Assembly: GCA_045863395.1 (NCBI GenBank)
Contig: BTVJ01000008.1
Coordinates: 110,274 to 174,273 of the forward strand
From: Myxococcales bacterium
GTDB lineage: Bacteria; Myxococcota_A; UBA9042; JABWCM01; BTVJ01
Length of the DNA stretch: 64,000 nt
Direction of reading: 5' to 3'
Part shown: positions 1 through 64,000 of the stretch, in pieces
Position numbering within the stretch: position 1 is the stretch's first letter
Layout of the letters: each line of letters starts with the position of its first letter
Program-made: the position numbers and the translations under genes
Notes under the pieces: generated by a model
The model's database searches: none
The model's input: only the letters and a program-made list of their open reading frames with translations
What the model was told of the DNA's origin: nothing

Positions 1-908
1 GCGTCCACCGCGTCGGCGATCAGCAGCGCCACCCCCACCGCCAGCGCGCCGCCCCCCACCGCATAGCCCACGTTGGCCACCGTCGCGAAGGTGTCGGCCT
101 CACCGGCGAGCCGCTCGTGCTCGCTCCGGGTGTGGTCGCGGGGCAGGAGCCCATTGGCCTCCTCGGCCCGCTGGTCCGCGAGCACACCCAAGGCTACCCC
201 CGTCGCGAGCACCGCGAGCCCCACGCCGGCCGTCGCCCAGCCCGCGGCGGCCAGGTCGCCGGATGGCGGCCCTGCGAGAGCGGGCCCGTCCGTCTGGAGC
301 ACGGGCTCGGGCGCGGGCTCCGCCGCCGGTTCGGGCTCCGGGAAGGGCTCGAGGACCTCGATGATCGCCTGGCCGTGCTCGGCGATGACCACCGGAGTCT
401 CCTTCGCCACGTACCCCGCGCGGGTCGCCCGAAGCGTCTGCGCCCCCACGGGCAGCTCCACCTCCAGCGGGCTCGTGCCCAGGGGGCGCCAGGATCCGCC
501 AGCGTCCCGCACGCCGACGTCCGCCGCAGGCTGGGTGGCGATGCGCACGAGGCGCACGCCGCGGTTCTCCCGGTCCGTCTCGCGGAGCACGCGGAGCTGG
601 AGCTCCACCACGGCCCGGTCCGGGGCCTGGGGCAGGAGCCTCAGGTAGTCTTCGTACCCCTCGATGGCGTCTCTGATGCGCCCCCCGCGCTCGCTGCACT
701 TGCCGATGTTGAAGGCGTACCGCTCGCTGGGCACCGCCGCCTGAGCCGCCCGGTACGAGGCGACGCAGTCGTCGTAGCGCCCCTCGGCAAACGCCTGACG
801 GCCGGCGCGGTCGTGCTTCTCCGCATCTTCCCGTGCGGTGGGGGGCGATCCATGCGCTTGAGGCAGGTGCGCCCAGGTCACCGCCACTGCGAGGGCAACG
901 CGCCTCAT
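1..908 (-). CDS. TPR + PEGA domain membrane protein (3' end runs off the window)
   Basis: Own translation from ATG at 908 (ATGA overlap with upstream stop): signal peptide, TPR-like 'GRQAFAEGRYDDCVASYRAA...YAFNIGKCSERGGRIRDAIEGYEDYLRL', PEGA-like 'LGTSPLEVELPVGAQTLRATRAGY', two C-terminal Gly-rich hydrophobic helices. Not in the ORF track because it is truncated. Confidence 0.8.
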   Translation of the reverse strand, partial: MRRVALAVAVTWAHLPQAHGSPPTAREDAEKHDRAGRQAFAEGRYDDCVASYRAAQAAVPSERYAFNIGKCSERGGRIRDAIEGYEDYLRLLPQAPDRAVVELQLRVLRETDRENRGVRLVRIATQPAADVGVRDAGGSWRPLGTSPLEVELPVGAQTLRATRAGYVAKETPVVIAEHGQAIIEVLEPFPEPEPAAEPAPEPVLQTDGPALAGPPSGDLAAAGWATAGVGLAVLATGVALGVLADQRAEEANGLLPRDHTRSEHERLAGEADTFATVANVGYAVGGGALAVGVALLIADAVD

Positions 909-1957
909 GGACCGTCCACCTTCAGCAGGAAGTGCTGCTTGTTGCACGTGTCCACCGAGAAGTCCACCGTGCCAGCACCCTGTGTCCAGGCCCCCTTGCT
1001 GTCCAGCCCACCCTGGAGGCCGGGCAGCTCCGTCACCTTGCCCCCGACGTCCACGCTCACCTTGCTCAGCGTCCCGCTGACGGCCTTGGGGAGCAGGCAC
1101 GGGACCTGCTCCTGGACATTGAAGGCGCCGAAGCGTGCCAGCCAGCGGCTCTCCGTCGTGGTGTCCCAGTCGATGCTCGCCCCGCCGTCGGCCTTGGCCA
1201 CGAGCTTCACCGCCACGAGCGCAGTCGGGTCCGCGGGGGTAGCCTGGGCGCTGACGTCGAGCTGCACTGCAGCACTCTTTGCCGCGGTGATGCTGCCAGA
1301 CGCGGCGAGGCTCTGGCCGCCCCGGGTCACTCGCCCCTGGAGGAGCAGCGAATCGTTCTGCCCGGTCACACGCAGAAACACCGCGTTGTCGCAGGCCGCC
1401 ACCTCGGTGAGCACACCGCCCGACACCGCTTGGACCGGGTTGGGGCAGAGCCCCAGGTCGACGAAGGCGCCGTTGGCGGCGGTGACGGTGCTCAGCTTCA
1501 GACTCCAGTGGATGGGCAGGGGGGCGGGGCCTGCATCGACGTCCCCAGAGCCCGCGTCCTGGGCGCCCGCGTCCTGGGCCCCCGCGTCCTGGGTGGAGTC
1601 ACCCGCGTCGGGGCCAGCGTCCCCGCCCCCAGCGTCCTCGAGGACTCCGACATCCAGGGCACCTGCGTCCGGCACACCGCCGTCGTGTCCCGGATCACCG
1701 AGGTCTCCTCCCACGGCGTCCGCGAGCGCCAAGTCGTCTCCCACGTCTACGGCCGCCCCGTCTCCCACGGCATCCGTGGCACCGGCCGCCCCGTCTGGTC
1801 CACCCGCGAGCCCGTCGCCGAGGACGTCGCCTGCCACGCACGTCCCCGAAACGCACCGCTCCCCGACGAAGCACTCCGCGTCCGATGCGCAGCGGTCGCG
1901 GGGAGCGATCTCAGGGACGCAGGCAGCGCAGGCGAGCAGGGGCAGCAGGAGGCGCAT
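905..1957 (-). CDS. Putative lipoprotein with N-terminal Cys-rich (EB-like) module and Asp/Ala/Gly linker
   Basis: MRLLLPLLACAAC lipobox-like start; 'RCASDAECFVGERCVSGTC'; QDAGA tandem repeats; unknown C-terminal beta-rich domain. Confidence 0.7.
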   Translation of the reverse strand: MRLLLPLLACAACVPEIAPRDRCASDAECFVGERCVSGTCVAGDVLGDGLAGGPDGAAGATDAVGDGAAVDVGDDLALADAVGGDLGDPGHDGGVPDAGALDVGVLEDAGGGDAGPDAGDSTQDAGAQDAGAQDAGSGDVDAGPAPLPIHWSLKLSTVTAANGAFVDLGLCPNPVQAVSGGVLTEVAACDNAVFLRVTGQNDSLLLQGRVTRGGQSLAASGSITAAKSAAVQLDVSAQATPADPTALVAVKLVAKADGGASIDWDTTTESRWLARFGAFNVQEQVPCLLPKAVSGTLSKVSVDVGGKVTELPGLQGGLDSKGAWTQGAGTVDFSVDTCNKQHFLLKVDGP

Positions 1958-2013
1958 GGTCTCCCTATACCGGGCCGCGGACGGGGAGCGCAAGGGCGCG
2001 CCCTCGTCGCCCA

Positions 2014-3909
2014 CTACTTCAGCTCGGAGGGATCGTTGACGAGGCGACCTGCCTCAGGCGACTGCTCGCGGGCGCCGACCTGGGGAAGAATGCGCTGGAG
2101 CACCACGTGGGCCTCGCGCTCCCGCTCGAAGGTCACGTCCAGATCGACTGCCGTGTGGCCGGCGAGCGTGACCCTCACCCGGCGGGGCGGCGCCGAGGGG
2201 CTCGCCGTGAGCGGGTGCGGCGTCTTGCCGAGGACGCGCCGGTCCTTGCCGCGCCCCTCGCTGACCGTGGCGCCGGTGGGCGACGACGCGATGGTCACGG
2301 TCACCTCTGCCGCGGCGGGCGCCTCGACGGGTACTTCGCCCGGCGGTGCCACCGCGGGACCGCCCGTGGGCAGCGCGGGACCGCTAGGGGGAAACGCGGC
2401 CGCTGCCGTGTCGGCAACCGCCAGGGACTCCCCCGCCGGGACCGCCGCGACCATCCGGGGCGCCTCCTGGGACGCCGCCTCAGCGACTGGCTGCGCTTCG
2501 CCCTCCCGACGACGCTCCGCCTGCCCCTGGGCCTCTCCGCCCGCCGCGAACCCCACTGGCCTCTCCCGTCCTCCCTCGGAGGCTGGTAGCGCCGCGAGGA
2601 CCGCCGCGCTCACGACGACGACCCCGACGACCGCGGCCGCCAGCAGCCTCCAGGGGCCGCCGCGCGTCGCCGCAGGCTCCGAGGCGACCTCTGGTCGCGC
2701 GACGGTCTCTGCGTCCGCGCTCCCCGGCACCCGGCCCCGGAGAACGGCCGTGGGTGCGTCTGCGCCGCCTGCGGCCACAGCGGGCATGGCAGGCAGGCCG
2801 CGTGTCTCCTCGGACATCGGGGCGCGGACGGTGGTCATGCCGTCGACGGGGCGATGAACCGTAGGGCTCGGGCGCGCCTGTCCCCCCGAGGATGGCGCGC
2901 CCGCAGCCCGGACGTGGCCCTCGCCCTCGGCCAGATCCAGCTCGGCGATGACCGCTGCCGCCGTAGGGGGGCGGTCCTCGCGGCTGCGCGCCATCATGCG
3001 CTGCACCAGGTGGTCGAGCAGCGGAGTGACGTCGGGCGGGATGCTCCTCCGCGTCACCGGGGCGATGCTCGGGGCGTCGTCGCTGACCCCCGTCTCCAGC
3101 AGCGACGGTGGGTCCTTCTCGAGGCGCGCCATCAGCATGTCGATGGTGCTCGGCCCGGCGAAGGGCAGCCTGCCGCTGAGCATCTCGAAGAGCATGACCC
3201 CCAGGGAGTAGATGTCCGCCCGGGCGTCGAAGGGCTGCCCGCGGGTCTGCTCCGGGCTCATGTAGCACGGTGTGCCGATGACGGTGCCCGTCGCGGTGAC
3301 CCGACCGCCATCCTCCGGGTTCAGGAAGCGCGCGATGCCGAAGTCGAGCACCTTGACGAAGTCCCTCCGCCCGCCAACGGCACAGAGCGCGATGTTCTCT
3401 GGCTTCAGGTCACGGTGCACGATGCCCTTGCCGTGGGCCTCGACCAGCGCCTCGCAGATCTGGCGCGCGATGGCGCAGGCGCGCTGCTGCGGGAGCGGCG
3501 CGTCCACCGCGAGCACCTGGGCGAGGCTCCGCCCGTCGACCAGCTCCATGGCCAGCCAGAGGAGGCCGTCGCCGGTCTGCCCGAAGTCGTAGGCGGTGAC
3601 CACGTGCGGGTGGTTGAGGCGCGTGGCGGCCCGGGCCTCGCGCAGGAACCGCCGGACGCTCTCCTCGTCACGGACCAGGTGCCGGCGCAGCACCTTGAGG
3701 GCCACGGGCCGGTCCACGGAGAGCTGCGTTGCCCGGTAGACGGTGCCCATGGCCCCCTCGCCGAGGACGCGGCCGACGCGGAAGCGCCCGTCCACCACGT
3801 GGCCCTCCAGGCTCTCCGGCGGGGGCGCGGCGACCAGGCGAGCCCCGTCCGCGGTGCAGTGGAGCACCTCATCTCCGTACTCTGCGCCACATGCCTTGCA
3901 CAGCTTCAT
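2014..3909 (-). CDS. Ser/Thr protein kinase with one TM helix and C-terminal PEGA-like domain
   Basis: GEGAMG, VALK, HRDLKPEN, DFG and YMSPE motifs intact; TM 'LLAAAVVGVVVVSAAVLAAL'; 'IASSPTGATV...LGKTP' PEGA-like; start MKLCKAC at 3909. Confidence 0.93.
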   Translation of the reverse strand: MKLCKACGAEYGDEVLHCTADGARLVAAPPPESLEGHVVDGRFRVGRVLGEGAMGTVYRATQLSVDRPVALKVLRRHLVRDEESVRRFLREARAATRLNHPHVVTAYDFGQTGDGLLWLAMELVDGRSLAQVLAVDAPLPQQRACAIARQICEALVEAHGKGIVHRDLKPENIALCAVGGRRDFVKVLDFGIARFLNPEDGGRVTATGTVIGTPCYMSPEQTRGQPFDARADIYSLGVMLFEMLSGRLPFAGPSTIDMLMARLEKDPPSLLETGVSDDAPSIAPVTRRSIPPDVTPLLDHLVQRMMARSREDRPPTAAAVIAELDLAEGEGHVRAAGAPSSGGQARPSPTVHRPVDGMTTVRAPMSEETRGLPAMPAVAAGGADAPTAVLRGRVPGSADAETVARPEVASEPAATRGGPWRLLAAAVVGVVVVSAAVLAALPASEGGRERPVGFAAGGEAQGQAERRREGEAQPVAEAASQEAPRMVAAVPAGESLAVADTAAAAFPPSGPALPTGGPAVAPPGEVPVEAPAAAEVTVTIASSPTGATVSEGRGKDRRVLGKTPHPLTASPSAPPRRVRVTLAGHTAVDLDVTFEREREAHVVLQRILPQVGAREQSPEAGRLVNDPSELK

Positions 3910-3970
3910 CGGGTCGAAGTCTAGCGGCGCGGCGCCCGCGCGTCGAGGCACCGCCAGTGTGTCCCGGCCC

Positions 3971-4690
3971 TTACGCGCCGACCGTCCGCAGGTACTCGTC
4001 CTCCAGGGAGCGCCCGGCCGCGCGCAGGGAGGCCAGCTCGTCGGCCGGGATGGACCGCACCACCGCCCCTCCGTGGAGCAGAACGACCCGGGTGCAGATG
4101 CGCTCCATCATGTCGAGGATGTGGCTGGTGAGCAGCACCGCCGTGCCCTCGCGGACCAGGTCGGCGAGCAGCGAGCGGGCGCGTGCCGTGGACTGGGGGT
4201 CGAGGCCGTTGAGGCTCTCGTCGAGGACCAGCACCTTCGGCTGGCCGATGACCGCCGCCGCGATGGCGAGCTTCTGGCTCATGCCCTCGCTGTACTCGCG
4301 GCACAGCCGGTCGCGCGCGCCGGTGAGCTCGAACAAGCCAAGGAGCCGCTCGGCGCGGGCGGCGGCCTCCCCGGCATCGAGGCCACGCACGCGGGCGACG
4401 AAGCGCAGGTGCTCCTCGCCGGTCAGGAACGGGTAGAGCGCCGCGTCCTGGGGTACGTAGCCCAGGTGCCGCTTGGCCTCCAGCGGGGCCGTGAGCACCG
4501 AGTGGCCCGCGACGAGGGCGTCGCCGCTGTCCGGGTGCTCCAGGCCGCCGATGACGCGCAGGGTGGTGCTCTTGCCGGCGCCGTTGGGGCCGATGAGGCC
4601 GACCAGCTCTCCAGGGGCCACGGTGAAGGACACATCGCGCACGGCGGCCACGTCGCGGTAGGTCTTGGAGAGGGCGCGGACCTCGAGCAT
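3971..4690 (-). CDS. ABC transporter ATP-binding protein
   Basis: Walker A GPNGAGKST, signature-like YSEGM, Walker B VLVLDE, H-loop TSH. Confidence 0.93.
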   Translation of the reverse strand: MLEVRALSKTYRDVAAVRDVSFTVAPGELVGLIGPNGAGKSTTLRVIGGLEHPDSGDALVAGHSVLTAPLEAKRHLGYVPQDAALYPFLTGEEHLRFVARVRGLDAGEAAARAERLLGLFELTGARDRLCREYSEGMSQKLAIAAAVIGQPKVLVLDESLNGLDPQSTARARSLLADLVREGTAVLLTSHILDMMERICTRVVLLHGGAVVRSIPADELASLRAAGRSLEDEYLRTVGA

Positions 4691-4698
4691 GGGGAACC

Positions 4699-6060
4699 TC
4701 AGAGCGGTGGGAGCAGGGCGATGGCGGTGGCCGCGGCTCCGAGCGCCCCGAGGCGCACGGTCCAGGCCACGGGCCGCACGGCGGGGAAGGCCGCGAGCCC
4801 CCACCGCACGGAGAGGGCGCCGAGCGCGAGGGCCACAGGGGCGCCGACGAGGGCTGCGAGGGCGGCCCCACCGAGCCCGTCGGGGCCGAGGAGGCCCGCC
4901 GCTGCCGCGAGCCCGAGGGCCGGCGCCTGGAGCACGGCCACGGCCAGCAGGCGCGCGCGTGCGATCTCCCCCGCGGCGACGGGCAGCGAGCGCCCTGCGG
5001 ACGGGGGCTCCAGCTCGGGCCCCAGCAGCCGGAAAGCGGGGTTGAACAGGGCGCCACCGACGGCGACGAGGAGCGCGCCCCACTCCCAGCCCGCGCCGCG
5101 GGCGTGGAGCAGTGCGCAGGCGCTGGCGAAGAGCACGAGGGCGACCCCGTCGACCCGGTGGCGGCGGCTCAACTGCACGACATCCTTCGTGAACACCTCG
5201 CGGGCGCTCCCCTCGAGGAGGCGCGCGGCCCAGAGCCCCCGCACGTGAGAGGGCAAGTGCTCCTCCCGCCAGGGCGGCACGATCTCCGCCTGCCAGAAGC
5301 GCGGGAGGATGGATGCATAAGACGCGGCGAAGGAGACCAGCGCCGAACGGATCGCGGCCGCAGCAGCGACCAGCGCGACGGCACCGGCGAGCAGCAGCGG
5401 CTTTGGGTTGCCCACCTGGAGCGAGGCGCGCGCGGCCAGATCGAGGACCACGGTGGCGACCAGGGTCGCGGCGAGGGCCAGCGCCGGAGAGTAGAAGAAC
5501 CAGGCAGCCTCGGACGGCCCCAGGCCGCCGGCGAGCCGCCGCTTGACGTCCGAGTCGCCGGACAGCATGGCGGCGCCGGCCAGCAGGTGCGCAAGCAGGG
5601 CGAAGGGCACGGCCACGGCGGAGGTCAGCGCGACGACGGCGGCCGCGGCGAGGCCCAGCGGGGCGGCGCGCAGTGACAAGGGGGCGACCACGAGCAGGGC
5701 GACGGCGAGCAGCGGCAGGTGGAGCAGCGCGACGCGGACCGCGGTGTAGCGAGCCCAGGCGCGGGGCTCCACCGGCAGCGGCGCGAGCACTCGCGCCTCG
5801 TCGGTGCGGAACAGCGCCTCGAGGACCGTGTAGGACGTGATCATCGCGAGGGCCACGGCCAGCCAGAAGCCGAGCTCGCGGGCTGCCCCCGCCTGGTCCG
5901 AGGCCTCCAACACGGCGTCGGCCAAGCCACCGCCCGCCAGCAGGAGCCCGGCCGCCGCGCCGAGCCCGACCGCGCCGACGGTCAGCCGCGCGGCGACGGG
6001 TTGGCGGGACAGGCGGTTTCTCGCCATGCGGGCGCGGTTCTCTGCGAGCAGCCTATCCAT
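4699..6060 (-). CDS. Multi-pass membrane protein, probable ABC exporter permease
   Basis: About 10-12 hydrophobic helices; directly upstream of the ABC ATPase. Confidence 0.7.
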   Translation of the reverse strand: MDRLLAENRARMARNRLSRQPVAARLTVGAVGLGAAAGLLLAGGGLADAVLEASDQAGAARELGFWLAVALAMITSYTVLEALFRTDEARVLAPLPVEPRAWARYTAVRVALLHLPLLAVALLVVAPLSLRAAPLGLAAAAVVALTSAVAVPFALLAHLLAGAAMLSGDSDVKRRLAGGLGPSEAAWFFYSPALALAATLVATVVLDLAARASLQVGNPKPLLLAGAVALVAAAAAIRSALVSFAASYASILPRFWQAEIVPPWREEHLPSHVRGLWAARLLEGSAREVFTKDVVQLSRRHRVDGVALVLFASACALLHARGAGWEWGALLVAVGGALFNPAFRLLGPELEPPSAGRSLPVAAGEIARARLLAVAVLQAPALGLAAAAGLLGPDGLGGAALAALVGAPVALALGALSVRWGLAAFPAVRPVAWTVRLGALGAAATAIALLPPL

Positions 6061-6066
6061 GGTCAG

Positions 6067-6519
6067 TCAGCGCGGCTTCCGAAAGGTGAGCAGGTTGTTG
6101 AGCACGAAGTTGAACACCGTGCCGAGCGCGATGCCCGTCAGGTTCGCCACCCAGGGCTCGGCGGCCCCGAGCGCGAGGATCACGTTGCCCGCCCCCGCCT
6201 GCACCGCGTATCCGCCGAGGCTCACGGCGTAGTAGGTGCCGAGGCGCTGCCAGAAGTGGGCGCGGCCGCGCTTCTCGCGGTCCCCCCAGGTCCACAGGTC
6301 GTTGAGGAGGAAGTTGCCGAAGCAGCTCACGGCAAAGCCCGCCGCCTGCGCGACGTTGAAGCGCAGCGCGTCGGGGAGCGTGGCGGCCAGGGCAAAGATG
6401 GCGAGGAACACGGCCATGTTGGACGCCACGCCCGTGCCGCCGACCACGCAGAACTTGAGGAAGCGCACGCGCTCGGCCCCGAGCAGCGCCTCCAGGCGGG
6501 CCTCGATGCGTCTGATCAC
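6067..6519 (-). CDS. GtrA family protein
   Basis: 'RFLKFCVVGGTG...NFLLNDLWTW...VFNFVLNNLLTF', four TM helices. Confidence 0.88.
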   Translation of the reverse strand: MIRRIEARLEALLGAERVRFLKFCVVGGTGVASNMAVFLAIFALAATLPDALRFNVAQAAGFAVSCFGNFLLNDLWTWGDREKRGRAHFWQRLGTYYAVSLGGYAVQAGAGNVILALGAAEPWVANLTGIALGTVFNFVLNNLLTFRKPR

Positions 6520-7409
6520 GGCTCCTCCCGAGGGCCGCCGCCCGTGAACAGCCGCACGCGCTCGAGCAGGGACACCGGCAGCCGCTCCGCGATCAGGGCG
6601 CGCACCTCGGCAGAGTCATAGAGCTGGCTGAAGTGCACGAGCACGACCACCTCGTTCTCGAACGCCTCGGCGCGTGAGGCGAGGTCGTCCACGTGGATGT
6701 GCCCCCCTGCCCGCACGGCCTCGCGGGGCTTGCGATCATCGACGAAGGTGCACTCGATGAGGAGCACCCGGCACGTCCGGACCAGGGGCTCCCTGTCGAT
6801 GAGCTCCGGGAGGGTGTCGCCTGTGTACGCGATCAGCGGCTCGTCCACCACCTCGAAGAGGTCGTGGGCGCCGTCGGCCCGCAGCCGGGCGATCTCGAGC
6901 CCCGGCAGCCCAAGCCACGGGGCCCGGAGCTTCTGCTTGCGCCGCACCACCACGTAGCCCAGGGTCGGGATCACGTGGGCGCTCTTGAACGGGACCACGT
7001 GCAGGCCCCGCCGGAGGGGGATCTCCTCATGGGGGCGCGCGTCCACCAGGCGCACGTCGAAGGCCCTGCCCTGGAGGCGCCCCCACACATCCACGAGCCC
7101 GCGGACCTCGTCGCCGATCCATGCGGGCACCACCAGCGTCGCCGTCGGCATGCGATAGAGCATTCGCATTCCGAGCCATGCGTGCAGCGACCCCATGTGG
7201 TCCGGGTGGGCGTGGGTCAGGAGCAGGGTCTTTGCCGTGACCGTCGTGTGGGGGCACGCGCCCACGTCCCACGCGACCCCCAGCTCCGGGACTGCAATGC
7301 TCGTCGCGATACCGCCCGTGCACACACCGGTGATCGTCAGCCCTCCGACCGTGAGGGTGGCCCCATGCCGATTGCTGGTCTCCGTGGTCGACGCGCGCGG
7401 GCTGCTCAT
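6516..7409 (-). CDS. MBL-fold metallo-hydrolase, short tRNase Z-like
   Basis: THAHPDH metal motif, 'AHVIPTLGY', 'KQKL...LPGLEI' flexible arm, YTGDT, IECTF, HFS. Confidence 0.78.
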   Translation of the reverse strand: MSSPRASTTETSNRHGATLTVGGLTITGVCTGGIATSIAVPELGVAWDVGACPHTTVTAKTLLLTHAHPDHMGSLHAWLGMRMLYRMPTATLVVPAWIGDEVRGLVDVWGRLQGRAFDVRLVDARPHEEIPLRRGLHVVPFKSAHVIPTLGYVVVRRKQKLRAPWLGLPGLEIARLRADGAHDLFEVVDEPLIAYTGDTLPELIDREPLVRTCRVLLIECTFVDDRKPREAVRAGGHIHVDDLASRAEAFENEVVVLVHFSQLYDSAEVRALIAERLPVSLLERVRLFTGGGPREEP

Positions 7410-8254
7410 CGGCGCCCCAGGTCCCGGAGGAGCTGGCGCGCCTCCTGGCGGTAGGGGCGGGCGATCAGCCGCCACTCGCCCTCCGCCGGGGCCGCCAGCA
7501 CGTGCCTGAGCTGCGCGGTGGCCTCTCGTCGTCGCCCCACCTTGGCGTAGGCCTGCCCGAGGAACAGGTGGTTGAGCGGATTGGTCGGGTGCTTGCGCAC
7601 GGCGGCCTCCAGGAGCTCCAGCCCCTCGTCCACGTCTCCGACGCCGGCAGGCCAGCTCGGCGCCTTGACGAGCAGGGCCCCGAGGATCCGGAGCCCGCCG
7701 CCCTCCATGAAGTCGGGGTGCGTCTCCGCGAGGTGCCTGGCGGGCTTCTCCACGGCCTCCTGCGTTGCTCGCCCCGGGGCGAGCTGGTGCATGGCGTTGA
7801 GCCCCGCAGAGGCGGCGGCCCAATAGTGGCCCTCGGGGCGCTCGGGGGTCACCGCGATGGCCCGCTCCGCCAGCTCCTCGGCCTGGCGGGCCATGCGGCG
7901 GGCCAGGTCGGAGTTGCTCGCGATGGTCTCGGCCAGCAGCGTGAAGCCGCGAGCGGCGCGCCAGAGCACCTCGAAGTCGTCCGGTGCGAGCTCCAGGGCC
8001 CTCTCCATGGCGGCGGCGGCCCTCCCGAGGACGCGGACGGATCGGCTCCGCTCTACGCCGCGGTCCGCCATGGCGATCAGCTCCGGCACGTTCGACGGCA
8101 GTCGCTCCCGCTCCAGATGGAGGCGCGGTCCCCGGGGCATCAGGGAGCAGCCGGCGAGGGCGACCCCGAGCACCGCGGCCACACCGATCCACCAGGCGCC
8201 GTCGCGTCGACGCGCGCCGACTGCCACTCCCGACGGGCGCTCATGGGTGCTCAT
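7406..8254 (-). CDS. TPR-containing lipoprotein
   Basis: Lipobox LAGC; TPR-like helices 'ERALELAPDDFEVLWRAAR', 'PERPEGHYWAA', 'NPLNHLFLGQAY'. Confidence 0.72.
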   Translation of the reverse strand: MSTHERPSGVAVGARRRDGAWWIGVAAVLGVALAGCSLMPRGPRLHLERERLPSNVPELIAMADRGVERSRSVRVLGRAAAAMERALELAPDDFEVLWRAARGFTLLAETIASNSDLARRMARQAEELAERAIAVTPERPEGHYWAAASAGLNAMHQLAPGRATQEAVEKPARHLAETHPDFMEGGGLRILGALLVKAPSWPAGVGDVDEGLELLEAAVRKHPTNPLNHLFLGQAYAKVGRRREATAQLRHVLAAPAEGEWRLIARPYRQEARQLLRDLGRR

Positions 8255-8395
8255 CGCGGCGCATTGTACCGTGGAGGGGGGGCAATGCAACTTGACGGGC
8301 AGGCCCGTCGCGACGTGCCCCGCGACCCGGCCGGGAGGCTCGGGGCAATGCCCGGCGCCTGGACCACCGCGCCCATCCGGGCTACCCTGGCGCGC

Positions 8396-9352
8396 ATGTG
8401 CTCCCCCGAGGCCCGCACCGCCCTGGTCAAGTCCCTCGCGCTGGAGGCGGGCTTCAGCCGCGTGGGCATCGCCCCCGTGGGGCCGCTGGCGGCGGGGCCT
8501 CGTTTCGTGGAGTGGCTCCGCCGGGGCTACCAGGGTGAGATGGACTACATGGAGCGAGAGCCGGAGCGCCGCGCGGACCCTCGGGGAGCGCGAGGCTGGG
8601 CGCGCAGCGCCATCGCCCTGGCCCTGGACTACCATACGGATCACCCGCTCAGCGTCGACGTCCCCGACGATCGGGACCGGGGCTGGATCTCGCGCTACGC
8701 GTGGGGTCGCGACTACCACTACGTGGCCTTGAAGCGCCTCCGGGCCCTGGAGTCCACCCTCAACGCCCACGCAGAGACCCGCGGTCGCCACCACTGGTAC
8801 GTGGACACGGGGCCGCTCCTGGAGAAACCCCTCGCCGCGCTGGCGGGACTGGGCTGGCAGGGCAAGAACACGCTGCTGATTCACCCCAAGGCGGGGAGCT
8901 GGTTCTTCCTGGCCTTCCTGCTGTCGGACCTCGAGCTGGTGCCCGACGCACCCATGCCGGACCTGTGTGGTACATGCACGCGGTGCCTCGACGCCTGCCC
9001 GACGGCGGCCTTCCCGGAGCCGGGAGTGCTCGACGCGCGCCGCTGCATCAGCTACCTGACCATCGAGCAGGAGGGGGACATCCCCGCCGAACACCGGGGC
9101 GGGGTAGGGCGGCACGTCTTCGGGTGCGACATCTGCCAGGACGTGTGCCCGTGGAACCGCAAGGCCCCCACGGTGGACGAGCCGGACTTCGAGCCGCGCC
9201 CGGGGATGTTCCACCCGCGCCTCGACGCGCTCCTGGCGCTGGACGAGGAGGGCTTCCGCGACGCCTTCACCCGGTCGCCGGTCAAGCGCCGCAAGGCCGC
9301 AGGCCTGCGTATGAGCGTGGCCTCGGCCATGCGCCGGAGCGAGCATGGCTGA
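8396..9352 (+). CDS. queG: tRNA epoxyqueuosine(34) reductase
   Basis: 'ISRYAWGRDYH', 'VDTGPLLEK', 'GWQGKNT', CGTCTRCLDACP, 'RRCISYLTIE', GCDICQDVCPWN. Confidence 0.96.
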   Translation: MCSPEARTALVKSLALEAGFSRVGIAPVGPLAAGPRFVEWLRRGYQGEMDYMEREPERRADPRGARGWARSAIALALDYHTDHPLSVDVPDDRDRGWISRYAWGRDYHYVALKRLRALESTLNAHAETRGRHHWYVDTGPLLEKPLAALAGLGWQGKNTLLIHPKAGSWFFLAFLLSDLELVPDAPMPDLCGTCTRCLDACPTAAFPEPGVLDARRCISYLTIEQEGDIPAEHRGGVGRHVFGCDICQDVCPWNRKAPTVDEPDFEPRPGMFHPRLDALLALDEEGFRDAFTRSPVKRRKAAGLRMSVASAMRRSEHG

Positions 9353-11660
9353 GGCGCTCGACCCGGTCGTCCCCATCGTCCTGCGGCCTCGCGAGCGCCC
9401 CACCTCCTCGCCCAGAGCACCGCTGGCCGCATCGGGACGGGTCGCCCTCGACAAGGTCTCACTGCGCATCATCGGGCTCACGGGCGAGGACGATGCCGTC
9501 GACCTCCGGGAGCGCTTGCGCCGCCTGCCGGGTGTGGAGGCCGCCCAGGTGGACTTCGGGCCGGAGCACGCGACCGTCTGGGTGTCCGATCCCCGGACGA
9601 CGCCCGCCTGGGTCCGGGAGGCGGTGCGCAGCGCAGGGTTCGAGGCGATCCCCGAGGCGGCTCCGCCAGCCAGGGAGGGAGCCCGGCGGCTGCGCGTCGA
9701 GCTGCGGCGCCTGGCAGCGGTGGCCGCAACCGGGGTGCCCGCGTGGCTGCTCGATCTGGCATCCGGCGTGACCGTGGCTACGGGGCTCCCCACGGACGCC
9801 TACCGGCGCGACCTCCAGCTCTTCCTCACCGCGATCACCGTGTTCTGGGGCGCCCGGCACCTCTGGTGGCGCATGGTGAGCCGGGCTGGGCTCGGGCGCA
9901 CCGAGCTGCTGTCCGGTCTCCTGGAGGAGGGCCCGGCGGCTCTCGCCATCGCGCTCGGTTTCGGGGCCGGTCTCATCGGCTTTGGGGCCGGGCTCTCCCT
10001 CGGAGTGCTCGGCACCACCGCCGCCCTCGCGGTGCTGGTCCAGGCGGGGCGGGCGGCGGAGGAGGCCATCCGGCAGCGGGTGCTGCCCGGCGACGAGGCG
10101 CTCACCACCGGCCTGCCCGAGATGGCCGTGGTCCAGTGGGACGAGCGCGAGTTCCTGGTCCGTGCCGACCACCTGGTGCCCGGGGACCTGGTCGTGGTCG
10201 GCGAGCGCGACGTGTGCCCCGTGGGTGGCTACATCGAGCAGGGCGCCGCCGTCATCGACGAGAGCCTGATCACCGGCCGCGAGAGCCCCTCGGAGCGCGT
10301 TGCCGGCGACCAGATCCTGGCGGGGGCTGCAGTGCGCACGGGGCGGCTCGTGGTCCGGGCTCGGCAGGTGGGGGCGCGCACCCTCCTGGCGCGGGTCACG
10401 CGGATGTCCCACGCCGTGCCGCGGACCCGGGGGCCATCCACAGAGGTCGCGGCTCGCCTGGCCATCGCCGTCAACGTCGGCGCCGTCGTCCTCGCCATCG
10501 CAGCGGCCGTGGTGGCGAGCACCCAGGGAGCGTCCCCCATCCTGCCCGCGCTGGCGGTGCTCGCGGCCGTGGGCACGCGGGCCGTCATCCTCTCGGTGCC
10601 GGTCGCGGTGGGCGCCGCAAGCGCGCTGGCGGGGCGGCACGGGATTCTCCTGAGGGACGCGGCGACCTTGGACGCGGCCGCGGACGTGAGGATCGCGGCT
10701 CTCGGGAGGGTCGGGGTGCTGACGACGGGGCGCCCAACTATCCCCCAGCTCAGCGTGCTGGTGGACGACGTGAGCGAGGAGCGCATCCTGGCGGTCGCCG
10801 CGGCCGTCGAGCGCGGGGTGCGGCACCCCGTCGCACGCGCTTTCGTCGAGCTGGCGGCTGAGCGAGGGGCCAGCGTCGCGGGTCTGGCGATCAGCGGCAC
10901 GCGCCGCGTGCCGGGTCATGGGGTCGAGTCGACGGTGGACGGAGCGTCCGTGGCCATCGGCAACGAGGCGCACATGGCTGCGCTCGGGATCGCGCTGCCC
11001 CCCGTCGACCACCCTCTGGGCCCGCTCGACATCCCGCTCGCGCCCAACTTCATCGCCATCGGAGGGCGGGTCGTGGCCGTGGGCTACGTCCTCGACCCGG
11101 TCCGCGAAGACGCGGCGGACGGCGTGTACCTGCTCCGCAAGCGCCGCCTCCGGCCGGTCCTCCTCACGGGCGAGGATCGCCCCGTCGTCGACGCCCTCGC
11201 CCGGGTGGTCGGCGTCGCGGACGTGCACGCGGGAATCCCGCCCGAGGAGCAGCGCCGCATCGTCGCTCGGCTGGCGGAGCAGGGCGGGGTCGCAGCGGTC
11301 GTCGGCGCCCAGAGCGACGTGGGGCTCCTGGGCCCCGCAAGCGTCGGCTTCCTGCTGGTCTCAGACAGCCGGCTCCCCAACGCGGACGCAGGCGTCACCT
11401 TGCTTCGCGGCGCTCTCGACGGCGTCACCGCGACGGTCTCCATCGCCCGGAAGCTCCGTCACGTCGTGCGGGTCGGCCACCTGCTGATCGGCGCCTGGCA
11501 CGTGGTGGTGTTCGGCCTGGCCACCCTGGGCGTCATCTCGCCCGTGGTCGCGGCGCTGTCCGCCATCGCCCTGAGCCTGGCGGTGACGGAGAACGCGCTT
11601 CGAGCCTCGGCCGCCACCGTGGAGCCGCCGCGTCCGCCCAGGTCCATGACCCGCCACTGA
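9345..11660 (+). CDS. Heavy-metal P1B-type ATPase homolog with degenerate catalytic motifs
   Basis: HMA-like N-domain, A-domain 'LVPGDLVVV...IDESLITGRES', HP motif, 'VPGHGV', 'DPVREDA', 'LLTGED'. DKTGT is replaced by GRVGV and CPC by GTR. Confidence 0.85.
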   Translation: MAEALDPVVPIVLRPRERPTSSPRAPLAASGRVALDKVSLRIIGLTGEDDAVDLRERLRRLPGVEAAQVDFGPEHATVWVSDPRTTPAWVREAVRSAGFEAIPEAAPPAREGARRLRVELRRLAAVAATGVPAWLLDLASGVTVATGLPTDAYRRDLQLFLTAITVFWGARHLWWRMVSRAGLGRTELLSGLLEEGPAALAIALGFGAGLIGFGAGLSLGVLGTTAALAVLVQAGRAAEEAIRQRVLPGDEALTTGLPEMAVVQWDEREFLVRADHLVPGDLVVVGERDVCPVGGYIEQGAAVIDESLITGRESPSERVAGDQILAGAAVRTGRLVVRARQVGARTLLARVTRMSHAVPRTRGPSTEVAARLAIAVNVGAVVLAIAAAVVASTQGASPILPALAVLAAVGTRAVILSVPVAVGAASALAGRHGILLRDAATLDAAADVRIAALGRVGVLTTGRPTIPQLSVLVDDVSEERILAVAAAVERGVRHPVARAFVELAAERGASVAGLAISGTRRVPGHGVESTVDGASVAIGNEAHMAALGIALPPVDHPLGPLDIPLAPNFIAIGGRVVAVGYVLDPVREDAADGVYLLRKRRLRPVLLTGEDRPVVDALARVVGVADVHAGIPPEEQRRIVARLAEQGGVAAVVGAQSDVGLLGPASVGFLLVSDSRLPNADAGVTLLRGALDGVTATVSIARKLRHVVRVGHLLIGAWHVVVFGLATLGVISPVVAALSAIALSLAVTENALRASAATVEPPRPPRSMTRH

Positions 11661-11678
11661 GCCACCTCGCTTTTGTGC

Positions 11679-11707
11679 TTGCTTCGCCGAAGGGGCCGTG
11701 CTACAAA
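11679..11707 (+). promoter_or_regulatory. Putative sigma70 promoter of tRNA-Ala
   Basis: TTGCTT-17 nt-TACAAA with extended TG, 17 nt upstream of the tRNA. Confidence 0.55.
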
Positions 11708-11724
11708 CCGCGTCACTTTTCGGC

Positions 11725-11797
11725 GGGGCTGTAGCTCAGCTGGGAGAGCGCCTGAATGGCATTCAGGAGGCCGTCGGTTCGATCCCGATCAGCTCCA
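11725..11797 (+). tRNA. tRNA-Ala(GGC), 3' CCA not encoded
   Basis: Acceptor GGGGCTG/CAGCTCC-A, D-arm TAGCTCAGCTGGGAGAGC, anticodon arm CCTGA-ATGGCAT-TCAGG, T-loop GGTTCGATCCC. Confidence 0.96.
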
Positions 11798-11857
11798 CTG
11801 AAATCGGGGACCTAGCCAGTCCTCGGACGATGCCCGGCGCCCGCGTCGGGCATCGAA

Positions 11858-11898
11858 GACGAAGCCCTCGGAGTCCTGCTCCGGGGGCTTTGTCGTTT
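11858..11898 (+). terminator. Intrinsic terminator downstream of the tRNA
   Basis: Stem GACGAAGCCCTCGGAG / CTCCGGGGGCTTTGTC followed by GTTT; a second hairpin lies at 11828-11855. Confidence 0.65.
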
Positions 11899-11975
11899 CT
11901 GGAGTCCTTGCCAATGGGAAGGGACCGGGCCCGGTCAGCTGTTGGAGCGCTCGTCACCACTCCCGGAGAGCACCC

Positions 11976-13130
11976 ATGGACATGATCGACCGCAGGAAGG
12001 CTCTGGAGCTGATCGTCGCGGGAGCCCTGGCGACGAGCTGCAAGGGCACCGCACCCGCCCAGGAGGCAACCGTCATCGAGCCGAGAGCCCCGCAGGCGCC
12101 ACCGCCCCCGACCAACCCCGTCGCCGTGATCGATCCCGTCGTCGCCGTGACGCCCCTCGGGTTCCCCTGGCGCACCCAGGACCCCTTCCTGTTCTGCGTG
12201 CACCACGATGATCGCTATCCCGCGGGCAACGACCGCATGGGGCCAGCGGCCTCCCTCGCGGGGCGCATGATCGGCCGCGACTTCGAGGGCAAGGACGGCT
12301 GGCGCATGTACCACGGTGAGACGGTGCCCGGGTTCCCCGAGCACCCCCACCGCGGCTTCGAGACCGTCACCGTCGTCCGCACGGGCCTGCTGGACCACGC
12401 CGACTCGCTGGGCGCCGCCGCGCGCTACGGCCGAGGGGACGTGCAGTGGCTGACGGCAGGCGCGGGCATCCAGCACGCAGAGATGTTCCCCCTCCTCGAC
12501 CAGGCGGGCCCCAACCCCGTGGAGCTGTTCCAGATCTGGCTCAACCTGCCCGCGGCGCGCAAGATGGCGAGGCCCTACTTCTCCATGCTCTGGGCGGACA
12601 CCATCCCGCGCCGCGTCACGCCGGAGGGGGCGGAGGTCGCCGTCGTCGCCGGGCGCCTCGGCGACCTCGTGCCGCCGTCCCCGCCTCCCGAGTCCTGGGC
12701 GTCCTCAGCCGAGGCCGACGTGGCCATCTGGACGCTCAAGCTGAGGCCGGGAGCGCGCTTCACCCTCCCGGCCGCCAACGCGGGCACCAACCGGAGCCTG
12801 TACTTCTTCCGGGGCTCGTCGCTCACGCTGGCCGGCCGCCCCATCCCCGCGGGCCACCAGGTGGACCTCCTGGGAGCCGTAGAGGTCTCCCTCCTGGCAG
12901 GCCCCGACGAGGTGGAGCTGCTCCTCCTGCAGGGGCGCCCCATCGGCGAGCCGGTGGTCACACACGGTCCCTTCGTGATGAACACTCAAGCGGAGATCCA
13001 GCAGGCCTTCGCCGACTACCGTCGCACCCGCTTCGGAGGCTGGCCCTGGCCGTCGAGCGACCCGGTCCACCCGCGCGCCGAGGGGCGCTTCGCTCGTCAC
13101 CCGGATGGCCGCGTCGAGCGACCCGCCTGA
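11976..13130 (+). CDS. Pirin family protein with Tat/lipoprotein-like N-terminus
   Basis: 'GFPEHPHRGFETVT', 'DHADSLG', 'GDVQWLTAGAGIQHAE', 'FQIWLNLP', 'GPFVMN'; N-terminus 'IDRRKALELIVAGALATSC'. Confidence 0.92.
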   Translation: MDMIDRRKALELIVAGALATSCKGTAPAQEATVIEPRAPQAPPPPTNPVAVIDPVVAVTPLGFPWRTQDPFLFCVHHDDRYPAGNDRMGPAASLAGRMIGRDFEGKDGWRMYHGETVPGFPEHPHRGFETVTVVRTGLLDHADSLGAAARYGRGDVQWLTAGAGIQHAEMFPLLDQAGPNPVELFQIWLNLPAARKMARPYFSMLWADTIPRRVTPEGAEVAVVAGRLGDLVPPSPPPESWASSAEADVAIWTLKLRPGARFTLPAANAGTNRSLYFFRGSSLTLAGRPIPAGHQVDLLGAVEVSLLAGPDEVELLLLQGRPIGEPVVTHGPFVMNTQAEIQQAFADYRRTRFGGWPWPSSDPVHPRAEGRFARHPDGRVERPA

Positions 13131-14825
13131 TCACCGGACGAACCAGCGCATGGTGAACGCCCCCTGATCAGGCGACGCGCACTCCGTATTGTAGTAAAGT
13201 TCTGTGTTTACGCCTGACTTCTTCATGACCCAGTCGAGCTTCAGACCGGACGTCGAGGTGTTGCAGCAGGCGTGGGCAAAGATGCCGTCGCCCCACAGGC
13301 ACATGCCGTTGGGGTTGAAGGCGCCGGTCCAGGGGGGGGTGTACCAGCCCGCGCTCCCGCCCCCGATGCTCGAGCACTGGAGGATGGACGTCGTCCGGGT
13401 CAGGAGCACGTAGACCTCCGTGTAGGCGAAGGGCACCCCGGTCAATGTGTACTGTCGCGGCGTCACCCCGCAGCCGGTCCCATGCCCCGTCCCCACGACG
13501 TCCGAGCCGCTCCAGCTCGCGGTCCCCTTGCTCACGGAGATGCTCGCCAGGTTGGCGTTCAGCTTGGTCCAGCCGCCCCCGTCCGTCGTCATGTCGCACG
13601 TGACCTGGAACGGCGCCGCGAAGCCGTTGCTGGGATCTAGCCAGTAGGTGCCGCTGCCGGTGGAGTAGCCGCTCTGCAGGATGTCCTTGCACGACCGCGC
13701 CGGCTGCTTGGGGCTCGCGCCCGTGGGTGGCAGGTCGGCGACGGGGTGCCAGGACTTGCCGTCACAGACCTCGACGAGCGTGCCGCTCCAGCGCAGGGAG
13801 CCCGCCTTTCCAGAGGTGCAGTCCGTCGCGTCCGGGCCCAACTGTACATAGGTGGCGCTGCGGAGCGCTCCGGCCCTGGCGAGGCCCGCTACGTCCAGTG
13901 GTGCAGAAGGGGTCGCGGTGCCGACCCCTACGCTCCCCGTGACCGTGGCGTTGCCGGTGATGGCGAGATCACCGAAGCTCGACCCGCCCCCGAACTCCAC
14001 CTTCCTCCACGCACTGTTGGCGGCGCTCCGCACGCGCAGACCCTCGGTGGCCTGTACCCCGAGCCACCCGGTCCCTTGGTCCACCAGCGCTGCGGTCCCC
14101 ACTCCCACGGCGCACCCGGAGTAGCCGGAGGTGCAGGCGTGGAGTCCTCCGCTCACGGTGACGTCCCCGGCCAGCGCGAGGCTCGCGGCAAGGTCACTGC
14201 TGCCAACGCACCCCGTGCATGCCAGGTCTGTAGCGGCTCCACCAGGGGTCGCCGCGCCCGCATAGCTGAACCCTGCCTTCTGCGCGGTGACCGCTCCGTT
14301 CTGGAGGTGCGTGGTGCCGATCGCCTCCGCCGCCAGCTCCGTGGCGCCAACGCAGCCCGTGCAGTCCAGGTCCAGCGCCGCTCCTCCCTTGGAGGACGCC
14401 CCCGCGTAGGCGAAGGACACCTGTCCCGACGCGACACACGACGAGCACGTCAGCGCTCCGGCGCTCGCCGCCACGGTCGCGGTCTTCGCGGACTCGGCAG
14501 TGGGCACGCTCCGAAGCGGGCGCCGGGGCAGCACCTGTCCCCCCACGGTCGCCTCCAGCCACAGGACCGGGTGCTGAGCGAAGAAGCCCTCAGGGATGGA
14601 CGCCAGGGTCACGTCGTAGACGCCTCCCACGACGTCCACCGGGGCGCCGGTCTGTGTGAACAGCGCCGAGCCCCCGGTCTCCGCCGCGAAGAGCTTGAAG
14701 CCCATGGTGAAGGAGCCGCTCGCGGGGGAGCCCCCGGCCGTGTGCAGCACGCCCTGGAGCTCCACCTCGACGGCGTAGGCTGGCGTCGCTGCGACCAGAC
14801 AAAGGATCGCGACACGTGCCCACAT
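13131..14825 (-). CDS. Secreted protein with CxxC repeats and fibrinogen-like C-terminal region
   Basis: Signal peptide; repeats 'YAG..GGAA.DL.CTGCVG'; fibrinogen-like 'ARSCKDILQSGYSTGSGTYWLDP...VTCDMTTDGGGWT'. Confidence 0.8.
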   Translation of the reverse strand: MWARVAILCLVAATPAYAVEVELQGVLHTAGGSPASGSFTMGFKLFAAETGGSALFTQTGAPVDVVGGVYDVTLASIPEGFFAQHPVLWLEATVGGQVLPRRPLRSVPTAESAKTATVAASAGALTCSSCVASGQVSFAYAGASSKGGAALDLDCTGCVGATELAAEAIGTTHLQNGAVTAQKAGFSYAGAATPGGAATDLACTGCVGSSDLAASLALAGDVTVSGGLHACTSGYSGCAVGVGTAALVDQGTGWLGVQATEGLRVRSAANSAWRKVEFGGGSSFGDLAITGNATVTGSVGVGTATPSAPLDVAGLARAGALRSATYVQLGPDATDCTSGKAGSLRWSGTLVEVCDGKSWHPVADLPPTGASPKQPARSCKDILQSGYSTGSGTYWLDPSNGFAAPFQVTCDMTTDGGGWTKLNANLASISVSKGTASWSGSDVVGTGHGTGCGVTPRQYTLTGVPFAYTEVYVLLTRTTSILQCSSIGGGSAGWYTPPWTGAFNPNGMCLWGDGIFAHACCNTSTSGLKLDWVMKKSGVNTELYYNTECASPDQGAFTMRWFVR

Positions 14826-14962
14826 GCTGACCTCCCGAGCCGGTGGCGACAACCGTCAGGGTGCCCCGGAGTGGCTCCCTGGATCAAGCTGGGACGGGCA
14901 GAGTCGACGGCGCGCTCGGGTGAGGGCCTCGGGAGGGTGCGGGCGCAGCAGGGATCGAGGCT

Positions 14963-17900
14963 CTAGCAGCCCTCGTCCACCAGCCCGTCGCAGTCGTTGT
15001 CGACCGCATCGCCGCAGGTCTCGCCAACACCCGGGTTGATGAACGGCTGGTTGTCGTTGCAGTCCGTCAGGTAGTCGCTCCAGGCGTGGTTCTTCCAGCA
15101 GGTGCACTTCCACTCCGCCGTGTTGGCGGTGCCGAAGCCGTCCTGGTCCACGTCCGGCGCCTGGAAGTTGCAGCCCGCCGAGTTCTCGGCGTCCACGACG
15201 CCGTCGCAGTTGTCGTCCCACCCATTGCAGGTCTCGGGGAACGTAGGCGCCACGGCCGACTCGTAGGGCTCGCAGTCCAGCCAGTCGACGGTCCCGTCGT
15301 TGTCGTCGTCCGGGTCGCAGGCGTCGCCCATGGAGTCGCCGTCGAAGTTCGCCTGGTTGGTGTTGGCCACGTACGGGCAGTTGTCCCAGGAGTTCGGGAC
15401 CTGGTCGCCGTCGATGTCCAGGTCGCAGGCGTCGCCGATGCCGTCGCCGTCCATGTCCTCCTGGTTCGGGTTCTTGACCAGCGGGCAGCTGTCGTTGGCG
15501 TCGTCCACTTCATCGCCGTCCGTGTCCGGCGTGCAGGCGTCGCCCACGCCGTTCATGTCCGCGTCCTCCTGGCCGGGGTTGGGCACGAGCGGGCAGTTGT
15601 CGTCGTCGTTGGGCGTACCGTCGTTGTCGGCGTCCGGATCGCACGCGTCGCCCACTCCGTCGCCGTCCGTGTCCGTCTGGTCCGCGTTGGGCCAGCTCAC
15701 GCAGTTGTCGTCCGGATCCTTGACCCCGTCCTTGTCCGTATCGGGGATGCAGGCGATGACCGGGTCGCCCGCGCAGATGCCGCCCGAGCAGATGGTGTTC
15801 TCGGTGCAGACGTCCCCATCATCGCAGGGCCCCGAGAACGCCACGTTGGTGCAGCCCTGGGTCGGGTGGCAGTAGTCGGCCGTGCACGGATCGCCGTCGT
15901 CGCAGTCGCCGATGTCCGTCACGTGCAGGCAGTTGGCCCACGGGTCGCAGTAGTCCTGGGTGCAGGGGTTGCCGTCATCGCACGTGGTCAGCACGAAGCC
16001 GATGCAGAGCCCGTTGATGCACTGATCGACCATGGTGCAGTTGTTGTAGTCGTTGCAGGGCTTGTTGTTCAGGTGGTAGACGCAGCCCTTGTCGGGCTCG
16101 CACGCGTCCGTCGTGCAGGCGTTGCCGTCGTCACAGTTGATCGGCGTGTGCACGCACAGCCCCTCCTGGGTCTGGCAGTGATCGATCGTGCAGGCGTTGC
16201 CGTCGTCGCAGGGCTCGACCCCGTCCACGGGGATCCCCATCACGCAGGACCAGCACCCCATGTCGAGCTTGTGGTAGCAGCCGGCCTGGCCGTCGCCGTC
16301 CTTGTCGTAGGGGTCGCAGGAGTCCTTGGTGCACAGTGACAGGTCGTTGGAGGTCGGGTCGTCGTAGCAGTTGACCTCCTGGTAGGCGCACTTGCCGGTG
16401 ACCGTGTCGCAGAGATCGATGGTGCAGGCGTTGCCGTCGAAGCACTCCGCGTCCACCGTGCAGGGCTTGACCGTGTAGTTCATGCACCCCAGGTACTTGT
16501 GGCACCAGTCCTGGGTGGAGTCGTTGCCGTCGTCACAGTCCTCCGGCGTATGCACACAGAAGTTGTTGACGCACTTGTCCGTGACACAGGCGGTGCCGCT
16601 GTTGCAGTCGTCGTCCGTGTAGCAGCAGTCGAGCGAGCTGCACTCAGGATACCCCCCACCGATCGGTCCGGGCTGACCGCCCAGGTTGGGGATCACGTGT
16701 ACGCAGTTGTCGATCTTCTCGCCGAGGGGGTCGCCGCCCGGGATGATCAGGCCGGCGCCGATGCCCGGGTCACAGTAGTCGTAGGTCATGGGGTCGCCGT
16801 CGCCGCACTTCTTCTTGTGGTGCTGGCAGACGCCGTACTGGCAGATGTCCACGGTGCAGGAGTCGCCGTCCTCGCACTCCTCGTGGCTCGTGCACTTGCA
16901 GGGGTAGAGCACCGGCGTGAACGTGCAGCCGGGGCCGAAGCCGTCCTGGAAGTTCTCGTTGCACGAGTCGAAGGTGCAGGGGTCGCCGTCGTTGCACGGC
17001 ATGGGCTTGAACTCGCAGTTGCCCGTGAGTCCGTTGGGCCCGATGTCGATGGAGCAGTGGTCCGTCGTGCAGGAGTCGCCGTCCATGCAGGCGTTGAACA
17101 CGCAGCCCCCGACCGCCTTGTCGCAGGTGTCGAACGTGCAGGGGTCGCCGTCGTCGCAGATGGCCGGGATGCCGGTGCAGGCGCCGTCCTGGCAGGAGTC
17201 GTTGGCCGTGCAGGCGTCCCCATCGTCGCACAGTCCATAGTTGGGCTCATGGAAGCACTTGCCGGTCGCCTGGTCGCACCCGTCGTCGGTGCAGGGGTCG
17301 CCGTCACCGCAGGCCATGGGCTGACCGGCCTTGCAGGAGCCCCCGGCGCACGCGTCGTTGACCGTGCACAGGTTGCCGTCGTCGCACGAGGCGTTGTTGG
17401 GGGTCGACACGCAGTCGCCGCCCACACACCCGTCAGTGGTGCAGGGGTTGCCGTCGTCGCACCCCTTGGCGGTCCCCACGCAGGCCCCATCAACGCACTG
17501 GTCGTCCAGGGTGCAGGAGTCGCCGTCGTCGCAGTAGCCTCCCTGGGGCTCGTAGACGCAGCCCGACCCGGGCTTGCAGGTGTCCTTGGTGCAGGGGTTG
17601 CCGTCGTCGCAGACGAGGCCGCCGCCGCCCGGCGTGCACACGCCGGCCTGGCAGGTGCCCGCGGGCTGGCAGGCGTTCCCGGGGGCGCATACCCCACCGT
17701 CGGGCGCGTTGGCGAGCTTGCACTTGAACTTGGTGAGGTCGCAGAGGGCGACCTTGCAGGCGGGCGCGTTCGGGAACGCGGCGGCGCAGTCGGCGTCCGC
17801 GATACACTCCTTGGGTGGGTCGATGGTGCCGGGGCCGGTGTCTTCCGCCGACGCCGTGTCCGGCTTGGACCCCGCGTCGTCGGGGGTGCGCGCAATGTCG

Positions 17901-18091
17901 GCCTCGCCGATGTCGCTCACCTGGACCACGTCTGGAGCGGCGATCTCCTGGCAGGCCCCGGACACGCACTCCTGCCCGCTCGGGCAGGGGTTGGACTCGC
18001 TGCACTCACCGCCCCCGGAGGCCGGGAGGTCACAGGCGGCCAGCGCAAAGAAGGTGGAGAACGATGCAGCCAGCAGAGTAGGGCGGCGCAT
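14963..18091 (-). CDS. Cys-rich lipoprotein with CDDGNxCTxDxC repeats, thrombospondin type-3 repeats and C-terminal MopE-like metal-binding motifs
   Basis: Lipobox LAAC; roughly 20 'CDDG(N/D)xCTxDxC' units; 'DNCPLVPNPGQEDADMNGVGDAC' TSP3 repeats; 'ETCNGWDDNCDGVVD' and 'ETCGDAVDNDCDGLVDEGC'. Confidence 0.88.
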   Translation of the reverse strand: MRRPTLLAASFSTFFALAACDLPASGGGECSESNPCPSGQECVSGACQEIAAPDVVQVSDIGEADIARTPDDAGSKPDTASAEDTGPGTIDPPKECIADADCAAAFPNAPACKVALCDLTKFKCKLANAPDGGVCAPGNACQPAGTCQAGVCTPGGGGLVCDDGNPCTKDTCKPGSGCVYEPQGGYCDDGDSCTLDDQCVDGACVGTAKGCDDGNPCTTDGCVGGDCVSTPNNASCDDGNLCTVNDACAGGSCKAGQPMACGDGDPCTDDGCDQATGKCFHEPNYGLCDDGDACTANDSCQDGACTGIPAICDDGDPCTFDTCDKAVGGCVFNACMDGDSCTTDHCSIDIGPNGLTGNCEFKPMPCNDGDPCTFDSCNENFQDGFGPGCTFTPVLYPCKCTSHEECEDGDSCTVDICQYGVCQHHKKKCGDGDPMTYDYCDPGIGAGLIIPGGDPLGEKIDNCVHVIPNLGGQPGPIGGGYPECSSLDCCYTDDDCNSGTACVTDKCVNNFCVHTPEDCDDGNDSTQDWCHKYLGCMNYTVKPCTVDAECFDGNACTIDLCDTVTGKCAYQEVNCYDDPTSNDLSLCTKDSCDPYDKDGDGQAGCYHKLDMGCWSCVMGIPVDGVEPCDDGNACTIDHCQTQEGLCVHTPINCDDGNACTTDACEPDKGCVYHLNNKPCNDYNNCTMVDQCINGLCIGFVLTTCDDGNPCTQDYCDPWANCLHVTDIGDCDDGDPCTADYCHPTQGCTNVAFSGPCDDGDVCTENTICSGGICAGDPVIACIPDTDKDGVKDPDDNCVSWPNADQTDTDGDGVGDACDPDADNDGTPNDDDNCPLVPNPGQEDADMNGVGDACTPDTDGDEVDDANDSCPLVKNPNQEDMDGDGIGDACDLDIDGDQVPNSWDNCPYVANTNQANFDGDSMGDACDPDDDNDGTVDWLDCEPYESAVAPTFPETCNGWDDNCDGVVDAENSAGCNFQAPDVDQDGFGTANTAEWKCTCWKNHAWSDYLTDCNDNQPFINPGVGETCGDAVDNDCDGLVDEGC

Positions 18092-18302
18092 GTCGAGGCC
18101 TCTCAGATGACTTATCCGCTGCGGGACCGCATCAGGGACAGCGTCTCGAAGCGGATGAAGATGATCCCAGGTCGGGTGCAGTGTACGCCCCATCCCAGCA
18201 AAAGCGGAACCGGTAGATACGACGATTCGGTTACATTGAAAAGGACGTTGACGTCCGAACGGACTTGAACTGGCGGGAATTGACGCATCCCCCCCGGGGA
18301 CG

Positions 18303-21300
18303 TCAGTCGGTGACCTCGATGAGCTGGGACTCGGCCACGGACTTCTCATCGGGCTCGTAGTACGGGTAGGCCGCCGCGCCGCCGTCCGCCGCCTTGACCG
18401 GCATGGTCGCCAGCAGGCGGTAGGTGTAGGCCTGGTCGGCCATGGCGGGCAGCTCGAACATGTAGAGGGTGAGCTGCTTGCCCGTCTTCTCGAACTTGCT
18501 GAGCAGCCCGTCCGCCTTGTACGCCTCCAGGTCCTCGTCGACCACCTGGAAGCCGGGCGGCAGCCCCACGGTCACGAGCACCATGGACAGGGTCGCAGCG
18601 GTCAGGTTCTTGACCGTCACCGTGGCCTGCACCGTGTCGTTCACCTGGAGCGAGGTCTTGTCGTAGGCGACCGAGATGGCCAGCGGCCCCTCGGGGTCGC
18701 CGGACACGTCCGCCCACGGCAGGTGGTGGCTGCTCACGACGTTGTAGCTCACCTTGCCGGTGCCGGCGAAGGCGAGCGTCACCGTGTGGTCGCCGGTGGT
18801 GGCGTAGGCGGCAAGGTCCACGGTGCTCATCACGTCCCACTGGTCGGCGGTGAGCATCACGTCCTTCACCTTCTTGCCGTCCAGGCTGATGGTGACCGCG
18901 CCCACGGCGCCCTCGCTGCCGATCTTCGCCGCGGTCAGCAGCGTGCGCAGCGTCCAGACCGTCGCCGAGGTGGGCCCGAAGTTGCCCTGGGCGTCCTTCT
19001 TCGACAGCAGGTAGGTGATGGCGCCGTCGACGGTCGCCTTGTAGCCACCCGCCACGAGCATGGCGTGGGCGACGACCGCGGTGGTCTCCACCGCCGCCGA
19101 GTCCCCGTAGCCGTAGAAGACGGTCTGGGCGTCGCCGGTGTCCCAGTACACCTTGTCGCCGTCCACCTTCTTCATTGCGTCGAGCTTGGACAGCAGCTCG
19201 GAGAGCAGCGGGTCGCCCGGGGTCGACACGGCGAGCGCGTTGGCGACCGTCGCCAGCGTGTAGGCATCCTCGTCGCCCTTGAGGCCGGTCTTGAGGTAGC
19301 CGACGCCCTTCGCGAGCTCGGCCCCCGTGAAGCCCGACGTGCCGAGCGCCCACACCACGAACGCCGAGTTGCGGATCGTGCTCGACTGGAACGAGAAGAA
19401 CTCGCTGATGTCGCCGGGCCACGAGCCGTCGGGCTTCTGCTGCGCCGCGAGCCAGCTCTGGGTGCGCGCCAGCATGGCCTCGTCCACCGGGAACACGGCG
19501 CGCATGTCGGAGAACTCCATGACGCCCAGCGCCGTGACGGTCAGGAACGGGGCGGGATCCTGCGTCCCGAACCAGGAGAAGCCGCCTCCCGGGTGCTCAT
19601 AGGTCAAGAGCCGCTGGTAGCCCTGCGAGATGTAGGACTCCGCCTTGAGCTGGATCTCGGGCGTCACCTGGCCCGTCTCCTCCATGTAGGTGGTGACGAG
19701 CACGTTCGGCCACGTGGTGCTGGTGGTCTGCTCGAAGCAGCCGTAGGGCACCTGGAGCATGGAGTCGAGCCCCTCGACCACCTGGCTCAGGAAGGCCGGG
19801 TAGATGGTCACGTGCAGCGCCTCGCTGCCGGGCACGGCCCCCGCCGGGAAGCTCACCGTGTGGGTCACCTCGCCAGGCGGCAGCGCGCCGGACACCGACG
19901 CCGGGAACGCCTTGCCGTCGGGCACCACCCGGACCACGCGGGCCACGGCGTCCTGCTTCTTGGTGCCGATGCCCTTCACGGTCAGCTTGTGGACGCCGAC
20001 GGTCTCGACGCGCACCGGGAACTTGGCGACGGTCACCTGGCTCGGGGCCAGGTCGAGGGTCGCCGACGTGGCGCCCAGCGCCGTGAACCACGAGCCACCC
20101 TCAAGGGTGATGGTCACGGACTGGGGCTCCGCCAGGAAGTTGTAGACCGCGATGGGGAACGTCACCTCGTCGCCGCGGGTGAGCTGCGCCGGGAAGTTGA
20201 TGTCCACGAAGAAGTCCTGGAACACCGTCACCCCGAACACGCCCGCGCCGAGGCGCCCGTCCGCGGAGTGGGCCATGGTCGAGACGCGCCACTCGGTGAT
20301 GGAGTCGGCCATCTCGAGATCGACGGTGGCCGTGCCGTCGGGCCCGGTGATCAGCGCCGGGTTGACGTACAGGGTCTCCGGGAAGTCGTCGCGGACCTTC
20401 AGGGGCTCGTCGCCACCTTCGCTGGTGGTCGGCTCCTCGCCCGCCTCGGGGGGACCCCAGCCGCCGCCGCCGCCACCGGCGCCGCCGTCGGCGCCCGCGT
20501 TCCAGTCACCGTCGTCCATGCCGCCAGCCTGCGGGGTGTGCTTCTGGCGGATCTCGTCGGGGATGCCCAGGTCCTTGTACGTGAGCAGCGTGGACCAGTC
20601 GTCTGCCGTCCCCTTCACCTCGTCGGGGCCGAGCGTGATCAGGCGGAGCGGCGTCTCCCAGCCCCAGTCCCGCTCTGCCGCCCAGGCGTTGCCCCAGAAG
20701 TCGTATGCCGCGCCCAGTGTGATCGTCCGCTCGACGACGGCCTGCATGTAGTCCATGCCCAGGCCCTGGCAGTACCAGTCGTTGGAGGTGCACCCCTCGC
20801 TCTCGAGGTCGGCGATGGCCTTCTTCGCGGCCGCGGCGTAGATGGCCGACAGGGCGGTCTTCTCCTTGTCGAAGTACGGGATCAGCACGTCGCGGGCGTC
20901 GGTGACGATCTTCGCCCAGCTCGCCTTGCGGATGCCGCTCGTGCCGGGCACCGTCATGGCCGCGAACGCCGCGCCGGCCTGGGTCTGCGCGGCCTCCGCC
21001 TTGGCGTCGTCGTCGGAGCCCGCCCCGCCGAAGATCAGCTCCGGCACGTTCCAGCTCGCCCCGTGGATCTCGTACTGGGGCTTGCTGACCGCGTCCTCGA
21101 TCTCGAAGAAGGTCTGGAGCAGGCCCGGCTTGGCGTCGATGAGCGCGAACACCGCCTCGTCCACGATCTGGACGCCCAGGGCCGCCACCTTGGGCTTGCC
21201 GTCCTCGTCCTTGACCGTGAAGGTCAGCTTGGCGGGCTCCCCCGGCTCGTAGATGGGCTTGTCCGTGTCGAAGCTGACGGACAGGGCCGAGCTGGTCTTG

Positions 21301-23279
21301 ACGAACAGCGTCTTCGACGCGCGCACCACGTTGCCGTCCGTGTCCACCACGTAGGCCTCGATGCGGTTGTCGCCGAGCAGGCTGCCGTCCACGTCCATGG
21401 TGAAGGTGGCCTTGCCGCCGTCGATGTCCACGGTGCGCATGTCGATGACCTGGCCCTCGTTGAGCCAGTCGACGTAGGCGTGGCGCGACGCGCCGCTGAC
21501 GAACACGTCGACGCTCAGCGTCTCGCCCACCTCGTAGATCGCCTTGTCGGTGCGCACGAGGACGTGGTCCGACCCGATCTGCTGGTCGAACTGCACCGTG
21601 CGCGTCGCGGTGGTCGTCCCTGTCGTGATGGTGAGCTTCAGCGCGGAGGCGCCGCCGGTCGGCGTGGCGATGAGGCCCGCGTGGCCGAAGGCGTCCGTGG
21701 TCAGCGTCGAAGACGGCAGCCACGTGCCCTCGACCGCGATGGAGGCCCCAGCCAGCGGCGCGCCCAGCGGGTCCGTCACGAAGAGGTGGACCAGGTTCTC
21801 GGTGCCGGGCACCAGCACGCCGGCCTCGGGCACGGCCACCACCTTGAGGGCGCTGGCGCTGACCACGACCGGCACGTACTTCTCGACGACCTGCTCCGCC
21901 TTGTCCGTCACCGTCACGATGAGCTGAACGAGCGCGTCGCCGCCCTCCAGGGGCAGGCCCACGAGGCTCGGCGGCAGGGTGAGGGTGAAGCCGTAGTGGC
22001 CGTCGGCGTTGGTCGTCCCGCTCACCTCCTGGAAGGTGGACCACGACACGTCGTAGCTCTGGGCCACGATCTTCACGTCGGCGCCGGCCACCACCTTGCC
22101 GAAGAAGTAGTCGGCGTCCACGAGGCCGGTCACCGTCGCGGCCGGCATGTACCAGGACTGGTCGAGGCCCACGCCCAGCTTGAACTTCGGCAGCACGTAG
22201 TGGCTGACGGTCACGGCCTTCTCGGTGACCACGTCGTCGAGGATCGCGCGGACCTTGAAGGTGCCCATGTTGACCAGGGTCGCCAGCTTGAGCTCCGTCG
22301 CGGCGATGCCGTACTGGTCGCTGTCGATGCTCACCTTGTGGATCTTGTTGCCCTTTCCGTCCTCCACCTCGAAGGTCACGGGCTTGTCCGCCACGGGGGC
22401 GAGGCCCGGCTTCTCCAGGGCAAGCGCCCGCATGTGGATGGTCTGGCCGGGCTGGTAGAGGGGCTTGTCGGTGGTGAGGAGCACCTTGCGGCCCTTCTCC
22501 GAGACCGTGATCGTGTCGGCGACGACCGCCATGGTGCCCTGCGCCTTGCCCTCCGCGACGACCTCCATCTCCCCAGGCGTGGGGAGGGTCACGTCGAAGA
22601 TCGCGTCGCCGGTCATGCCGGTGATGCCTTCCAGCACCGTCGCCTTGCCGGCCTCGTCGGTCAGGGTGAGCTTGACGGGCACGCCCTCGAGCGGGCCGTG
22701 GCCGATGGGGTCGTTGGCCAGGACGCGGTAGGCCGCTCCCTTGCCTGCGAGCAGCGTCTTCGGCCCCTCGAGCACCACCTCATACGGGGGCACGAGGTGC
22801 AGCAGGCTGCGGGTCACCTTCAGGGGCTTGTCGCCCTTCTGCTCGACGCGCAGCACCCAGGCCGCCAGGGCCGGCTGTGACGTGGCGCTCTCGGGCAGGG
22901 CCAGGGTCGCCTCCAGGGCCTTGGTCTGCCCCTCGGCGATGTCGTAGTGCACCGTGATGGACGACGCGACCTTGGCGCCGTCCACCTCGACGATGCTCGC
23001 CGTCAGCGTCCCCTTGGCCGAGGCCACCATGGCCAGGGCGGGGATGGAGACGACGAGGTTCTTGCCGTCCACCGTGGCGGTGATCTTTGCCTCGTCGATG
23101 GTCAGCAAGCCGTTGGATGGTGTGTCTGGTGTCTTGATGTGGTCGCCGGGCTCGGTGGTGCCGCCGGGCCCCTTGTCTACGCCGGTGTGGTCGCCGTCGC
23201 TCTCACCGCACGCGGCCAGCCCCAGCGCGAGCGGGAGCACCAGCACCCGCGCGAGCCCTCTCAGTCCGTGGATCCTCAT
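18303..23279 (-). CDS. Alpha-2-macroglobulin family lipoprotein
   Basis: Lipobox LAAC; MG2 'TDKPLYQPGQTI'; 'VRDDFPETLY'; 'ADSITEWR'; thioester 'PYGCFEQ'; 'GGFSWFG'. Confidence 0.95.
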   Translation of the reverse strand: MRIHGLRGLARVLVLPLALGLAACGESDGDHTGVDKGPGGTTEPGDHIKTPDTPSNGLLTIDEAKITATVDGKNLVVSIPALAMVASAKGTLTASIVEVDGAKVASSITVHYDIAEGQTKALEATLALPESATSQPALAAWVLRVEQKGDKPLKVTRSLLHLVPPYEVVLEGPKTLLAGKGAAYRVLANDPIGHGPLEGVPVKLTLTDEAGKATVLEGITGMTGDAIFDVTLPTPGEMEVVAEGKAQGTMAVVADTITVSEKGRKVLLTTDKPLYQPGQTIHMRALALEKPGLAPVADKPVTFEVEDGKGNKIHKVSIDSDQYGIAATELKLATLVNMGTFKVRAILDDVVTEKAVTVSHYVLPKFKLGVGLDQSWYMPAATVTGLVDADYFFGKVVAGADVKIVAQSYDVSWSTFQEVSGTTNADGHYGFTLTLPPSLVGLPLEGGDALVQLIVTVTDKAEQVVEKYVPVVVSASALKVVAVPEAGVLVPGTENLVHLFVTDPLGAPLAGASIAVEGTWLPSSTLTTDAFGHAGLIATPTGGASALKLTITTGTTTATRTVQFDQQIGSDHVLVRTDKAIYEVGETLSVDVFVSGASRHAYVDWLNEGQVIDMRTVDIDGGKATFTMDVDGSLLGDNRIEAYVVDTDGNVVRASKTLFVKTSSALSVSFDTDKPIYEPGEPAKLTFTVKDEDGKPKVAALGVQIVDEAVFALIDAKPGLLQTFFEIEDAVSKPQYEIHGASWNVPELIFGGAGSDDDAKAEAAQTQAGAAFAAMTVPGTSGIRKASWAKIVTDARDVLIPYFDKEKTALSAIYAAAAKKAIADLESEGCTSNDWYCQGLGMDYMQAVVERTITLGAAYDFWGNAWAAERDWGWETPLRLITLGPDEVKGTADDWSTLLTYKDLGIPDEIRQKHTPQAGGMDDGDWNAGADGGAGGGGGGWGPPEAGEEPTTSEGGDEPLKVRDDFPETLYVNPALITGPDGTATVDLEMADSITEWRVSTMAHSADGRLGAGVFGVTVFQDFFVDINFPAQLTRGDEVTFPIAVYNFLAEPQSVTITLEGGSWFTALGATSATLDLAPSQVTVAKFPVRVETVGVHKLTVKGIGTKKQDAVARVVRVVPDGKAFPASVSGALPPGEVTHTVSFPAGAVPGSEALHVTIYPAFLSQVVEGLDSMLQVPYGCFEQTTSTTWPNVLVTTYMEETGQVTPEIQLKAESYISQGYQRLLTYEHPGGGFSWFGTQDPAPFLTVTALGVMEFSDMRAVFPVDEAMLARTQSWLAAQQKPDGSWPGDISEFFSFQSSTIRNSAFVVWALGTSGFTGAELAKGVGYLKTGLKGDEDAYTLATVANALAVSTPGDPLLSELLSKLDAMKKVDGDKVYWDTGDAQTVFYGYGDSAAVETTAVVAHAMLVAGGYKATVDGAITYLLSKKDAQGNFGPTSATVWTLRTLLTAAKIGSEGAVGAVTISLDGKKVKDVMLTADQWDVMSTVDLAAYATTGDHTVTLAFAGTGKVSYNVVSSHHLPWADVSGDPEGPLAISVAYDKTSLQVNDTVQATVTVKNLTAATLSMVLVTVGLPPGFQVVDEDLEAYKADGLLSKFEKTGKQLTLYMFELPAMADQAYTYRLLATMPVKAADGGAAAYPYYEPDEKSVAESQLIEVTD

Positions 23280-23329
23280 GTTCTCCTCCGTGCCGCGGTG
23301 CGGCGATGGAATGATCCAGAAGCCAGGGC

Positions 23330-23345
23330 TGCAATTCGCAGGCCA
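23330..23345 (-). promoter_or_regulatory. Putative sigma54 -24/-12 promoter for the alpha-2-macroglobulin gene
   Basis: Minus strand TGGCCTGCGAATTGCA = GG-N10-GC with TTGCA, about 50 nt upstream of the ATG. Confidence 0.6.
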
Positions 23346-23482
23346 GTCGTGCAACCGCTCGATTGTATGGGAATGGTGGCGCCGAAGCGGGGGGCGGGTG
23401 TAGCAGAATTTCCCACTGTGTTGACGGAGCGCGGCGGTCCAGAGGGTCTCGTGGGACCGTCCCACCGGGCCGTCGTTGGACC

Positions 23483-24178
23483 CTAGCGCGAGCGGCTCAG
23501 CGCGCGCTTCTCGGCCTCCTGGATGAGCTTGACGTTCTTCTGGTCGACCGGGGTGAGCTTCACGTCCTTGGACTCTCCGCGGGGCAGCGGGAGCAGGTTG
23601 GACGGGACCTCCGTCGAGGTCTGCCCGATGCCGTCCGGGCGTGGGTCGTAGAAGAAGCGGTTGAGGTCCTCCTTCTCGAACTTGTAGCCGTGGCGGGCGT
23701 AGGACGCGTTGCGGAGCTTCCAGAGGGTCAGAGGGGTGTAGCAGGCCGGCTCGCTCGGGCACAGGTCGCCCTTGCCCAGCGCCTCGCCGCGCAGCACGGT
23801 CTGGAGCGCCCCCGCGAAGTCGTCCATGACCGCGCTCTCGAAGAGGCTCATCTTGCGGCCGGCCATGCCCTCGACGTACTCGCTGGCGCGGGTGCAACGC
23901 CAGTCATCTCCCTCGCCCGGGCAGACGGCCGAGACGTGGCGCGCGATGGCCTTGAGCTCCTCACCGGTCAGCTCCAGCTCGATGGGGTGGCCGTAGCCGG
24001 GGTCCAGCGAGAGCGCCTCGGCGTCTACCTTGGGGCCGTAGGCGGTCTTGAGGAGCAGGTCGATGCAGCCCTGGGTCACCTCCTTCGCGGGGCTGGTGGC
24101 CTTGGGCCACGCATCGACGCAGTGGGCCTGGGTCGGGGGCGCGGACAGCATGACGACGACGGACAGCGCAAGCAGCAT
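23483..24178 (-). CDS. Secreted YARHG domain protein
   Basis: Signal peptide; 'LWKLRNASYARHGYKFEKEDLNRFF...LTPVDQKNVKLIQEAE'. Confidence 0.9.
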   Translation of the reverse strand: MLLALSVVVMLSAPPTQAHCVDAWPKATSPAKEVTQGCIDLLLKTAYGPKVDAEALSLDPGYGHPIELELTGEELKAIARHVSAVCPGEGDDWRCTRASEYVEGMAGRKMSLFESAVMDDFAGALQTVLRGEALGKGDLCPSEPACYTPLTLWKLRNASYARHGYKFEKEDLNRFFYDPRPDGIGQTSTEVPSNLLPLPRGESKDVKLTPVDQKNVKLIQEAEKRALSRSR

Positions 24179-24268
24179 GGGCTCACTCCTCGGGGTTTGA
24201 GATGTTGCGGGAGGGTACCGCGGCGACGAGCCTCCGTCGAGGCGCGAAGGATCGGCGCAAGGTGGCCG

Positions 24269-24760
24269 TCAGGCAGCGGGCTTGCGGCCGCGGCGCTCGG
24301 CGCGGAGCCGGCGCCTCTCCTGGGCCTCGGAGTAGCGGCGCCGGTCCTCGTCCGTCTCCGGGAGCACCGGAGGGATCGGCGTGGGCTGTCCGTGCTCGTC
24401 GAGCGCCACGAAGGTCAGCCAGGCGCTGGCCGTGTGGGCGCGCTCGCCGGTCAGCGGGTCCTCGGAGTCCACGCGGACGCCGACCTCCATGGAGGTCCGG
24501 CCCGCGTAGTTGACCGCCGCGCGCAGCTCCACGATGTGGCCCTGCCGCACCGGAGCGACGAAGTCGAGGGCGTCGATGCTCGCCGTCACCACGACGCGGC
24601 GCGCGTGGCGCTGGGCCGCGATGGCCGCCGCGATGTCGATCCACGAGAACACGGTGCCGCCGAACACGGTGCCGAGGGCGTTGGTGTCCGACGGGAGGAC
24701 GTGCTCCGTCTTGTGGACCCGGGACGCCGAGACGGGCTTCGGCGCGAGCGGCTCGCTCAC
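24269..24760 (-). CDS. Acyl-CoA thioesterase (hotdog fold, YciA-like)
   Basis: 'VLPSDTNALGTVFGG...WIDIAA...VVTASID...GRTSMEVGV...TFVALD'; GTG start overlaps the upstream stop. Confidence 0.92.
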   Translation of the reverse strand: MSEPLAPKPVSASRVHKTEHVLPSDTNALGTVFGGTVFSWIDIAAAIAAQRHARRVVVTASIDALDFVAPVRQGHIVELRAAVNYAGRTSMEVGVRVDSEDPLTGERAHTASAWLTFVALDEHGQPTPIPPVLPETDEDRRRYSEAQERRRLRAERRGRKPAA

Positions 24761-25146
24761 GCCTCCTCCCGGCGCTGGGGGCGGCGGCGCGTCGGGCGCT
24801 CCTCGGCCCCCTCGGGCGCCGCCTCGGGCGCAGCGGCCCCACTGGCGACGGTCGCAGCAGTCGCCGACGCCTGCTTGTCGAGCTGCTTCTTGAGGTTGGC
24901 GACCGTGGTCTCCAGCTCGCGGATCGTGCGGCGCAGCTTCGCCACGTCCGAGCGGGTGACCAGGTTGTAGCTGGTCGCGAAGCCCTGCACGCGCCCCTCG
25001 ATGGTCTTGTGGACGTCGGCGCGCACGTTGATCGCCTTCAAGACCGCGCGCTGGAAGCGCGGGTCGTTCAGGACCTTGCGCGCCGCCGGGGAGGACATGG
25101 CCTTGGTGGCCTGCTTCTTGATGTTGCTCACGAGCGAGTCGAGCAT
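24757..25146 (-). CDS. Hypothetical coiled-coil protein, phasin/PHA-granule-like
   Basis: 'NLVTRSDVAKLRRTIRELE' resembles phasin-family C-termini; RBS GGAG. Confidence 0.6.
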   Translation of the reverse strand: MLDSLVSNIKKQATKAMSSPAARKVLNDPRFQRAVLKAINVRADVHKTIEGRVQGFATSYNLVTRSDVAKLRRTIRELETTVANLKKQLDKQASATAATVASGAAAPEAAPEGAEERPTRRRPQRREEA

Positions 25147-25193
25147 GGTGGAGCTCCTTTGAGGGTCGGGTCGCGTCCTGCGACGTGGCGGGC

Positions 25194-25222
25194 CATGTAC
25201 CGCGACCGGACGCCCGTGTCAA
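25194..25222 (-). promoter_or_regulatory. Putative sigma70 promoter (leftward)
   Basis: Minus strand TTGACA-17 nt-TACATG. Confidence 0.55.
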
Positions 25223-25330
25223 CGCGCTCCGGGCTGCGAGGGAGCACCGGCCGCCGCCGCCCGGGAAGCTCCCTGCGCCGCCTGTTGTTCAACACGCGCG
25301 GCAGCTTGCAGGCGGGGGACGCTCGGCGGT

Positions 25331-25360
25331 TTGACACCGCTCCGGAATCTGGACTAGAAG
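25331..25360 (+). promoter_or_regulatory. Putative sigma70 promoter of the ccm operon
   Basis: TTGACA-18 nt-TAGAAG upstream of ccmE (RBS GGGAGG). Confidence 0.5.
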
Positions 25361-25405
25361 GGTGGTCATTGCGCGCGGCAGGCGCGCCACACCTGGGAGG
25401 CCGAC

Positions 25406-25897
25406 ATGGCACAGAGCGATCCGACGCCCCCCGTCAAGGCGAAGGGCAAGAGGTCTGCGTTCCCGCTGATCATCGGCGCCATCGTGCTGGGCGGCGCCGT
25501 CCTGATCATCGGCTCCAGTCAGGGGGCCTACGACCTGCAGATCGCCGAGGTGCTCGCCAACAAGCAGGACTACGTGCAGCGTGAGATCAAGGTCTCGGGC
25601 ATCATCGCTCCCGGGTCCCTCAAGGGCACGACCGAGGACGGGTCCTTCCACTTCGACATCCAGGACGAGAAGGGCAACAACCTGACCGTCCACTTCACCA
25701 AGCGCCTGCTCCCCGACCCCTTCGCCGAGGGGCGCGAGGTCATCGCGCTCGGCCGACTGCAAGAGAACGGCGTGCTCCAGAGCAGCAACATCACGGTGAA
25801 GTGCCCCTCCCGATACCAGGAAGAGGGCATGACCGAGGAGCAGGCCGGCAAGTACTACGAGCAGAAGTACAACAACGGTCACAAGGCCCAGAACTGA
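25406..25897 (+). CDS. ccmE: Cytochrome c maturation heme chaperone CcmE, CxxxY type
   Basis: N-terminal TM anchor, OB-fold 'LPDPFAEGREVIALG', motif KCPSRY. Confidence 0.92.
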   Translation: MAQSDPTPPVKAKGKRSAFPLIIGAIVLGGAVLIIGSSQGAYDLQIAEVLANKQDYVQREIKVSGIIAPGSLKGTTEDGSFHFDIQDEKGNNLTVHFTKRLLPDPFAEGREVIALGRLQENGVLQSSNITVKCPSRYQEEGMTEEQAGKYYEQKYNNGHKAQN

Positions 25898-25912
25898 CCC
25901 TCCCGGGGCCTC

Positions 25913-28900
25913 ATGCAGCAGACCGGTCAGTTCATCCTCCACATCACGTTCCTGACGACGCTGGCCACCGTGGTGGTCGCGTTCATCGGGGCTCGGGTGA
26001 AGAGCCTCGACCTCATGCGGGCGGCTCGCTACGGGGTCTACGCCGTCTGTCTGCTCAACGCGGGCATGGCGGCGGTGATGATCCAGTCGCTGCTGAGCCA
26101 CGACTTCAAGAACATGTACATCGCGACGTATACGGACGTGGACATGCCCACGGCCTACGTGCTCGCGGCGTTCTGGGGGGGCGAGAAGGGCGCGCTGCTC
26201 CTGTGGGTCACCGTGCTCGGGGCCTTCAGCGCCATCGCCGTCACGCAGAACCGGCACAAGGAGCCGGTCTACATGGCGTGGACGACGGGCATCCTGATGA
26301 GCGCCTTGCTCTTCTTCTATATTCTCATGGTCTTCGAGGCGAGCCCCTTCGAGCAGTTCTTGACCTTCGCGGGGCCGGAGGACGGGCAGGGCATGAACCC
26401 CCTGCTCCAGAACCCGACCATGACCATCCACCCGCCGAGCCTGCTCACGGGCTTCATCGCGTTCACGTTGCCCTTCGCCTTCGGGCTCGCGGCCCTGATC
26501 ACCGGGCGCCTCGACGACGAGTGGACCCAGGACACTCGCACCTGGACCATCGTCTGCTGGGTGTTCCTGACGACGGGGCTGATCCTCGGGGGGGCATGGG
26601 CCTACGAGGAGCTCGGCTGGGGCGGCTACTGGATGTGGGACCCGGTCGAGAACGCGGGGCTCATTCCCTGGTTCACGGCGACGGCCTTCCTCCACTCCGT
26701 GATGATCCAGGAGCGGCGGCGCATGCTGCGGCGCTGGAACTTCTTCCTGGTGCTGCTCACGTTCCTGCTGACCATCTTCGGCACCTTCCTGACGCGCAGC
26801 CAGCTCATCGACTCGATCCACGCCTTCGCGGACTCCAAGCTGTCGATGTACTTCCTTTGGTACATGGTGGTCATCGGCACGGTGTCCACCGTCGCGCTGG
26901 CGTACCGCTGGCGGGAGATGGCGCCCGACGCCCGCATCGACCACTTCCTGTCCCGGGAGAGCTTCTTCGTCCTCAACAACATCCTGCTCCTCGGGAGCGC
27001 CTTCGTGGTCTTGTGGGGGACGCTGTTCAGCAAGGTCAGCGAAGCGGAGACGTTCCAGAGCGGGTACAACAAGGTGGTGGGGCTCTACAACGCGACCCTC
27101 GGCGGGCTGCTCGGCCCCATGGAGCAGCTCACCCAGGCCGTGATCCTCAACGAACCCTGGTTCAACCGTGTGATGGTCCCCATCGGGCTGCTCCTGCTCC
27201 TGCTCACGGGCATCGGGCCGGTGATCTCCTGGCGCAAGGCGACCCGCAAGAACTTCCGCACCAACCTGCAGAAGCCGCTGCTCTGGTCTTCGGTGGTGTC
27301 TGTCCTGGGCGCCATCGCCTGGGGGGTCCTCCGCGTGACCGAGCTTCGGTCCTCCATGGTGGCCGATGCCTTCGCGCGCTGGTTCGACGACGCCAACGCC
27401 TTCGTGGGAAAGCTCCTGGTCATGAAGGGCGACGCGGGGGATGCGCCCGCGATGCCGGTCGTGACCCTCGGGGACGCCTACGGGCGCTGGGCCGACTCCC
27501 TCGGGCGTGCAGACGTCTATGCATTCCTCGCCTTCTTCTTCTCGGCCCTGGTGGTGGCGACCGTGGGCACCGAGTTCTGGCGGGGGACGCGGCTCCGGCA
27601 GTCGAAGGCGGGTGGCGCCTTCGTGTTCAACCTGATGCTCCTCACCATCCGCACGCCGCGCCGCTATGGGGGCTACATCATCCACCTGGGCGTCGTGATG
27701 TGCTTCATCGCCTTCGCGGGCGCCGTCTTCAAGGACGAGCTCCCCGAGCAGCCCCTCTACCCGGGGGACCGCATCGCCGTCGGCGGCTACCATGTGACCT
27801 TCGCCCGCTCCGACGACATCTGGCACGCCGACGGGGCCTACGTGTCGTCCAAGGCGACCATGGTGGCGCTGGAGGGGGAGAAGACGGTCCCCCAGGCCGC
27901 GGTGGACGCCCTGGCGGGCCGCCTGGAGTCCGCTGGGCTCGTGCCCTTCCACGTGGAGACCTTCCGCGGCAACCCGGCGGTGCGGCTGCGCTTCGGCAAC
28001 GAGGAGCACCGCCGCCGCGTGCAGGAGGATCTGTACGTCCGGAGCTACCTGCTCACGGCCTTCGAGGTGCTCGACGCGCCGAAGGACAAGGCGGAGCTCC
28101 AGCTCCAGCTCCGGGACATGGACGCGGTGGCGGTCGTGCCCCAGCTCATGATGAAGACGGCGCGCAACGTCCGGGAGTTCTTCGAGGATCAGGGCGGGAC
28201 GGTCAAGGCGTCCTTCGTGCCCGGCTCGCCCCTGCTGGCGCTGCGTTTCCCGACCGTGGACGCGCGGGACGCCTGGCTCGCTCGCGCCGAGGGGGAGCCC
28301 TTGCTTCGTGACGTGGTCGGGGGCTGGATGGACCCGGACACCGGCGCCGTCGAGATCGTGCCCGCCGGGGTGGGGTCCTTGCTGTACCCCGAGGTGCGCT
28401 TCTACAAGAAGCACGGCACGCCGACCACGGAGATCGCCATCCAGTCCAAGGTCCTGGAGGACCTCTACCTGGCCATGCGCCCTGCCGCGGGTCAACCGTT
28501 CATCAACCTGCTGGCCGTGGTGTTTCCGTTGGTCTCATTTCTCTGGGCCGGCACGCTGATCATGATCATCGGCGCGCTGATCTGCCTGCTCCCGCGCAGC
28601 ATCACGGGCCTGGCGCGGGGCGCCGGGGCCGCGCTGATCGCCGGTGTCCTCCTCGTGCCCCACCCGGCGGCAGCGCAGGACGAGGCCTTCGAGGAGGGCC
28701 ACGGCGACGAGATCCCGCTGGTCGCGCTGCCCGACGACGGCATCACCACCGTCGAGGACGCCCGGACGCGACTGCTCGAGGCGCTGCGCTGCCCCGACCG
28801 GAAGCCCGGCGGCTACACGATCCGCGACGAGCCTCTGCTGGAGTGCGCGACCGCGTCGGGCGAGGAGCTGCGGGCCCGCCTGGATGATGACCTCGCCCGC

Positions 28901-29419
28901 CTCCGGGCCCTGCCGCCCCGGGACGCCATGCACCGTGTCCTGGAGGGCTTCCTGCACCGCGACCCGGCCAACGAGCGGCTCCTGCGCTTCGGCGAGGCGG
29001 ACTTTCACCACATCTTCGGTCGCATGGTGTGCACCTGCGGCTGCACGGGCGGCATGGCCCTGTCCAAGTGCCCGCTGTCCTGCGGCAACTCCAAGTCGTG
29101 GAAGACCCGGTTCAAGGTGCTGCTCGCCGAGGGCTTCGACCGTGAGCAGGCCAAGGGCGTCTACCTGGCCTCCGTCAACGCCGCGCGGCCCAAGGGGCAG
29201 GCCCCCTACACGGTGGACGACCTGGACGCGGACCCGCAGAAGGCCCTGAGCTGGGTGGTGCCCGCCGTGGTCATCGGCGGGGCGGCCGTCACCTTCGTGT
29301 CCGTCATGGCGGGCATGAAGCGGCGGCGGGCGGCGGCCGCGGCTGCGCCTCCCGCGCCGCAGCTCAGCGAGGCGGACCGGCGCCTGCTCAAGGACGAGCT
29401 CGAAGAGCGCGACGACTGA
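25913..29419 (+). CDS. ccmF: Heme lyase CcmF with periplasmic insertion, fused to a C-terminal CcmH-like region
   Basis: 'GMNPLLQNP..IHPP', WWD 'WAYEELGWGGYWMWDPVEN', 'FLHS', 'SIHAFA', 'YIIHLG'; tail 'LRCP', 'MVCTCGC...KCPLSCG', 'LSWVVP' plus TM helix. Confidence 0.93.
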   Translation: MQQTGQFILHITFLTTLATVVVAFIGARVKSLDLMRAARYGVYAVCLLNAGMAAVMIQSLLSHDFKNMYIATYTDVDMPTAYVLAAFWGGEKGALLLWVTVLGAFSAIAVTQNRHKEPVYMAWTTGILMSALLFFYILMVFEASPFEQFLTFAGPEDGQGMNPLLQNPTMTIHPPSLLTGFIAFTLPFAFGLAALITGRLDDEWTQDTRTWTIVCWVFLTTGLILGGAWAYEELGWGGYWMWDPVENAGLIPWFTATAFLHSVMIQERRRMLRRWNFFLVLLTFLLTIFGTFLTRSQLIDSIHAFADSKLSMYFLWYMVVIGTVSTVALAYRWREMAPDARIDHFLSRESFFVLNNILLLGSAFVVLWGTLFSKVSEAETFQSGYNKVVGLYNATLGGLLGPMEQLTQAVILNEPWFNRVMVPIGLLLLLLTGIGPVISWRKATRKNFRTNLQKPLLWSSVVSVLGAIAWGVLRVTELRSSMVADAFARWFDDANAFVGKLLVMKGDAGDAPAMPVVTLGDAYGRWADSLGRADVYAFLAFFFSALVVATVGTEFWRGTRLRQSKAGGAFVFNLMLLTIRTPRRYGGYIIHLGVVMCFIAFAGAVFKDELPEQPLYPGDRIAVGGYHVTFARSDDIWHADGAYVSSKATMVALEGEKTVPQAAVDALAGRLESAGLVPFHVETFRGNPAVRLRFGNEEHRRRVQEDLYVRSYLLTAFEVLDAPKDKAELQLQLRDMDAVAVVPQLMMKTARNVREFFEDQGGTVKASFVPGSPLLALRFPTVDARDAWLARAEGEPLLRDVVGGWMDPDTGAVEIVPAGVGSLLYPEVRFYKKHGTPTTEIAIQSKVLEDLYLAMRPAAGQPFINLLAVVFPLVSFLWAGTLIMIIGALICLLPRSITGLARGAGAALIAGVLLVPHPAAAQDEAFEEGHGDEIPLVALPDDGITTVEDARTRLLEALRCPDRKPGGYTIRDEPLLECATASGEELRARLDDDLARLRALPPRDAMHRVLEGFLHRDPANERLLRFGEADFHHIFGRMVCTCGCTGGMALSKCPLSCGNSKSWKTRFKVLLAEGFDREQAKGVYLASVNAARPKGQAPYTVDDLDADPQKALSWVVPAVVIGGAAVTFVSVMAGMKRRRAAAAAAPPAPQLSEADRRLLKDELEERDD

Positions 29420-29439
29420 CCCCACCGAGGCTCCTCCCG

Positions 29440-30831
29440 ATGTACCTCCTCATCCCCATCGCGCTGGCTCTCGTGCTGGTCCTGGCGGGCTACCAAGTGG
29501 CGCGGCTGGTCCTCGCTGCCTCGCGGGCTGTCCGCGGGCGCACGCACTCGGCGGAGGACGTGCGCATCGTGCACCTCCGAGACGAGCGGGAGCGCTGCCT
29601 CGCGTCCTTGAAGGAGCTCGAGAACGATCTGGAGATGGGCAAGCTGAGCGCCGAGGACTACGACGAGCTGCGGACCTGGTACGAGCAGCGGGCCGTCGAG
29701 GTGATCCGATCCCTGCGCGAGCTGGAGAAGGGCGCGAGGGCGCTCCTCGTCGCCATCGCGTTGGTGGGATGGGGGGGCAGCGTCCGGGCGCAGGAGATGC
29801 CACCCGGGCACCCACCCATCGACGGCATGACGCCGGGGGGAGCCCGCGCCGGGGATCCGTTCCCGGCCAACACGGACGCGGTGGTGCGGGTCATCCACAC
29901 GGACGCCACCGGCGCCCGGGGCCCCCGCGCGGGCGTGCGGATCATCGCGGAGGCCATCGAGGGGCAGCGGGACGAGGCCGTGGCGCTGGCCGTGTGGAGC
30001 GCGGTGACGGGCCCCGACGGCGCGGCGCGGCTCGGACGCATCCAGGTGCCATCGGGGTCCACGACGCGCGTGATGGCGGTGGTGGGGACCACGCGGTTCT
30101 CCCTCGGGAGCCGCACCGGCGGCGAGTGGGTGATCCGCACCTGGGACACCACGGAGGACATCGACGCCCTCTCCATGGACGGCCGCGTGGATCTGGCAGT
30201 CGAGGAGGGCGCGCTGACCGTCCGGTTGAGCTGGACGCTGATCAACACGTCACCGGTCGCCATCGATCTGGCGTCCCGCGAGCGGCCCGTGCACCTGCCC
30301 CTGGTTGGACCCGTGGCCATGGGGGGCGTCGTCTCCCGCGGCTTCATGCCTCCGCAGGCCACCAAGCACACCCGCGTGGGCGTGTCGCCTGACATGGGCC
30401 GCGTGTCCACGGAGGGGGGCGGCTTCGCCTACCGGGGCCTCATCCCCCCCGGCGAGAGCGTGAACGTGCGCATCGGCTACCCCCTGGACTACCCGGCAGA
30501 CGACATGACGGTCGGGGTTCGGGCAGAGGAGGTCCCCATCCGCTCACTCCTCTTCACTCTGGCGCGCTCGCCGCGCCTGTTCCCGGAGCTGCGGCTGTCC
30601 GTGCCCGCCGTGGGGGCCGACGCGGACCAGGGCCGGGACCGGGTCCTGATGCTCAAGGCCATCGACCCGCTTGAGACGGGGGCGGAGGTGACCCTGACCC
30701 TGCGGCACCTGCCCGTCCACGGGCGCATCGGGCGGTGGGCCGCGACGGGCTTCATGGTCGCGGGCGCCGTCGTGCTCGCCATCGCGTTCCTGCGGGCCCG
30801 GGTCACGAGGCGCGGGGAGCCCTCCGCATGA
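29440..30831 (+). CDS. CcmI-like N-terminus fused to an extracytoplasmic domain with PPGHPP motif
   Basis: 'LASLKELENDLEMGKLSAEDYDELR' CcmI N-terminal signature; 'MPPGHPPI'; C-terminal TM helix. Confidence 0.7.
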   Translation: MYLLIPIALALVLVLAGYQVARLVLAASRAVRGRTHSAEDVRIVHLRDERERCLASLKELENDLEMGKLSAEDYDELRTWYEQRAVEVIRSLRELEKGARALLVAIALVGWGGSVRAQEMPPGHPPIDGMTPGGARAGDPFPANTDAVVRVIHTDATGARGPRAGVRIIAEAIEGQRDEAVALAVWSAVTGPDGAARLGRIQVPSGSTTRVMAVVGTTRFSLGSRTGGEWVIRTWDTTEDIDALSMDGRVDLAVEEGALTVRLSWTLINTSPVAIDLASRERPVHLPLVGPVAMGGVVSRGFMPPQATKHTRVGVSPDMGRVSTEGGGFAYRGLIPPGESVNVRIGYPLDYPADDMTVGVRAEEVPIRSLLFTLARSPRLFPELRLSVPAVGADADQGRDRVLMLKAIDPLETGAEVTLTLRHLPVHGRIGRWAATGFMVAGAVVLAIAFLRARVTRRGEPSA

Positions 30832-31490
30832 CCGGGGCGCTCCGGTCCGTCGAGGCCCGCGGCGTCAGCAAGATCTACGAGCGCCGCTTCGCCGTGCACG
30901 ACGTGTCTCTGCGCCTCGAGGCCGGGACGGTGACCGGTATCGCGGGGCACAACGGCGCGGGCAAGACGACGCTGTTCTCGCTTCTCTCTACGCTCGTGGC
31001 CCCGTCCCGCGGGCAGCTCCTGTTCGACGACGTCCCCGCCGGCGACTGGGACCGCACGGCGCTGCGGAGCCGTATCGGGCTCCTGGGGCACAAGTCCTTC
31101 CTCTACCCGGACATGGACGGCCTCGAGAACCTCACCTTCTTCGGGCGCCTCTACGGGCTGCGGGCAGCTCTGGACGACCGCGTCCGCGAGGCCCTGGAGG
31201 CGGTGGACATGTGGGGCGCCCGCCGCCGCCGTGTGAAGCACTGCTCCCGCGGCATGGTGCAGCGGCTGGCCTTTGCGCGCGTCCTGGTGCAGGACCCTGC
31301 GCTGTGGCTCCTCGACGAGCCGACCACGGGGCTCGACACGGACACCAAGGCGCGGCTGCTTCATCTGGTGGCCGGGCAGCGGACGCGCGGGCGCATCGTC
31401 GCCGTGATCAGCCATGAGGCGGACACGCTCGCCCAGCTCTCGGACCGCATGCTGCGCCTGCACGGCGGGCGCATCGAGGAGCACCCGTGA
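30828..31490 (+). CDS. ccmA: Heme exporter ATP-binding subunit CcmA
   Basis: GHNGAGKTT, 'GLLGH', 'SRGMVQR', 'LWLLDEP'; operon context. Confidence 0.9.
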   Translation: MTGALRSVEARGVSKIYERRFAVHDVSLRLEAGTVTGIAGHNGAGKTTLFSLLSTLVAPSRGQLLFDDVPAGDWDRTALRSRIGLLGHKSFLYPDMDGLENLTFFGRLYGLRAALDDRVREALEAVDMWGARRRRVKHCSRGMVQRLAFARVLVQDPALWLLDEPTTGLDTDTKARLLHLVAGQRTRGRIVAVISHEADTLAQLSDRMLRLHGGRIEEHP

Positions 31491-32182
31491 GCGCGCTGGG
31501 GCGGGCCGTCGATGGGGCCCGGCACGTGGGGACCATCCTCCGCAAGGACCTGCTCGTGGAGCTGCGGACCAAGGAGGTCCTGCTCACCATGGGCCTGTTC
31601 GCCGTGCTCACGGTGGTGATCTTCTCCTTCGCCTTCTACGTGGACGACGACCGGGCCCGGGCCTACGCCCCCGGCATCCTCTGGGTGACCGTGATCTTCA
31701 GCGGCACCCTGGGGCTCAACCGCCTGTTCGACCGGGAGCAGGAGAACGACTGCATGAGCGCGCTCATGCTCTCGTCGGCGGGGCCCAAGGCCATCTTCCT
31801 CGCCAAGTCCCTCGGCAACCTCCTGTTCACGCTGGTGATGGAGCTGCTGACCGTCCCCCTGATCCTGCTGTTCTTCGATCTCTCCGTGGACCGCCCGGCG
31901 CTGCTCCTGCTGGTCCTCCTGGCGGGCACCGTGGGTTTCTGCTTCGTGGGCACCCTGTTTGCGGCCATGCTGGTGCGGGCGCGCATGAAGGAGGTCCTCC
32001 TGCCGCTGGTGGTCTACCCGGTGGTCGTGCCGGTGATCATCGGGGGCGTCAAGGCAACCAGCGGGATCCTCAACGGTTATCCCACCGACGAGGTCGTGGA
32101 GTGGGCGCGCCTGCTGTTGGCGTTCGATCTCGTCTTCGTGGTACTGTCGGTCTGGCTCTTCGAGCGGATGTGGGTGGAGTAG
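31487..32182 (+). CDS. ccmB: Heme exporter protein CcmB
   Basis: 'KDLLVELR', 'PGILW', 'FDREQEND', 'LLPLVVYPVVVPVII'. Confidence 0.92.
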   Translation: MSALGRAVDGARHVGTILRKDLLVELRTKEVLLTMGLFAVLTVVIFSFAFYVDDDRARAYAPGILWVTVIFSGTLGLNRLFDREQENDCMSALMLSSAGPKAIFLAKSLGNLLFTLVMELLTVPLILLFFDLSVDRPALLLLVLLAGTVGFCFVGTLFAAMLVRARMKEVLLPLVVYPVVVPVIIGGVKATSGILNGYPTDEVVEWARLLLAFDLVFVVLSVWLFERMWVE

Positions 32183-32932
32183 ATGGCCCAAGTACACAAG
32201 GGTGGCCCGCCGTTGGTGGAGGCGGGCAGGGCGCTGCTGAGCCCCTTCGGCGCCGCGTGGACGCTGGCGCTCGCCGCCACGCTCACCGCCATGACCTGGG
32301 TGTTCTTCGTCGCTCCCACCGAGCGCACCATGGGCATCGTCCAGAAGATCTTCTACTTCCATGTGCCCTTTGCCATCGCCATGGGCGTGCTGTTCGTGCT
32401 CACGTCCGTCCTGTCGCTGGCCTACCTGCTCAAGTCCGACGACCGGGTCGACGCGGCGGCTGCGGCGTGCGCGGAGGTGGCGGTCCTGTTCGGGGTCATC
32501 GTGCTCGTCTCGGGGCCGCTCTGGGCGCGGAAGGCCTGGGGCGCCTACTGGAGCTGGGAGCCGCGGCTCACGCTGACCCTGCTCACGGTGTTCATCTATA
32601 TCGGCTACCTGACGGTCCGCGGCTTCGCGGGCGAGCGCGGCTTCGCGCGGCGGGTGGCGGCCGGCCTCGGGCTCATCGGGGCCCCGGCCTGGTATCTCAT
32701 CCACATCGCCGTGGAGCGCTGGGGCGGCACCCACCCCAAAGACGTGGTGTACGGCGAGAGCGGCGGCCTCCAGCACCCGGACATGCGGACCACCTTCTTC
32801 CTGGGGCTGGTCGCGGTGCTCCTGCTCGCCGTGGTCACCATCTGGACGCGGATCAAGGTGCGGAGGCTCGAAGATCGCATCGAGGCGCTGGCGCTCGACA
32901 TGGAGGCCAACGCCATTCAAGGGGAGCACTGA
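32183..32932 (+). CDS. ccmC: Heme exporter protein CcmC
   Basis: 'QKIFYFHVP', WWD-type 'GPLWARKAWGAYWSWEPRLT', 'HIAVERWGGTHP'. Confidence 0.93.
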   Translation: MAQVHKGGPPLVEAGRALLSPFGAAWTLALAATLTAMTWVFFVAPTERTMGIVQKIFYFHVPFAIAMGVLFVLTSVLSLAYLLKSDDRVDAAAAACAEVAVLFGVIVLVSGPLWARKAWGAYWSWEPRLTLTLLTVFIYIGYLTVRGFAGERGFARRVAAGLGLIGAPAWYLIHIAVERWGGTHPKDVVYGESGGLQHPDMRTTFFLGLVAVLLLAVVTIWTRIKVRRLEDRIEALALDMEANAIQGEH

Positions 32933-32949
32933 GGAACCGAGGAGCAGAC

Positions 32950-33240
32950 GTGCCAGAGAACGAGAGCCAGGGGGCCGAGGGCGCTCCCGCAGAGTCGGAG
33001 GTCGCAGCCCCGGCGGGGCAGGGCGCACAGGGGGCGACCTCGGTGGTCGTCCAGCCGTCCAAGGGGAGCGCCGAGAAGGAGTCCGTCCCCGGCGGCCCCC
33101 TGCTCATCGGCGCCTATCTGTTCATCTGGGTGGCGCTGTTCGCGTGGCTGCTCTTCGTGCGCCGCTCGCAGGTCCGCCTGGAGCGTGAGGTCGAGCAGCT
33201 CGAGGAGCGCCTGGACCGCCACATCGGACAGACCCGATGA
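32950..33240 (+). CDS. ccmD: CcmD family protein
   Basis: GTG start after GGAG; 'LLIGAYLFIWVALFAWLLFVRRSQVRLEREVEQLE'. Confidence 0.75.
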   Translation: MPENESQGAEGAPAESEVAAPAGQGAQGATSVVVQPSKGSAEKESVPGGPLLIGAYLFIWVALFAWLLFVRRSQVRLEREVEQLEERLDRHIGQTR

Positions 33241-33392
33241 CCAGCTCCCACATCTTCTACATCCCCCTGATGGTTCTGGTCGGCCTGGTGCTCGGCTTCG
33301 TCCTCGGGCGCAAGACGGCGGCGGCGGAGCTGGAGCAGCAGCGCCGCCGTGAGGAGCGGCGGGCCGGCAGGCGCGCCGAGCGCAGCGAGTAG
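33237..33392 (+). CDS. 51-aa single-TM small protein
   Basis: Own translation MTSSHIFYIPLMVLVGLVLGFVLGRKTAAAELEQQRRREERRAGRRAERSE; ATGA overlap with ccmD; fills the gap exactly; below the ORF-track cutoff. Confidence 0.75.
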   Translation: MTSSHIFYIPLMVLVGLVLGFVLGRKTAAAELEQQRRREERRAGRRAERSE

Positions 33393-33395
33393 CGC

Positions 33396-34775
33396 ATGGT
33401 GCGGCGCGTCCTGGCGCTTGTCGCTCTGCTCGCGGTCGCCCTCGGGCCTGGCAGCACGGCCCGGGGCGCCCCCCCAGCCAGCGCCGCCCTGGGTGTCCCC
33501 ACCCTGGATGCCACCGAGTACGGCATGAACGACGGCGCCTCCTTCGTCATGCCACCCGCGGACGTGGTGGCGCTGGCCAAGGAGCCCGGCGTCGTCCTGT
33601 GGCGCTTCCATGGCACAAACTGGATGAAGACCGGGCGCACCGGCGTGCCGACCACCCTCGACGAGCTGAGCCACGATCACGGGCGCCGCCCCATCTCGGA
33701 GCTGGTGGCCGGCTGGCGCGCCGACCTGGACGGGGACGGGACGCCGGAGGTGCTCCTCGCCGCGGTCGGCGAGGCGGCACGGGGCCGGACACAGTACGGT
33801 GCCACGCTGCTGGCCCGCCGCGGCCCGCGCTGGGAGCTGCTGTTCCACTCCCAGGAGCTGCCGGGCGAGACGTATCAGGTCGAGGACCTGCGGGACCTGG
33901 ATGGCGACGGGCGCGTGGACGCGATCCTGAGCGCCAGGGCGGGCACCGCGGACTTCTACACCTCCTGGGCCGTGCTGGCCTTCGATGCCCGGCGGGAGCT
34001 GCAGCGCTTCGTGACGCGGCCGCCCGACTCCTTGCACCTGATGGACCTGGACAAGGACGGCCGCTTCGAGCTGGTCGTGCGGCACCTGGTGAGCCGCCGG
34101 GGCCTCTCGCACTTGTGGACCTTCGTCGACAAGGTCCTGTCGTGGGATGGGCAGCGCTTCGTCGAGGAGCCGCCCCGCTTCGTGAAGTACCAGGACGAGG
34201 TGGTCAAGCGGCGGCTCATCGACGAGCTCATCGACCACTACGACGGCGACCCGGTGGTGCTGGCCATCAAGTCTGACGTGCTGCGGGACGTGCACGCCAA
34301 GGTGCTCGCCGCGTCTGGCAAGCAGCCCAGCGTGGACCGGCCGGTGGAGCGGTCCCGGGAGCTGGCCAAGGCAGGCCAGCGGGAGCAGGCGGCCAATGTC
34401 GTTGCGCGGGCCATCCTCCAGGCCCCCTATGACGTCGGGGCGCTCCGGCAGGGGGTCAGCGTCGCGCTCCAGCGGGGGCGCTTCGTGGAGGCGCTCCACA
34501 TGCTCTATGCGCTGCTGGGCATCGTCCCCGACGACATGCTGGGGTGGCGCCAGATGGGCTTGTGCTTCGCGCAGCTCCACGAGCGCTCGGCGGCCATCGC
34601 CTCGTTTCACAACTCGGTGCGCCTGGGTCAGGACTTCGACGCGCGCCTCGGGGAGCTGCGCCGGGCGACGGTGCGGGAGAGGAGCGCCCCAGTGAAGGCC
34701 GCAAAGGTGGCGGCCATCGCCGTGCTGGAGGGCAAGCCCCTGCCCGACCCGGTGACGGAGCCCTTCGGCGACTGA
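33396..34775 (+). CDS. Secreted FG-GAP/VCBS-repeat + TPR protein
   Basis: Signal peptide; three 'DLDGDG/DLDKDG' repeats; C-terminal TPR-like helices. Confidence 0.78.
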   Translation: MVRRVLALVALLAVALGPGSTARGAPPASAALGVPTLDATEYGMNDGASFVMPPADVVALAKEPGVVLWRFHGTNWMKTGRTGVPTTLDELSHDHGRRPISELVAGWRADLDGDGTPEVLLAAVGEAARGRTQYGATLLARRGPRWELLFHSQELPGETYQVEDLRDLDGDGRVDAILSARAGTADFYTSWAVLAFDARRELQRFVTRPPDSLHLMDLDKDGRFELVVRHLVSRRGLSHLWTFVDKVLSWDGQRFVEEPPRFVKYQDEVVKRRLIDELIDHYDGDPVVLAIKSDVLRDVHAKVLAASGKQPSVDRPVERSRELAKAGQREQAANVVARAILQAPYDVGALRQGVSVALQRGRFVEALHMLYALLGIVPDDMLGWRQMGLCFAQLHERSAAIASFHNSVRLGQDFDARLGELRRATVRERSAPVKAAKVAAIAVLEGKPLPDPVTEPFGD

Positions 34776-34896
34776 CGCGGGATGCCCGTCGCGGCGGCGC
34801 TTGTTGAACACGGTGCGACGAAGTCCGAGTTGACTGGACGATTGCGGCGCGTAAAGTCTCGTGCTTCGAGAGACGGATTGCACCAAGGAGCGAGGA

Positions 34897-35220
34897 ATGA
34901 TCGAGTTCACGACGGCGGCGGTAGAGAAGGTCAAGGAGATGGCGCGCAAGGAGAGCCTGGACACCTGCGGCATCCGGGTCATGGTCGTCGGCGGCGGCTG
35001 CTCGGGCTTCAGCTACGACATGGACTTCGAGGAGGCCGAGAAGCCGGGCGACCTCGTCACCGAGCTGGACGGCCTCAAGGTGTACGTGGACTCCATGAGC
35101 TACCAGTACCTGGAGGGCACCACGGTGGACTACGTGGAGACCTTCAGCTTCTCGGGCTTCCACTTCAACAACCCCAAGGCCACGAAGACCTGCGGGTGCG
35201 GCTCCTCGTTCAGCGCCTGA
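34897..35220 (+). CDS. Iron-sulfur cluster assembly accessory protein (HesB/IscA/ErpA family)
   Basis: 'GGGCSGFSY', 'VDSMSYQYLEGTTVDY', 'CGCGSSF'. Confidence 0.95.
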   Translation: MIEFTTAAVEKVKEMARKESLDTCGIRVMVVGGGCSGFSYDMDFEEAEKPGDLVTELDGLKVYVDSMSYQYLEGTTVDYVETFSFSGFHFNNPKATKTCGCGSSFSA

Positions 35221-35312
35221 GCGTTGGGGGAGCTTCGTTGCGTCCTGGGGCAACCGGTGTAGAATCCGGGGCTCTGACTGCCCCGCACCGAGGGCCCTCA
35301 CAGGAGCCGCAC

Positions 35313-36095
35313 ATGAAGCCTGTCCGCCTCTTCGCTCTCTCCGTCTTCTTGCTGGCCGCCTGCCCCGACTCGGGGGCCGTGGTGTCCGGGGGCGGGGTCG
35401 ACGTCAGCGACGACCAGGTGAACGGCCCGGCGGTGTCGGACGCGCTCATCTTGAAGAAGCTCGGCGGGGACCCCGATGGGGAGTTGGGCGCCCTGGACGG
35501 CGGCTGGGACGGCACCTCCGACGACATCACCGTGCAGGACGCGGCCTCGCCGGACGCGGGCGCCCTCATCGATGCGGCCGAGGACGCTGGGGGGACGCCC
35601 GACGCCGGACCCGCCCAGGACGGCGGCCCCAGCGACGGTGGCCCCGTGGACGCGGGCTCCCCGCTGGACGTGGCGCTCCCGCCGGACGTCGCCGACGTCG
35701 GCGCGCCGGACGTCGCGGCCCCCGACACGGGCCCCGCCCCCGGAGGCACCGCCGCGTGCTTCGCGCTCCTCGGCGCCACCTGCGACAAGCTCGACCAGTG
35801 CGCCGGCGAGGTCCCCTTCGGCGGGTCCCAGTTCGCCCAGTACGCGGCCCAGTGCGAGTCCATCGTCGCCGACCCGGACGGCCAGGTGGAGGATGGCTGC
35901 GCGGCGGCCAAGGGCCTCGACGACGTGACGCCGGCGGAGGCGGCCGCCTGCGTCGCCTCCTTCGATTGCGGCCTCTCGGGCCTCGGTGCCCTCGCGCAGG
36001 CGCTCTATCCTGTCTTTGATGCATGGCAGAAGAAGGAGGACTTCGGAGGGAAGATCCCCGGGGCGGTGGAGGCGCTGCTCGCCGCCTGCAAGTAG
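35313..36095 (+). CDS. Putative lipoprotein, acidic linker plus Cys-rich helical C-terminal domain
   Basis: MKPVRLFALSVFLLAAC lipobox; DAG-rich linker; 8 Cys in the C-terminal domain. Confidence 0.72.
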   Translation: MKPVRLFALSVFLLAACPDSGAVVSGGGVDVSDDQVNGPAVSDALILKKLGGDPDGELGALDGGWDGTSDDITVQDAASPDAGALIDAAEDAGGTPDAGPAQDGGPSDGGPVDAGSPLDVALPPDVADVGAPDVAAPDTGPAPGGTAACFALLGATCDKLDQCAGEVPFGGSQFAQYAAQCESIVADPDGQVEDGCAAAKGLDDVTPAEAAACVASFDCGLSGLGALAQALYPVFDAWQKKEDFGGKIPGAVEALLAACK

Positions 36096-36103
36096 GAGGC
36101 GCC

Positions 36104-37183
36104 ATGGGCGAGATCCAGGCGGAGGGGCGAGAGGGGCGCTTCTGGCACCTGCTGGATGACGGCCGCATGCAGTGCGACCTCTGCCCCCGCCACTGCCGCC
36201 TCCATGACGGGCAGCGGGCCTTCTGCTTCGTGAGGCAGCGCCAGGGCGACCGCATGGTGCTGACCACCTGGGGGCGCAGCACGGGCTTCTGCATCGACCC
36301 CATCGAGAAGAAGCCGCTCAACCACTTCCTGCCCGGCACGCCCGTCCTGAGCTTCGGCACCGCGGGCTGCAACCTGGGGTGCCGCTTCTGCCAGAACTGG
36401 AACATCTCCAAGTCGCGCGAGGTGGCGCGCCTGTCGGATCTCGCGCTGCCGGAGCAGATCGCGGACGCCGCCGCGCGCACCGGCTGCCGGAGCGTGGCCT
36501 TCACCTACAACGACCCCGTGATCTGGGCGGAGTACGCAATCGACACGGCGATAGCCGCCCACGAGCGGGGGGTGCGGACGGTCGCGGTCACCGCCGGCTA
36601 CATCGGGGAGCAGGCCCGAGACGAGTTCTATTCCCACATGGACGCGGCCAACGTGGACCTCAAGGCGTTCACGGAGACCTTCTACGAGAAGCTGTGCTTT
36701 GCGCACCTGGCGCCAGTCCTGGAGACCCTGGAGTGGATTCACCGGAGCACCGACGTCTGGCTGGAGGTGACCACCTTGCTGATCCCCGGCCACAACGACA
36801 CCGACGAGGAGCTCCACCGCCTCTCCGCCTGGTTCGCCGAGCACCTCGGCCCCGACGTCCCCTTGCACTTCACGGGCTTCCACCCGGACTTCAAGATGCA
36901 GGACGTGCGGGCGACACAGCCCGCCACGCTACGACGCGCCAGGGACATCGCCCGCGGCTACGGCCTCCGTTACGTGTATACGGGGAACGTCCGCGATCCC
37001 GAGGGCGACGCCACGCTCTGCCCCGGCTGCGGCGCCGTCGTCATCCAGCGCGACTGGTACCGGATGGTGCGGTGGGAGCTCCGGGGGAGCGCCTGCGCCG
37101 CGTGCGGTACCGAAGTGGCCGGCGTCTTCGAGGATGCCCCGGGGGGCTGGGGCGCCCGCCGGGAGGCCGTGTTCATTCGTTGA
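36104..37183 (+). CDS. amrS: AmmeMemoRadiSam system radical SAM enzyme
   Basis: 'CDLCPRHC', 'DPIEKKPLNHFLPG', 'GCNLGCRFCQNW', 'FTYNDP', C-terminal CPGC/CAAC. Confidence 0.93.
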   Translation: MGEIQAEGREGRFWHLLDDGRMQCDLCPRHCRLHDGQRAFCFVRQRQGDRMVLTTWGRSTGFCIDPIEKKPLNHFLPGTPVLSFGTAGCNLGCRFCQNWNISKSREVARLSDLALPEQIADAAARTGCRSVAFTYNDPVIWAEYAIDTAIAAHERGVRTVAVTAGYIGEQARDEFYSHMDAANVDLKAFTETFYEKLCFAHLAPVLETLEWIHRSTDVWLEVTTLLIPGHNDTDEELHRLSAWFAEHLGPDVPLHFTGFHPDFKMQDVRATQPATLRRARDIARGYGLRYVYTGNVRDPEGDATLCPGCGAVVIQRDWYRMVRWELRGSACAACGTEVAGVFEDAPGGWGARREAVFIR

Positions 37184-39320
37184 TTGCCCGCTGGGCCGAC
37201 GCGCCCACCTTCCGCCGCGCGGCGACGAAGAGCGACTGGGTGACGAGGCTGCGACGGCCGGTGTCCCACCCCAGGTCACCGCGGTCCAGCACGGCGAGGA
37301 AGGCGTCGACCACCTCGCGATCCACACGGGATGCCTCCGCCGCCGCGCGCGCCTGCTCCAGCCACGAGCGCGCTCCGCCCAGGTCGCCGCGGCCCAGGCG
37401 CAGCGACGCGTGCTCCAGGGCCTCCCCCACCTGGAAGCCGCGGGCGTTCTTGCGCACGGCGAGCTGCTCCCGTGTCTCCTCCCTGGGCAGATTGCGCACG
37501 GCGGCGCTCGCCCTCGCCGTGGCGTTGCCCAGGTTGACCATGTCCTTGTAGCGCAGGGTCACGTCGGCGATCGGCCCTGGCTTGTCCACCCACAGCTCCA
37601 GCAGGATGACGTGGCTGTCGCCGCCGTAGAAGTAGGGGATGACCGTCTGGAGGCCGTCGTCGTCGTCCCCGCGATCTGCGACTACCCCCAGCGTGCGGCT
37701 GATGTGTTGGTCGGCGGCCACCTCGCGGGCCTTGACCTGCGCCACCTCCTGCTGGTCGAGCACGCGGCTGCCCAGGATGCGGATGGCCTCGACCCCCGGC
37801 GCCAGGCGGACGTTGACCCGCACGAGGCGGGCGACCACGCGGGACAGGGCCTCCAGCTCCGTACGCACCGCCTCCCGCGGGTCGCGCCCCTCCAGGCGGT
37901 GGTAGTTGCCGTAGCCTGCGTCGTTGACCTCCCACCAGAGGCCCGCGCCAGCGCCGGTCTCGATGACGGAGGTGACCATTCCCCGCAACGTCAGCGCGTG
38001 CGCGACCTGGCGCGCCGGCCCGACCCGCCCGCCGTCGAGGCCCCGAGCGACCACCAGCACCGTCTGGGTGCCCGGCAGCGTGGTGCGGTCCTCGGCCGCG
38101 CGCCCGAGCAGGTCGCCGGCCATCTCCATGGCCCCTGCGAGGGCGCCGTCCGGGGAGCCCGCGACCGTGCCCAGCGCGTCGAAGGCCTGGGCGAGGGGGC
38201 CCCGCAGCGTCCTGATGCGGCCGAGGGGGGCGAGCACCTGCGGCCGCTGCCCTGAGACGATCACTCCCAGGTGGTCTTGAGGGCCGAGCTGGGTCAGGAG
38301 CTCGCTGGCCACCGCGAAGGCCATCTCCGGGTCCTCGTTGTGGGCCGGGCCGTCGATGACCAGCACCACGTCGAGGGGCGGACGCCGCCAGCCGTACCGC
38401 TGGCTCCCCTGGAGACCCACCTGCAGAAGGACGCGCCCGGGCCGCTCCAGGAACCGCTTGTCCACGTCCACGGTCACGCCGATGCCCGCGTCCTCGGGAG
38501 GGTCGAAGGGCTGCACGTAGCCCAGGGCGCGGGAGTGGGGGAGAGGCTCGGCCAGCGCCTCGTCCAGGCGCCGGGCCCGCTCCTGGAAGGCCGCGTCACC
38601 GCCCAGGTAGGTGTTCTCGAAGTAGAGCTTGCGGGGCAGGAACGAGGTGGGGCGGGTCTCCTCGCGCTCCGTCGCCGTGACCTCGGCCTGGTCCAGATCC
38701 TCGAGGCCCGTGTCCTTGCCGCGCATGGTCGCGTTCCGGCGTGGGCCCGCCGCGACGCCCTTGTCCACGGTGCGGTAGCGGCCGTCCTCGACCTGGTTCT
38801 GGGCGCGCTCACCTCGGGGCCCCCGGTCCTTGTCGTCGTCCCACTCGTCTCGCTTGCCAAAGGCGCCGGACTCGTCCTCCTCGTTGACCGGGGCCTTCTC
38901 GATGATCGAGGCCTTCTCCGCCTCCTGCTGGACCTTCTTCTCCGCCTCCCGCCGCACCTGGAGCACGACCTCGTGCTGCCCCGCGCCGATGGTCGCGGGC
39001 AGGTCCATGGGCTTCTGCTCCGTCAGGTAGCCGTCGGTCGTGACGACCACGGGCGGCGGAGCCGGGGCGGCGGGAGCCTCCTTGGCCTTGGACTTCCCGT
39101 CCACAGTGGCGACGTTGGTGGCGAAGGGCTCGGGCTCCTCGGGGGGGAGCTCCCAGTCCCCGGCGGACCCGCCCTGGGGCTTGGGGGCCTCCTCAGCGGC
39201 CTTCTCGCCGCTCGCCGCCCGTGGCTCGGAGGCGCTGGGTGACGAGGCGGGCGGGCTCGAGTCGCTGGACGAGAGGCACCCGGCGAGCACGAGAGAGAAG
39301 GCGAGCGCGAGGCGGTTCAT
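37173..39320 (-). CDS. VWA-like lipoprotein, paralog B
   Basis: Lipobox LAGC; low-complexity N-third; 'RRPPLDVVLVIDG' VWA-like strand; closely similar to the adjacent paralog. Confidence 0.8.
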   Translation of the reverse strand: MNRLALAFSLVLAGCLSSSDSSPPASSPSASEPRAASGEKAAEEAPKPQGGSAGDWELPPEEPEPFATNVATVDGKSKAKEAPAAPAPPPVVVTTDGYLTEQKPMDLPATIGAGQHEVVLQVRREAEKKVQQEAEKASIIEKAPVNEEDESGAFGKRDEWDDDKDRGPRGERAQNQVEDGRYRTVDKGVAAGPRRNATMRGKDTGLEDLDQAEVTATEREETRPTSFLPRKLYFENTYLGGDAAFQERARRLDEALAEPLPHSRALGYVQPFDPPEDAGIGVTVDVDKRFLERPGRVLLQVGLQGSQRYGWRRPPLDVVLVIDGPAHNEDPEMAFAVASELLTQLGPQDHLGVIVSGQRPQVLAPLGRIRTLRGPLAQAFDALGTVAGSPDGALAGAMEMAGDLLGRAAEDRTTLPGTQTVLVVARGLDGGRVGPARQVAHALTLRGMVTSVIETGAGAGLWWEVNDAGYGNYHRLEGRDPREAVRTELEALSRVVARLVRVNVRLAPGVEAIRILGSRVLDQQEVAQVKAREVAADQHISRTLGVVADRGDDDDGLQTVIPYFYGGDSHVILLELWVDKPGPIADVTLRYKDMVNLGNATARASAAVRNLPREETREQLAVRKNARGFQVGEALEHASLRLGRGDLGGARSWLEQARAAAEASRVDREVVDAFLAVLDRGDLGWDTGRRSLVTQSLFVAARRKVGASAQRAINE

Positions 39321-41468
39321 CTACCTCTCCATGGCCTTGTTGTCGCCGACCTTGCGCCGCCCCGCCACGAACAGGGATTCGCTGACGGCGTCGCGGCGGG
39401 TCTGATCCGCCGTCAGGTCCCCCGCGTCGAGCGCCTGGGCGAAGGCGTCGATGACCTCCCGGTCCGACGCCGGGGCGTGGGCGGCCGTCTCGCGGGCGCG
39501 GCCGAGCCAGGTGCGCGCCCCCTGGAGGTCGCCCCGCTTCAGGCGCAGCGACGCGTGCTCCAGCTCCTCGCCGATGCGGAAGCCCCGCACGTTGCGCCGC
39601 ACGGCGAGCTGCTCCGCCGTGTCCTCCCGCGGCAGGTTCCGCGCCGCCACGCTCGCCCGCGCCGTCGCGTTGCCCAGGTTGACCATGTCCTTGTACCGCA
39701 GGGTCACGTCGGCGATGGCCCCGGGCTTGTCCACCCACAGCTCGATGAGGACCACGTGGCTGTCGCCCCCGTAGAAGTACGGGATCACCGTCTGGAGGCC
39801 GTCGTCGTCGTCCCCCCGGTCGGCGACCACCCCGAGCGTCCGGCTGATGTGCTGGTCGGCGGCCACCTCGCGCGCCTTGACCCGCGCCACCTCCTGCTCG
39901 TCGAGCACCCGGCTGCCCAGGATGCGGACCGCCTCGACGCCGGGCGCCAACCGCACGTTGATGCGCACCAGCCGCGCGACAACCCGCGACAGGGACTCCA
40001 GCTCGGCGCGCACGGCCTCCCGCGGGTCCCGCCCGGCGACCTGGTGGTAGTTGCCGTAGCCGGCGTCGTTGACCGCCCACCACAGCCCGTCCCCGGGGCC
40101 CGTCTCGATGACGGACGTCACCATGCCCTTCAGCGTCAGCTCGTGGGCGACGGAGCGGGCAGGCTGCACGCGCGCACCATCCAGCCCCCGCGCGACGACC
40201 AGCACCGTCTGGGTGCCGGGCAGCGTGGCGCGGTCCTCGGTGGCCTTCTCCAGCAGCGCGCCCGCGTGCGTCATGGCCGCGGCCAGGGCCTCGTCGCTGG
40301 ACGCCGGGATGGCACCGAGGGCATCGAAGGCCAGCGCCAGCTCGCCCCGGAGGGACCGGATGCGCCCCAGCGGCGCCAGCACGCGGGGCCGCGGACCGGC
40401 GACGATGACCGCCAGGTGATCCTGAGGGCCAAGCTGGGCGAGCAGCTCGCCCGCCACCTGGATCCCCACCTCCGGGTCCTCGGCCAGCGCGGGCCCGTCG
40501 AGCACCAGCACCACGTCCAGCGGCGGGCGGCGCCACCCGTAGCGCAGGCTCCCCTGGAGGCCCACCTGGAGGATGACGCGCCCGCTCCGCTCCAGGAAGC
40601 GCCGATCCAGCTCCGCGGTCAGCGACAGGCCGGCGTCCTCCGGCGGGTCGAAGGGCTGCGCGTAGCCGAGGCTGAGGGTGTGGGGCAGCGGCGCTCCGCC
40701 CAGCGACTCGTCCAGGCGCCGCATCTGCTCGCGGAAGGCCGCGTCCCCGCCCAGGTACGTGTTCTCGAAGTAGAGCTTGCGCGGCAGGAAGGACGCGGGG
40801 CGCTCGTCCTTGCCGTCACCGTCATCTTCCTTCAGCCCCTTCTTGCCGGTCTCGGACCGCTTGTCGGCGTCCGGGACGTGGACGGTGAAGCGCGCCTTCT
40901 CTGGCGGCGTGGGGGCGCTCCGCTCCGTGTCCTCGCTCTCCGCTTCGGGCGCCTCCTCCAGGGGCTCGTCGTCGGCGATCATGTCACCGTCGACGATCCT
41001 CGCCTCGTCGATCTGCACGATGCGCCTCGCCTCCAGGCTCGCCGTGGAGCCGGCGCCATCGCCTCCGAGAGCGAGGGTCCCGTCTATCTCCCCCTGCGCA
41101 AAGTCGAGCTCCCCCTTGTGGAAGGCAGGGGCCTGCGCCTGCTGCCCCTCGAGGGCGCTCAGGCGCGCGTTCACGGCCTCCTGGGCCACCTTCGCCGCGT
41201 CCTCCTTGCCTCCGAAGTCGTCTGCCCCCGGCCTGGCCTCCCCCCCGGCCTCCTTCTTGGACTCCTCCTTGGACTCCGCCCAGCCCATGGGGTCGGCGGC
41301 GGGCATGGGCTGGGGGGCGGTGACGGTCGTGGTCGGCGTCGCCCCCGACGTCGGGGGCTCGTCGGCCAGTGCCCGTGAGGCCTCGGTGGGCCCTCCCTCC
41401 TCCACGGACTGCCCCTTGGAGCAGCCCGCCAGGGCCACGGCGAGAGATACAGCGAGGAAGAGCCTCAT
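39321..41468 (-). CDS. VWA-like lipoprotein, paralog A
   Basis: MRLFLAVSLAVALAGC lipobox; 'RRPPLDVVLVLDG'; ATGA overlap with the upstream gene. Confidence 0.8.
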   Translation of the reverse strand: MRLFLAVSLAVALAGCSKGQSVEEGGPTEASRALADEPPTSGATPTTTVTAPQPMPAADPMGWAESKEESKKEAGGEARPGADDFGGKEDAAKVAQEAVNARLSALEGQQAQAPAFHKGELDFAQGEIDGTLALGGDGAGSTASLEARRIVQIDEARIVDGDMIADDEPLEEAPEAESEDTERSAPTPPEKARFTVHVPDADKRSETGKKGLKEDDGDGKDERPASFLPRKLYFENTYLGGDAAFREQMRRLDESLGGAPLPHTLSLGYAQPFDPPEDAGLSLTAELDRRFLERSGRVILQVGLQGSLRYGWRRPPLDVVLVLDGPALAEDPEVGIQVAGELLAQLGPQDHLAVIVAGPRPRVLAPLGRIRSLRGELALAFDALGAIPASSDEALAAAMTHAGALLEKATEDRATLPGTQTVLVVARGLDGARVQPARSVAHELTLKGMVTSVIETGPGDGLWWAVNDAGYGNYHQVAGRDPREAVRAELESLSRVVARLVRINVRLAPGVEAVRILGSRVLDEQEVARVKAREVAADQHISRTLGVVADRGDDDDGLQTVIPYFYGGDSHVVLIELWVDKPGAIADVTLRYKDMVNLGNATARASVAARNLPREDTAEQLAVRRNVRGFRIGEELEHASLRLKRGDLQGARTWLGRARETAAHAPASDREVIDAFAQALDAGDLTADQTRRDAVSESLFVAGRRKVGDNKAMER

Positions 41469-44428
41469 GACCGGCCCTCGCGGCCCCGGCGGGTCCACCC
41501 GACCACCCCGAGAAGGAGGAGCGCCACGAACAGGATGGCCAGCTCCTCGGGCACGACGTCGAACAGCGCGAGCTTGAGGAGCGCCAGGAGCACACCGACG
41601 CCACCAGCGATCCAGCCGAGCTTCCCAGGGCACCCCGTCGCGCGGCGCCACACGGCGAAGCCCAGCAGCCCCAGAGCGAGCAAGCCCAGCACGGCGTTCA
41701 CGGCCCGCCCGGGCGTCACGGCGAAGGTCATGGTGATCGCCGGCGCGGCCTCGCTGGGGTCGAGCACCGGCAGGACGAACAGACGCTCCACCGTGTCCTC
41801 CACCGACGGCAGCGCGATGGGCACCACCTGGCCCCCGCCGTAGGAGCCAGGCCGCACGGCGCTCTCGATGGCGCCCTCGTCGAGCTTCGTGTCCACCCGC
41901 AGCAGCGCCAGGTGGGCGGGCCAGCGCACCAGCCACTGGAGGTTGGTGATCAGCATGTCGGCCTTCGGCGCCATCAGGTCGGCGGACGAGAGCAGGCCGA
42001 GCGGGTCTCGCCGCATCTCGTAGGTGACCTCGACAGGGACCGTCCGCCCTTTCGGGAGCGGCACCGCGAGGGCGCCCTTCTCGTCGCTCACGGCCTTGAC
42101 GGGGCTGCCGTCCGCGGTGACCGTCCACACCTTGGCGCCCTCGGGGAGCTCCAGGCGCAGGAACTGGCGGTCGTCGTTCACGACCACGTAGACGAGCCGC
42201 GTGACGATGTGCCCGTCCTGCAGCACCGTGGTCTCGAGCCACCCCTGGTTCACCGCCGCCTTGAGGGTCTCGACGGTCTCGTGGCGCTTGATCTCCAGCT
42301 CCAGGTTCCAGGGGGTGTGGGCGTACTGCCAGCCCATGAGCAGCTCCTGCACGGCGCGCAGGCGGACGGCCTTCGGCAGATCGGTCACGTCCACGCGGCG
42401 CAGGTCCCCGGCAGAGACGGGCTGGACCTCGATGCCCGTCTCGGCGCTGACGCCGAAGCTGCCCTGCTCGATCTCGGCGTTGAGGACGCGCACGTCCGGC
42501 AGCGCAACCTTGCCGAGCTGCTTCGGCAGCAGCACCTCGAACTCCACGTCGAGCTGGATGGCGCCCTCCAGCGCCTGGGTGAAGCGCACCTCGTGGGCCT
42601 TGCGCCCCGGGCCCGCGTCCACGTCCTTGGCGGCCTCGGCCTTGTTGAGGCTCGGGGCGGTCACGCCGAGCACGGTCACCGCCTCGGGGAACGACAGCAT
42701 CACCACGTCCTGCCGCCCGCTCTTGACCTCGACCTGGACTTGCGCGTTGGCGACGATGGACCCGTCCTTGACGGCGTACAGCGTGAGCACGCGCGCGTCG
42801 AAGCGCACGTCGCGGGCCTTGGCGGTGGCGACGGTGGAGCCGATGGGCCCGGGCGGCCCGATGTGCTTGAAGGCCTGGCTCACCTTGCTTGTTAGGCCCT
42901 GGCGGATGTCCGCCGGCAGCGCGTCCTCGCCCACCTTCGTGTACTGGGTCTGCTCGCCGGGACCGAAGCCCACCTTGTCGCTCTCGAGGAGCGCGACCAC
43001 GCCCACCTCGCGGAACACGCCGAGGGGCCGCACGACGGGCACGTCGACGGCAGAGCCCTCGCCCTTGGCGATGACCGCCTCCAGCTCCAGCTCCAGGGCG
43101 TAGGCGCCTTCCTGCTCGCGGCCCAGCATGATGCGCACCTGGCGCGGCGCGTCGTCGGTCTTGGCGAAGGTGCGCCAGTCCTCGATGGAGTCGCCGGTCA
43201 CCTTGTAGAGCACGGCGTCCTCGGGGATCTGGACGGGCAGCTCCTTCACCTTGCCGCGCAGCACCTCGTAGCGGATGTGCACCTTGGAGCGGACGACGCC
43301 CTCCTGGATGGTCACGAGCTGGATCGTCTCCGCGTTGATGCGCTCGAGCTGCTCGGGGGCCGGGCGCGCCTCCGTCCAGCGCACCGTGATGGACGTCGTC
43401 GGCGGCAGGTGGGCGCGGGCCGTCGTGACCGCCTCGTCGCCCTCGCCGCGGACGTCGGTGCTCACGGGCACCTCGGGGAGCAGCGTGACCTCGCGCTTGC
43501 CGCGCACCGTGGTCGTCACCTGCGTGATGGGGACCTCGTCCAGGGTCAGATGCACCGCCGGCTGCCCTTGGGTGCGGTCGACGCCCATGCGCCAGGTGGC
43601 CGCGAGGGTGTGGCGCCCCTTCCCCTGCAGGATGGCCACGTGCCAGCCGTCACGGACGCGGGTCGGGACCGTCGCCGTGCCCTCCTTGACGGACACCAGC
43701 GCCATGGTCGCCGGGGCGAGCCGCACCTCGCCCGCCGCGCCTGCGAGCCAGGCGTCCACCTCGGCGGAGAGATCGACGGCGTCGCCGTTCTCGGCCACGA
43801 GCAGGCTGTACGCGATGCGCTGCACGCCGTCCCCACCGCCTGCGCCGGGCCATCGCACGGCCGCCGCGACGGTGGCGGGGAGGCTCACCTGGACGCCGTC
43901 GCCGCTCGGGGTGGTGGCGCCGCCCGGCCAGACCTCCGGGACGCCCCCTGCGCCCGCGATGGTCAGCGTCATGCCCGGGGCCGGGGGAAGGGGAATGAGC
44001 GCGATGAGGCCCCCGCTGGCGCTCGCTCGGACGGGCACCAGGTAGGTCAACGAGATGCTGGCGCTGTCCGTGCCGTCGGGGAGCAGCGCCACGTGGGCGG
44101 CGCCCCGGCGGAGCAGCGCGGCGTCGCTCCCGGCGACGGACGCATACTCCAGCACCACGTCCGCGGGCAGGAGCGGCACCTCCGCGGCCCCGCGCCCGCC
44201 CTTCTGCACGCGAGCGTCGATGCTCACGCGCACGAAGGGGTCCCCCTCGGTGGGTGCAGCGACGGAGCCGCTGCCACGGCTCCAGGTGACCGCCGGGCCG
44301 TCGCCCGAGGCGAGCTGCTTCATGAGCCGGTCGTAGCGCTCGAGCGGCAGGCGGACTTCGCCCGGGGGCTCCTGGGCGAGGGCGCCCGACGCGAGGACGA
44401 GGGACAGGGCAACGAGCAGGCTGCGCAC
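41465..44428 (-). CDS. Large exported protein with internal beta-rich repeats and three C-terminal TM helices
   Basis: GTG start after GGAGG; signal peptide 'RSLLVALSLVLASGALA|QE'; recurring modules of about 170-180 aa; hydrophobic C-terminus. Confidence 0.8.
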   Translation of the reverse strand: MRSLLVALSLVLASGALAQEPPGEVRLPLERYDRLMKQLASGDGPAVTWSRGSGSVAAPTEGDPFVRVSIDARVQKGGRGAAEVPLLPADVVLEYASVAGSDAALLRRGAAHVALLPDGTDSASISLTYLVPVRASASGGLIALIPLPPAPGMTLTIAGAGGVPEVWPGGATTPSGDGVQVSLPATVAAAVRWPGAGGGDGVQRIAYSLLVAENGDAVDLSAEVDAWLAGAAGEVRLAPATMALVSVKEGTATVPTRVRDGWHVAILQGKGRHTLAATWRMGVDRTQGQPAVHLTLDEVPITQVTTTVRGKREVTLLPEVPVSTDVRGEGDEAVTTARAHLPPTTSITVRWTEARPAPEQLERINAETIQLVTIQEGVVRSKVHIRYEVLRGKVKELPVQIPEDAVLYKVTGDSIEDWRTFAKTDDAPRQVRIMLGREQEGAYALELELEAVIAKGEGSAVDVPVVRPLGVFREVGVVALLESDKVGFGPGEQTQYTKVGEDALPADIRQGLTSKVSQAFKHIGPPGPIGSTVATAKARDVRFDARVLTLYAVKDGSIVANAQVQVEVKSGRQDVVMLSFPEAVTVLGVTAPSLNKAEAAKDVDAGPGRKAHEVRFTQALEGAIQLDVEFEVLLPKQLGKVALPDVRVLNAEIEQGSFGVSAETGIEVQPVSAGDLRRVDVTDLPKAVRLRAVQELLMGWQYAHTPWNLELEIKRHETVETLKAAVNQGWLETTVLQDGHIVTRLVYVVVNDDRQFLRLELPEGAKVWTVTADGSPVKAVSDEKGALAVPLPKGRTVPVEVTYEMRRDPLGLLSSADLMAPKADMLITNLQWLVRWPAHLALLRVDTKLDEGAIESAVRPGSYGGGQVVPIALPSVEDTVERLFVLPVLDPSEAAPAITMTFAVTPGRAVNAVLGLLALGLLGFAVWRRATGCPGKLGWIAGGVGVLLALLKLALFDVVPEELAILFVALLLLGVVGWTRRGREGRS

Positions 44429-44517
44429 GGTGGACCTCCAGAGCGGGGTAGGGGGCAAGACGCCCCGAGAATACCGCTGGTCCACGCGCAATGGGGGGAA
44501 AAGTTCTCTGAGCGGGG

Positions 44518-45342
44518 TCAGTCCTCGTCGGACTCGGCGTCGACGTCGCGCTCTGCACCAGGGACTGGCGGGGCCTCGGCGTAGTGTGCGGCACCGAAGC
44601 TGAACATGCCCTGCTTCCACGGGCCGCCCACGGAGACCGCGCTGACCTGGATGCCGCCTTCGCGGAGCTCCTCCATGGCCTTCCACATGACGTGGGCGTT
44701 GGTCCAGCCGCTGCGCCGCTCCGGATCGTGCCCGGCGAAGGCCCCCCACCAGGACGGCGGGCCGAGCAGCACCACCTGATCGACGGCCGCGAGGGGTGTC
44801 ACCGTGGGCACCTTGCGCTGGATCTCCGCCAGGATGCGCTCGCGCACCCGCGGCTTGTTGAGGTGGGCGACGCAGTCGAGGCCCTCGACCAGCGCGAGCA
44901 GCGGGTGGGTGTCCTGCACCCGCACCGCCGCCACGCCCAGGCTCCCGTCCCCAGCCAGCAGCATGTCGGCGCGTGGCGTCACGCGGACGGAGCCCGTCGC
45001 GCTCGGGAGGCCCCGGAGCGGGACAGCGGACGCCAGGACCTTGAACGCCCGCTCCTGCGTGGTCACGTCTCCTCTGGCGGCAAGGACGTGGACCATCTCC
45101 CAGCGCGGCAGGTCGTCGGGGCTCTTCCAGTCGTCGTCGTCCTTGCCGCTCTCCGTCAGGAACGGCAGGTCCAGGTGGTGCTCCGGGCGGATGACGTCCG
45201 CCTCGACGGTGGCGACGTAGAGGTCGAAGAGGTTGTTGGTCTCCAAGAAGGCGCCGACGATCTCGACCTTGTCGTCGCCGCCGCGGCCGAAGCGAACCGT
45301 GCTGCTGTACGCCAACATCTGGGGCAGCGTGGTGAAGCGCAT
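44518..45342 (-). CDS. Hypothetical protein
   Basis: RBS GGAGG, strong GC3 bias, globular composition; no family recognised. Confidence 0.72.
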   Translation of the reverse strand: MRFTTLPQMLAYSSTVRFGRGGDDKVEIVGAFLETNNLFDLYVATVEADVIRPEHHLDLPFLTESGKDDDDWKSPDDLPRWEMVHVLAARGDVTTQERAFKVLASAVPLRGLPSATGSVRVTPRADMLLAGDGSLGVAAVRVQDTHPLLALVEGLDCVAHLNKPRVRERILAEIQRKVPTVTPLAAVDQVVLLGPPSWWGAFAGHDPERRSGWTNAHVMWKAMEELREGGIQVSAVSVGGPWKQGMFSFGAAHYAEAPPVPGAERDVDAESDED

Positions 45343-45402
45343 GGGTGAGGTCCTCCGTGTGGTCGGCCCATCGTAGCGGGGCGCCACGCGCAGGTCCAGG
45401 GG

Positions 45403-47130
45403 TCAGGGCCAGGTGGCGGAGAGGGCGCCCAGCATAGCGCCACGGGCGCTGGCGGTCACCCGCGCGTCGTGGCTGAGGCCGACGGCGATGCGGGCATCGC
45501 CGCGGGTCTCCAGCACCACGACCGCCCCCTCCCGGGTCATGCCGAAGTCCGGGAACACGGGCGCCCGCTCGACGTGGACGGTCGCTCCCGCCGCCGTGAG
45601 CAGGAGGCGACCGCCGGCCCAGGTCAAACTCATGACGCCGTCGAGGGGCTCCACGGCCACGTCCGGGTGCAGGTGCAGGCGCGACCGGACGGGGAGGTCG
45701 CCCGCGTTGACGGAGTCCAGGATCAGGAGGTCCGCGCCGAGGAGCAGGCGCCGCCGATGGACCGGACGGCCCGGCAGCAGGGGCCAGGGGACCTCCGCCA
45801 CGGCCTCCGCTGCAAGCCCGCGCTCCCCGTGGCCGAGCAGCGCCGCTGCGGCGCGTCGCCCCACCCGGAACGCGGACCACAGCTCGATCTGGTCCCCATC
45901 GCCTATCTGGACCGTGCTGTGGGCGGCCGTGGAGCGCGACCAGGCGCGGGTCGGGTCGTCCGCGTAGCCCCGGATGCCCGCGTTGATCACCACGCGCTGG
46001 CGGCCCACGGACAGCTCGAAGCTCAGGGCGTCTGCGTGGGCGTGCCCTGGCTGGTGGTCGGGGCCGATGGGGCCGCAGTCCATGACCAGGTGGCGGTCAG
46101 GCGCGCGGAGCACGACGAGGCCCGTGGGCACGAGCGCGACGGCCCGGCCCTCGACGTCGCCTGTCAGGGCGCGGGCAAGGGCTGGGTCGAAGGGCTCCCG
46201 GCCGTTTGAGTCATTGAAGGCGGGGAGGCTGCCGTCCGGGTGGCGGATGGTCTCCTGGAAGCGGGCGGCCCGGGCCGCTGCGTCGGCGACGGGGCCAGCC
46301 AGGGGGTCACGGGCGGCGGCGAGGACGGCGCGGAGCTCGCACAGCCCGGCGGTGACCAGCGCGTGGTACATGGGCGAGCGCTCGTAGTGGCCGCCATCGG
46401 GGAGGATCTGGGCGTCCACCTCGCGGCGCAGGAGGGCCCGGATGGTGGGGCGGAGGCGCCGCAGGACGGGGTGGGACGGCAGCAGGGCCGCCGAGACGGC
46501 GAGGGCGTGCAGGTCGGCCAGCAGGTGGTTCGCCCCGAGGTGGACCTCCAGGTGGGCGGCGAGCCAGCAGGCGCCCCGCGCGATCTCGGCGCACAGGAGC
46601 CCGCGGGTGGCCGGCGTGGCGAACGCCAACGCCCGCGCCAGGTTCAGGGTCCGCAGCGCCGTGGGGTAGGGGTCCCAGGGGGGGCCGCTCAGCGTCGCGC
46701 AGCCGTCGCGCCACCCGCGCACGAGGCGCGCGAGCCCGTCCTCGTCGCCGAGCTGCGCCAGGATGGGGAGCTCATCCAGATAGTTCAGGTGGTAGCACCA
46801 CAGGAGGCCGTGCCCGCAGTAGCGCCAGTCCACGGGCCAGCCCAGGTCGGCCGTGCGGTGGAGGTGCTCGAAGCGGCCTGCGAGAGCGGCGCGCGCCGCC
46901 GCGGCCTGGGGCGTCGCGGGGAGCAAGGCAGCGGTGGTCTCTGCGAGCGCCGAGAGGACCGCGGGCGACGGGTCCCCGGCGGCGCGCCCCAAGGCGGAGA
47001 GCAGGAGCCCCGCGCCGGGCGGCGGCGGCAGCCGGCGGCGCACCTGGTGGAGCGCCCAGGCGGCGGCCTGCAGCGGCTCCAGGTGTCGCGCCGTGCGCAG
47101 GGTGAGGCCGAGCTGTTCGAGCGCGCGCAT
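45403..47130 (-). CDS. Heparinase II/III family protein
   Basis: 'LWCYHLNY', 'HLGANHL', 'QILPDGGHYERSPMYH', 'GHAHADALSFEL', 'RSTAAHST'. Confidence 0.9.
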   Translation of the reverse strand: MRALEQLGLTLRTARHLEPLQAAAWALHQVRRRLPPPPGAGLLLSALGRAAGDPSPAVLSALAETTAALLPATPQAAAARAALAGRFEHLHRTADLGWPVDWRYCGHGLLWCYHLNYLDELPILAQLGDEDGLARLVRGWRDGCATLSGPPWDPYPTALRTLNLARALAFATPATRGLLCAEIARGACWLAAHLEVHLGANHLLADLHALAVSAALLPSHPVLRRLRPTIRALLRREVDAQILPDGGHYERSPMYHALVTAGLCELRAVLAAARDPLAGPVADAAARAARFQETIRHPDGSLPAFNDSNGREPFDPALARALTGDVEGRAVALVPTGLVVLRAPDRHLVMDCGPIGPDHQPGHAHADALSFELSVGRQRVVINAGIRGYADDPTRAWSRSTAAHSTVQIGDGDQIELWSAFRVGRRAAAALLGHGERGLAAEAVAEVPWPLLPGRPVHRRRLLLGADLLILDSVNAGDLPVRSRLHLHPDVAVEPLDGVMSLTWAGGRLLLTAAGATVHVERAPVFPDFGMTREGAVVVLETRGDARIAVGLSHDARVTASARGAMLGALSATWP

Positions 47131-47219
47131 GGCCCGGAGCGTAGGCGGGAGGACCGGCCGGGGTCAACGCTTGCCGGCGCCGGCAGGGCTGCGGTAAGGT
47201 GCGCGCGGAGGGAGCTGCA

Positions 47220-47696
47220 ATGACCACATCGCCGACGGTCGGCACCGAGATCGATGCCTACTGCCCCAAGTGCCGCCTCAACCTGGACGTGGTGATCTCT
47301 GCCGTTCACAACGGGGAGATCAAGCAGGTCCAGTGCCGCACCTGCTTGAACTTCGTCGAGTACAAGCCGCCGGCAGACCCGCAGGTGAAGAAGGACGTCC
47401 TGGTCAAGCGCCTGATGAAGCTCCAGGACGGCAAGCGCAAAGGGCCTGCGGCGAAGATCCCGCCGGCGCCGCTCCCTGTTGCGCGCGCCCGCTGGGAGGA
47501 CCTGACCGACCAGGTCGACTCCCGCTCGGCGCGCCCCTACGACCGGCTGCGGCGGTACGAGCCCGGCCAGCTCGTCCTGCACAAGAAGCACGGCATCGGC
47601 CATGTGGAGAGCGCGGACGAGGAGGCCATGCAGATGGTGGTCCTCTTCCGCGAGGGCCTGGTCACGCTGCCCTTCAACGAACCACTCGACGACTGA
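47220..47696 (+). CDS. Zinc-ribbon protein with C-terminal Tudor/CarD-like segment
   Basis: CPKC...CRTC; 'YEPGQLVLHKKHGIGHV'. Confidence 0.75.
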   Translation: MTTSPTVGTEIDAYCPKCRLNLDVVISAVHNGEIKQVQCRTCLNFVEYKPPADPQVKKDVLVKRLMKLQDGKRKGPAAKIPPAPLPVARARWEDLTDQVDSRSARPYDRLRRYEPGQLVLHKKHGIGHVESADEEAMQMVVLFREGLVTLPFNEPLDD

Positions 47697-47711
47697 GCGA
47701 GGAGACGAACG

Positions 47712-48305
47712 ATGGCGATGGATGACGACTTCGTGAGCCCGGAGACCGCGGAGGCCCAGGTCGTGGCCATCCACGACCGCATCCGGCGCAACGCCGACGA
47801 GATCCGGGCGCTCCTGCGGGACGACCTGCCGGCCTTCGTCGCGCGGGAGATCAAGACGCGCTTCGTCGAGGACGCGGACCTCTCCTCGCGCATGGGCGAG
47901 GCGCAGGTCAAGGCGCTCAAGGAGGCGGCGGCCAGGGCGGGCGCGGCACTGGCGGCGCAGGTGGACGAGGCGCTGTCGCCGCTCGACCCCTGGCTCGCCG
48001 GCCTGACCGTGGAGGAGGGCGGCAAGCACCTGGAGCAGAACCCGGATCTGTGGGCCCGCATCGCCCGCCCCGCCGCAGAGGCCGTGGAGGAGGTGCTCGA
48101 CACCAACGGCTTCCCCCGCCCCGCCGCGGGCCACGGCGTGGCGTACAAGGAGCCGGCGCGGTTCATCGGCGGGCGGTACCTGCCGAGCCTGGCCGAGCGC
48201 TACTGGAAGGCCATCGCCGACCTGCGGCGCATCACCGAGCAGGCGGAGGCCCAGGCCAGGGCGCGCAGCCGCTCGGAGCTGGCGCGGCGCTGGGACGACG
48301 CCTAG
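47712..48305 (+). CDS. Hypothetical helical protein
   Basis: RBS GAGGAG, GC3 bias, co-oriented with the previous gene. Confidence 0.72.
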   Translation: MAMDDDFVSPETAEAQVVAIHDRIRRNADEIRALLRDDLPAFVAREIKTRFVEDADLSSRMGEAQVKALKEAAARAGAALAAQVDEALSPLDPWLAGLTVEEGGKHLEQNPDLWARIARPAAEAVEEVLDTNGFPRPAAGHGVAYKEPARFIGGRYLPSLAERYWKAIADLRRITEQAEAQARARSRSELARRWDDA

Positions 48306-48452
48306 CCGCAGCGCTGGGAACACCCCCAGCCGCGAGGCTCGCCACCGGTCACAGACCCCCGCCCGCCGGAGCACTCGGCCCTACACTTCGCGATCCTCTC
48401 CCGATAGACTACGCTCCCCGACGCGCTCCCGCGCGCACCGCACGGAGGAACC

Positions 48453-50558
48453 ATGGCTCGACGCACCGCGCTCCTGTTCTTGTCCGCCCTGGTCGGGTGC
48501 TCCGACGCGACCAGTGGAGCCAGCGGCGGCAAGTGCCCGCACCCGATGATCGAGGTAGCTGACACCTGCGCCTGGCCCGATCCGAACGCGCAGCCGGACG
48601 GCAGCAGCGCCAGCTATGACTCGTCCATCGGTGACGGCAACCCGTTCGGCTCCAAGGACGGGGGCCTGGCAGACGTAGTGGAGGACGAGAAGGTCTGGCA
48701 CGACACCACGGTCATCGATCCCAACGACATCCCGGACCAGCCGGATGTGCCCTGCACCGAGGGGGAGCGGCGCTGCTTCGACACGGCGACGATTCAGGTC
48801 TGCAAGCAGGGCGTGTGGATGGTGGAGCTGCTCTGTCCCGGCGACCTGGAGTGCAAGAACGCGCTGTGCGTAGAGGTCTCCAGCTGCGAGCCGGGCGTCA
48901 TCGACGGCTGCTTCGGGCCGACCGCGATCCGCCAGTGCGACGAGGTCGGAAAGAGCTGGGTCCAGGTGCCCTGCGCGGCGGGGCAGTTCTGCTACAAGGG
49001 CCAGTGCGGCGACCAGATCTGCGGCGACAACGAGAAGAGCTGCCTCGACGTCTCGACGGTCGGTCAGTGCGCCGCCGACGGCAAGAGCTTCGAGTTCTTC
49101 GACGACTGCGGCGAGGGCGCCGTGTGCGTGGGCGGCAAGTGCCTGTCCGGCTGCGAGGCGCTGGTCAAGTACAACAAGAGCTACATCGGCTGCGAGTACT
49201 GGGCCACGGATCTCGACCAGTACGACGAGTCGGCCATCGGCGGGCTGATCCCCGGCATGAAGAACCCGCCGGACGCGCCCTGGGGCATCACCATCTCCAA
49301 CCCGGGCAAGGTCGAGGCGGCGATCACGTTCGTGACCACGCTGCCGGCGATCCAAGCCGAGCTGGACAAGATCCTCGACAAGACGGTCCCCGCGGGCAAC
49401 GCCAAGGCCTTCACCTTGCCGACCATGAACGTGGACGGCACGGAGATCAGCCAGAAGTCCATCCAGGTGCTGAGCGACCGCCCGGTGTTCATGCACCAGT
49501 TCAACCCGATCAACAACGAGGACGTGGCGTCCAACGACGCGTCGCTGCTCCTGCCCGTGCACGCGCTGGGCGACGAGTACTACATCACGACCCTGCCGAG
49601 CAGCCCCACGACTGACTTCGGCTTCAAGTTCGAGGGCCAGCGCTCCTACTTCACGGTGATGGCGGTCATGAACGGCGTCACGAAGGTGACGGCCAAGGTG
49701 ACCTGCGACACGCTGGCGGGGGCGAACATCCCCGCCATGAAGGCTGGCGAGGAGCGCACCTGGGAGCTCAACAAGTTCGACGTGCTCAACATCGAGGCGG
49801 ACGCCAAGCTGGCGATCCCCCCGAAGCCCGAGCAGATGGGGGACCTCACGGGCACCCACGTCTACAGCGACAAGCGCATCGTGGTCTTCAGCGGCCACGA
49901 GGAGGCGGTGGTGGCGCCCGACGACACGAAGGACTCCTGCTGCGCCGAGCACCTGGAGGAGCAGATGTTCCCCGTGGACTCCTGGCGCAAGGACGTGCTC
50001 GCGGTCAAGACACGCCCCAGAGGCGGCGAGCCGGACGTCTGGCGCGTCCTGAGCGGCGTGGACGGCAACAAGATCACCACCATCCCGCCCATCAACGGCC
50101 TGAACGGGCAGACGCTGGGGAAGGGCAAGTGGGTCGAGGTGATCACCCCGCAGAGCTTCGAGATCTCGGGGACGGGGCCCATCCTGGTCGTCCAGTACAC
50201 GGTCAGCAACAACCAGACCGACGACTGGACGGGCGACCCGTCGCTGATCCAGGCCGTCCCCACTGCCCAGTTCCGCGACAACTACACGATCATGGTCCCC
50301 AAGAAGTACAAGGCCAACTACGTGACGGTGATCCGCCCCGCGGGCGCGCAGATCGAGCTCGACGCGGTGATCGTGCCCGACTCGGAGTTCAAGCCCTTCG
50401 GCAGCGGCGCCTACCAGTACGCCTACTTGACCGTCGGCGAGGGCGTCCACTACCTCAAGTCGGAAGAGAAGTTCGGCGTCAGCCAGTATGGCTGGAGCAG
50501 CGTGGTCTCCTACGGCTGCCCCGCCGGGCTCGATCTGGGGGCGCCCGACCAGCCCTGA
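48453..50558 (+). CDS. IgGFc-binding domain lipoprotein with Cys-rich repeats
   Basis: Lipobox LVGC; Cys repeats; 'SYIGCEYW', 'SNDASLLLPVHALG', 'DLTGT', 'HLEEQMFP', 'GDPSL'. Confidence 0.88.
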   Translation: MARRTALLFLSALVGCSDATSGASGGKCPHPMIEVADTCAWPDPNAQPDGSSASYDSSIGDGNPFGSKDGGLADVVEDEKVWHDTTVIDPNDIPDQPDVPCTEGERRCFDTATIQVCKQGVWMVELLCPGDLECKNALCVEVSSCEPGVIDGCFGPTAIRQCDEVGKSWVQVPCAAGQFCYKGQCGDQICGDNEKSCLDVSTVGQCAADGKSFEFFDDCGEGAVCVGGKCLSGCEALVKYNKSYIGCEYWATDLDQYDESAIGGLIPGMKNPPDAPWGITISNPGKVEAAITFVTTLPAIQAELDKILDKTVPAGNAKAFTLPTMNVDGTEISQKSIQVLSDRPVFMHQFNPINNEDVASNDASLLLPVHALGDEYYITTLPSSPTTDFGFKFEGQRSYFTVMAVMNGVTKVTAKVTCDTLAGANIPAMKAGEERTWELNKFDVLNIEADAKLAIPPKPEQMGDLTGTHVYSDKRIVVFSGHEEAVVAPDDTKDSCCAEHLEEQMFPVDSWRKDVLAVKTRPRGGEPDVWRVLSGVDGNKITTIPPINGLNGQTLGKGKWVEVITPQSFEISGTGPILVVQYTVSNNQTDDWTGDPSLIQAVPTAQFRDNYTIMVPKKYKANYVTVIRPAGAQIELDAVIVPDSEFKPFGSGAYQYAYLTVGEGVHYLKSEEKFGVSQYGWSSVVSYGCPAGLDLGAPDQP

Positions 50559-50652
50559 CGCGCGAGGCGCTGTGGCGAGCCGGCCCCTTCCCTCCGGCGG
50601 AGGGGCGTCGACCTGCACGTTCCGGCGTCGCCCCCGCGGCTCTCGCAGCGGC

Positions 50653-51978
50653 TCAGGGGGCCTTGTGCTTCAGGGTGACCCGTGGGGAGACGGGGGTCGT
50701 GCCGTCGAGGATGCCCGCCACGGTGGGGTCACCCAGGACGTGGTAGCGCAAGGCGGCGAGCAGGAGCGTGTCGACGATGGCAAAGCCCTCTGCGTCGGGG
50801 AGGGCCTTGCAGGCAGCGTCGCCCAGCACCGCGTTGCCGAGGCCGAAGAGCTGGTGGCAGCCGCCCTCGATGTCTGCCCAGGTGAGGTCCACGCTCGTCG
50901 CGGAGTCGAAGACCGCCGCAGCGCTCGCCGCGTCGAGGCTTCCAGTCATCTGCAGGACCGGGACGGGGGAGGTCGGGGGCCAGGAGAGCAGGTCCGAGGC
51001 GCCGCCGGCCATGGGGACGAAGAGCCGCGGGCGGGAATCCGAGAGAACCTCGGCAAACGCGGCGACCAGGGCTGGGGAGCAGTCGGGTAGCGCACCGGCG
51101 TCGCACTTCGCCTGGATCGCCACGGGATCGAACGGGGTCCCAGCCATCGCCCAGGTGGTGGTGGTGCCGAAGCTGTGGCCGCTCATGGCGACGCGGTCGG
51201 CGTCGAGGGCGCCGGCGAGCGGGTCGGGGGGCGCCAGGGTGAGCACCAGGTCGAGGGCGGCGCGCACATCGAGGACGCGCTGGAGGAAGATGGCCAGCGG
51301 GCGCGGATCCGGCGTGTCGAGCAGCGTGTTGCCCTTGTGCTCGGGGGCCACCGCCACCCACCCGTGGGTGGCCACGTAGCGCATCAGCTCGGCGCTGTTG
51401 CCCGCGAATCCCATGTGGCCGTGAGAGTGGACCAGCACCGGGTGGCCCGCGGGGTAGGGCGACGGCGCCTTCGGGGCGTCCACCGTGACGTTTGGGTCGG
51501 GGAAGAGGCCCAGGTAGGTAGGGGTCTCCTCGGTGGGGGCCGCGGTGGGGTACCAGACGTGGACCTCGATGGTGCGCTCGGGCAGGTCCCCCGGGGGGGT
51601 GTAGGTCGTGTGGAGCACTCTGTAGCCGACCTGGAAGGGGCCGTCCTGGTCCACGGGCCACGCGAGCGGGTCGGTGGACGCGTCTTGGCCCGCGTCGGCC
51701 GCGTCGGGCGGTGCGTCCGCGTCGGCCGCGTCGGGCGGGGCGGGCGGGGCGGCCACGTCGGTCCCGCCGTCGGGCGGGGCGGCCACGTCGGTCCCGCCAG
51801 CGTCCACGGAGGCCGTGTCGCCGGCGCCTGCCCCGTCCGCGCCGCCACCGGCGTCCTGCACCAGATTGCCCGCGTCCTGCCCCGAGGGGCCGCCCGCGTC
51901 GTCTTCGCACGCCCACAGCGCGAGCGCGCTCCCGAGGAGGACGAGCGGCAGGGCACGGACAGTGGGGCACCGGTGCAT
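50653..51978 (-). CDS. Alpha/beta hydrolase lipoprotein (PAF-acetylhydrolase/dienelactone hydrolase-like)
   Basis: 'VHVWYP', 'HSHG', 'ATHGWVAVAPEH', nucleophile GHSFG, catalytic-type 'GGCH'. Confidence 0.85.
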   Translation of the reverse strand: MHRCPTVRALPLVLLGSALALWACEDDAGGPSGQDAGNLVQDAGGGADGAGAGDTASVDAGGTDVAAPPDGGTDVAAPPAPPDAADADAPPDAADAGQDASTDPLAWPVDQDGPFQVGYRVLHTTYTPPGDLPERTIEVHVWYPTAAPTEETPTYLGLFPDPNVTVDAPKAPSPYPAGHPVLVHSHGHMGFAGNSAELMRYVATHGWVAVAPEHKGNTLLDTPDPRPLAIFLQRVLDVRAALDLVLTLAPPDPLAGALDADRVAMSGHSFGTTTTWAMAGTPFDPVAIQAKCDAGALPDCSPALVAAFAEVLSDSRPRLFVPMAGGASDLLSWPPTSPVPVLQMTGSLDAASAAAVFDSATSVDLTWADIEGGCHQLFGLGNAVLGDAACKALPDAEGFAIVDTLLLAALRYHVLGDPTVAGILDGTTPVSPRVTLKHKAP

Positions 51979-52085
51979 GGCCTTCCTCACGCTGGAGTGG
52001 AGTGGGCACGGTAGCACGCACCAAGACCCTGGGGCCAGAGCCCGATTGCGCCCCCGGCTCCATGTGCGCTACTGTCGGAGCCCAC

Positions 52086-53462
52086 ATGCTCTACGCGTTC
52101 ATCCAGTGGCTCCTGCGGACAGGCATCCGCGTGTTCTACCGCCAGATCGAGGTGGTGGGGCGCGAGAACGTGCCGGCCGAGGGTGGCGTGATCTTCGCGG
52201 GCAACCACCCGAACTCGCTGCTGGATCCCATCCTGGTCATCGCGCTCGCCGGGCGCCGCGTGCGCTTCGCAGCCAAGGACGTGCTGTTTCGCAGCCGCAT
52301 CTTGCGCTTCTTCCTCGACGGGCTCGGCGCGGTTCCCATCGCGCGCCGCTCGGACCACCCGGACGGCCCCCTCGACAACGCGGGCACCTTCGACCGCCTC
52401 CTCGACGTGCTCGGGGCGGGCAACGCCATCGGCATCTTCCCCGAGGGGCTGAGCCACGACGAGGCGCACCTCGCAGAGCTCAAGACCGGCGCCGCCCGCA
52501 TCGCGCTGATGACCGCCGCGCGACACCCGGGCAAGCCCCTGTGCATCGTGCCGGTGGGGCTGACCTACATCCGGCGGCGCCGCTTCCGGAGCCGGGTGCT
52601 CATGCAGCTCGGGCCGCCCATCCCGGTCGGTGACGCGGAGGCCGCCGCTTGGGCCGCGGACCAGCGTGGGGCGGCCCGCGCGCTGACGGGCGCCATGGAG
52701 CAGGGGCTCCGCGCCCTGACGGTCAACGCCAGCGACTGGGACACCGTGCGTGTGCTGGACGGCGTGCGGCGTCTCTACCAGCCGGCGCGCATGCCCCTGG
52801 AGGTGCGCACCGAGCTGGCCCGCCGCTTCAACGAGGTGTACCCGCGCTTGAAGCAGGTCCCCGAGATCCAGGCCACCTTCGCCGCCGTGAGCGCGTGGCA
52901 GGAGCGGCTGCGGGAGGCCCACCTGGAGGACCGGGACCTGCTGCGCAAGATGGGCGCTGCGGAGGTCCTGGCCCGCATCGGGCGCCACGCCCTGCTGCTG
53001 CTCGTGTGGCTGCCCCTGGCCATTCCCGGCGCCGTCGTCCACCTGCCGCTGGCGCTGCTGGCCGCGTGGACCGGCGCCACCTTGTCACCGCGGAAGGACG
53101 TCATCGCCACCACCAAGTTCGTGGTGGGGCTCCTCGGGATGGTGCTGGCCTTCGTCGGGGTGCTCCTCACCCTGCTCCTGACGGCTGGCTTCCTCGTGGC
53201 CGCGGCCGCCGCCTTCCTGCTCCCGCTGTCGGGGTGGGCCACGGTGCAGGTGCTGGAGCGGGGAGCCGCCATGCGCAATGTGCTGCTGACCCTCTCGCGC
53301 CTCCTGCGCCTCGGCCGTGAGATCGAGGACCTCCGCGCCGAGCGTGTCCGTCTGGAGGGCGAGATCCTGCGCCTCGTCGCCCGCCACCTGCCCGCGGACA
53401 TGGCGCCCCTGTTTCCTGAGCGGGCGGCTCAGGGTGCCTCACGAAGTGTGCCTCCTGCATGA
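52086..53462 (+). CDS. Glycerol-3-phosphate/lysophospholipid acyltransferase family protein
   Basis: NHPNSLLD (HX4D), 'IFPEG', 'LKTGAAR', C-terminal TM helices. Confidence 0.92.
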   Translation: MLYAFIQWLLRTGIRVFYRQIEVVGRENVPAEGGVIFAGNHPNSLLDPILVIALAGRRVRFAAKDVLFRSRILRFFLDGLGAVPIARRSDHPDGPLDNAGTFDRLLDVLGAGNAIGIFPEGLSHDEAHLAELKTGAARIALMTAARHPGKPLCIVPVGLTYIRRRRFRSRVLMQLGPPIPVGDAEAAAWAADQRGAARALTGAMEQGLRALTVNASDWDTVRVLDGVRRLYQPARMPLEVRTELARRFNEVYPRLKQVPEIQATFAAVSAWQERLREAHLEDRDLLRKMGAAEVLARIGRHALLLLVWLPLAIPGAVVHLPLALLAAWTGATLSPRKDVIATTKFVVGLLGMVLAFVGVLLTLLLTAGFLVAAAAAFLLPLSGWATVQVLERGAAMRNVLLTLSRLLRLGREIEDLRAERVRLEGEILRLVARHLPADMAPLFPERAAQGASRSVPPA

Positions 53463-54088
53463 GCACCGTCGTCCTGCTCCACGGGCTGGCGCGGACCCGC
53501 CGCTCCCTGGCCGGGCTCCAGCGCCACCTGGACGCCCTCGGCTACGAGACCTGGTCCTGCACGTACCCGTCGCGCTCTCTGGGCATCGCGGACCTTGCGG
53601 CGTGGATCTCCGAGGCCATCCAGCGCGATCTGGGGGATCGCCCGCTGTACGCGGTCACCCACTCCCTCGGCGGCATCCTGGTGCGCCACATGCCGTCGCT
53701 TCCCTGGCGCGGAGTGGTGATGCTCGCTCCTCCCAACCAAGGCAGCCGGGTCGCGGCCCTGCTGCGTGACCACCCCCTGTTTCGCCGCTTCTACGGCCCC
53801 GCGGGGCAGGACGTGGCCGACCCGAGCACCTGGCCGCCCCCGCCGCGCCCGTTCGCCGTCATCGCTGGCACGGCAGCGCCGACCCTCGGAAACCCCACGA
53901 GCTGGGGCACCCGCGCGTTGGGTTTGATTCCCGCCGGCTGCCCCAGCGACGGCACCGTCCTGGTGGACGAGGCGCGGCACCCGGACGCCGCCGCCTTCGT
54001 GACGGTCCCGGCGAGCCACACCTGGATCATGAACCACCCGGACGTGCGCGAGCTGGTCGTGGAGCTGCTGGAGCAGTTGGGAGCATAG
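53459..54088 (+). CDS. Alpha/beta hydrolase (lipase/esterase-like)
   Basis: 'LLHGL', THSLGG, 'MLAPPNQGS', 'SDGTV', 'SHTWIM'. Confidence 0.9.
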   Translation: MSTVVLLHGLARTRRSLAGLQRHLDALGYETWSCTYPSRSLGIADLAAWISEAIQRDLGDRPLYAVTHSLGGILVRHMPSLPWRGVVMLAPPNQGSRVAALLRDHPLFRRFYGPAGQDVADPSTWPPPPRPFAVIAGTAAPTLGNPTSWGTRALGLIPAGCPSDGTVLVDEARHPDAAAFVTVPASHTWIMNHPDVRELVVELLEQLGA

Positions 54089-54090
54089 GA

Positions 54091-55314
54091 TCAGCGCCGG
54101 GCGACGCTCTCGAGGAAGGCGGCGTAGTCGGCTGCGATTCGGGCGCGATCATAGTGCGCCTCCACGAAGGCCCGCCCTGCGTCCCCCATGCGCCGCACCA
54201 GCCCCGGGTCGGCGCGCAGGCGCGCCAGGGCGTCGCACAGGGCGTCGGTGTCCTCGGGGGGCACGGCGATGGCCGCCCCCGAGCGCAGCGCCACGTCGCG
54301 GGCCTCGCCGGCCACCGAGATCACGAAGGGGCGGCGCATGGCCATGATCTCGAACATCTTGGACGGCAGCACCTCCGTGAACAGCTCGGCCTTGCGCAGC
54401 GGCACGAGGCAGGCGTCCGCGGCGGTGTACCAGCGCACGACGTCGTCCTTGCCCACCGGCGGCACGAAGGTGGCGTCGACCCCCATGCGCGCCGCCTGCT
54501 CCATGATGGCGGGCTTCTCCGCGCCGTCGCCCACGAAGGCGAAGCGGAAGTCCTGCCGCAGCCGCGCCGCCGCGTCCACGACGGTGGAGAGTGCGTGGCT
54601 CATACCGTGGGTGCCGAGGTAGAGCACCACGAAGTCCGTGTCTCGGAAGCCGAAGGAGCGGCGGATCGCGAGGCGCCCAGGGTCCGGCGTGAACCGCTCC
54701 AGGTCGACGCCGTTGGTGAACACGGCGATCTTCGCTGGGTCAACGCGGTAGCGCCGCAGGATGCCATCCCGGTACCCGTGACCCACGGTGACGATGCGGT
54801 CGGCCCGGTCGTAGAGCCACTGGGCCATGCGGGCCACACCGCGGATGATCGCGCCTTCCCGCAGCGCCCCGGCGGCGACGATGCTCTCCGGCCAAAGGTC
54901 CCGCACCTCCAGGACGAAGGGGGCCCGGAGCGTCGTCGAGAGCACCGCGCCGACCACACCGGCGAAGATCTGCGGCGACGTGGCGACGACGACGTCGGGC
55001 CGCTCCACGAGCGCCGTGCCCAGCGCGGACGCGGACGCCAGGTAGGACAGGAAGCCTGCCGTCCGCCGCACCCGCCCCCGGTTGGGCGTGGCGTAGATGT
55101 AGGTGCGGAGCACCGTGACGGGGCCGTCCTGCTCGCGTCGCCAGACGACCCCCCGGTCCGCAGGGCGCTTGACGCCGTGAGGGAAGCTCGGGAACCCGGT
55201 GAGGACGGTCACCTCGTGTCCCCGACTCGACCAGGCGCGCGCCAGCTCGGAGACCCGCGCGGCGGGCGCGCCCATCTCGGGCGGGTAGTTGAAGCTGACG
55301 TAGAGGATCTTCAC
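54091..55314 (-). CDS. Glycosyltransferase family 4 (WbuB-like)
   Basis: 'YPPEMGAPAARV', 'ATSPQ', 'EVRDLWPES', 'PSKMFEIMA'; GTG start. Confidence 0.92.
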   Translation of the reverse strand: MKILYVSFNYPPEMGAPAARVSELARAWSSRGHEVTVLTGFPSFPHGVKRPADRGVVWRREQDGPVTVLRTYIYATPNRGRVRRTAGFLSYLASASALGTALVERPDVVVATSPQIFAGVVGAVLSTTLRAPFVLEVRDLWPESIVAAGALREGAIIRGVARMAQWLYDRADRIVTVGHGYRDGILRRYRVDPAKIAVFTNGVDLERFTPDPGRLAIRRSFGFRDTDFVVLYLGTHGMSHALSTVVDAAARLRQDFRFAFVGDGAEKPAIMEQAARMGVDATFVPPVGKDDVVRWYTAADACLVPLRKAELFTEVLPSKMFEIMAMRRPFVISVAGEARDVALRSGAAIAVPPEDTDALCDALARLRADPGLVRRMGDAGRAFVEAHYDRARIAADYAAFLESVARR

Positions 55315-55385
55315 GGCGCGGGCTCCCGGTGCGTGCGCCGAGCATAGCGCGGGGCGCGGGCGGGGTCCACGGGGCGCGAAGGGCG

Positions 55386-56033
55386 TCACGCCGAGAGGAT
55401 CACCCGCCCGATGGCCACGAGGTGCAGCGAGGCCGCGACGATGACCAGCAGGTGGAAGATCTCGTGGTAGCCGAACACGCTGGGGTAGGGGTCGGGGCGC
55501 CGCCGGGCGTAGATGACGGCGCCAGCCAGGTAGACGGCGCCGCCGAGCCAGATCAGCACCGTTCCGAGGGCGCCGAGGCCCTCGAAGATCGCGGTGCCGT
55601 CGACGACGAAGGCGAAGGCGAGCGTGGCGTAGATGGCGACGGAGACCGGCCGCGGCGCGTGCACCCAGAGCAGGGACTGGAGCAGCCCCGCCGCGGCGCC
55701 GACCCAGATGATTAGCAGCATGCGGGCTCCCCGCTCCGGCGTCAGCGCAAGCATGGCGATGGGGGTGTAGCTGCCGGCGACGAGCAGGAAGATCGCCGCG
55801 TGGTCGAGGCGCCGGAGCCACCGGCGCGCCCGCGGCGTCCACATGGGCACGTGGTACAGGGCGCTCGCCCCGAACAGGAACGAGATGGAGCCCAGGTAGA
55901 TGGCGGCCCCGACGGTCGCACGCCCGGGCGGCGCCTCGGCGACGAGGATCACGCCGACCACGAGGCTCACGAAGAACGCGATCAGGTGCGAGACCCCCCG
56001 CTGGCTGGGCTTCGCGCGTGGGAGCTGGCTCAT
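55386..56033 (-). CDS. Hemolysin III (PAQR) family membrane protein
   Basis: 'SALYH', 'RRLDHAAIFLLVAGSYTP', 'FGYHEIFH'. Confidence 0.93.
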   Translation of the reverse strand: MSQLPRAKPSQRGVSHLIAFFVSLVVGVILVAEAPPGRATVGAAIYLGSISFLFGASALYHVPMWTPRARRWLRRLDHAAIFLLVAGSYTPIAMLALTPERGARMLLIIWVGAAAGLLQSLLWVHAPRPVSVAIYATLAFAFVVDGTAIFEGLGALGTVLIWLGGAVYLAGAVIYARRRPDPYPSVFGYHEIFHLLVIVAASLHLVAIGRVILSA

Positions 56034-56283
56034 CGGGTCACCACGTTCGTCCTCCCGTCCCCCCGAGGCGGGGGAGGTGGTCCAGATCCAAAGGGGAGGC
56101 TGCGCCGGGTCGCAGGCGCCAGCAGGATACCCGATGGAGTGGACGTTGGCACGTCCGCCGAGCCGTTGCGGGCGGGGCGCTCCCGAGCCGCCGCCATCGA
56201 GGGACCCGGGCAAGGCGCTCCCTCAGTCGACGAGCGGCCCGTGGTCGCTCTCCGCGAAACGCCCGATGACCGGGTGGCCCGGA

Positions 56284-57660
56284 CTACGACACCCAGCGGG
56301 CGAGTACGGGCTCGCGCGTGCGCGCCTCGGCCAGCAGGTCCTCGAGGGTCAGCGGGTGCCGACCCTCCGTGTGCGACAGCGCCTCGGAGACTCGGGCCAT
56401 CTCCACCCAGTCGCGTCGGTCGAAGGTGGTGGACTTGACAACCACCTGCATCGCGCCCGCCGCAGCGACCAGCCCCCACTCCTCCCGCCTCCGGTCGAGC
56501 GCCGTGCCGCGAAGCAGTAGCAGCGGAAATGCCTTGACGACCGGGACTCGCCTGGCGAGGCACCACGCGACCGTCTGCTCGAAGGAAGCGAGCGTCTGTC
56601 GTGGAAGCCCGAAGATCAGCGAGACCTCGTGGTCGAGCCCTCGCCGCCGCACCTCCGCGAGCACGTCGCTGACCTTTCCGACGTCGTTCATTCGCCGCAC
56701 TGCGCGCCCCTCGTCATCGTGAATGGTCTGCAGCCCGAACTCCAGGCAGACGTCGAGCACCCCGGCCGCCTCCAGGAACTCCTCGGTGACCAGCTCGGCA
56801 CGGCACTGCAACGACAGGCGCCCCTTGAATCCTCGCTCCGCGAAGCGCCGAAGCACCGCGATTGCCTCGGAGCCGGCATTGAAGATGGGGTCGAGGACGG
56901 CGATGGACTGGATCCCCAGCCGACAGAACAAGTCGACCTCTTGTGCGATGCGGCCTGCGGCAAGGTCCCTGCGCAGGAGCCTCGCTCCTGCCTCCCGGTG
57001 CTGGCAGAACGAGCAACGGAACTGGCACCCCCGCTGGGTCTCCCACCTCACGAAGCGCTGCCCTTGGAGCGGCACCGCACCATCCAGCCACGGAGACGGG
57101 AGCGCGCCCAGGTCGACACTGGCCTGGACCTCGATGTCCTTGTGCCCCGGGTAGTGGACACCGACCACCTGCGGCGTTCCTGGTGTCACCGCGAGCACAC
57201 ACAAGGCGTCCTCTCCGTAGCCACGCACGAAGGCGTCGGCGTCGCGGTACACCAGGTCGAGTCCCGCCCCAGCGTAGGAGATCTGTGGGCCACCGAGGAT
57301 GATCCGCCCACGGAACCCCTCGCGGCGCAGGCGGGGCAGGAGCTCCTGAACCTGATCCTCCGCCCACACGTAGACGCCGACGGCGACATCCACGTCGCGA
57401 GGCGACAGCCCGGCGGTCAGAGCCCGGATGGCGGTGGAAGCGCGACCGACGGGCTCCGAGTCGTTGACCGGAATCACAACGGAGTGAACATCGACGCCGG
57501 TCCGGGAGCGCAGGGCGGTCAGCAACGACGCGTGACCGAGCGGGACCCGCGGGTCCTTGTCGCGGGTCCAGAAGAGGTCTACGAGCACGACTCGACGGCC
57601 TCTGCCACTGTGCGGCGTGATGATGGACCCTGATGTGCTGGAGGTGTGCTCGGAGCTCAT
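56284..57660 (-). CDS. B12-binding domain radical SAM protein
   Basis: 'PLGHASL', 'GVYVW', 'IILGGPQIS', 'GYGE' cobalamin-binding-type domain; 'ETQRGCQFRCSFC'; 'FGLQT', 'LIFGLPRQT'. Confidence 0.92.
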   Translation of the reverse strand: MSSEHTSSTSGSIITPHSGRGRRVVLVDLFWTRDKDPRVPLGHASLLTALRSRTGVDVHSVVIPVNDSEPVGRASTAIRALTAGLSPRDVDVAVGVYVWAEDQVQELLPRLRREGFRGRIILGGPQISYAGAGLDLVYRDADAFVRGYGEDALCVLAVTPGTPQVVGVHYPGHKDIEVQASVDLGALPSPWLDGAVPLQGQRFVRWETQRGCQFRCSFCQHREAGARLLRRDLAAGRIAQEVDLFCRLGIQSIAVLDPIFNAGSEAIAVLRRFAERGFKGRLSLQCRAELVTEEFLEAAGVLDVCLEFGLQTIHDDEGRAVRRMNDVGKVSDVLAEVRRRGLDHEVSLIFGLPRQTLASFEQTVAWCLARRVPVVKAFPLLLLRGTALDRRREEWGLVAAAGAMQVVVKSTTFDRRDWVEMARVSEALSHTEGRHPLTLEDLLAEARTREPVLARWVS

Positions 57661-57944
57661 GGCACCCTCCGTGGGCCGGCGGGCACCGTGTGTGTGACGG
57701 TTGGAGGCTCGCCCCACCAGGCCGTGACAACGCTCTGATCGGCGCCAACGATGACGACGAGCTGCCGCGCACGACGAGCTGAGTGCTGCTTGACGGGAAT
57801 CCTGAGCGCATGGACCGCATTCGGTCCGAGCCGGAGCCGTCGACCAAGGGAGACGGTCAGTAGCACCGCGTCGAGCGTGATTCCGCGGGCGGCGAGCCGC
57901 TCGCGAGCATGGTCGGTGAGGCCGACCCAGGTCGTAGGGCGCAT
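57657..57944 (-). CDS. DUF4258-like small protein
   Basis: 'LTDHARERLAARGI...LVVIVGADQSVVTAW'; RBS GGAG; ATGA overlap with the radical SAM gene. Confidence 0.75.
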   Translation of the reverse strand: MRPTTWVGLTDHARERLAARGITLDAVLLTVSLGRRLRLGPNAVHALRIPVKQHSARRARQLVVIVGADQSVVTAWWGEPPTVTHTVPAGPRRVP

Positions 57945-58058
57945 GGGTGTGCTCCGTTGCCGTGGAAGGCCCGGCAGCGGCACCCGCCGCGCCTGACCTT
58001 CATCGAAGCCCATGCGCGAGAGCGGAGTGTGTGACAGGGGTCAGCGATAAAAGTGCGA

Positions 58059-59498
58059 TCAGGTCCCGTCGTGGCGCCGATGCTGGTCGTCGAGCACCTT
58101 CGAGAGGCGGGCCCTCAGCCGCTCGATGCGCTTGCGCACCGCGGCGGCGCCCACCCCGAGGTCCTGGGCGATCTCCTCGCTGGTCCAGCCTTCGACGAGT
58201 CGATCCAACAGGCGCGCGTCGCCCTCCTCCAGGGCACAGAGGACGCGACTGATGTCGAGGCTCCCCTCGTCCAGGGACGAGACCCGAAACAGCCTGTCCT
58301 GGACGATGGCCAGCCCCTCCGGGGACCATGAGCAGGTTGCCCGACTCTTGATGGTGCGGCGCCTCCAACTGTCATTGCCCTTCACGGCGTTCATGAAGTA
58401 CGGGCCCAGGTCGCCGCTGATCTCGCCGGCGCCCGCCTTCTCGCACACCCGCAACATGGTGGCCTGAACCAGGTCCTCCGCGTCGTCCACCGTGTAGCGC
58501 CGATACCTGATGAGCCAGGCCACCGCGATGTCCACGTTTCGCCTGTCGCTTTGACCGGCCGCGACGATTCCAAGCTCCGAGAAGCATCGCTCGACATTAT
58601 CCAGATCCAGCGCGTCGTGAAGTCGCCACAGTCCGAGCGCCCCGACGCTTGCGACCGGCTCCGAGACCCGTGACGACGACTCGTTGCCCGCGAGGGCCTT
58701 CAACCACCGGCGCCCTCCGTCCACCGCCCCGCCCGGCCAGCCCTGGAAGGCCGCCACTGCCTGCTCGTGCAGGTAGTTGATGGAGGCGTACACGATGGCG
58801 GGCATGTTGCCAGTGGTTGGGTCGTCGGCGGCACAGGTCGAGAGCGTATTGCAGGAGCCAGCAAGCAGCAGTCCCGATGCCAGGCCAGCGCGAAACGGAG
58901 TCCGCGAGCCGAGCCGGAAGACCGACCCGACAGTCCACGCGCCCAGCCGAAGGAGCGCCAGCGGCAAGAGGATCAGGGTCCAGATGAGCACCACCAGCGC
59001 TGGCGTCGCCACGATGGCCGTCACAAAGGGCGAGGCATGCAGGCGGTCAATTCCCGCGGCTGTCAGCACAGCCATGCCCGTGAAGACCGCGAGCAGCACG
59101 TGGAGCCAGAGGAGGAAGCGCCTGCCCGGCGACTTTGGCCATCTGCGAAGGGTGCGCGCCAGGAGCACGCTCGCGCCGATCATTGCCAGGCAAGTGGCGG
59201 CGGCGGTCAGGAACGACGACTCCCAGGTGCTGAATCGGAGCGCCCCCAGGGAGTCGAGCGCTGGCGCCAGGAGCGCCACCAGCAGCAGCCCAACGACAGC
59301 ACCGGCGATGAGCAGGACGGGGAGGAGAATCAGGAGGCTGGCTGCAGAAATGGAGAACAACAGGGCCACCGTCGCCCAACGGCTTGATCCTCCTCCTTGA
59401 GGCGGCTGACTGACGGGTCCGGCAGTCGGAGAGTTGGCCGTCCTCATCGGGGCCTCCTCGGCTGCCGGCATACCCTGACCTTGCTCACTCGAGACCAT
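58059..59498 (-). CDS. Multi-TM protein with C-terminal ECF-type sigma70 domain
   Basis: 4-6 hydrophobic helices, then region 2-like 'DDAEDLVQATMLRV' and region 4 HTH 'GWTSEEIAQDLGVGAAAVRKRIERLRARL'; RBS AGGGAGG before ATG 59498. Confidence 0.8.
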   Translation of the reverse strand: MVSSEQGQGMPAAEEAPMRTANSPTAGPVSQPPQGGGSSRWATVALLFSISAASLLILLPVLLIAGAVVGLLLVALLAPALDSLGALRFSTWESSFLTAAATCLAMIGASVLLARTLRRWPKSPGRRFLLWLHVLLAVFTGMAVLTAAGIDRLHASPFVTAIVATPALVVLIWTLILLPLALLRLGAWTVGSVFRLGSRTPFRAGLASGLLLAGSCNTLSTCAADDPTTGNMPAIVYASINYLHEQAVAAFQGWPGGAVDGGRRWLKALAGNESSSRVSEPVASVGALGLWRLHDALDLDNVERCFSELGIVAAGQSDRRNVDIAVAWLIRYRRYTVDDAEDLVQATMLRVCEKAGAGEISGDLGPYFMNAVKGNDSWRRRTIKSRATCSWSPEGLAIVQDRLFRVSSLDEGSLDISRVLCALEEGDARLLDRLVEGWTSEEIAQDLGVGAAAVRKRIERLRARLSKVLDDQHRRHDGT

Positions 59499-60194
59499 GC
59501 CTTCCTCCCTCGCTCCCGGGGTCCCTGCGTGGCGGGCGTACCGTCTGGCCATGGGAGGCGGCCCGCGCGTGACCGCCGGAGATCGCCTCGACGAGCCATG
59601 CCCGCGCACTGACGCGCACGAGTCAGTCTACCAGGACCCGTGGTGAAAGGTCATCGGGAGGTCGCAAGGGAGGTTCAACCGTGAGGGCCAGACGGGCCGG
59701 CGACCCCCGAGGACCCCACCAACGTGGCGCGCGAGCAGCGCAAGGTGGATGGTGAGTTCATGAGCCTGCCAGGCGACGACCACTCCACTTGCCCATGGGC
59801 GTCCACGATCCGACACTCGCAGCGCCCAGGCCCGCGGTGCGATTCGCCATCGACGAGGGACTCGGCCCCTCTGAGCAGGACGCCCTCTTGGTGGCAGACC
59901 TCTCTGCTTCAGGGTGGGTCGGGCTCACGGCCAAGGTTGGATGCGATTGCCCTGGGGTCGGCCCCGACAGAGCCAACGTGGAGGCCAGCTCACTCTTCTC
60001 GTTCCCATCGATGGTCCAGGGGGTGGATGATGCGCTCGTCCACTTCCACGGCCGGGGCGGACTGCCGATCGCACACGTCATCGTGCTAGACTCGCCTGCG
60101 GGCGGCCGCCGCGCCGGCGCCGTCGTCCCAGGTGCAAGCCTGTCGCGGAGCTCCGGCGTCGCCGCGCTGCTCGCGCGACCCAGGGAGGTGACGC

Positions 60195-60809
60195 ATGGAC
60201 AGCAAGGAACACTGGGAGCGCGTCTATGGGGCGAAGCGCCCCGACACCGTGAGCTGGTACCAGGAGCACGCCGAGCGCTCCGTGCGCCTGATCGTGCAGA
60301 CGGGCGTGCCCCTGACCGCGGGGATCATCGACGTGGGCGGTGGCGCCTCGACCCTGGTGGACGACCTGGTCGCGCGGGGCTACAGCGACGTGACGGTGCT
60401 GGATCTCTCCGAGGCGGCCCTGGCCCACGCCCGGGCGCGCCTGGGGGAGACCACCGCAGTCACCTGGCTCGCGGTGGACATCACCCGAGCGACACTGCCC
60501 GTGGAGCGCTACGACGTCTGGCACGACCGGGCGGTGTTTCACTTCCTGACCAACGCCGCTGATCGCGACGCCTACGTGGCCAACGTGCTCCGCTCGGTCC
60601 GGCCCGGCGGTCACGTCATCGTCGCCACGTTCGCGGAGGACGGGCCCGAGCGGTGCAGCGGGCTCCCAGTGGTCCGCTACCGCCCAGACCAGCTCCACGG
60701 TGAGTTTGGCGACGCCTTCGACCTGCGCAGCCACGAGCGTGAGGAGCACCAGACCCCCGGCGGAGCCATCCAGAGCTTCGTGTACTGCTACTGCCGCAAG
60801 GTGGGCTGA
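60195..60809 (+). CDS. Class I SAM-dependent methyltransferase
   Basis: 'HWERVY...VSWYQ', 'IIDVGGGAS', 'VLDLS', 'WHDRAVFHFL', 'GPERCSGL'. Confidence 0.92.
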   Translation: MDSKEHWERVYGAKRPDTVSWYQEHAERSVRLIVQTGVPLTAGIIDVGGGASTLVDDLVARGYSDVTVLDLSEAALAHARARLGETTAVTWLAVDITRATLPVERYDVWHDRAVFHFLTNAADRDAYVANVLRSVRPGGHVIVATFAEDGPERCSGLPVVRYRPDQLHGEFGDAFDLRSHEREEHQTPGGAIQSFVYCYCRKVG

Positions 60810-60989
60810 CAGGCGGCACTCGTTCGTCGTGGAGAGCGCCACCTCCGACGAGGCACACGCCCGCGCACCTCGTGGCTCCGCCTCACGCCACTTGAGCGCC
60901 GGCGCTGTTTCGAGCAGGCCAGGTTGTTTGAGGCGACCGGGCCGCCATCCGAGGCGCTCTGGGGGGGCCACCGCAGAGCGGCGCTCGGG

Positions 60990-61570
60990 AACGCTGACAG
61001 GGGCTGCAACACATGCGCGTCTTGTAGGAGTCCTCGGCCCCCGGCTCCTCGAAACGCTTGCGGATGGCGGCGTGGAGCAGCTCCTTGGCGGTGTCGACCT
61101 CCAACCGTCGCTCCTTGGCGGTCGTGCACTTCGGCTTGAGGAGGCAGTTGGAGGCAGCCCTGGCCAGTCGACGTCTGGATGGGCATGTCGAGGTCCTTCG
61201 GGGGCTTCATCGGAGTGCCGGCCGGGCAGATCACCGCGCCGTCGTCGCCGCGATTGTAGTCGTCGCGCTTGAACATCTCCACGTCGCCGGTCTTCCGGGT
61301 ACCCTCCGTGGGCGGAGGGACCACGATGTCCACGGTCTCGCGCGCCTCCTGGATGTACACCTGGTCGTCATCGCCGAGGAAGCCGGCGTCCGCGGCAGCG
61401 CGCAGGGGGCTCTCCTCGGGCAGCCCCGCCTTGGTCAGGCGCTCGCGAGCGTCTGTTATCGCCGCCCGAAGCTGGCCATGGTCGGTCGGCGCCTTGCTGA
61501 TGATGAGACCGACGACGATGCGGGCCCGCTGGCCGGCACCGGTCGCCACGATGCGGTGGCCCGGGGCGGA
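60990..61570 (-). mobile_element. IS1182-family transposase remnant (truncated, frameshifted)
   Basis: 'AADAGF' DDE-type motif, 'VICPAG', then a frame change near 61160 into 'NCLLKPKCTTAKERRLEV...YKTRM'; no N-terminus; ends approximate. Confidence 0.7.
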
Positions 61571-61574
61571 CGCG

Positions 61575-61802
61575 CCGCTCGGAAACTTCATGAGGCGACA
61601 CCCCCTACGGAGAGGCCCGAGACCCGCCGACGTGGACTCCAGCGCCGACGCCTTTGCGGCGCTGCGGGACCTCGGCTTCAGCGAGACCGAGTCCCGCCAG
61701 GCACTGGCCGCCGCCCGCACCCACGTGGGTGTAGGGGCGAGCGCCGAGGCGCTGATCACCGCCGCGCTCCGACTGCCCCAATCCCTCGACCGCGCCGCGT
61801 GA
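61575..61802 (+). pseudogene. RuvA C-terminal-domain fragment, likely the tail of a truncated gene
   Basis: 'ADAFAALRDLGFSETESRQAL...SAEALITAALR'; abuts the IS remnant in the opposite orientation. Confidence 0.6.
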
Positions 61803-62382
61803 GCCCGCGGCCCCAAGAGGCCACACGAAACCCCGGCGAACCGGGTGAGGGGCGGGCACCGCCTCCCACCATCGGACGACCCAGCCAGGCGTCTCACCCC
61901 GGCGCCTCCCGGCCAGGGCCCGAGCCAGCCCGCGTCGAGCCTGCCGACCGAGCCGCCCCTCCGGCGCACACGCTGGCTCCCCTCTCCGAGTCCCGAGGAC
62001 CTCCCCCGGATGCCGCGGCGGCAGCGGACCGCCTGCCAGGGCGGGCGCCACCGGCGATGAGTCCAATGATGGCAAGTGGTTGCATTTCATTGCCCCTGTG
62101 ATGGTTCGCGCGTCTGGACCCCCCTCGCCGCGACCATGACCATACTCAGGAGGCACTGGCGGGCCCGCGCCCGGGCGTCACGCTCTCGACAGGGGAGGCG
62201 GTACTCTGATGAGGGTCTCTCTCGTGGATTCGTATCCAAATGAAGCCGGAGTCGTATCTTGTCGATGTGGGAAGAGGACTGAGTCCTGGAAACACCCAGC
62301 AGAGAGTCCCACCATCGCTGATTCAGTCCTCTCCCGCCCTTGGGGATGGCACTGTGCATCTCCCAAAAAGGAGGCAAGGAAC

Positions 62383-63423
62383 ATGCGACTCAATGAACTC
62401 GACGGACACAGAAAGACCATTAAGTTCGCGTGGATGCGTGGATTCCCGTGCGTGCTCGCGCTCGCCTTTGCGCTCGGAGCGTGCGGTCCAATCGAGATTG
62501 ATGCGCCGATCTACGCCAACGTCAAGGTCGACAGAGACAAGAAGCTCACCGAGCTCGATCAGGCCGAGGAGGAGGACATCTGCAAGGAGGTGGAGACGAC
62601 GAAGGTGTCCTGCAACACGGGGGCCAACCAGGTGACCTACGAGTACTCCAGCCAGAGCTGCTACGACGACCTGGCGTCGGTCCCCGATGGCTGCGGCGCG
62701 AACGTCAACGACTACCTGGCATGTCTGGCCCTGGACGCCTGCGGGCGAACGCCCGCAGAGTGCGAGGCGCTCTCGAGCTGCGCGCCCGAGCTGAACATCT
62801 ACATCGACATCGACGTGGAGGTGACAGTCAACGTTCAGCAGCCGCTCGCGGAGCTGGATGACGAGGAGATCGGCGCGGTCTGTCAGGACGTCGAGATGAT
62901 CGACGTCACGTGCGAGAAAGGCAGCAAGACTGTTGACTTCTCGTACTCCAGCACCACGTGCACCGGGGACCTCAGCGCCGTCGAGTCCAGCTGCGGTGCA
63001 AACGTCGGCGACTACCTCGCGTGCCTGGCCCTCGACGCGTGCGACCGCAAGTCTGCCCCCGAGTGCTCGAAGCTCCTCGAGTGCGATCCGACACTGCAGA
63101 TCTTCATCGACGTGGTCGTCGTAGTGAATGACGACGACGAGCTCGACACTCTGGACGAGGAGCAGACGGCCGAGGCGTGCGCCTCCGTCCAGGACAATCA
63201 AGTCACATGCGAGCTAGGCGGCGCCACGGTCACCTTCGACTACTCGGCCCAGGCGTGCGTGGACGACATCGGCTCGCTCACGGAGGCGTGCGGGGCGACC
63301 GTCGCAGACCTCAACGCGTGCCTGGCGGTCGACGCGTGCGACCGGGCCAACGCTGAGGAGTGTCTGAACTTGCTGCAGTGCGGAAGCCTGGAGATCTTCG
63401 GGAGCGCGGCCATCGAGAAGTGA
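62383..63423 (+). CDS. Acidic lipoprotein made of three tandem Cys-rich repeats of about 100 aa
   Basis: RBS AAGGAGG; lipobox LGAC; three units 'LxELD.EE...C...V.C...T.DYS...C..D...CGA.V.DYLACLA.DAC.R...EC..L..C'. Confidence 0.85.
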   Translation: MRLNELDGHRKTIKFAWMRGFPCVLALAFALGACGPIEIDAPIYANVKVDRDKKLTELDQAEEEDICKEVETTKVSCNTGANQVTYEYSSQSCYDDLASVPDGCGANVNDYLACLALDACGRTPAECEALSSCAPELNIYIDIDVEVTVNVQQPLAELDDEEIGAVCQDVEMIDVTCEKGSKTVDFSYSSTTCTGDLSAVESSCGANVGDYLACLALDACDRKSAPECSKLLECDPTLQIFIDVVVVVNDDDELDTLDEEQTAEACASVQDNQVTCELGGATVTFDYSAQACVDDIGSLTEACGATVADLNACLAVDACDRANAEECLNLLQCGSLEIFGSAAIEK

Positions 63424-63499
63424 CGCTGAACCGGCGGTAACCGCAGTATGAGACTGCGCGCGTGAGACGGACCTCACTGACTGCACTCCGTCAGTCACC

Positions 63500-63529
63500 A
63501 GCCGGGGGCTCTGAGACGAGCCCCCGGTT
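63500..63529 (+). terminator. GC-rich hairpin, probable terminator
   Basis: CCGGGGGCTC-TGAGAC-GAGCCCCCGG; weak U-tract. Confidence 0.55.
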
Positions 63530-63726
63530 GCCTTACTCCTGGCAGTGACTAGATTGCCTCAGTGCGGACCGCGGGACAACGCTCCCCGTTGCGCATGAAG
63601 GCCGCGATTCGATTGTCCAATGGCGCAGCGCGGCTCTGGACGGATTGCAGAAGCAGCCAATTGCTACCGCCACGACAGAGTAGTGCCTCTCTGGAAGCAG
63701 GGCAGACACTGCGGACGGAGGACGAG

Positions 63727-63897
63727 ATGTTGGGATGGTCACTCATGCTTCTCATTGTGGCGCTCATTGCGGGCGCGTTTGGCTTCTTCCACGTTCAGTG
63801 GGTGGCGACCGAGTTTGCCTGGATTCTGTTCGTGGTATTCCTGGTGCTGACGGTCCTGTCACTGCTACTCGGAAGGCGGCGGCCGCCCGTCCTCTGA
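63727..63897 (+). CDS. DUF1328 family small membrane protein
   Basis: 'MLGWSLMLLIVALIAGAFGF...AWILFVVFLVL'; RBS GGAGG. Confidence 0.88.
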   Translation: MLGWSLMLLIVALIAGAFGFFHVQWVATEFAWILFVVFLVLTVLSLLLGRRRPPVL

Positions 63898-64000
63898 TTC
63901 GGCAGGGGGGAGCCAGTCGGAGATGATACGTGTTGCCGGCCCATGTCCTCAACGAGCGCGAGCGGATAGTGGTCCCAGGTCCTTGATGGTGTCCGGGGTA

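Follow-up and report, generated by a model that had tools for sequence, protein, structure and literature searches.

The window, by which we mean the whole stretch of 64,000 nucleotides analysed, carries three minus-strand genes that would be best explained as a sigma-inducible antiviral cassette assembled from interchangeable parts. The gene for a membrane-anchored sigma factor is followed by a conserved predicted promoter of the ECF type and, as judged from gene neighbourhoods, both this sigma factor and the DUF4258-like protein encoded next are common to viperin loci too. The third product, a cobalamin-dependent radical SAM enzyme, is predicted to methylate rather than dehydrate. On balance, it is probable that the sigma factor controls the operon of this locus and that the operon is antiviral.

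Gene layout and the radical SAM enzyme

The three ORFs run in the same direction, at 58059–59498 (479 aa), 57657–57944 (95 aa), and 56284–57660 (458 aa). The DUF4258-like gene overlaps the radical SAM gene in an ATGA at 57657–57660, and the start of the latter is preceded by GGAGG. Their GC3 values (0.83, 0.74, and 0.845, in the same order) lie below those of the upstream flank (0.91–0.98 for six genes in the correct frame) and below the genome median of 0.926, which places them in the bottom 2.0%, 0.0%, and 3.5% of the 5534 genes called, percentiles that may be too extreme because the gene caller was trained mainly on high-GC3 genes. Thus, the co-orientation, ATGA coupling, and looser codon bias described in an earlier, sequence-only reading are confirmed, as is its placement of the genes in an accessory region, an orthologue being found in 2 of 40 relatives and 31 of 401 genomes of the phylum. 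Genes of housekeeping type (HlyIII, SAM methyltransferase) border the three genes directly, and no flanking tRNA, integrase, or convincing terminal repeats were found. A phage, plasmid, or viral origin was rejected, since the radical SAM enzyme had no match in phage records, plasmid records, or viral contigs. Contigs from four sludge metatranscriptomes span parts of the sigma gene and its flanks and little of the enzyme gene; as such contigs cannot show level, strand, or start, no conclusion on expression is drawn from them.

The enzyme (56284–57660, minus strand) matches the PADLOC model PDC-M51A (PDLC04689) with an E-value of 1.2e-137 over model positions 5–416 of 420. PDC sets are phage defence candidates predicted from embedding (Payne et al., 10.1101/2024.01.29.577857; the name PDC-M51 is absent from the main text), and this match to a predicted defence protein bears out the defence link proposed earlier. 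The cobalamin-binding-type domain, CxxxCxxC motif, and distinctive N-terminus read from the sequence were also found, the protein bearing the DLFWTRDKDPRVPLGHASL stretch. Although the B12-binding domain PF02310 is matched below cut-off (E 2e-4), the structural model (pLDDT 91) displays an N-terminal Rossmann cobalamin domain and a radical SAM barrel. The CxxxCxxC lies at residues 212–219 (approximately 57004–57027), with C212, C216, and C219 invariant across 44 sequences.

The best sequence and fold matches are TokK and CysS, class I cobalamin-dependent radical SAM C-methyltransferases, at ~21% identity and TM 0.73–0.76; OxsB, the B12 radical SAM enzyme of the oxetanocin A pathway (PMC12931638), follows at TM 0.68. 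The invariant Trp99 aligns with TokK Trp76, the hydrophobic lower-axial residue of radical methyltransferases (PMC12931638), and the position of TokK Trp215, between cobalamin and cluster, is occupied in the sequence alignment by His221, conserved in at least 90%. The enzyme is much shorter than members of the TokK/CysS/OxsB group (458 aa versus 620–730 aa) and thus lacks their large C-terminal domain, and no biosynthetic cluster accompanies it. It also differs from viperin in having a cobalamin-binding domain, and no pVip model matches it at E ≤ 0.1.

Partners of the enzyme and makeup of the cassette

The 95-aa protein (57657–57944, minus strand) is matched by the DUF4258 profile (PF14076) at an E-value of 0.0026, below cut-off, and no solved relative was found by sequence; its neighbours in the Atlas structure search are DUF4258 proteins, which supports the DUF4258-like identity given earlier despite the weak profile match. 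His12, Arg16, Arg20, and Thr74 are invariant in 11 DUF4258 neighbours of radical SAM genes. DUF4258 proteins are predicted to have a RelE/BrnT-like fold, and a role as a transcription-gated RNase-type effector is tentatively put forward, with somewhat less than even confidence.

The three genes had been read as one new system. Neighbour counts led us to reject a fixed three-gene system: sigma factor, DUF4258, and enzyme are intact together in only three genomes (G000, G012, and G458), and among dereplicated high-GC PDC-M51A loci the sigma gene is adjacent in 4 of 39 and DUF4258 in 14 of 38. A nucleotide kinase accompanies the enzyme more often than any other partner (19 of 42 loci), and in G012 and G458 sigma factor, DUF4258, PDC-M51A, and kinase follow in order; in G393 only a stub of the enzyme is left. 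Downstream kinases of the relatives correspond to PDC-M51B, and kinases behind viperin in G420, G285, and G173 also score best on that model. The locus in the window matches PDC-M51 protein A over its whole length and has no M51B, no thymidylate-kinase-like gene (PDLC04690) being found near the enzyme gene. Both this absence and the promoter at 58009–58036 went unmentioned in the earlier reading. The sole strong M51B match of the genome lies on another contig (C3), in a different cassette, and a kinase tree, too weak to order events, groups it with M51B proteins. In the preferred reading the locus has lost the kinase, and the same-family kinase on C3 could act in trans. In a low-GC clade of 22 loci the kinase is found in 0 of 14 and DUF4258 in 0 of 12, so a kinase may be dispensable for the enzyme.

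The PDC-M51 models (PDLC04689 and PDLC04690, PADLOC-DB 2.0) include neither DUF4258, sigma factor, nor promoter. The order of radical SAM enzyme first and NMP kinase second is shared with prokaryotic viperin and its kinase (pVip, VakA/CMPK2-like), and viperin sister loci share with PDC-M51A loci the sigma factor, the promoter, DUF4258, and the kinase family.

These counts bear on the proposal that the three genes represent either a module for general stress or modification or a remnant undergoing decay, with an enzyme that methylates tRNA, a DNA base, a protein, or a metabolite, and that shared insertion hotspots alone account for the defence link. The absent kinase, the housekeeping-type flanks, the lack of a promoter motif ahead of the C3 kinase cassette, the low-GC clade devoid of any partner, and the status of PDC systems as predictions only (10.1101/2024.01.29.577857) are in agreement with it. 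Nonetheless, we consider it improbable, given that neither the three ORFs nor the promoter is disrupted, that the same regulator, DUF4258, and kinase family are found again beside viperin, whose linkage to its kinase is functional (10.1101/2023.09.13.557418), and that other PDC-M51A loci adjoin BREX, DISARM-type helicases, Mrr, type IV restriction enzymes, and HEPN/RES proteins. Ophion (10.1101/2025.09.30.679545) was set aside as a match for its different partners (PHP, PRTase).

The sigma family and its predicted promoter

In the sigma factor (58059–59498, minus strand, 479 aa), five N-terminal helices (~aa 40–224) and an 80-aa linker precede a C-terminal sigma-2/sigma-4 region (~aa 299–477), in agreement with the membrane-tethered sigma factor read earlier. 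PF08281 scores above cut-off, PF04542 weakly, and TIGR02937 (aa 325–468, E 4e-9) below cut-off; the best fold and feature matches are ECF sigmas, but weak, and the AlphaFold model is poor (pTM 0.32). Membership among ECF (group 4) sigma factors is supported by the domains and by a bipartite promoter near the gene, whose pairing with the protein is inferred. A soluble isoform from an internal start was rejected, a Shine-Dalgarno-led start in the linker occurring in just 4 of 27 family members.

Sampled within Myxococcota, sigma factors with such N-terminal membrane helices form a family of 32 loci in 30 genomes, from which ~20 weaker matches (E 1e-17 to 1e-15), four of five borderline matches (plain ECFs), and G393:C12 were left out; word-index searches returned only 2–3 proteins. 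The sigma gene adjoins defence genes in 17 of the 30 loci with usable flanks, namely viperin (8), PDC-M51A (5), Mokosh (MkoA, 2), CBASS (1), and BREX (1). The remaining 13 show no recognised defence system beside it, the neighbours being a beta-CASP nuclease (3), a TauD fusion (3), another B12 radical SAM enzyme (1), and unassigned genes (6). Within one class of 113 genomes, viperin is present in 8 of 16 sigma-bearing genomes versus 7 of 97 others, kin not being independent in this comparison, and the sigma gene lies within two genes of 6 of 15 viperins. Sigma factor followed by viperin and kinase occurs in G082, G198, and G173. Four family members are broken (G008, G420, G457, and G285).

A bipartite ECF-type promoter, TGTCAC-N15-GTGG, was predicted 3' of the sigma gene at 58009–58036 on the minus strand, comprising a -35 element TGTCACA (58030–58036) and, 15 nt from it, a -10 element CATGGG (58009–58014; family consensus approximately (C/A)GTGGA). 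Past the presumed start site, predicted near 58001, a leader hairpin is predicted at 57965–58001 on the same strand (-26.7 kcal/mol, z -3.0); a stem-loop was predicted at this position in 13 of 13 loci folded, with z ≤ -2 in only five. A matrix built from six loci was positive in 9 of 13 held-out loci, for a null fraction ≤0.015, and the motif was found in 10 of the 24 loci outside those defining it, against a chance level of ~1%; it was missed in the other 14, including G012 with the full cassette and G173 with viperin. Where the target is divergent, the motif sits on that side and faces it, before viperin in G052 (21.9 bits, outside training) and PDC-M51A in G179. None of nine viperins lacking an adjacent sigma gene and none of four plain ECF genes reach 9 bits, and most PDC-M51A loci have neither sigma gene nor motif. 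In its own genome the site at 58009–58036 ranks ninth of 268 at ≥13 bits, and none lies ahead of the kinase cassette on C3, so that no regulon is definable there.

From this co-occurrence and the motif itself, the sigma factor quite probably reads TGTCAC-N15-GTGG; as a one-component ECF sigma it would adjoin varied antiviral operons and read the promoter placed before them. ECF41 and ECF103 also use TGTCACA at -35 (PMC7826278), so the promoter could be read by a different sigma factor. The -10 element differs (GTGG in the sigma family versus CGTC), and the SnoaL domain C-terminal in ECF41 is not found, the protein ending after sigma-4. The DdvS/DdvA pair of Myxococcus xanthus (PMC11506125, PMC6061681) likewise places, in the same phylum, a defence island (CBASS, CRISPR-Cas) under the control of an ECF sigma with a membrane component. 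There, however, the work is divided between a soluble sigma and an anti-sigma of its own with a TPR-CHAT domain in the periplasm, and the -35 element is of the AAc type instead of TGTCAC; here the sigma is itself the membrane protein, its targets vary by locus, and no anti-sigma gene lies beside it.

Topology of the sigma factor and possible activation

A simple script based on hydropathy and charge was used to estimate the topology of the 27 intact family members. Net charge is more positive before the last helix than after it in 25 of them, and 21 show a basic segment, a single helix of 19–30 residues, and an acidic segment. The 479-aa protein has Cys305 and Cys352, both invariant in the family, together with Cys389 and Cys421. 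Cysteine frequency is 2.6%, as compared with 0.8% for 20 sigma-like proteins encoded in the same genome; the number of cysteines is even in 24 of 27 members, and extra ones appear pairwise at positions differing between members, a pattern more suggestive of disulfides than of a fixed metal site. Disulfide formation is plausible, since four VKOR genes are present in the genome, though DsbB was not found. The charge bias and the paired cysteines together suggest a periplasm-facing sigma domain, an unusual location for a transcription factor. The earlier idea of a membrane signal freeing the sigma domain presumes a cytoplasmic one, a geometry that these features disfavour. Of the sense-and-respond defence module proposed with it, the accessory nature and defence association stand, and the conserved promoter after the sigma gene fits it; a fixed gene set does not stand.

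We consider it fairly probable that an odd number of helices places the sigma domain in the periplasm with its cysteines paired there. Topology, instead of an anti-sigma, would then keep it from RNA polymerase at rest. A more conventional geometry, to which we give perhaps a quarter of our confidence, retains the same regulon with a cytoplasmic sigma domain that is retained at the membrane in the manner of a fused anti-sigma, as in ECF36s3, and freed by intramembrane proteolysis; the last hydrophobic segment would be a hairpin or surface helix, and the cysteines would form a switch responding to redox state or metal, as they do in SigK. It requires no unusual trafficking, and it agrees with the weakly hydrophobic fifth helix of the 479-aa protein (missed in one scan), with the last stretch of 31–40 residues in 6 of 27 members, which could be a hairpin, and with the conserved promoter, which implies that the sigma domain must reach DNA. 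Both the helix extension of ECF36s3 and the disulfide of SigK are documented in PMC7826278, where ECF36s3 is given as found in Mycobacterium only, with an N-terminal DUF2275 extension of 3–4 helices, an ECF core fused to N-terminal helices in the same order of parts as here. Against this geometry stand the single-helix charge pattern, the pairwise cysteines at varying positions, and the broken member G008, in which one signal-anchor-like segment directly precedes the sigma domain. Besides, DUF2275 is not detected at E ≤ 0.1 in this Myxococcota sigma factor, and the helices of ECF263 are C-terminal, not N-terminal (PMC7826278). None of the ECF36s3, ECF41, ECF103, and ECF263 descriptions compared includes an invariant pair of cysteines, a predicted C-out orientation, or a defence context.

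If the periplasmic topology is taken at face value, the exported sigma-like domain could instead be inactive in its producer and serve as a decoy, a receptor, or a warning passed to neighbours after cleavage or lysis, another ECF sigma reading the promoter in the producing cell. The -35 element shared with ECF41 and ECF103 and three members of one genus (G046, G057, and G087) that look degenerate and have neither motif nor adjacent defence gene are consistent with this. It seems very unlikely, considering that the motif tracks the adjacent sigma gene, being present before viperins that have it and in 0 of 9 without, that conservation within the family is highest in the sigma-4 helix-turn-helix, and that a folded periplasmic domain has no evident route of uptake.

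For the preferred reading of an exported sigma domain, infection or envelope damage would disturb protein export or disulfide formation, which is the leading candidate trigger albeit a doubtful one; the reduced sigma domain of freshly made protein would then stay cytoplasmic, tethered or clipped, and switch the operon on. The output would be DUF4258, a shared accessory of both enzyme types, and PDC-M51A, a TokK/CysS-like radical C-methyltransferase in viperin's place. OxsB acts on deoxyadenosine phosphates. For PDC-M51A, a nucleotide is the slightly favoured substrate. That a thymidylate-kinase-like partner supplies or phosphorylates this nucleotide to yield an analogue poisoning phage polymerases is only a tentative proposal. 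Taken whole, namely an exported and disulfide-locked sigma factor whose failed export or oxidation is the alarm for viperin, CBASS, Mokosh, BREX, and PDC-M51, with PDC-M51A making a C-methylated antiviral nucleotide, the scheme is speculative and rather unlikely in all its parts.

No description of the sigma family or of PDC-M51 function was found in the openly accessible literature. Few dedicated regulators of anti-phage systems are known. The family would provide a portable regulator with a defined promoter and five unrelated defence outputs, directly testable with reporters, and a sigma domain periplasmic at rest would be a mode of sigma control for which the literature search returned no description. 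Finally, the swap of viperin for PDC-M51A within the same frame gives an anonymous candidate a specific hypothesis, B12-dependent nucleotide methylation, of which a new natural antiviral nucleotide analogue may be a consequence.

A three-gene locus with a PDC-M51A radical SAM enzyme

The three co-oriented genes pointed out by the sequence-only reading are present as minus-strand ORFs encoding a membrane sigma factor (58059-59498, 479 aa), a DUF4258-like protein (57657-57944, 95 aa) and a B12 radical SAM enzyme (56284-57660, 458 aa); as also proposed, an ATGA overlap links the second gene to the third. The looser codon bias claimed relative to the flanks was likewise borne out, with GC3 values of 0.83, 0.74 and 0.845, respectively, below the 0.91-0.98 of the six flanking upstream genes in correct frame; all three rank within the bottom 3.5% of the 5534 called genes of the genome (G000; Myxococcota; 186 contigs, 8.8 Mb). 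On the plus strand, oriented divergently to the sigma gene, a 98-aa ORF (59789-60085; GC3 0.79) that matches no family in Pfam may be part of the acquired segment. By eye, 60788-62156 resembles transposase and HNH/RuvA-tail protein fragments, and its two long ORFs gave no match against Pfam.

The enzyme matches PDC-M51A, the radical SAM half of a PADLOC candidate defence pair, across its length (E 1e-137), and is by sequence a member of that family. The latter is well conserved (55-65% identity across the top 120 matches) and patchily spread (2/40 relatives; 31/401 genomes of the phylum), with no match in phage, plasmid or viral collections. The predicted structure (pLDDT 91) has CysS and TokK as closest folds (TM 0.73-0.76), followed by TsrM, AprD4 and OxsB. 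Invariant Trp99 aligns with TokK Trp76, while His221 replaces TokK Trp215. According to PMC12931638, a hydrophobic lower-axial residue such as TokK Trp76 marks radical methyltransferases, polar residues occupying the position in OxsB and TsrM. Considering both the fold and Trp99, a C-methyltransferase is the best guess for the predicted activity. No account of PDC-M51 function was found in openly accessible literature; PDC-M51 is not named in the main text of 10.1101/2024.01.29.577857, as far as accessible, and the examples in a figure legend there include domains of the radical SAM and deoxynucleoside kinase types.

Enzyme loci were mapped in 30 genomes of the phylum, together with 3 genome loci and the best 80 of 238 metagenome loci, dereplication at 85% identity yielding 47 high-GC loci. 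Within this sample, the thymidylate-kinase-like PDC-M51B gene directly follows the enzyme in 19 of 42 loci with enough flank, a membrane sigma gene adjoins it in 4/39, and a DUF4258-like gene in 14/38, the latter count being partly circular since its profile was made from 11 of the counted neighbours; Pfam alone gave above-cut-off DUF4258 matches in L017, L019, L143 and L146. A low-GC clade of 22 loci from the same mapping, nested in a quick tree, showed neither kinase (0/14), DUF4258 (0/12) nor membrane sigma (0/16). In PDC-M51A, low-/mid-GC metagenome loci (L026, L029-L055, L057-L058, L061-L062, L064-L070, L072-L076, L090-L098, L100) form one well-supported clade nested among Myxococcota sequences and devoid of kinase and DUF4258. 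The lysyl-tRNA synthetase of class I encoded in L100, and neighbours that by eye resemble TFIIB and Trm1, suggest archaeal hosts and transfer between domains.

No kinase partner accompanies the enzyme in the window, and the locus falls short of the two-gene PDC-M51 definition although its enzyme is PDC-M51A. The single strong PDC-M51B match of the genome lies on another contig, C3, in a cassette (L104:9186-11738 = G000:C3:245185-247737, minus) comprising a 298-aa radical SAM protein with only a weak pVip match, an AAA_28 kinase, a GreA-like gene and the PDC-M51B-like kinase. Placed directly before a BREX/Pgl system and similarly low in GC3 (0.80-0.90), it may represent a third system that combines a radical SAM protein with a kinase. 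PDC-M51A itself has GreA-like genes beside it in L156 and L160; in L080:2476-5633, PDC-M51A and viperin stand ~870 bases apart with no sigma gene, and in G265 (L145:3-7106) a Tc toxin TcA-like gene is divergent from PDC-M51A.

Sigma family, antiviral neighbours and promoter motif

Iterated searches, from which five plain ECF matches were excluded and about 20 weaker matches left out, gathered a sigma family from 30 genomes (32 loci) whose members combine membrane helices at the N-terminus with a C-terminal sigma-2/sigma-4 domain and share about 20-25% identity and two invariant cysteines; no account of it was found in openly accessible literature. A known or candidate defence system adjoins sigma in 17 of 30 informative loci. 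Viperin does so in eight, directly downstream (G082, G198, G420, G259, G457, G173), divergent (G052) or after a beta-CASP gene (G285), and PDC-M51A in five, reached via DUF4258 (G000, G012, G458), divergent (G179) or as a stub (G393). The others are Mokosh MkoA (G297, G001), CBASS (G122, sigma having the SAVED gene on one side and the genes for cyclase and E1-E2 on the other) and beta-CASP-PglZ-BrxD-BrxHI (G352). Further neighbours are beta-CASP without assigned system (3), TauD-GRDP fusions (3) and another B12 radical SAM (1); six loci have neighbours of no assigned type and two lie at a contig end.

The class to which G082 belongs comprises 113 genomes, 15 of them with viperin; viperin occurs in 8/16 sigma-bearing genomes vs 7/97 others, relatives not being independent, and DUF4258 is beside or fused to viperin in 5 of the 15. 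The kinases of three viperin loci (G420, G285, G173) score best on the PDC-M51B model, and viperin-kinase linkage is functional according to 10.1101/2023.09.13.557418. Because sigma, DUF4258 and M51B-type kinase recur with both, viperin and PDC-M51A are, judged from sequence, interchangeable within a shared frame. The regulon is probably antiviral, a non-defence or decaying module being improbable.

Several side associations were recorded. Viperin, deoxynucleotide monophosphate kinase and DUF4258 form a triple fusion at L171:1044-2831. TauD dioxygenases that carry or neighbour a GRDP-like domain (L211:3476-4816, L212:612-1802, L213:5981-7321, L173:8712-9841) adjoin sigma or stand under the same promoter, and are a candidate uncharacterised defence output. 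Beta-CASP metallo-beta-lactamase nucleases (L173:4967-6739, L205:9895-11691, L213:7400-10111, L214:6523-7719, L263:2006-3772, L056:1273-2853), with no PADLOC match in the loci scanned, repeatedly neighbour sigma or PDC-M51A, and DUF2325-like proteins (L018:3848-4924, L027:5938-7512, L157:3967-5886, L208:7012-7326, L083:1741-2148) adjoin PDC-M51A, viperin or sigma.

A predicted promoter, TGTCACA-N15-CATGGG (58036-58009, minus), lies 3' of the sigma stop codon and is followed by a hairpin and then a ribosome-binding site. A matrix built from 6 loci (pass, 9.5 bits or more) matched 9/13 held-out loci, at null fractions no higher than 0.015, 1/8 in a second held-out set (G297) and 0/4 plain ECF controls; three further first-search loci, G012 included, fell below cut-off, and overall 10/24 non-seed loci from 7 genera passed. 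At divergent targets the motif is oriented toward the target, in G052 (viperin, 21.9 bits, outside training) and G179. Viperins without adjacent sigma gave 0/9 at 9 bits, but for two of them less than 220 nt of sequence was available upstream, and the positive sites of this comparison included three from the training set. The sigma factor would, quite probably, read this motif. Scanning the G000 genome defined no regulon. ECF41 and ECF103 share the -35 heptamer, with a different -10 element (PMC7826278), and the DdvS -35 element is AAc-type (PMC6061681).

Predicted sigma topology and proposed mechanism

A low-confidence AlphaFold-type model (pTM 0.32) shows five long helices followed by an unstructured linker. 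The positive-inside rule orients membrane helices, and in 25/27 intact members the 20-residue stretch preceding the final helix carries more positive charge than the 20-residue stretch behind it; by this rule, with 1, 3 or 5 helices, the sigma domain would probably be periplasmic and carry disulfides. Its cysteine count is even in 24/27 intact members, the second pair differing in position among members, and cysteine frequency is 2.6% vs 0.8% in 20 sigma-like proteins of G000, where parity is random (even in 7/15). A broken member, in G008, has a single signal-anchor-like segment directly before the sigma domain. G000 has four VKOR genes, DsbB not being detected, and at G297 a gene with three DsbA-like thioredoxin domains (L258:9178-11289) directly precedes sigma; this would fit a disulfide link but was seen in one locus. 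That the sigma domain is instead cytoplasmic, tethered and freed by proteolysis, close to the original proposal, is rather unlikely given the charge bias; topology was nonetheless assigned by a crude script, the fifth helix of the window protein is weak and a hairpin is possible in 6/27 members. A conserved internal start was not found (4/27 members only). An exported sigma-like domain acting as decoy or cell-to-cell signal seems very improbable.

Gene content, co-occurrence, promoter motif and residue conservation are observed. For the mechanism, a periplasmic resting sigma domain is the favoured arrangement. Infection might then, tentatively, block export or oxidation, leaving newly made sigma protein active in the cytoplasm. 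The enzyme would somewhat more plausibly than otherwise modify a nucleotide. C-methyl nucleosides terminate chains, and a polymerase-poisoning C-methyl analogue as product is conceivable but doubtful. DUF4258 could perhaps be a transcription-gated RNase-type effector.

The nearest known regulator, DdvS/DdvA of M. xanthus, differs in that its ECF is soluble and its membrane anti-sigma a second protein, and controls a CBASS-CRISPR island (PMC11506125); in architecture, the family comes closest to ECF36s3 of Mycobacterium (PMC7826278), N-terminally extended ECFs being described as little understood in PMC8103513. There is a real chance that the sigma family embodies a new regulatory principle.
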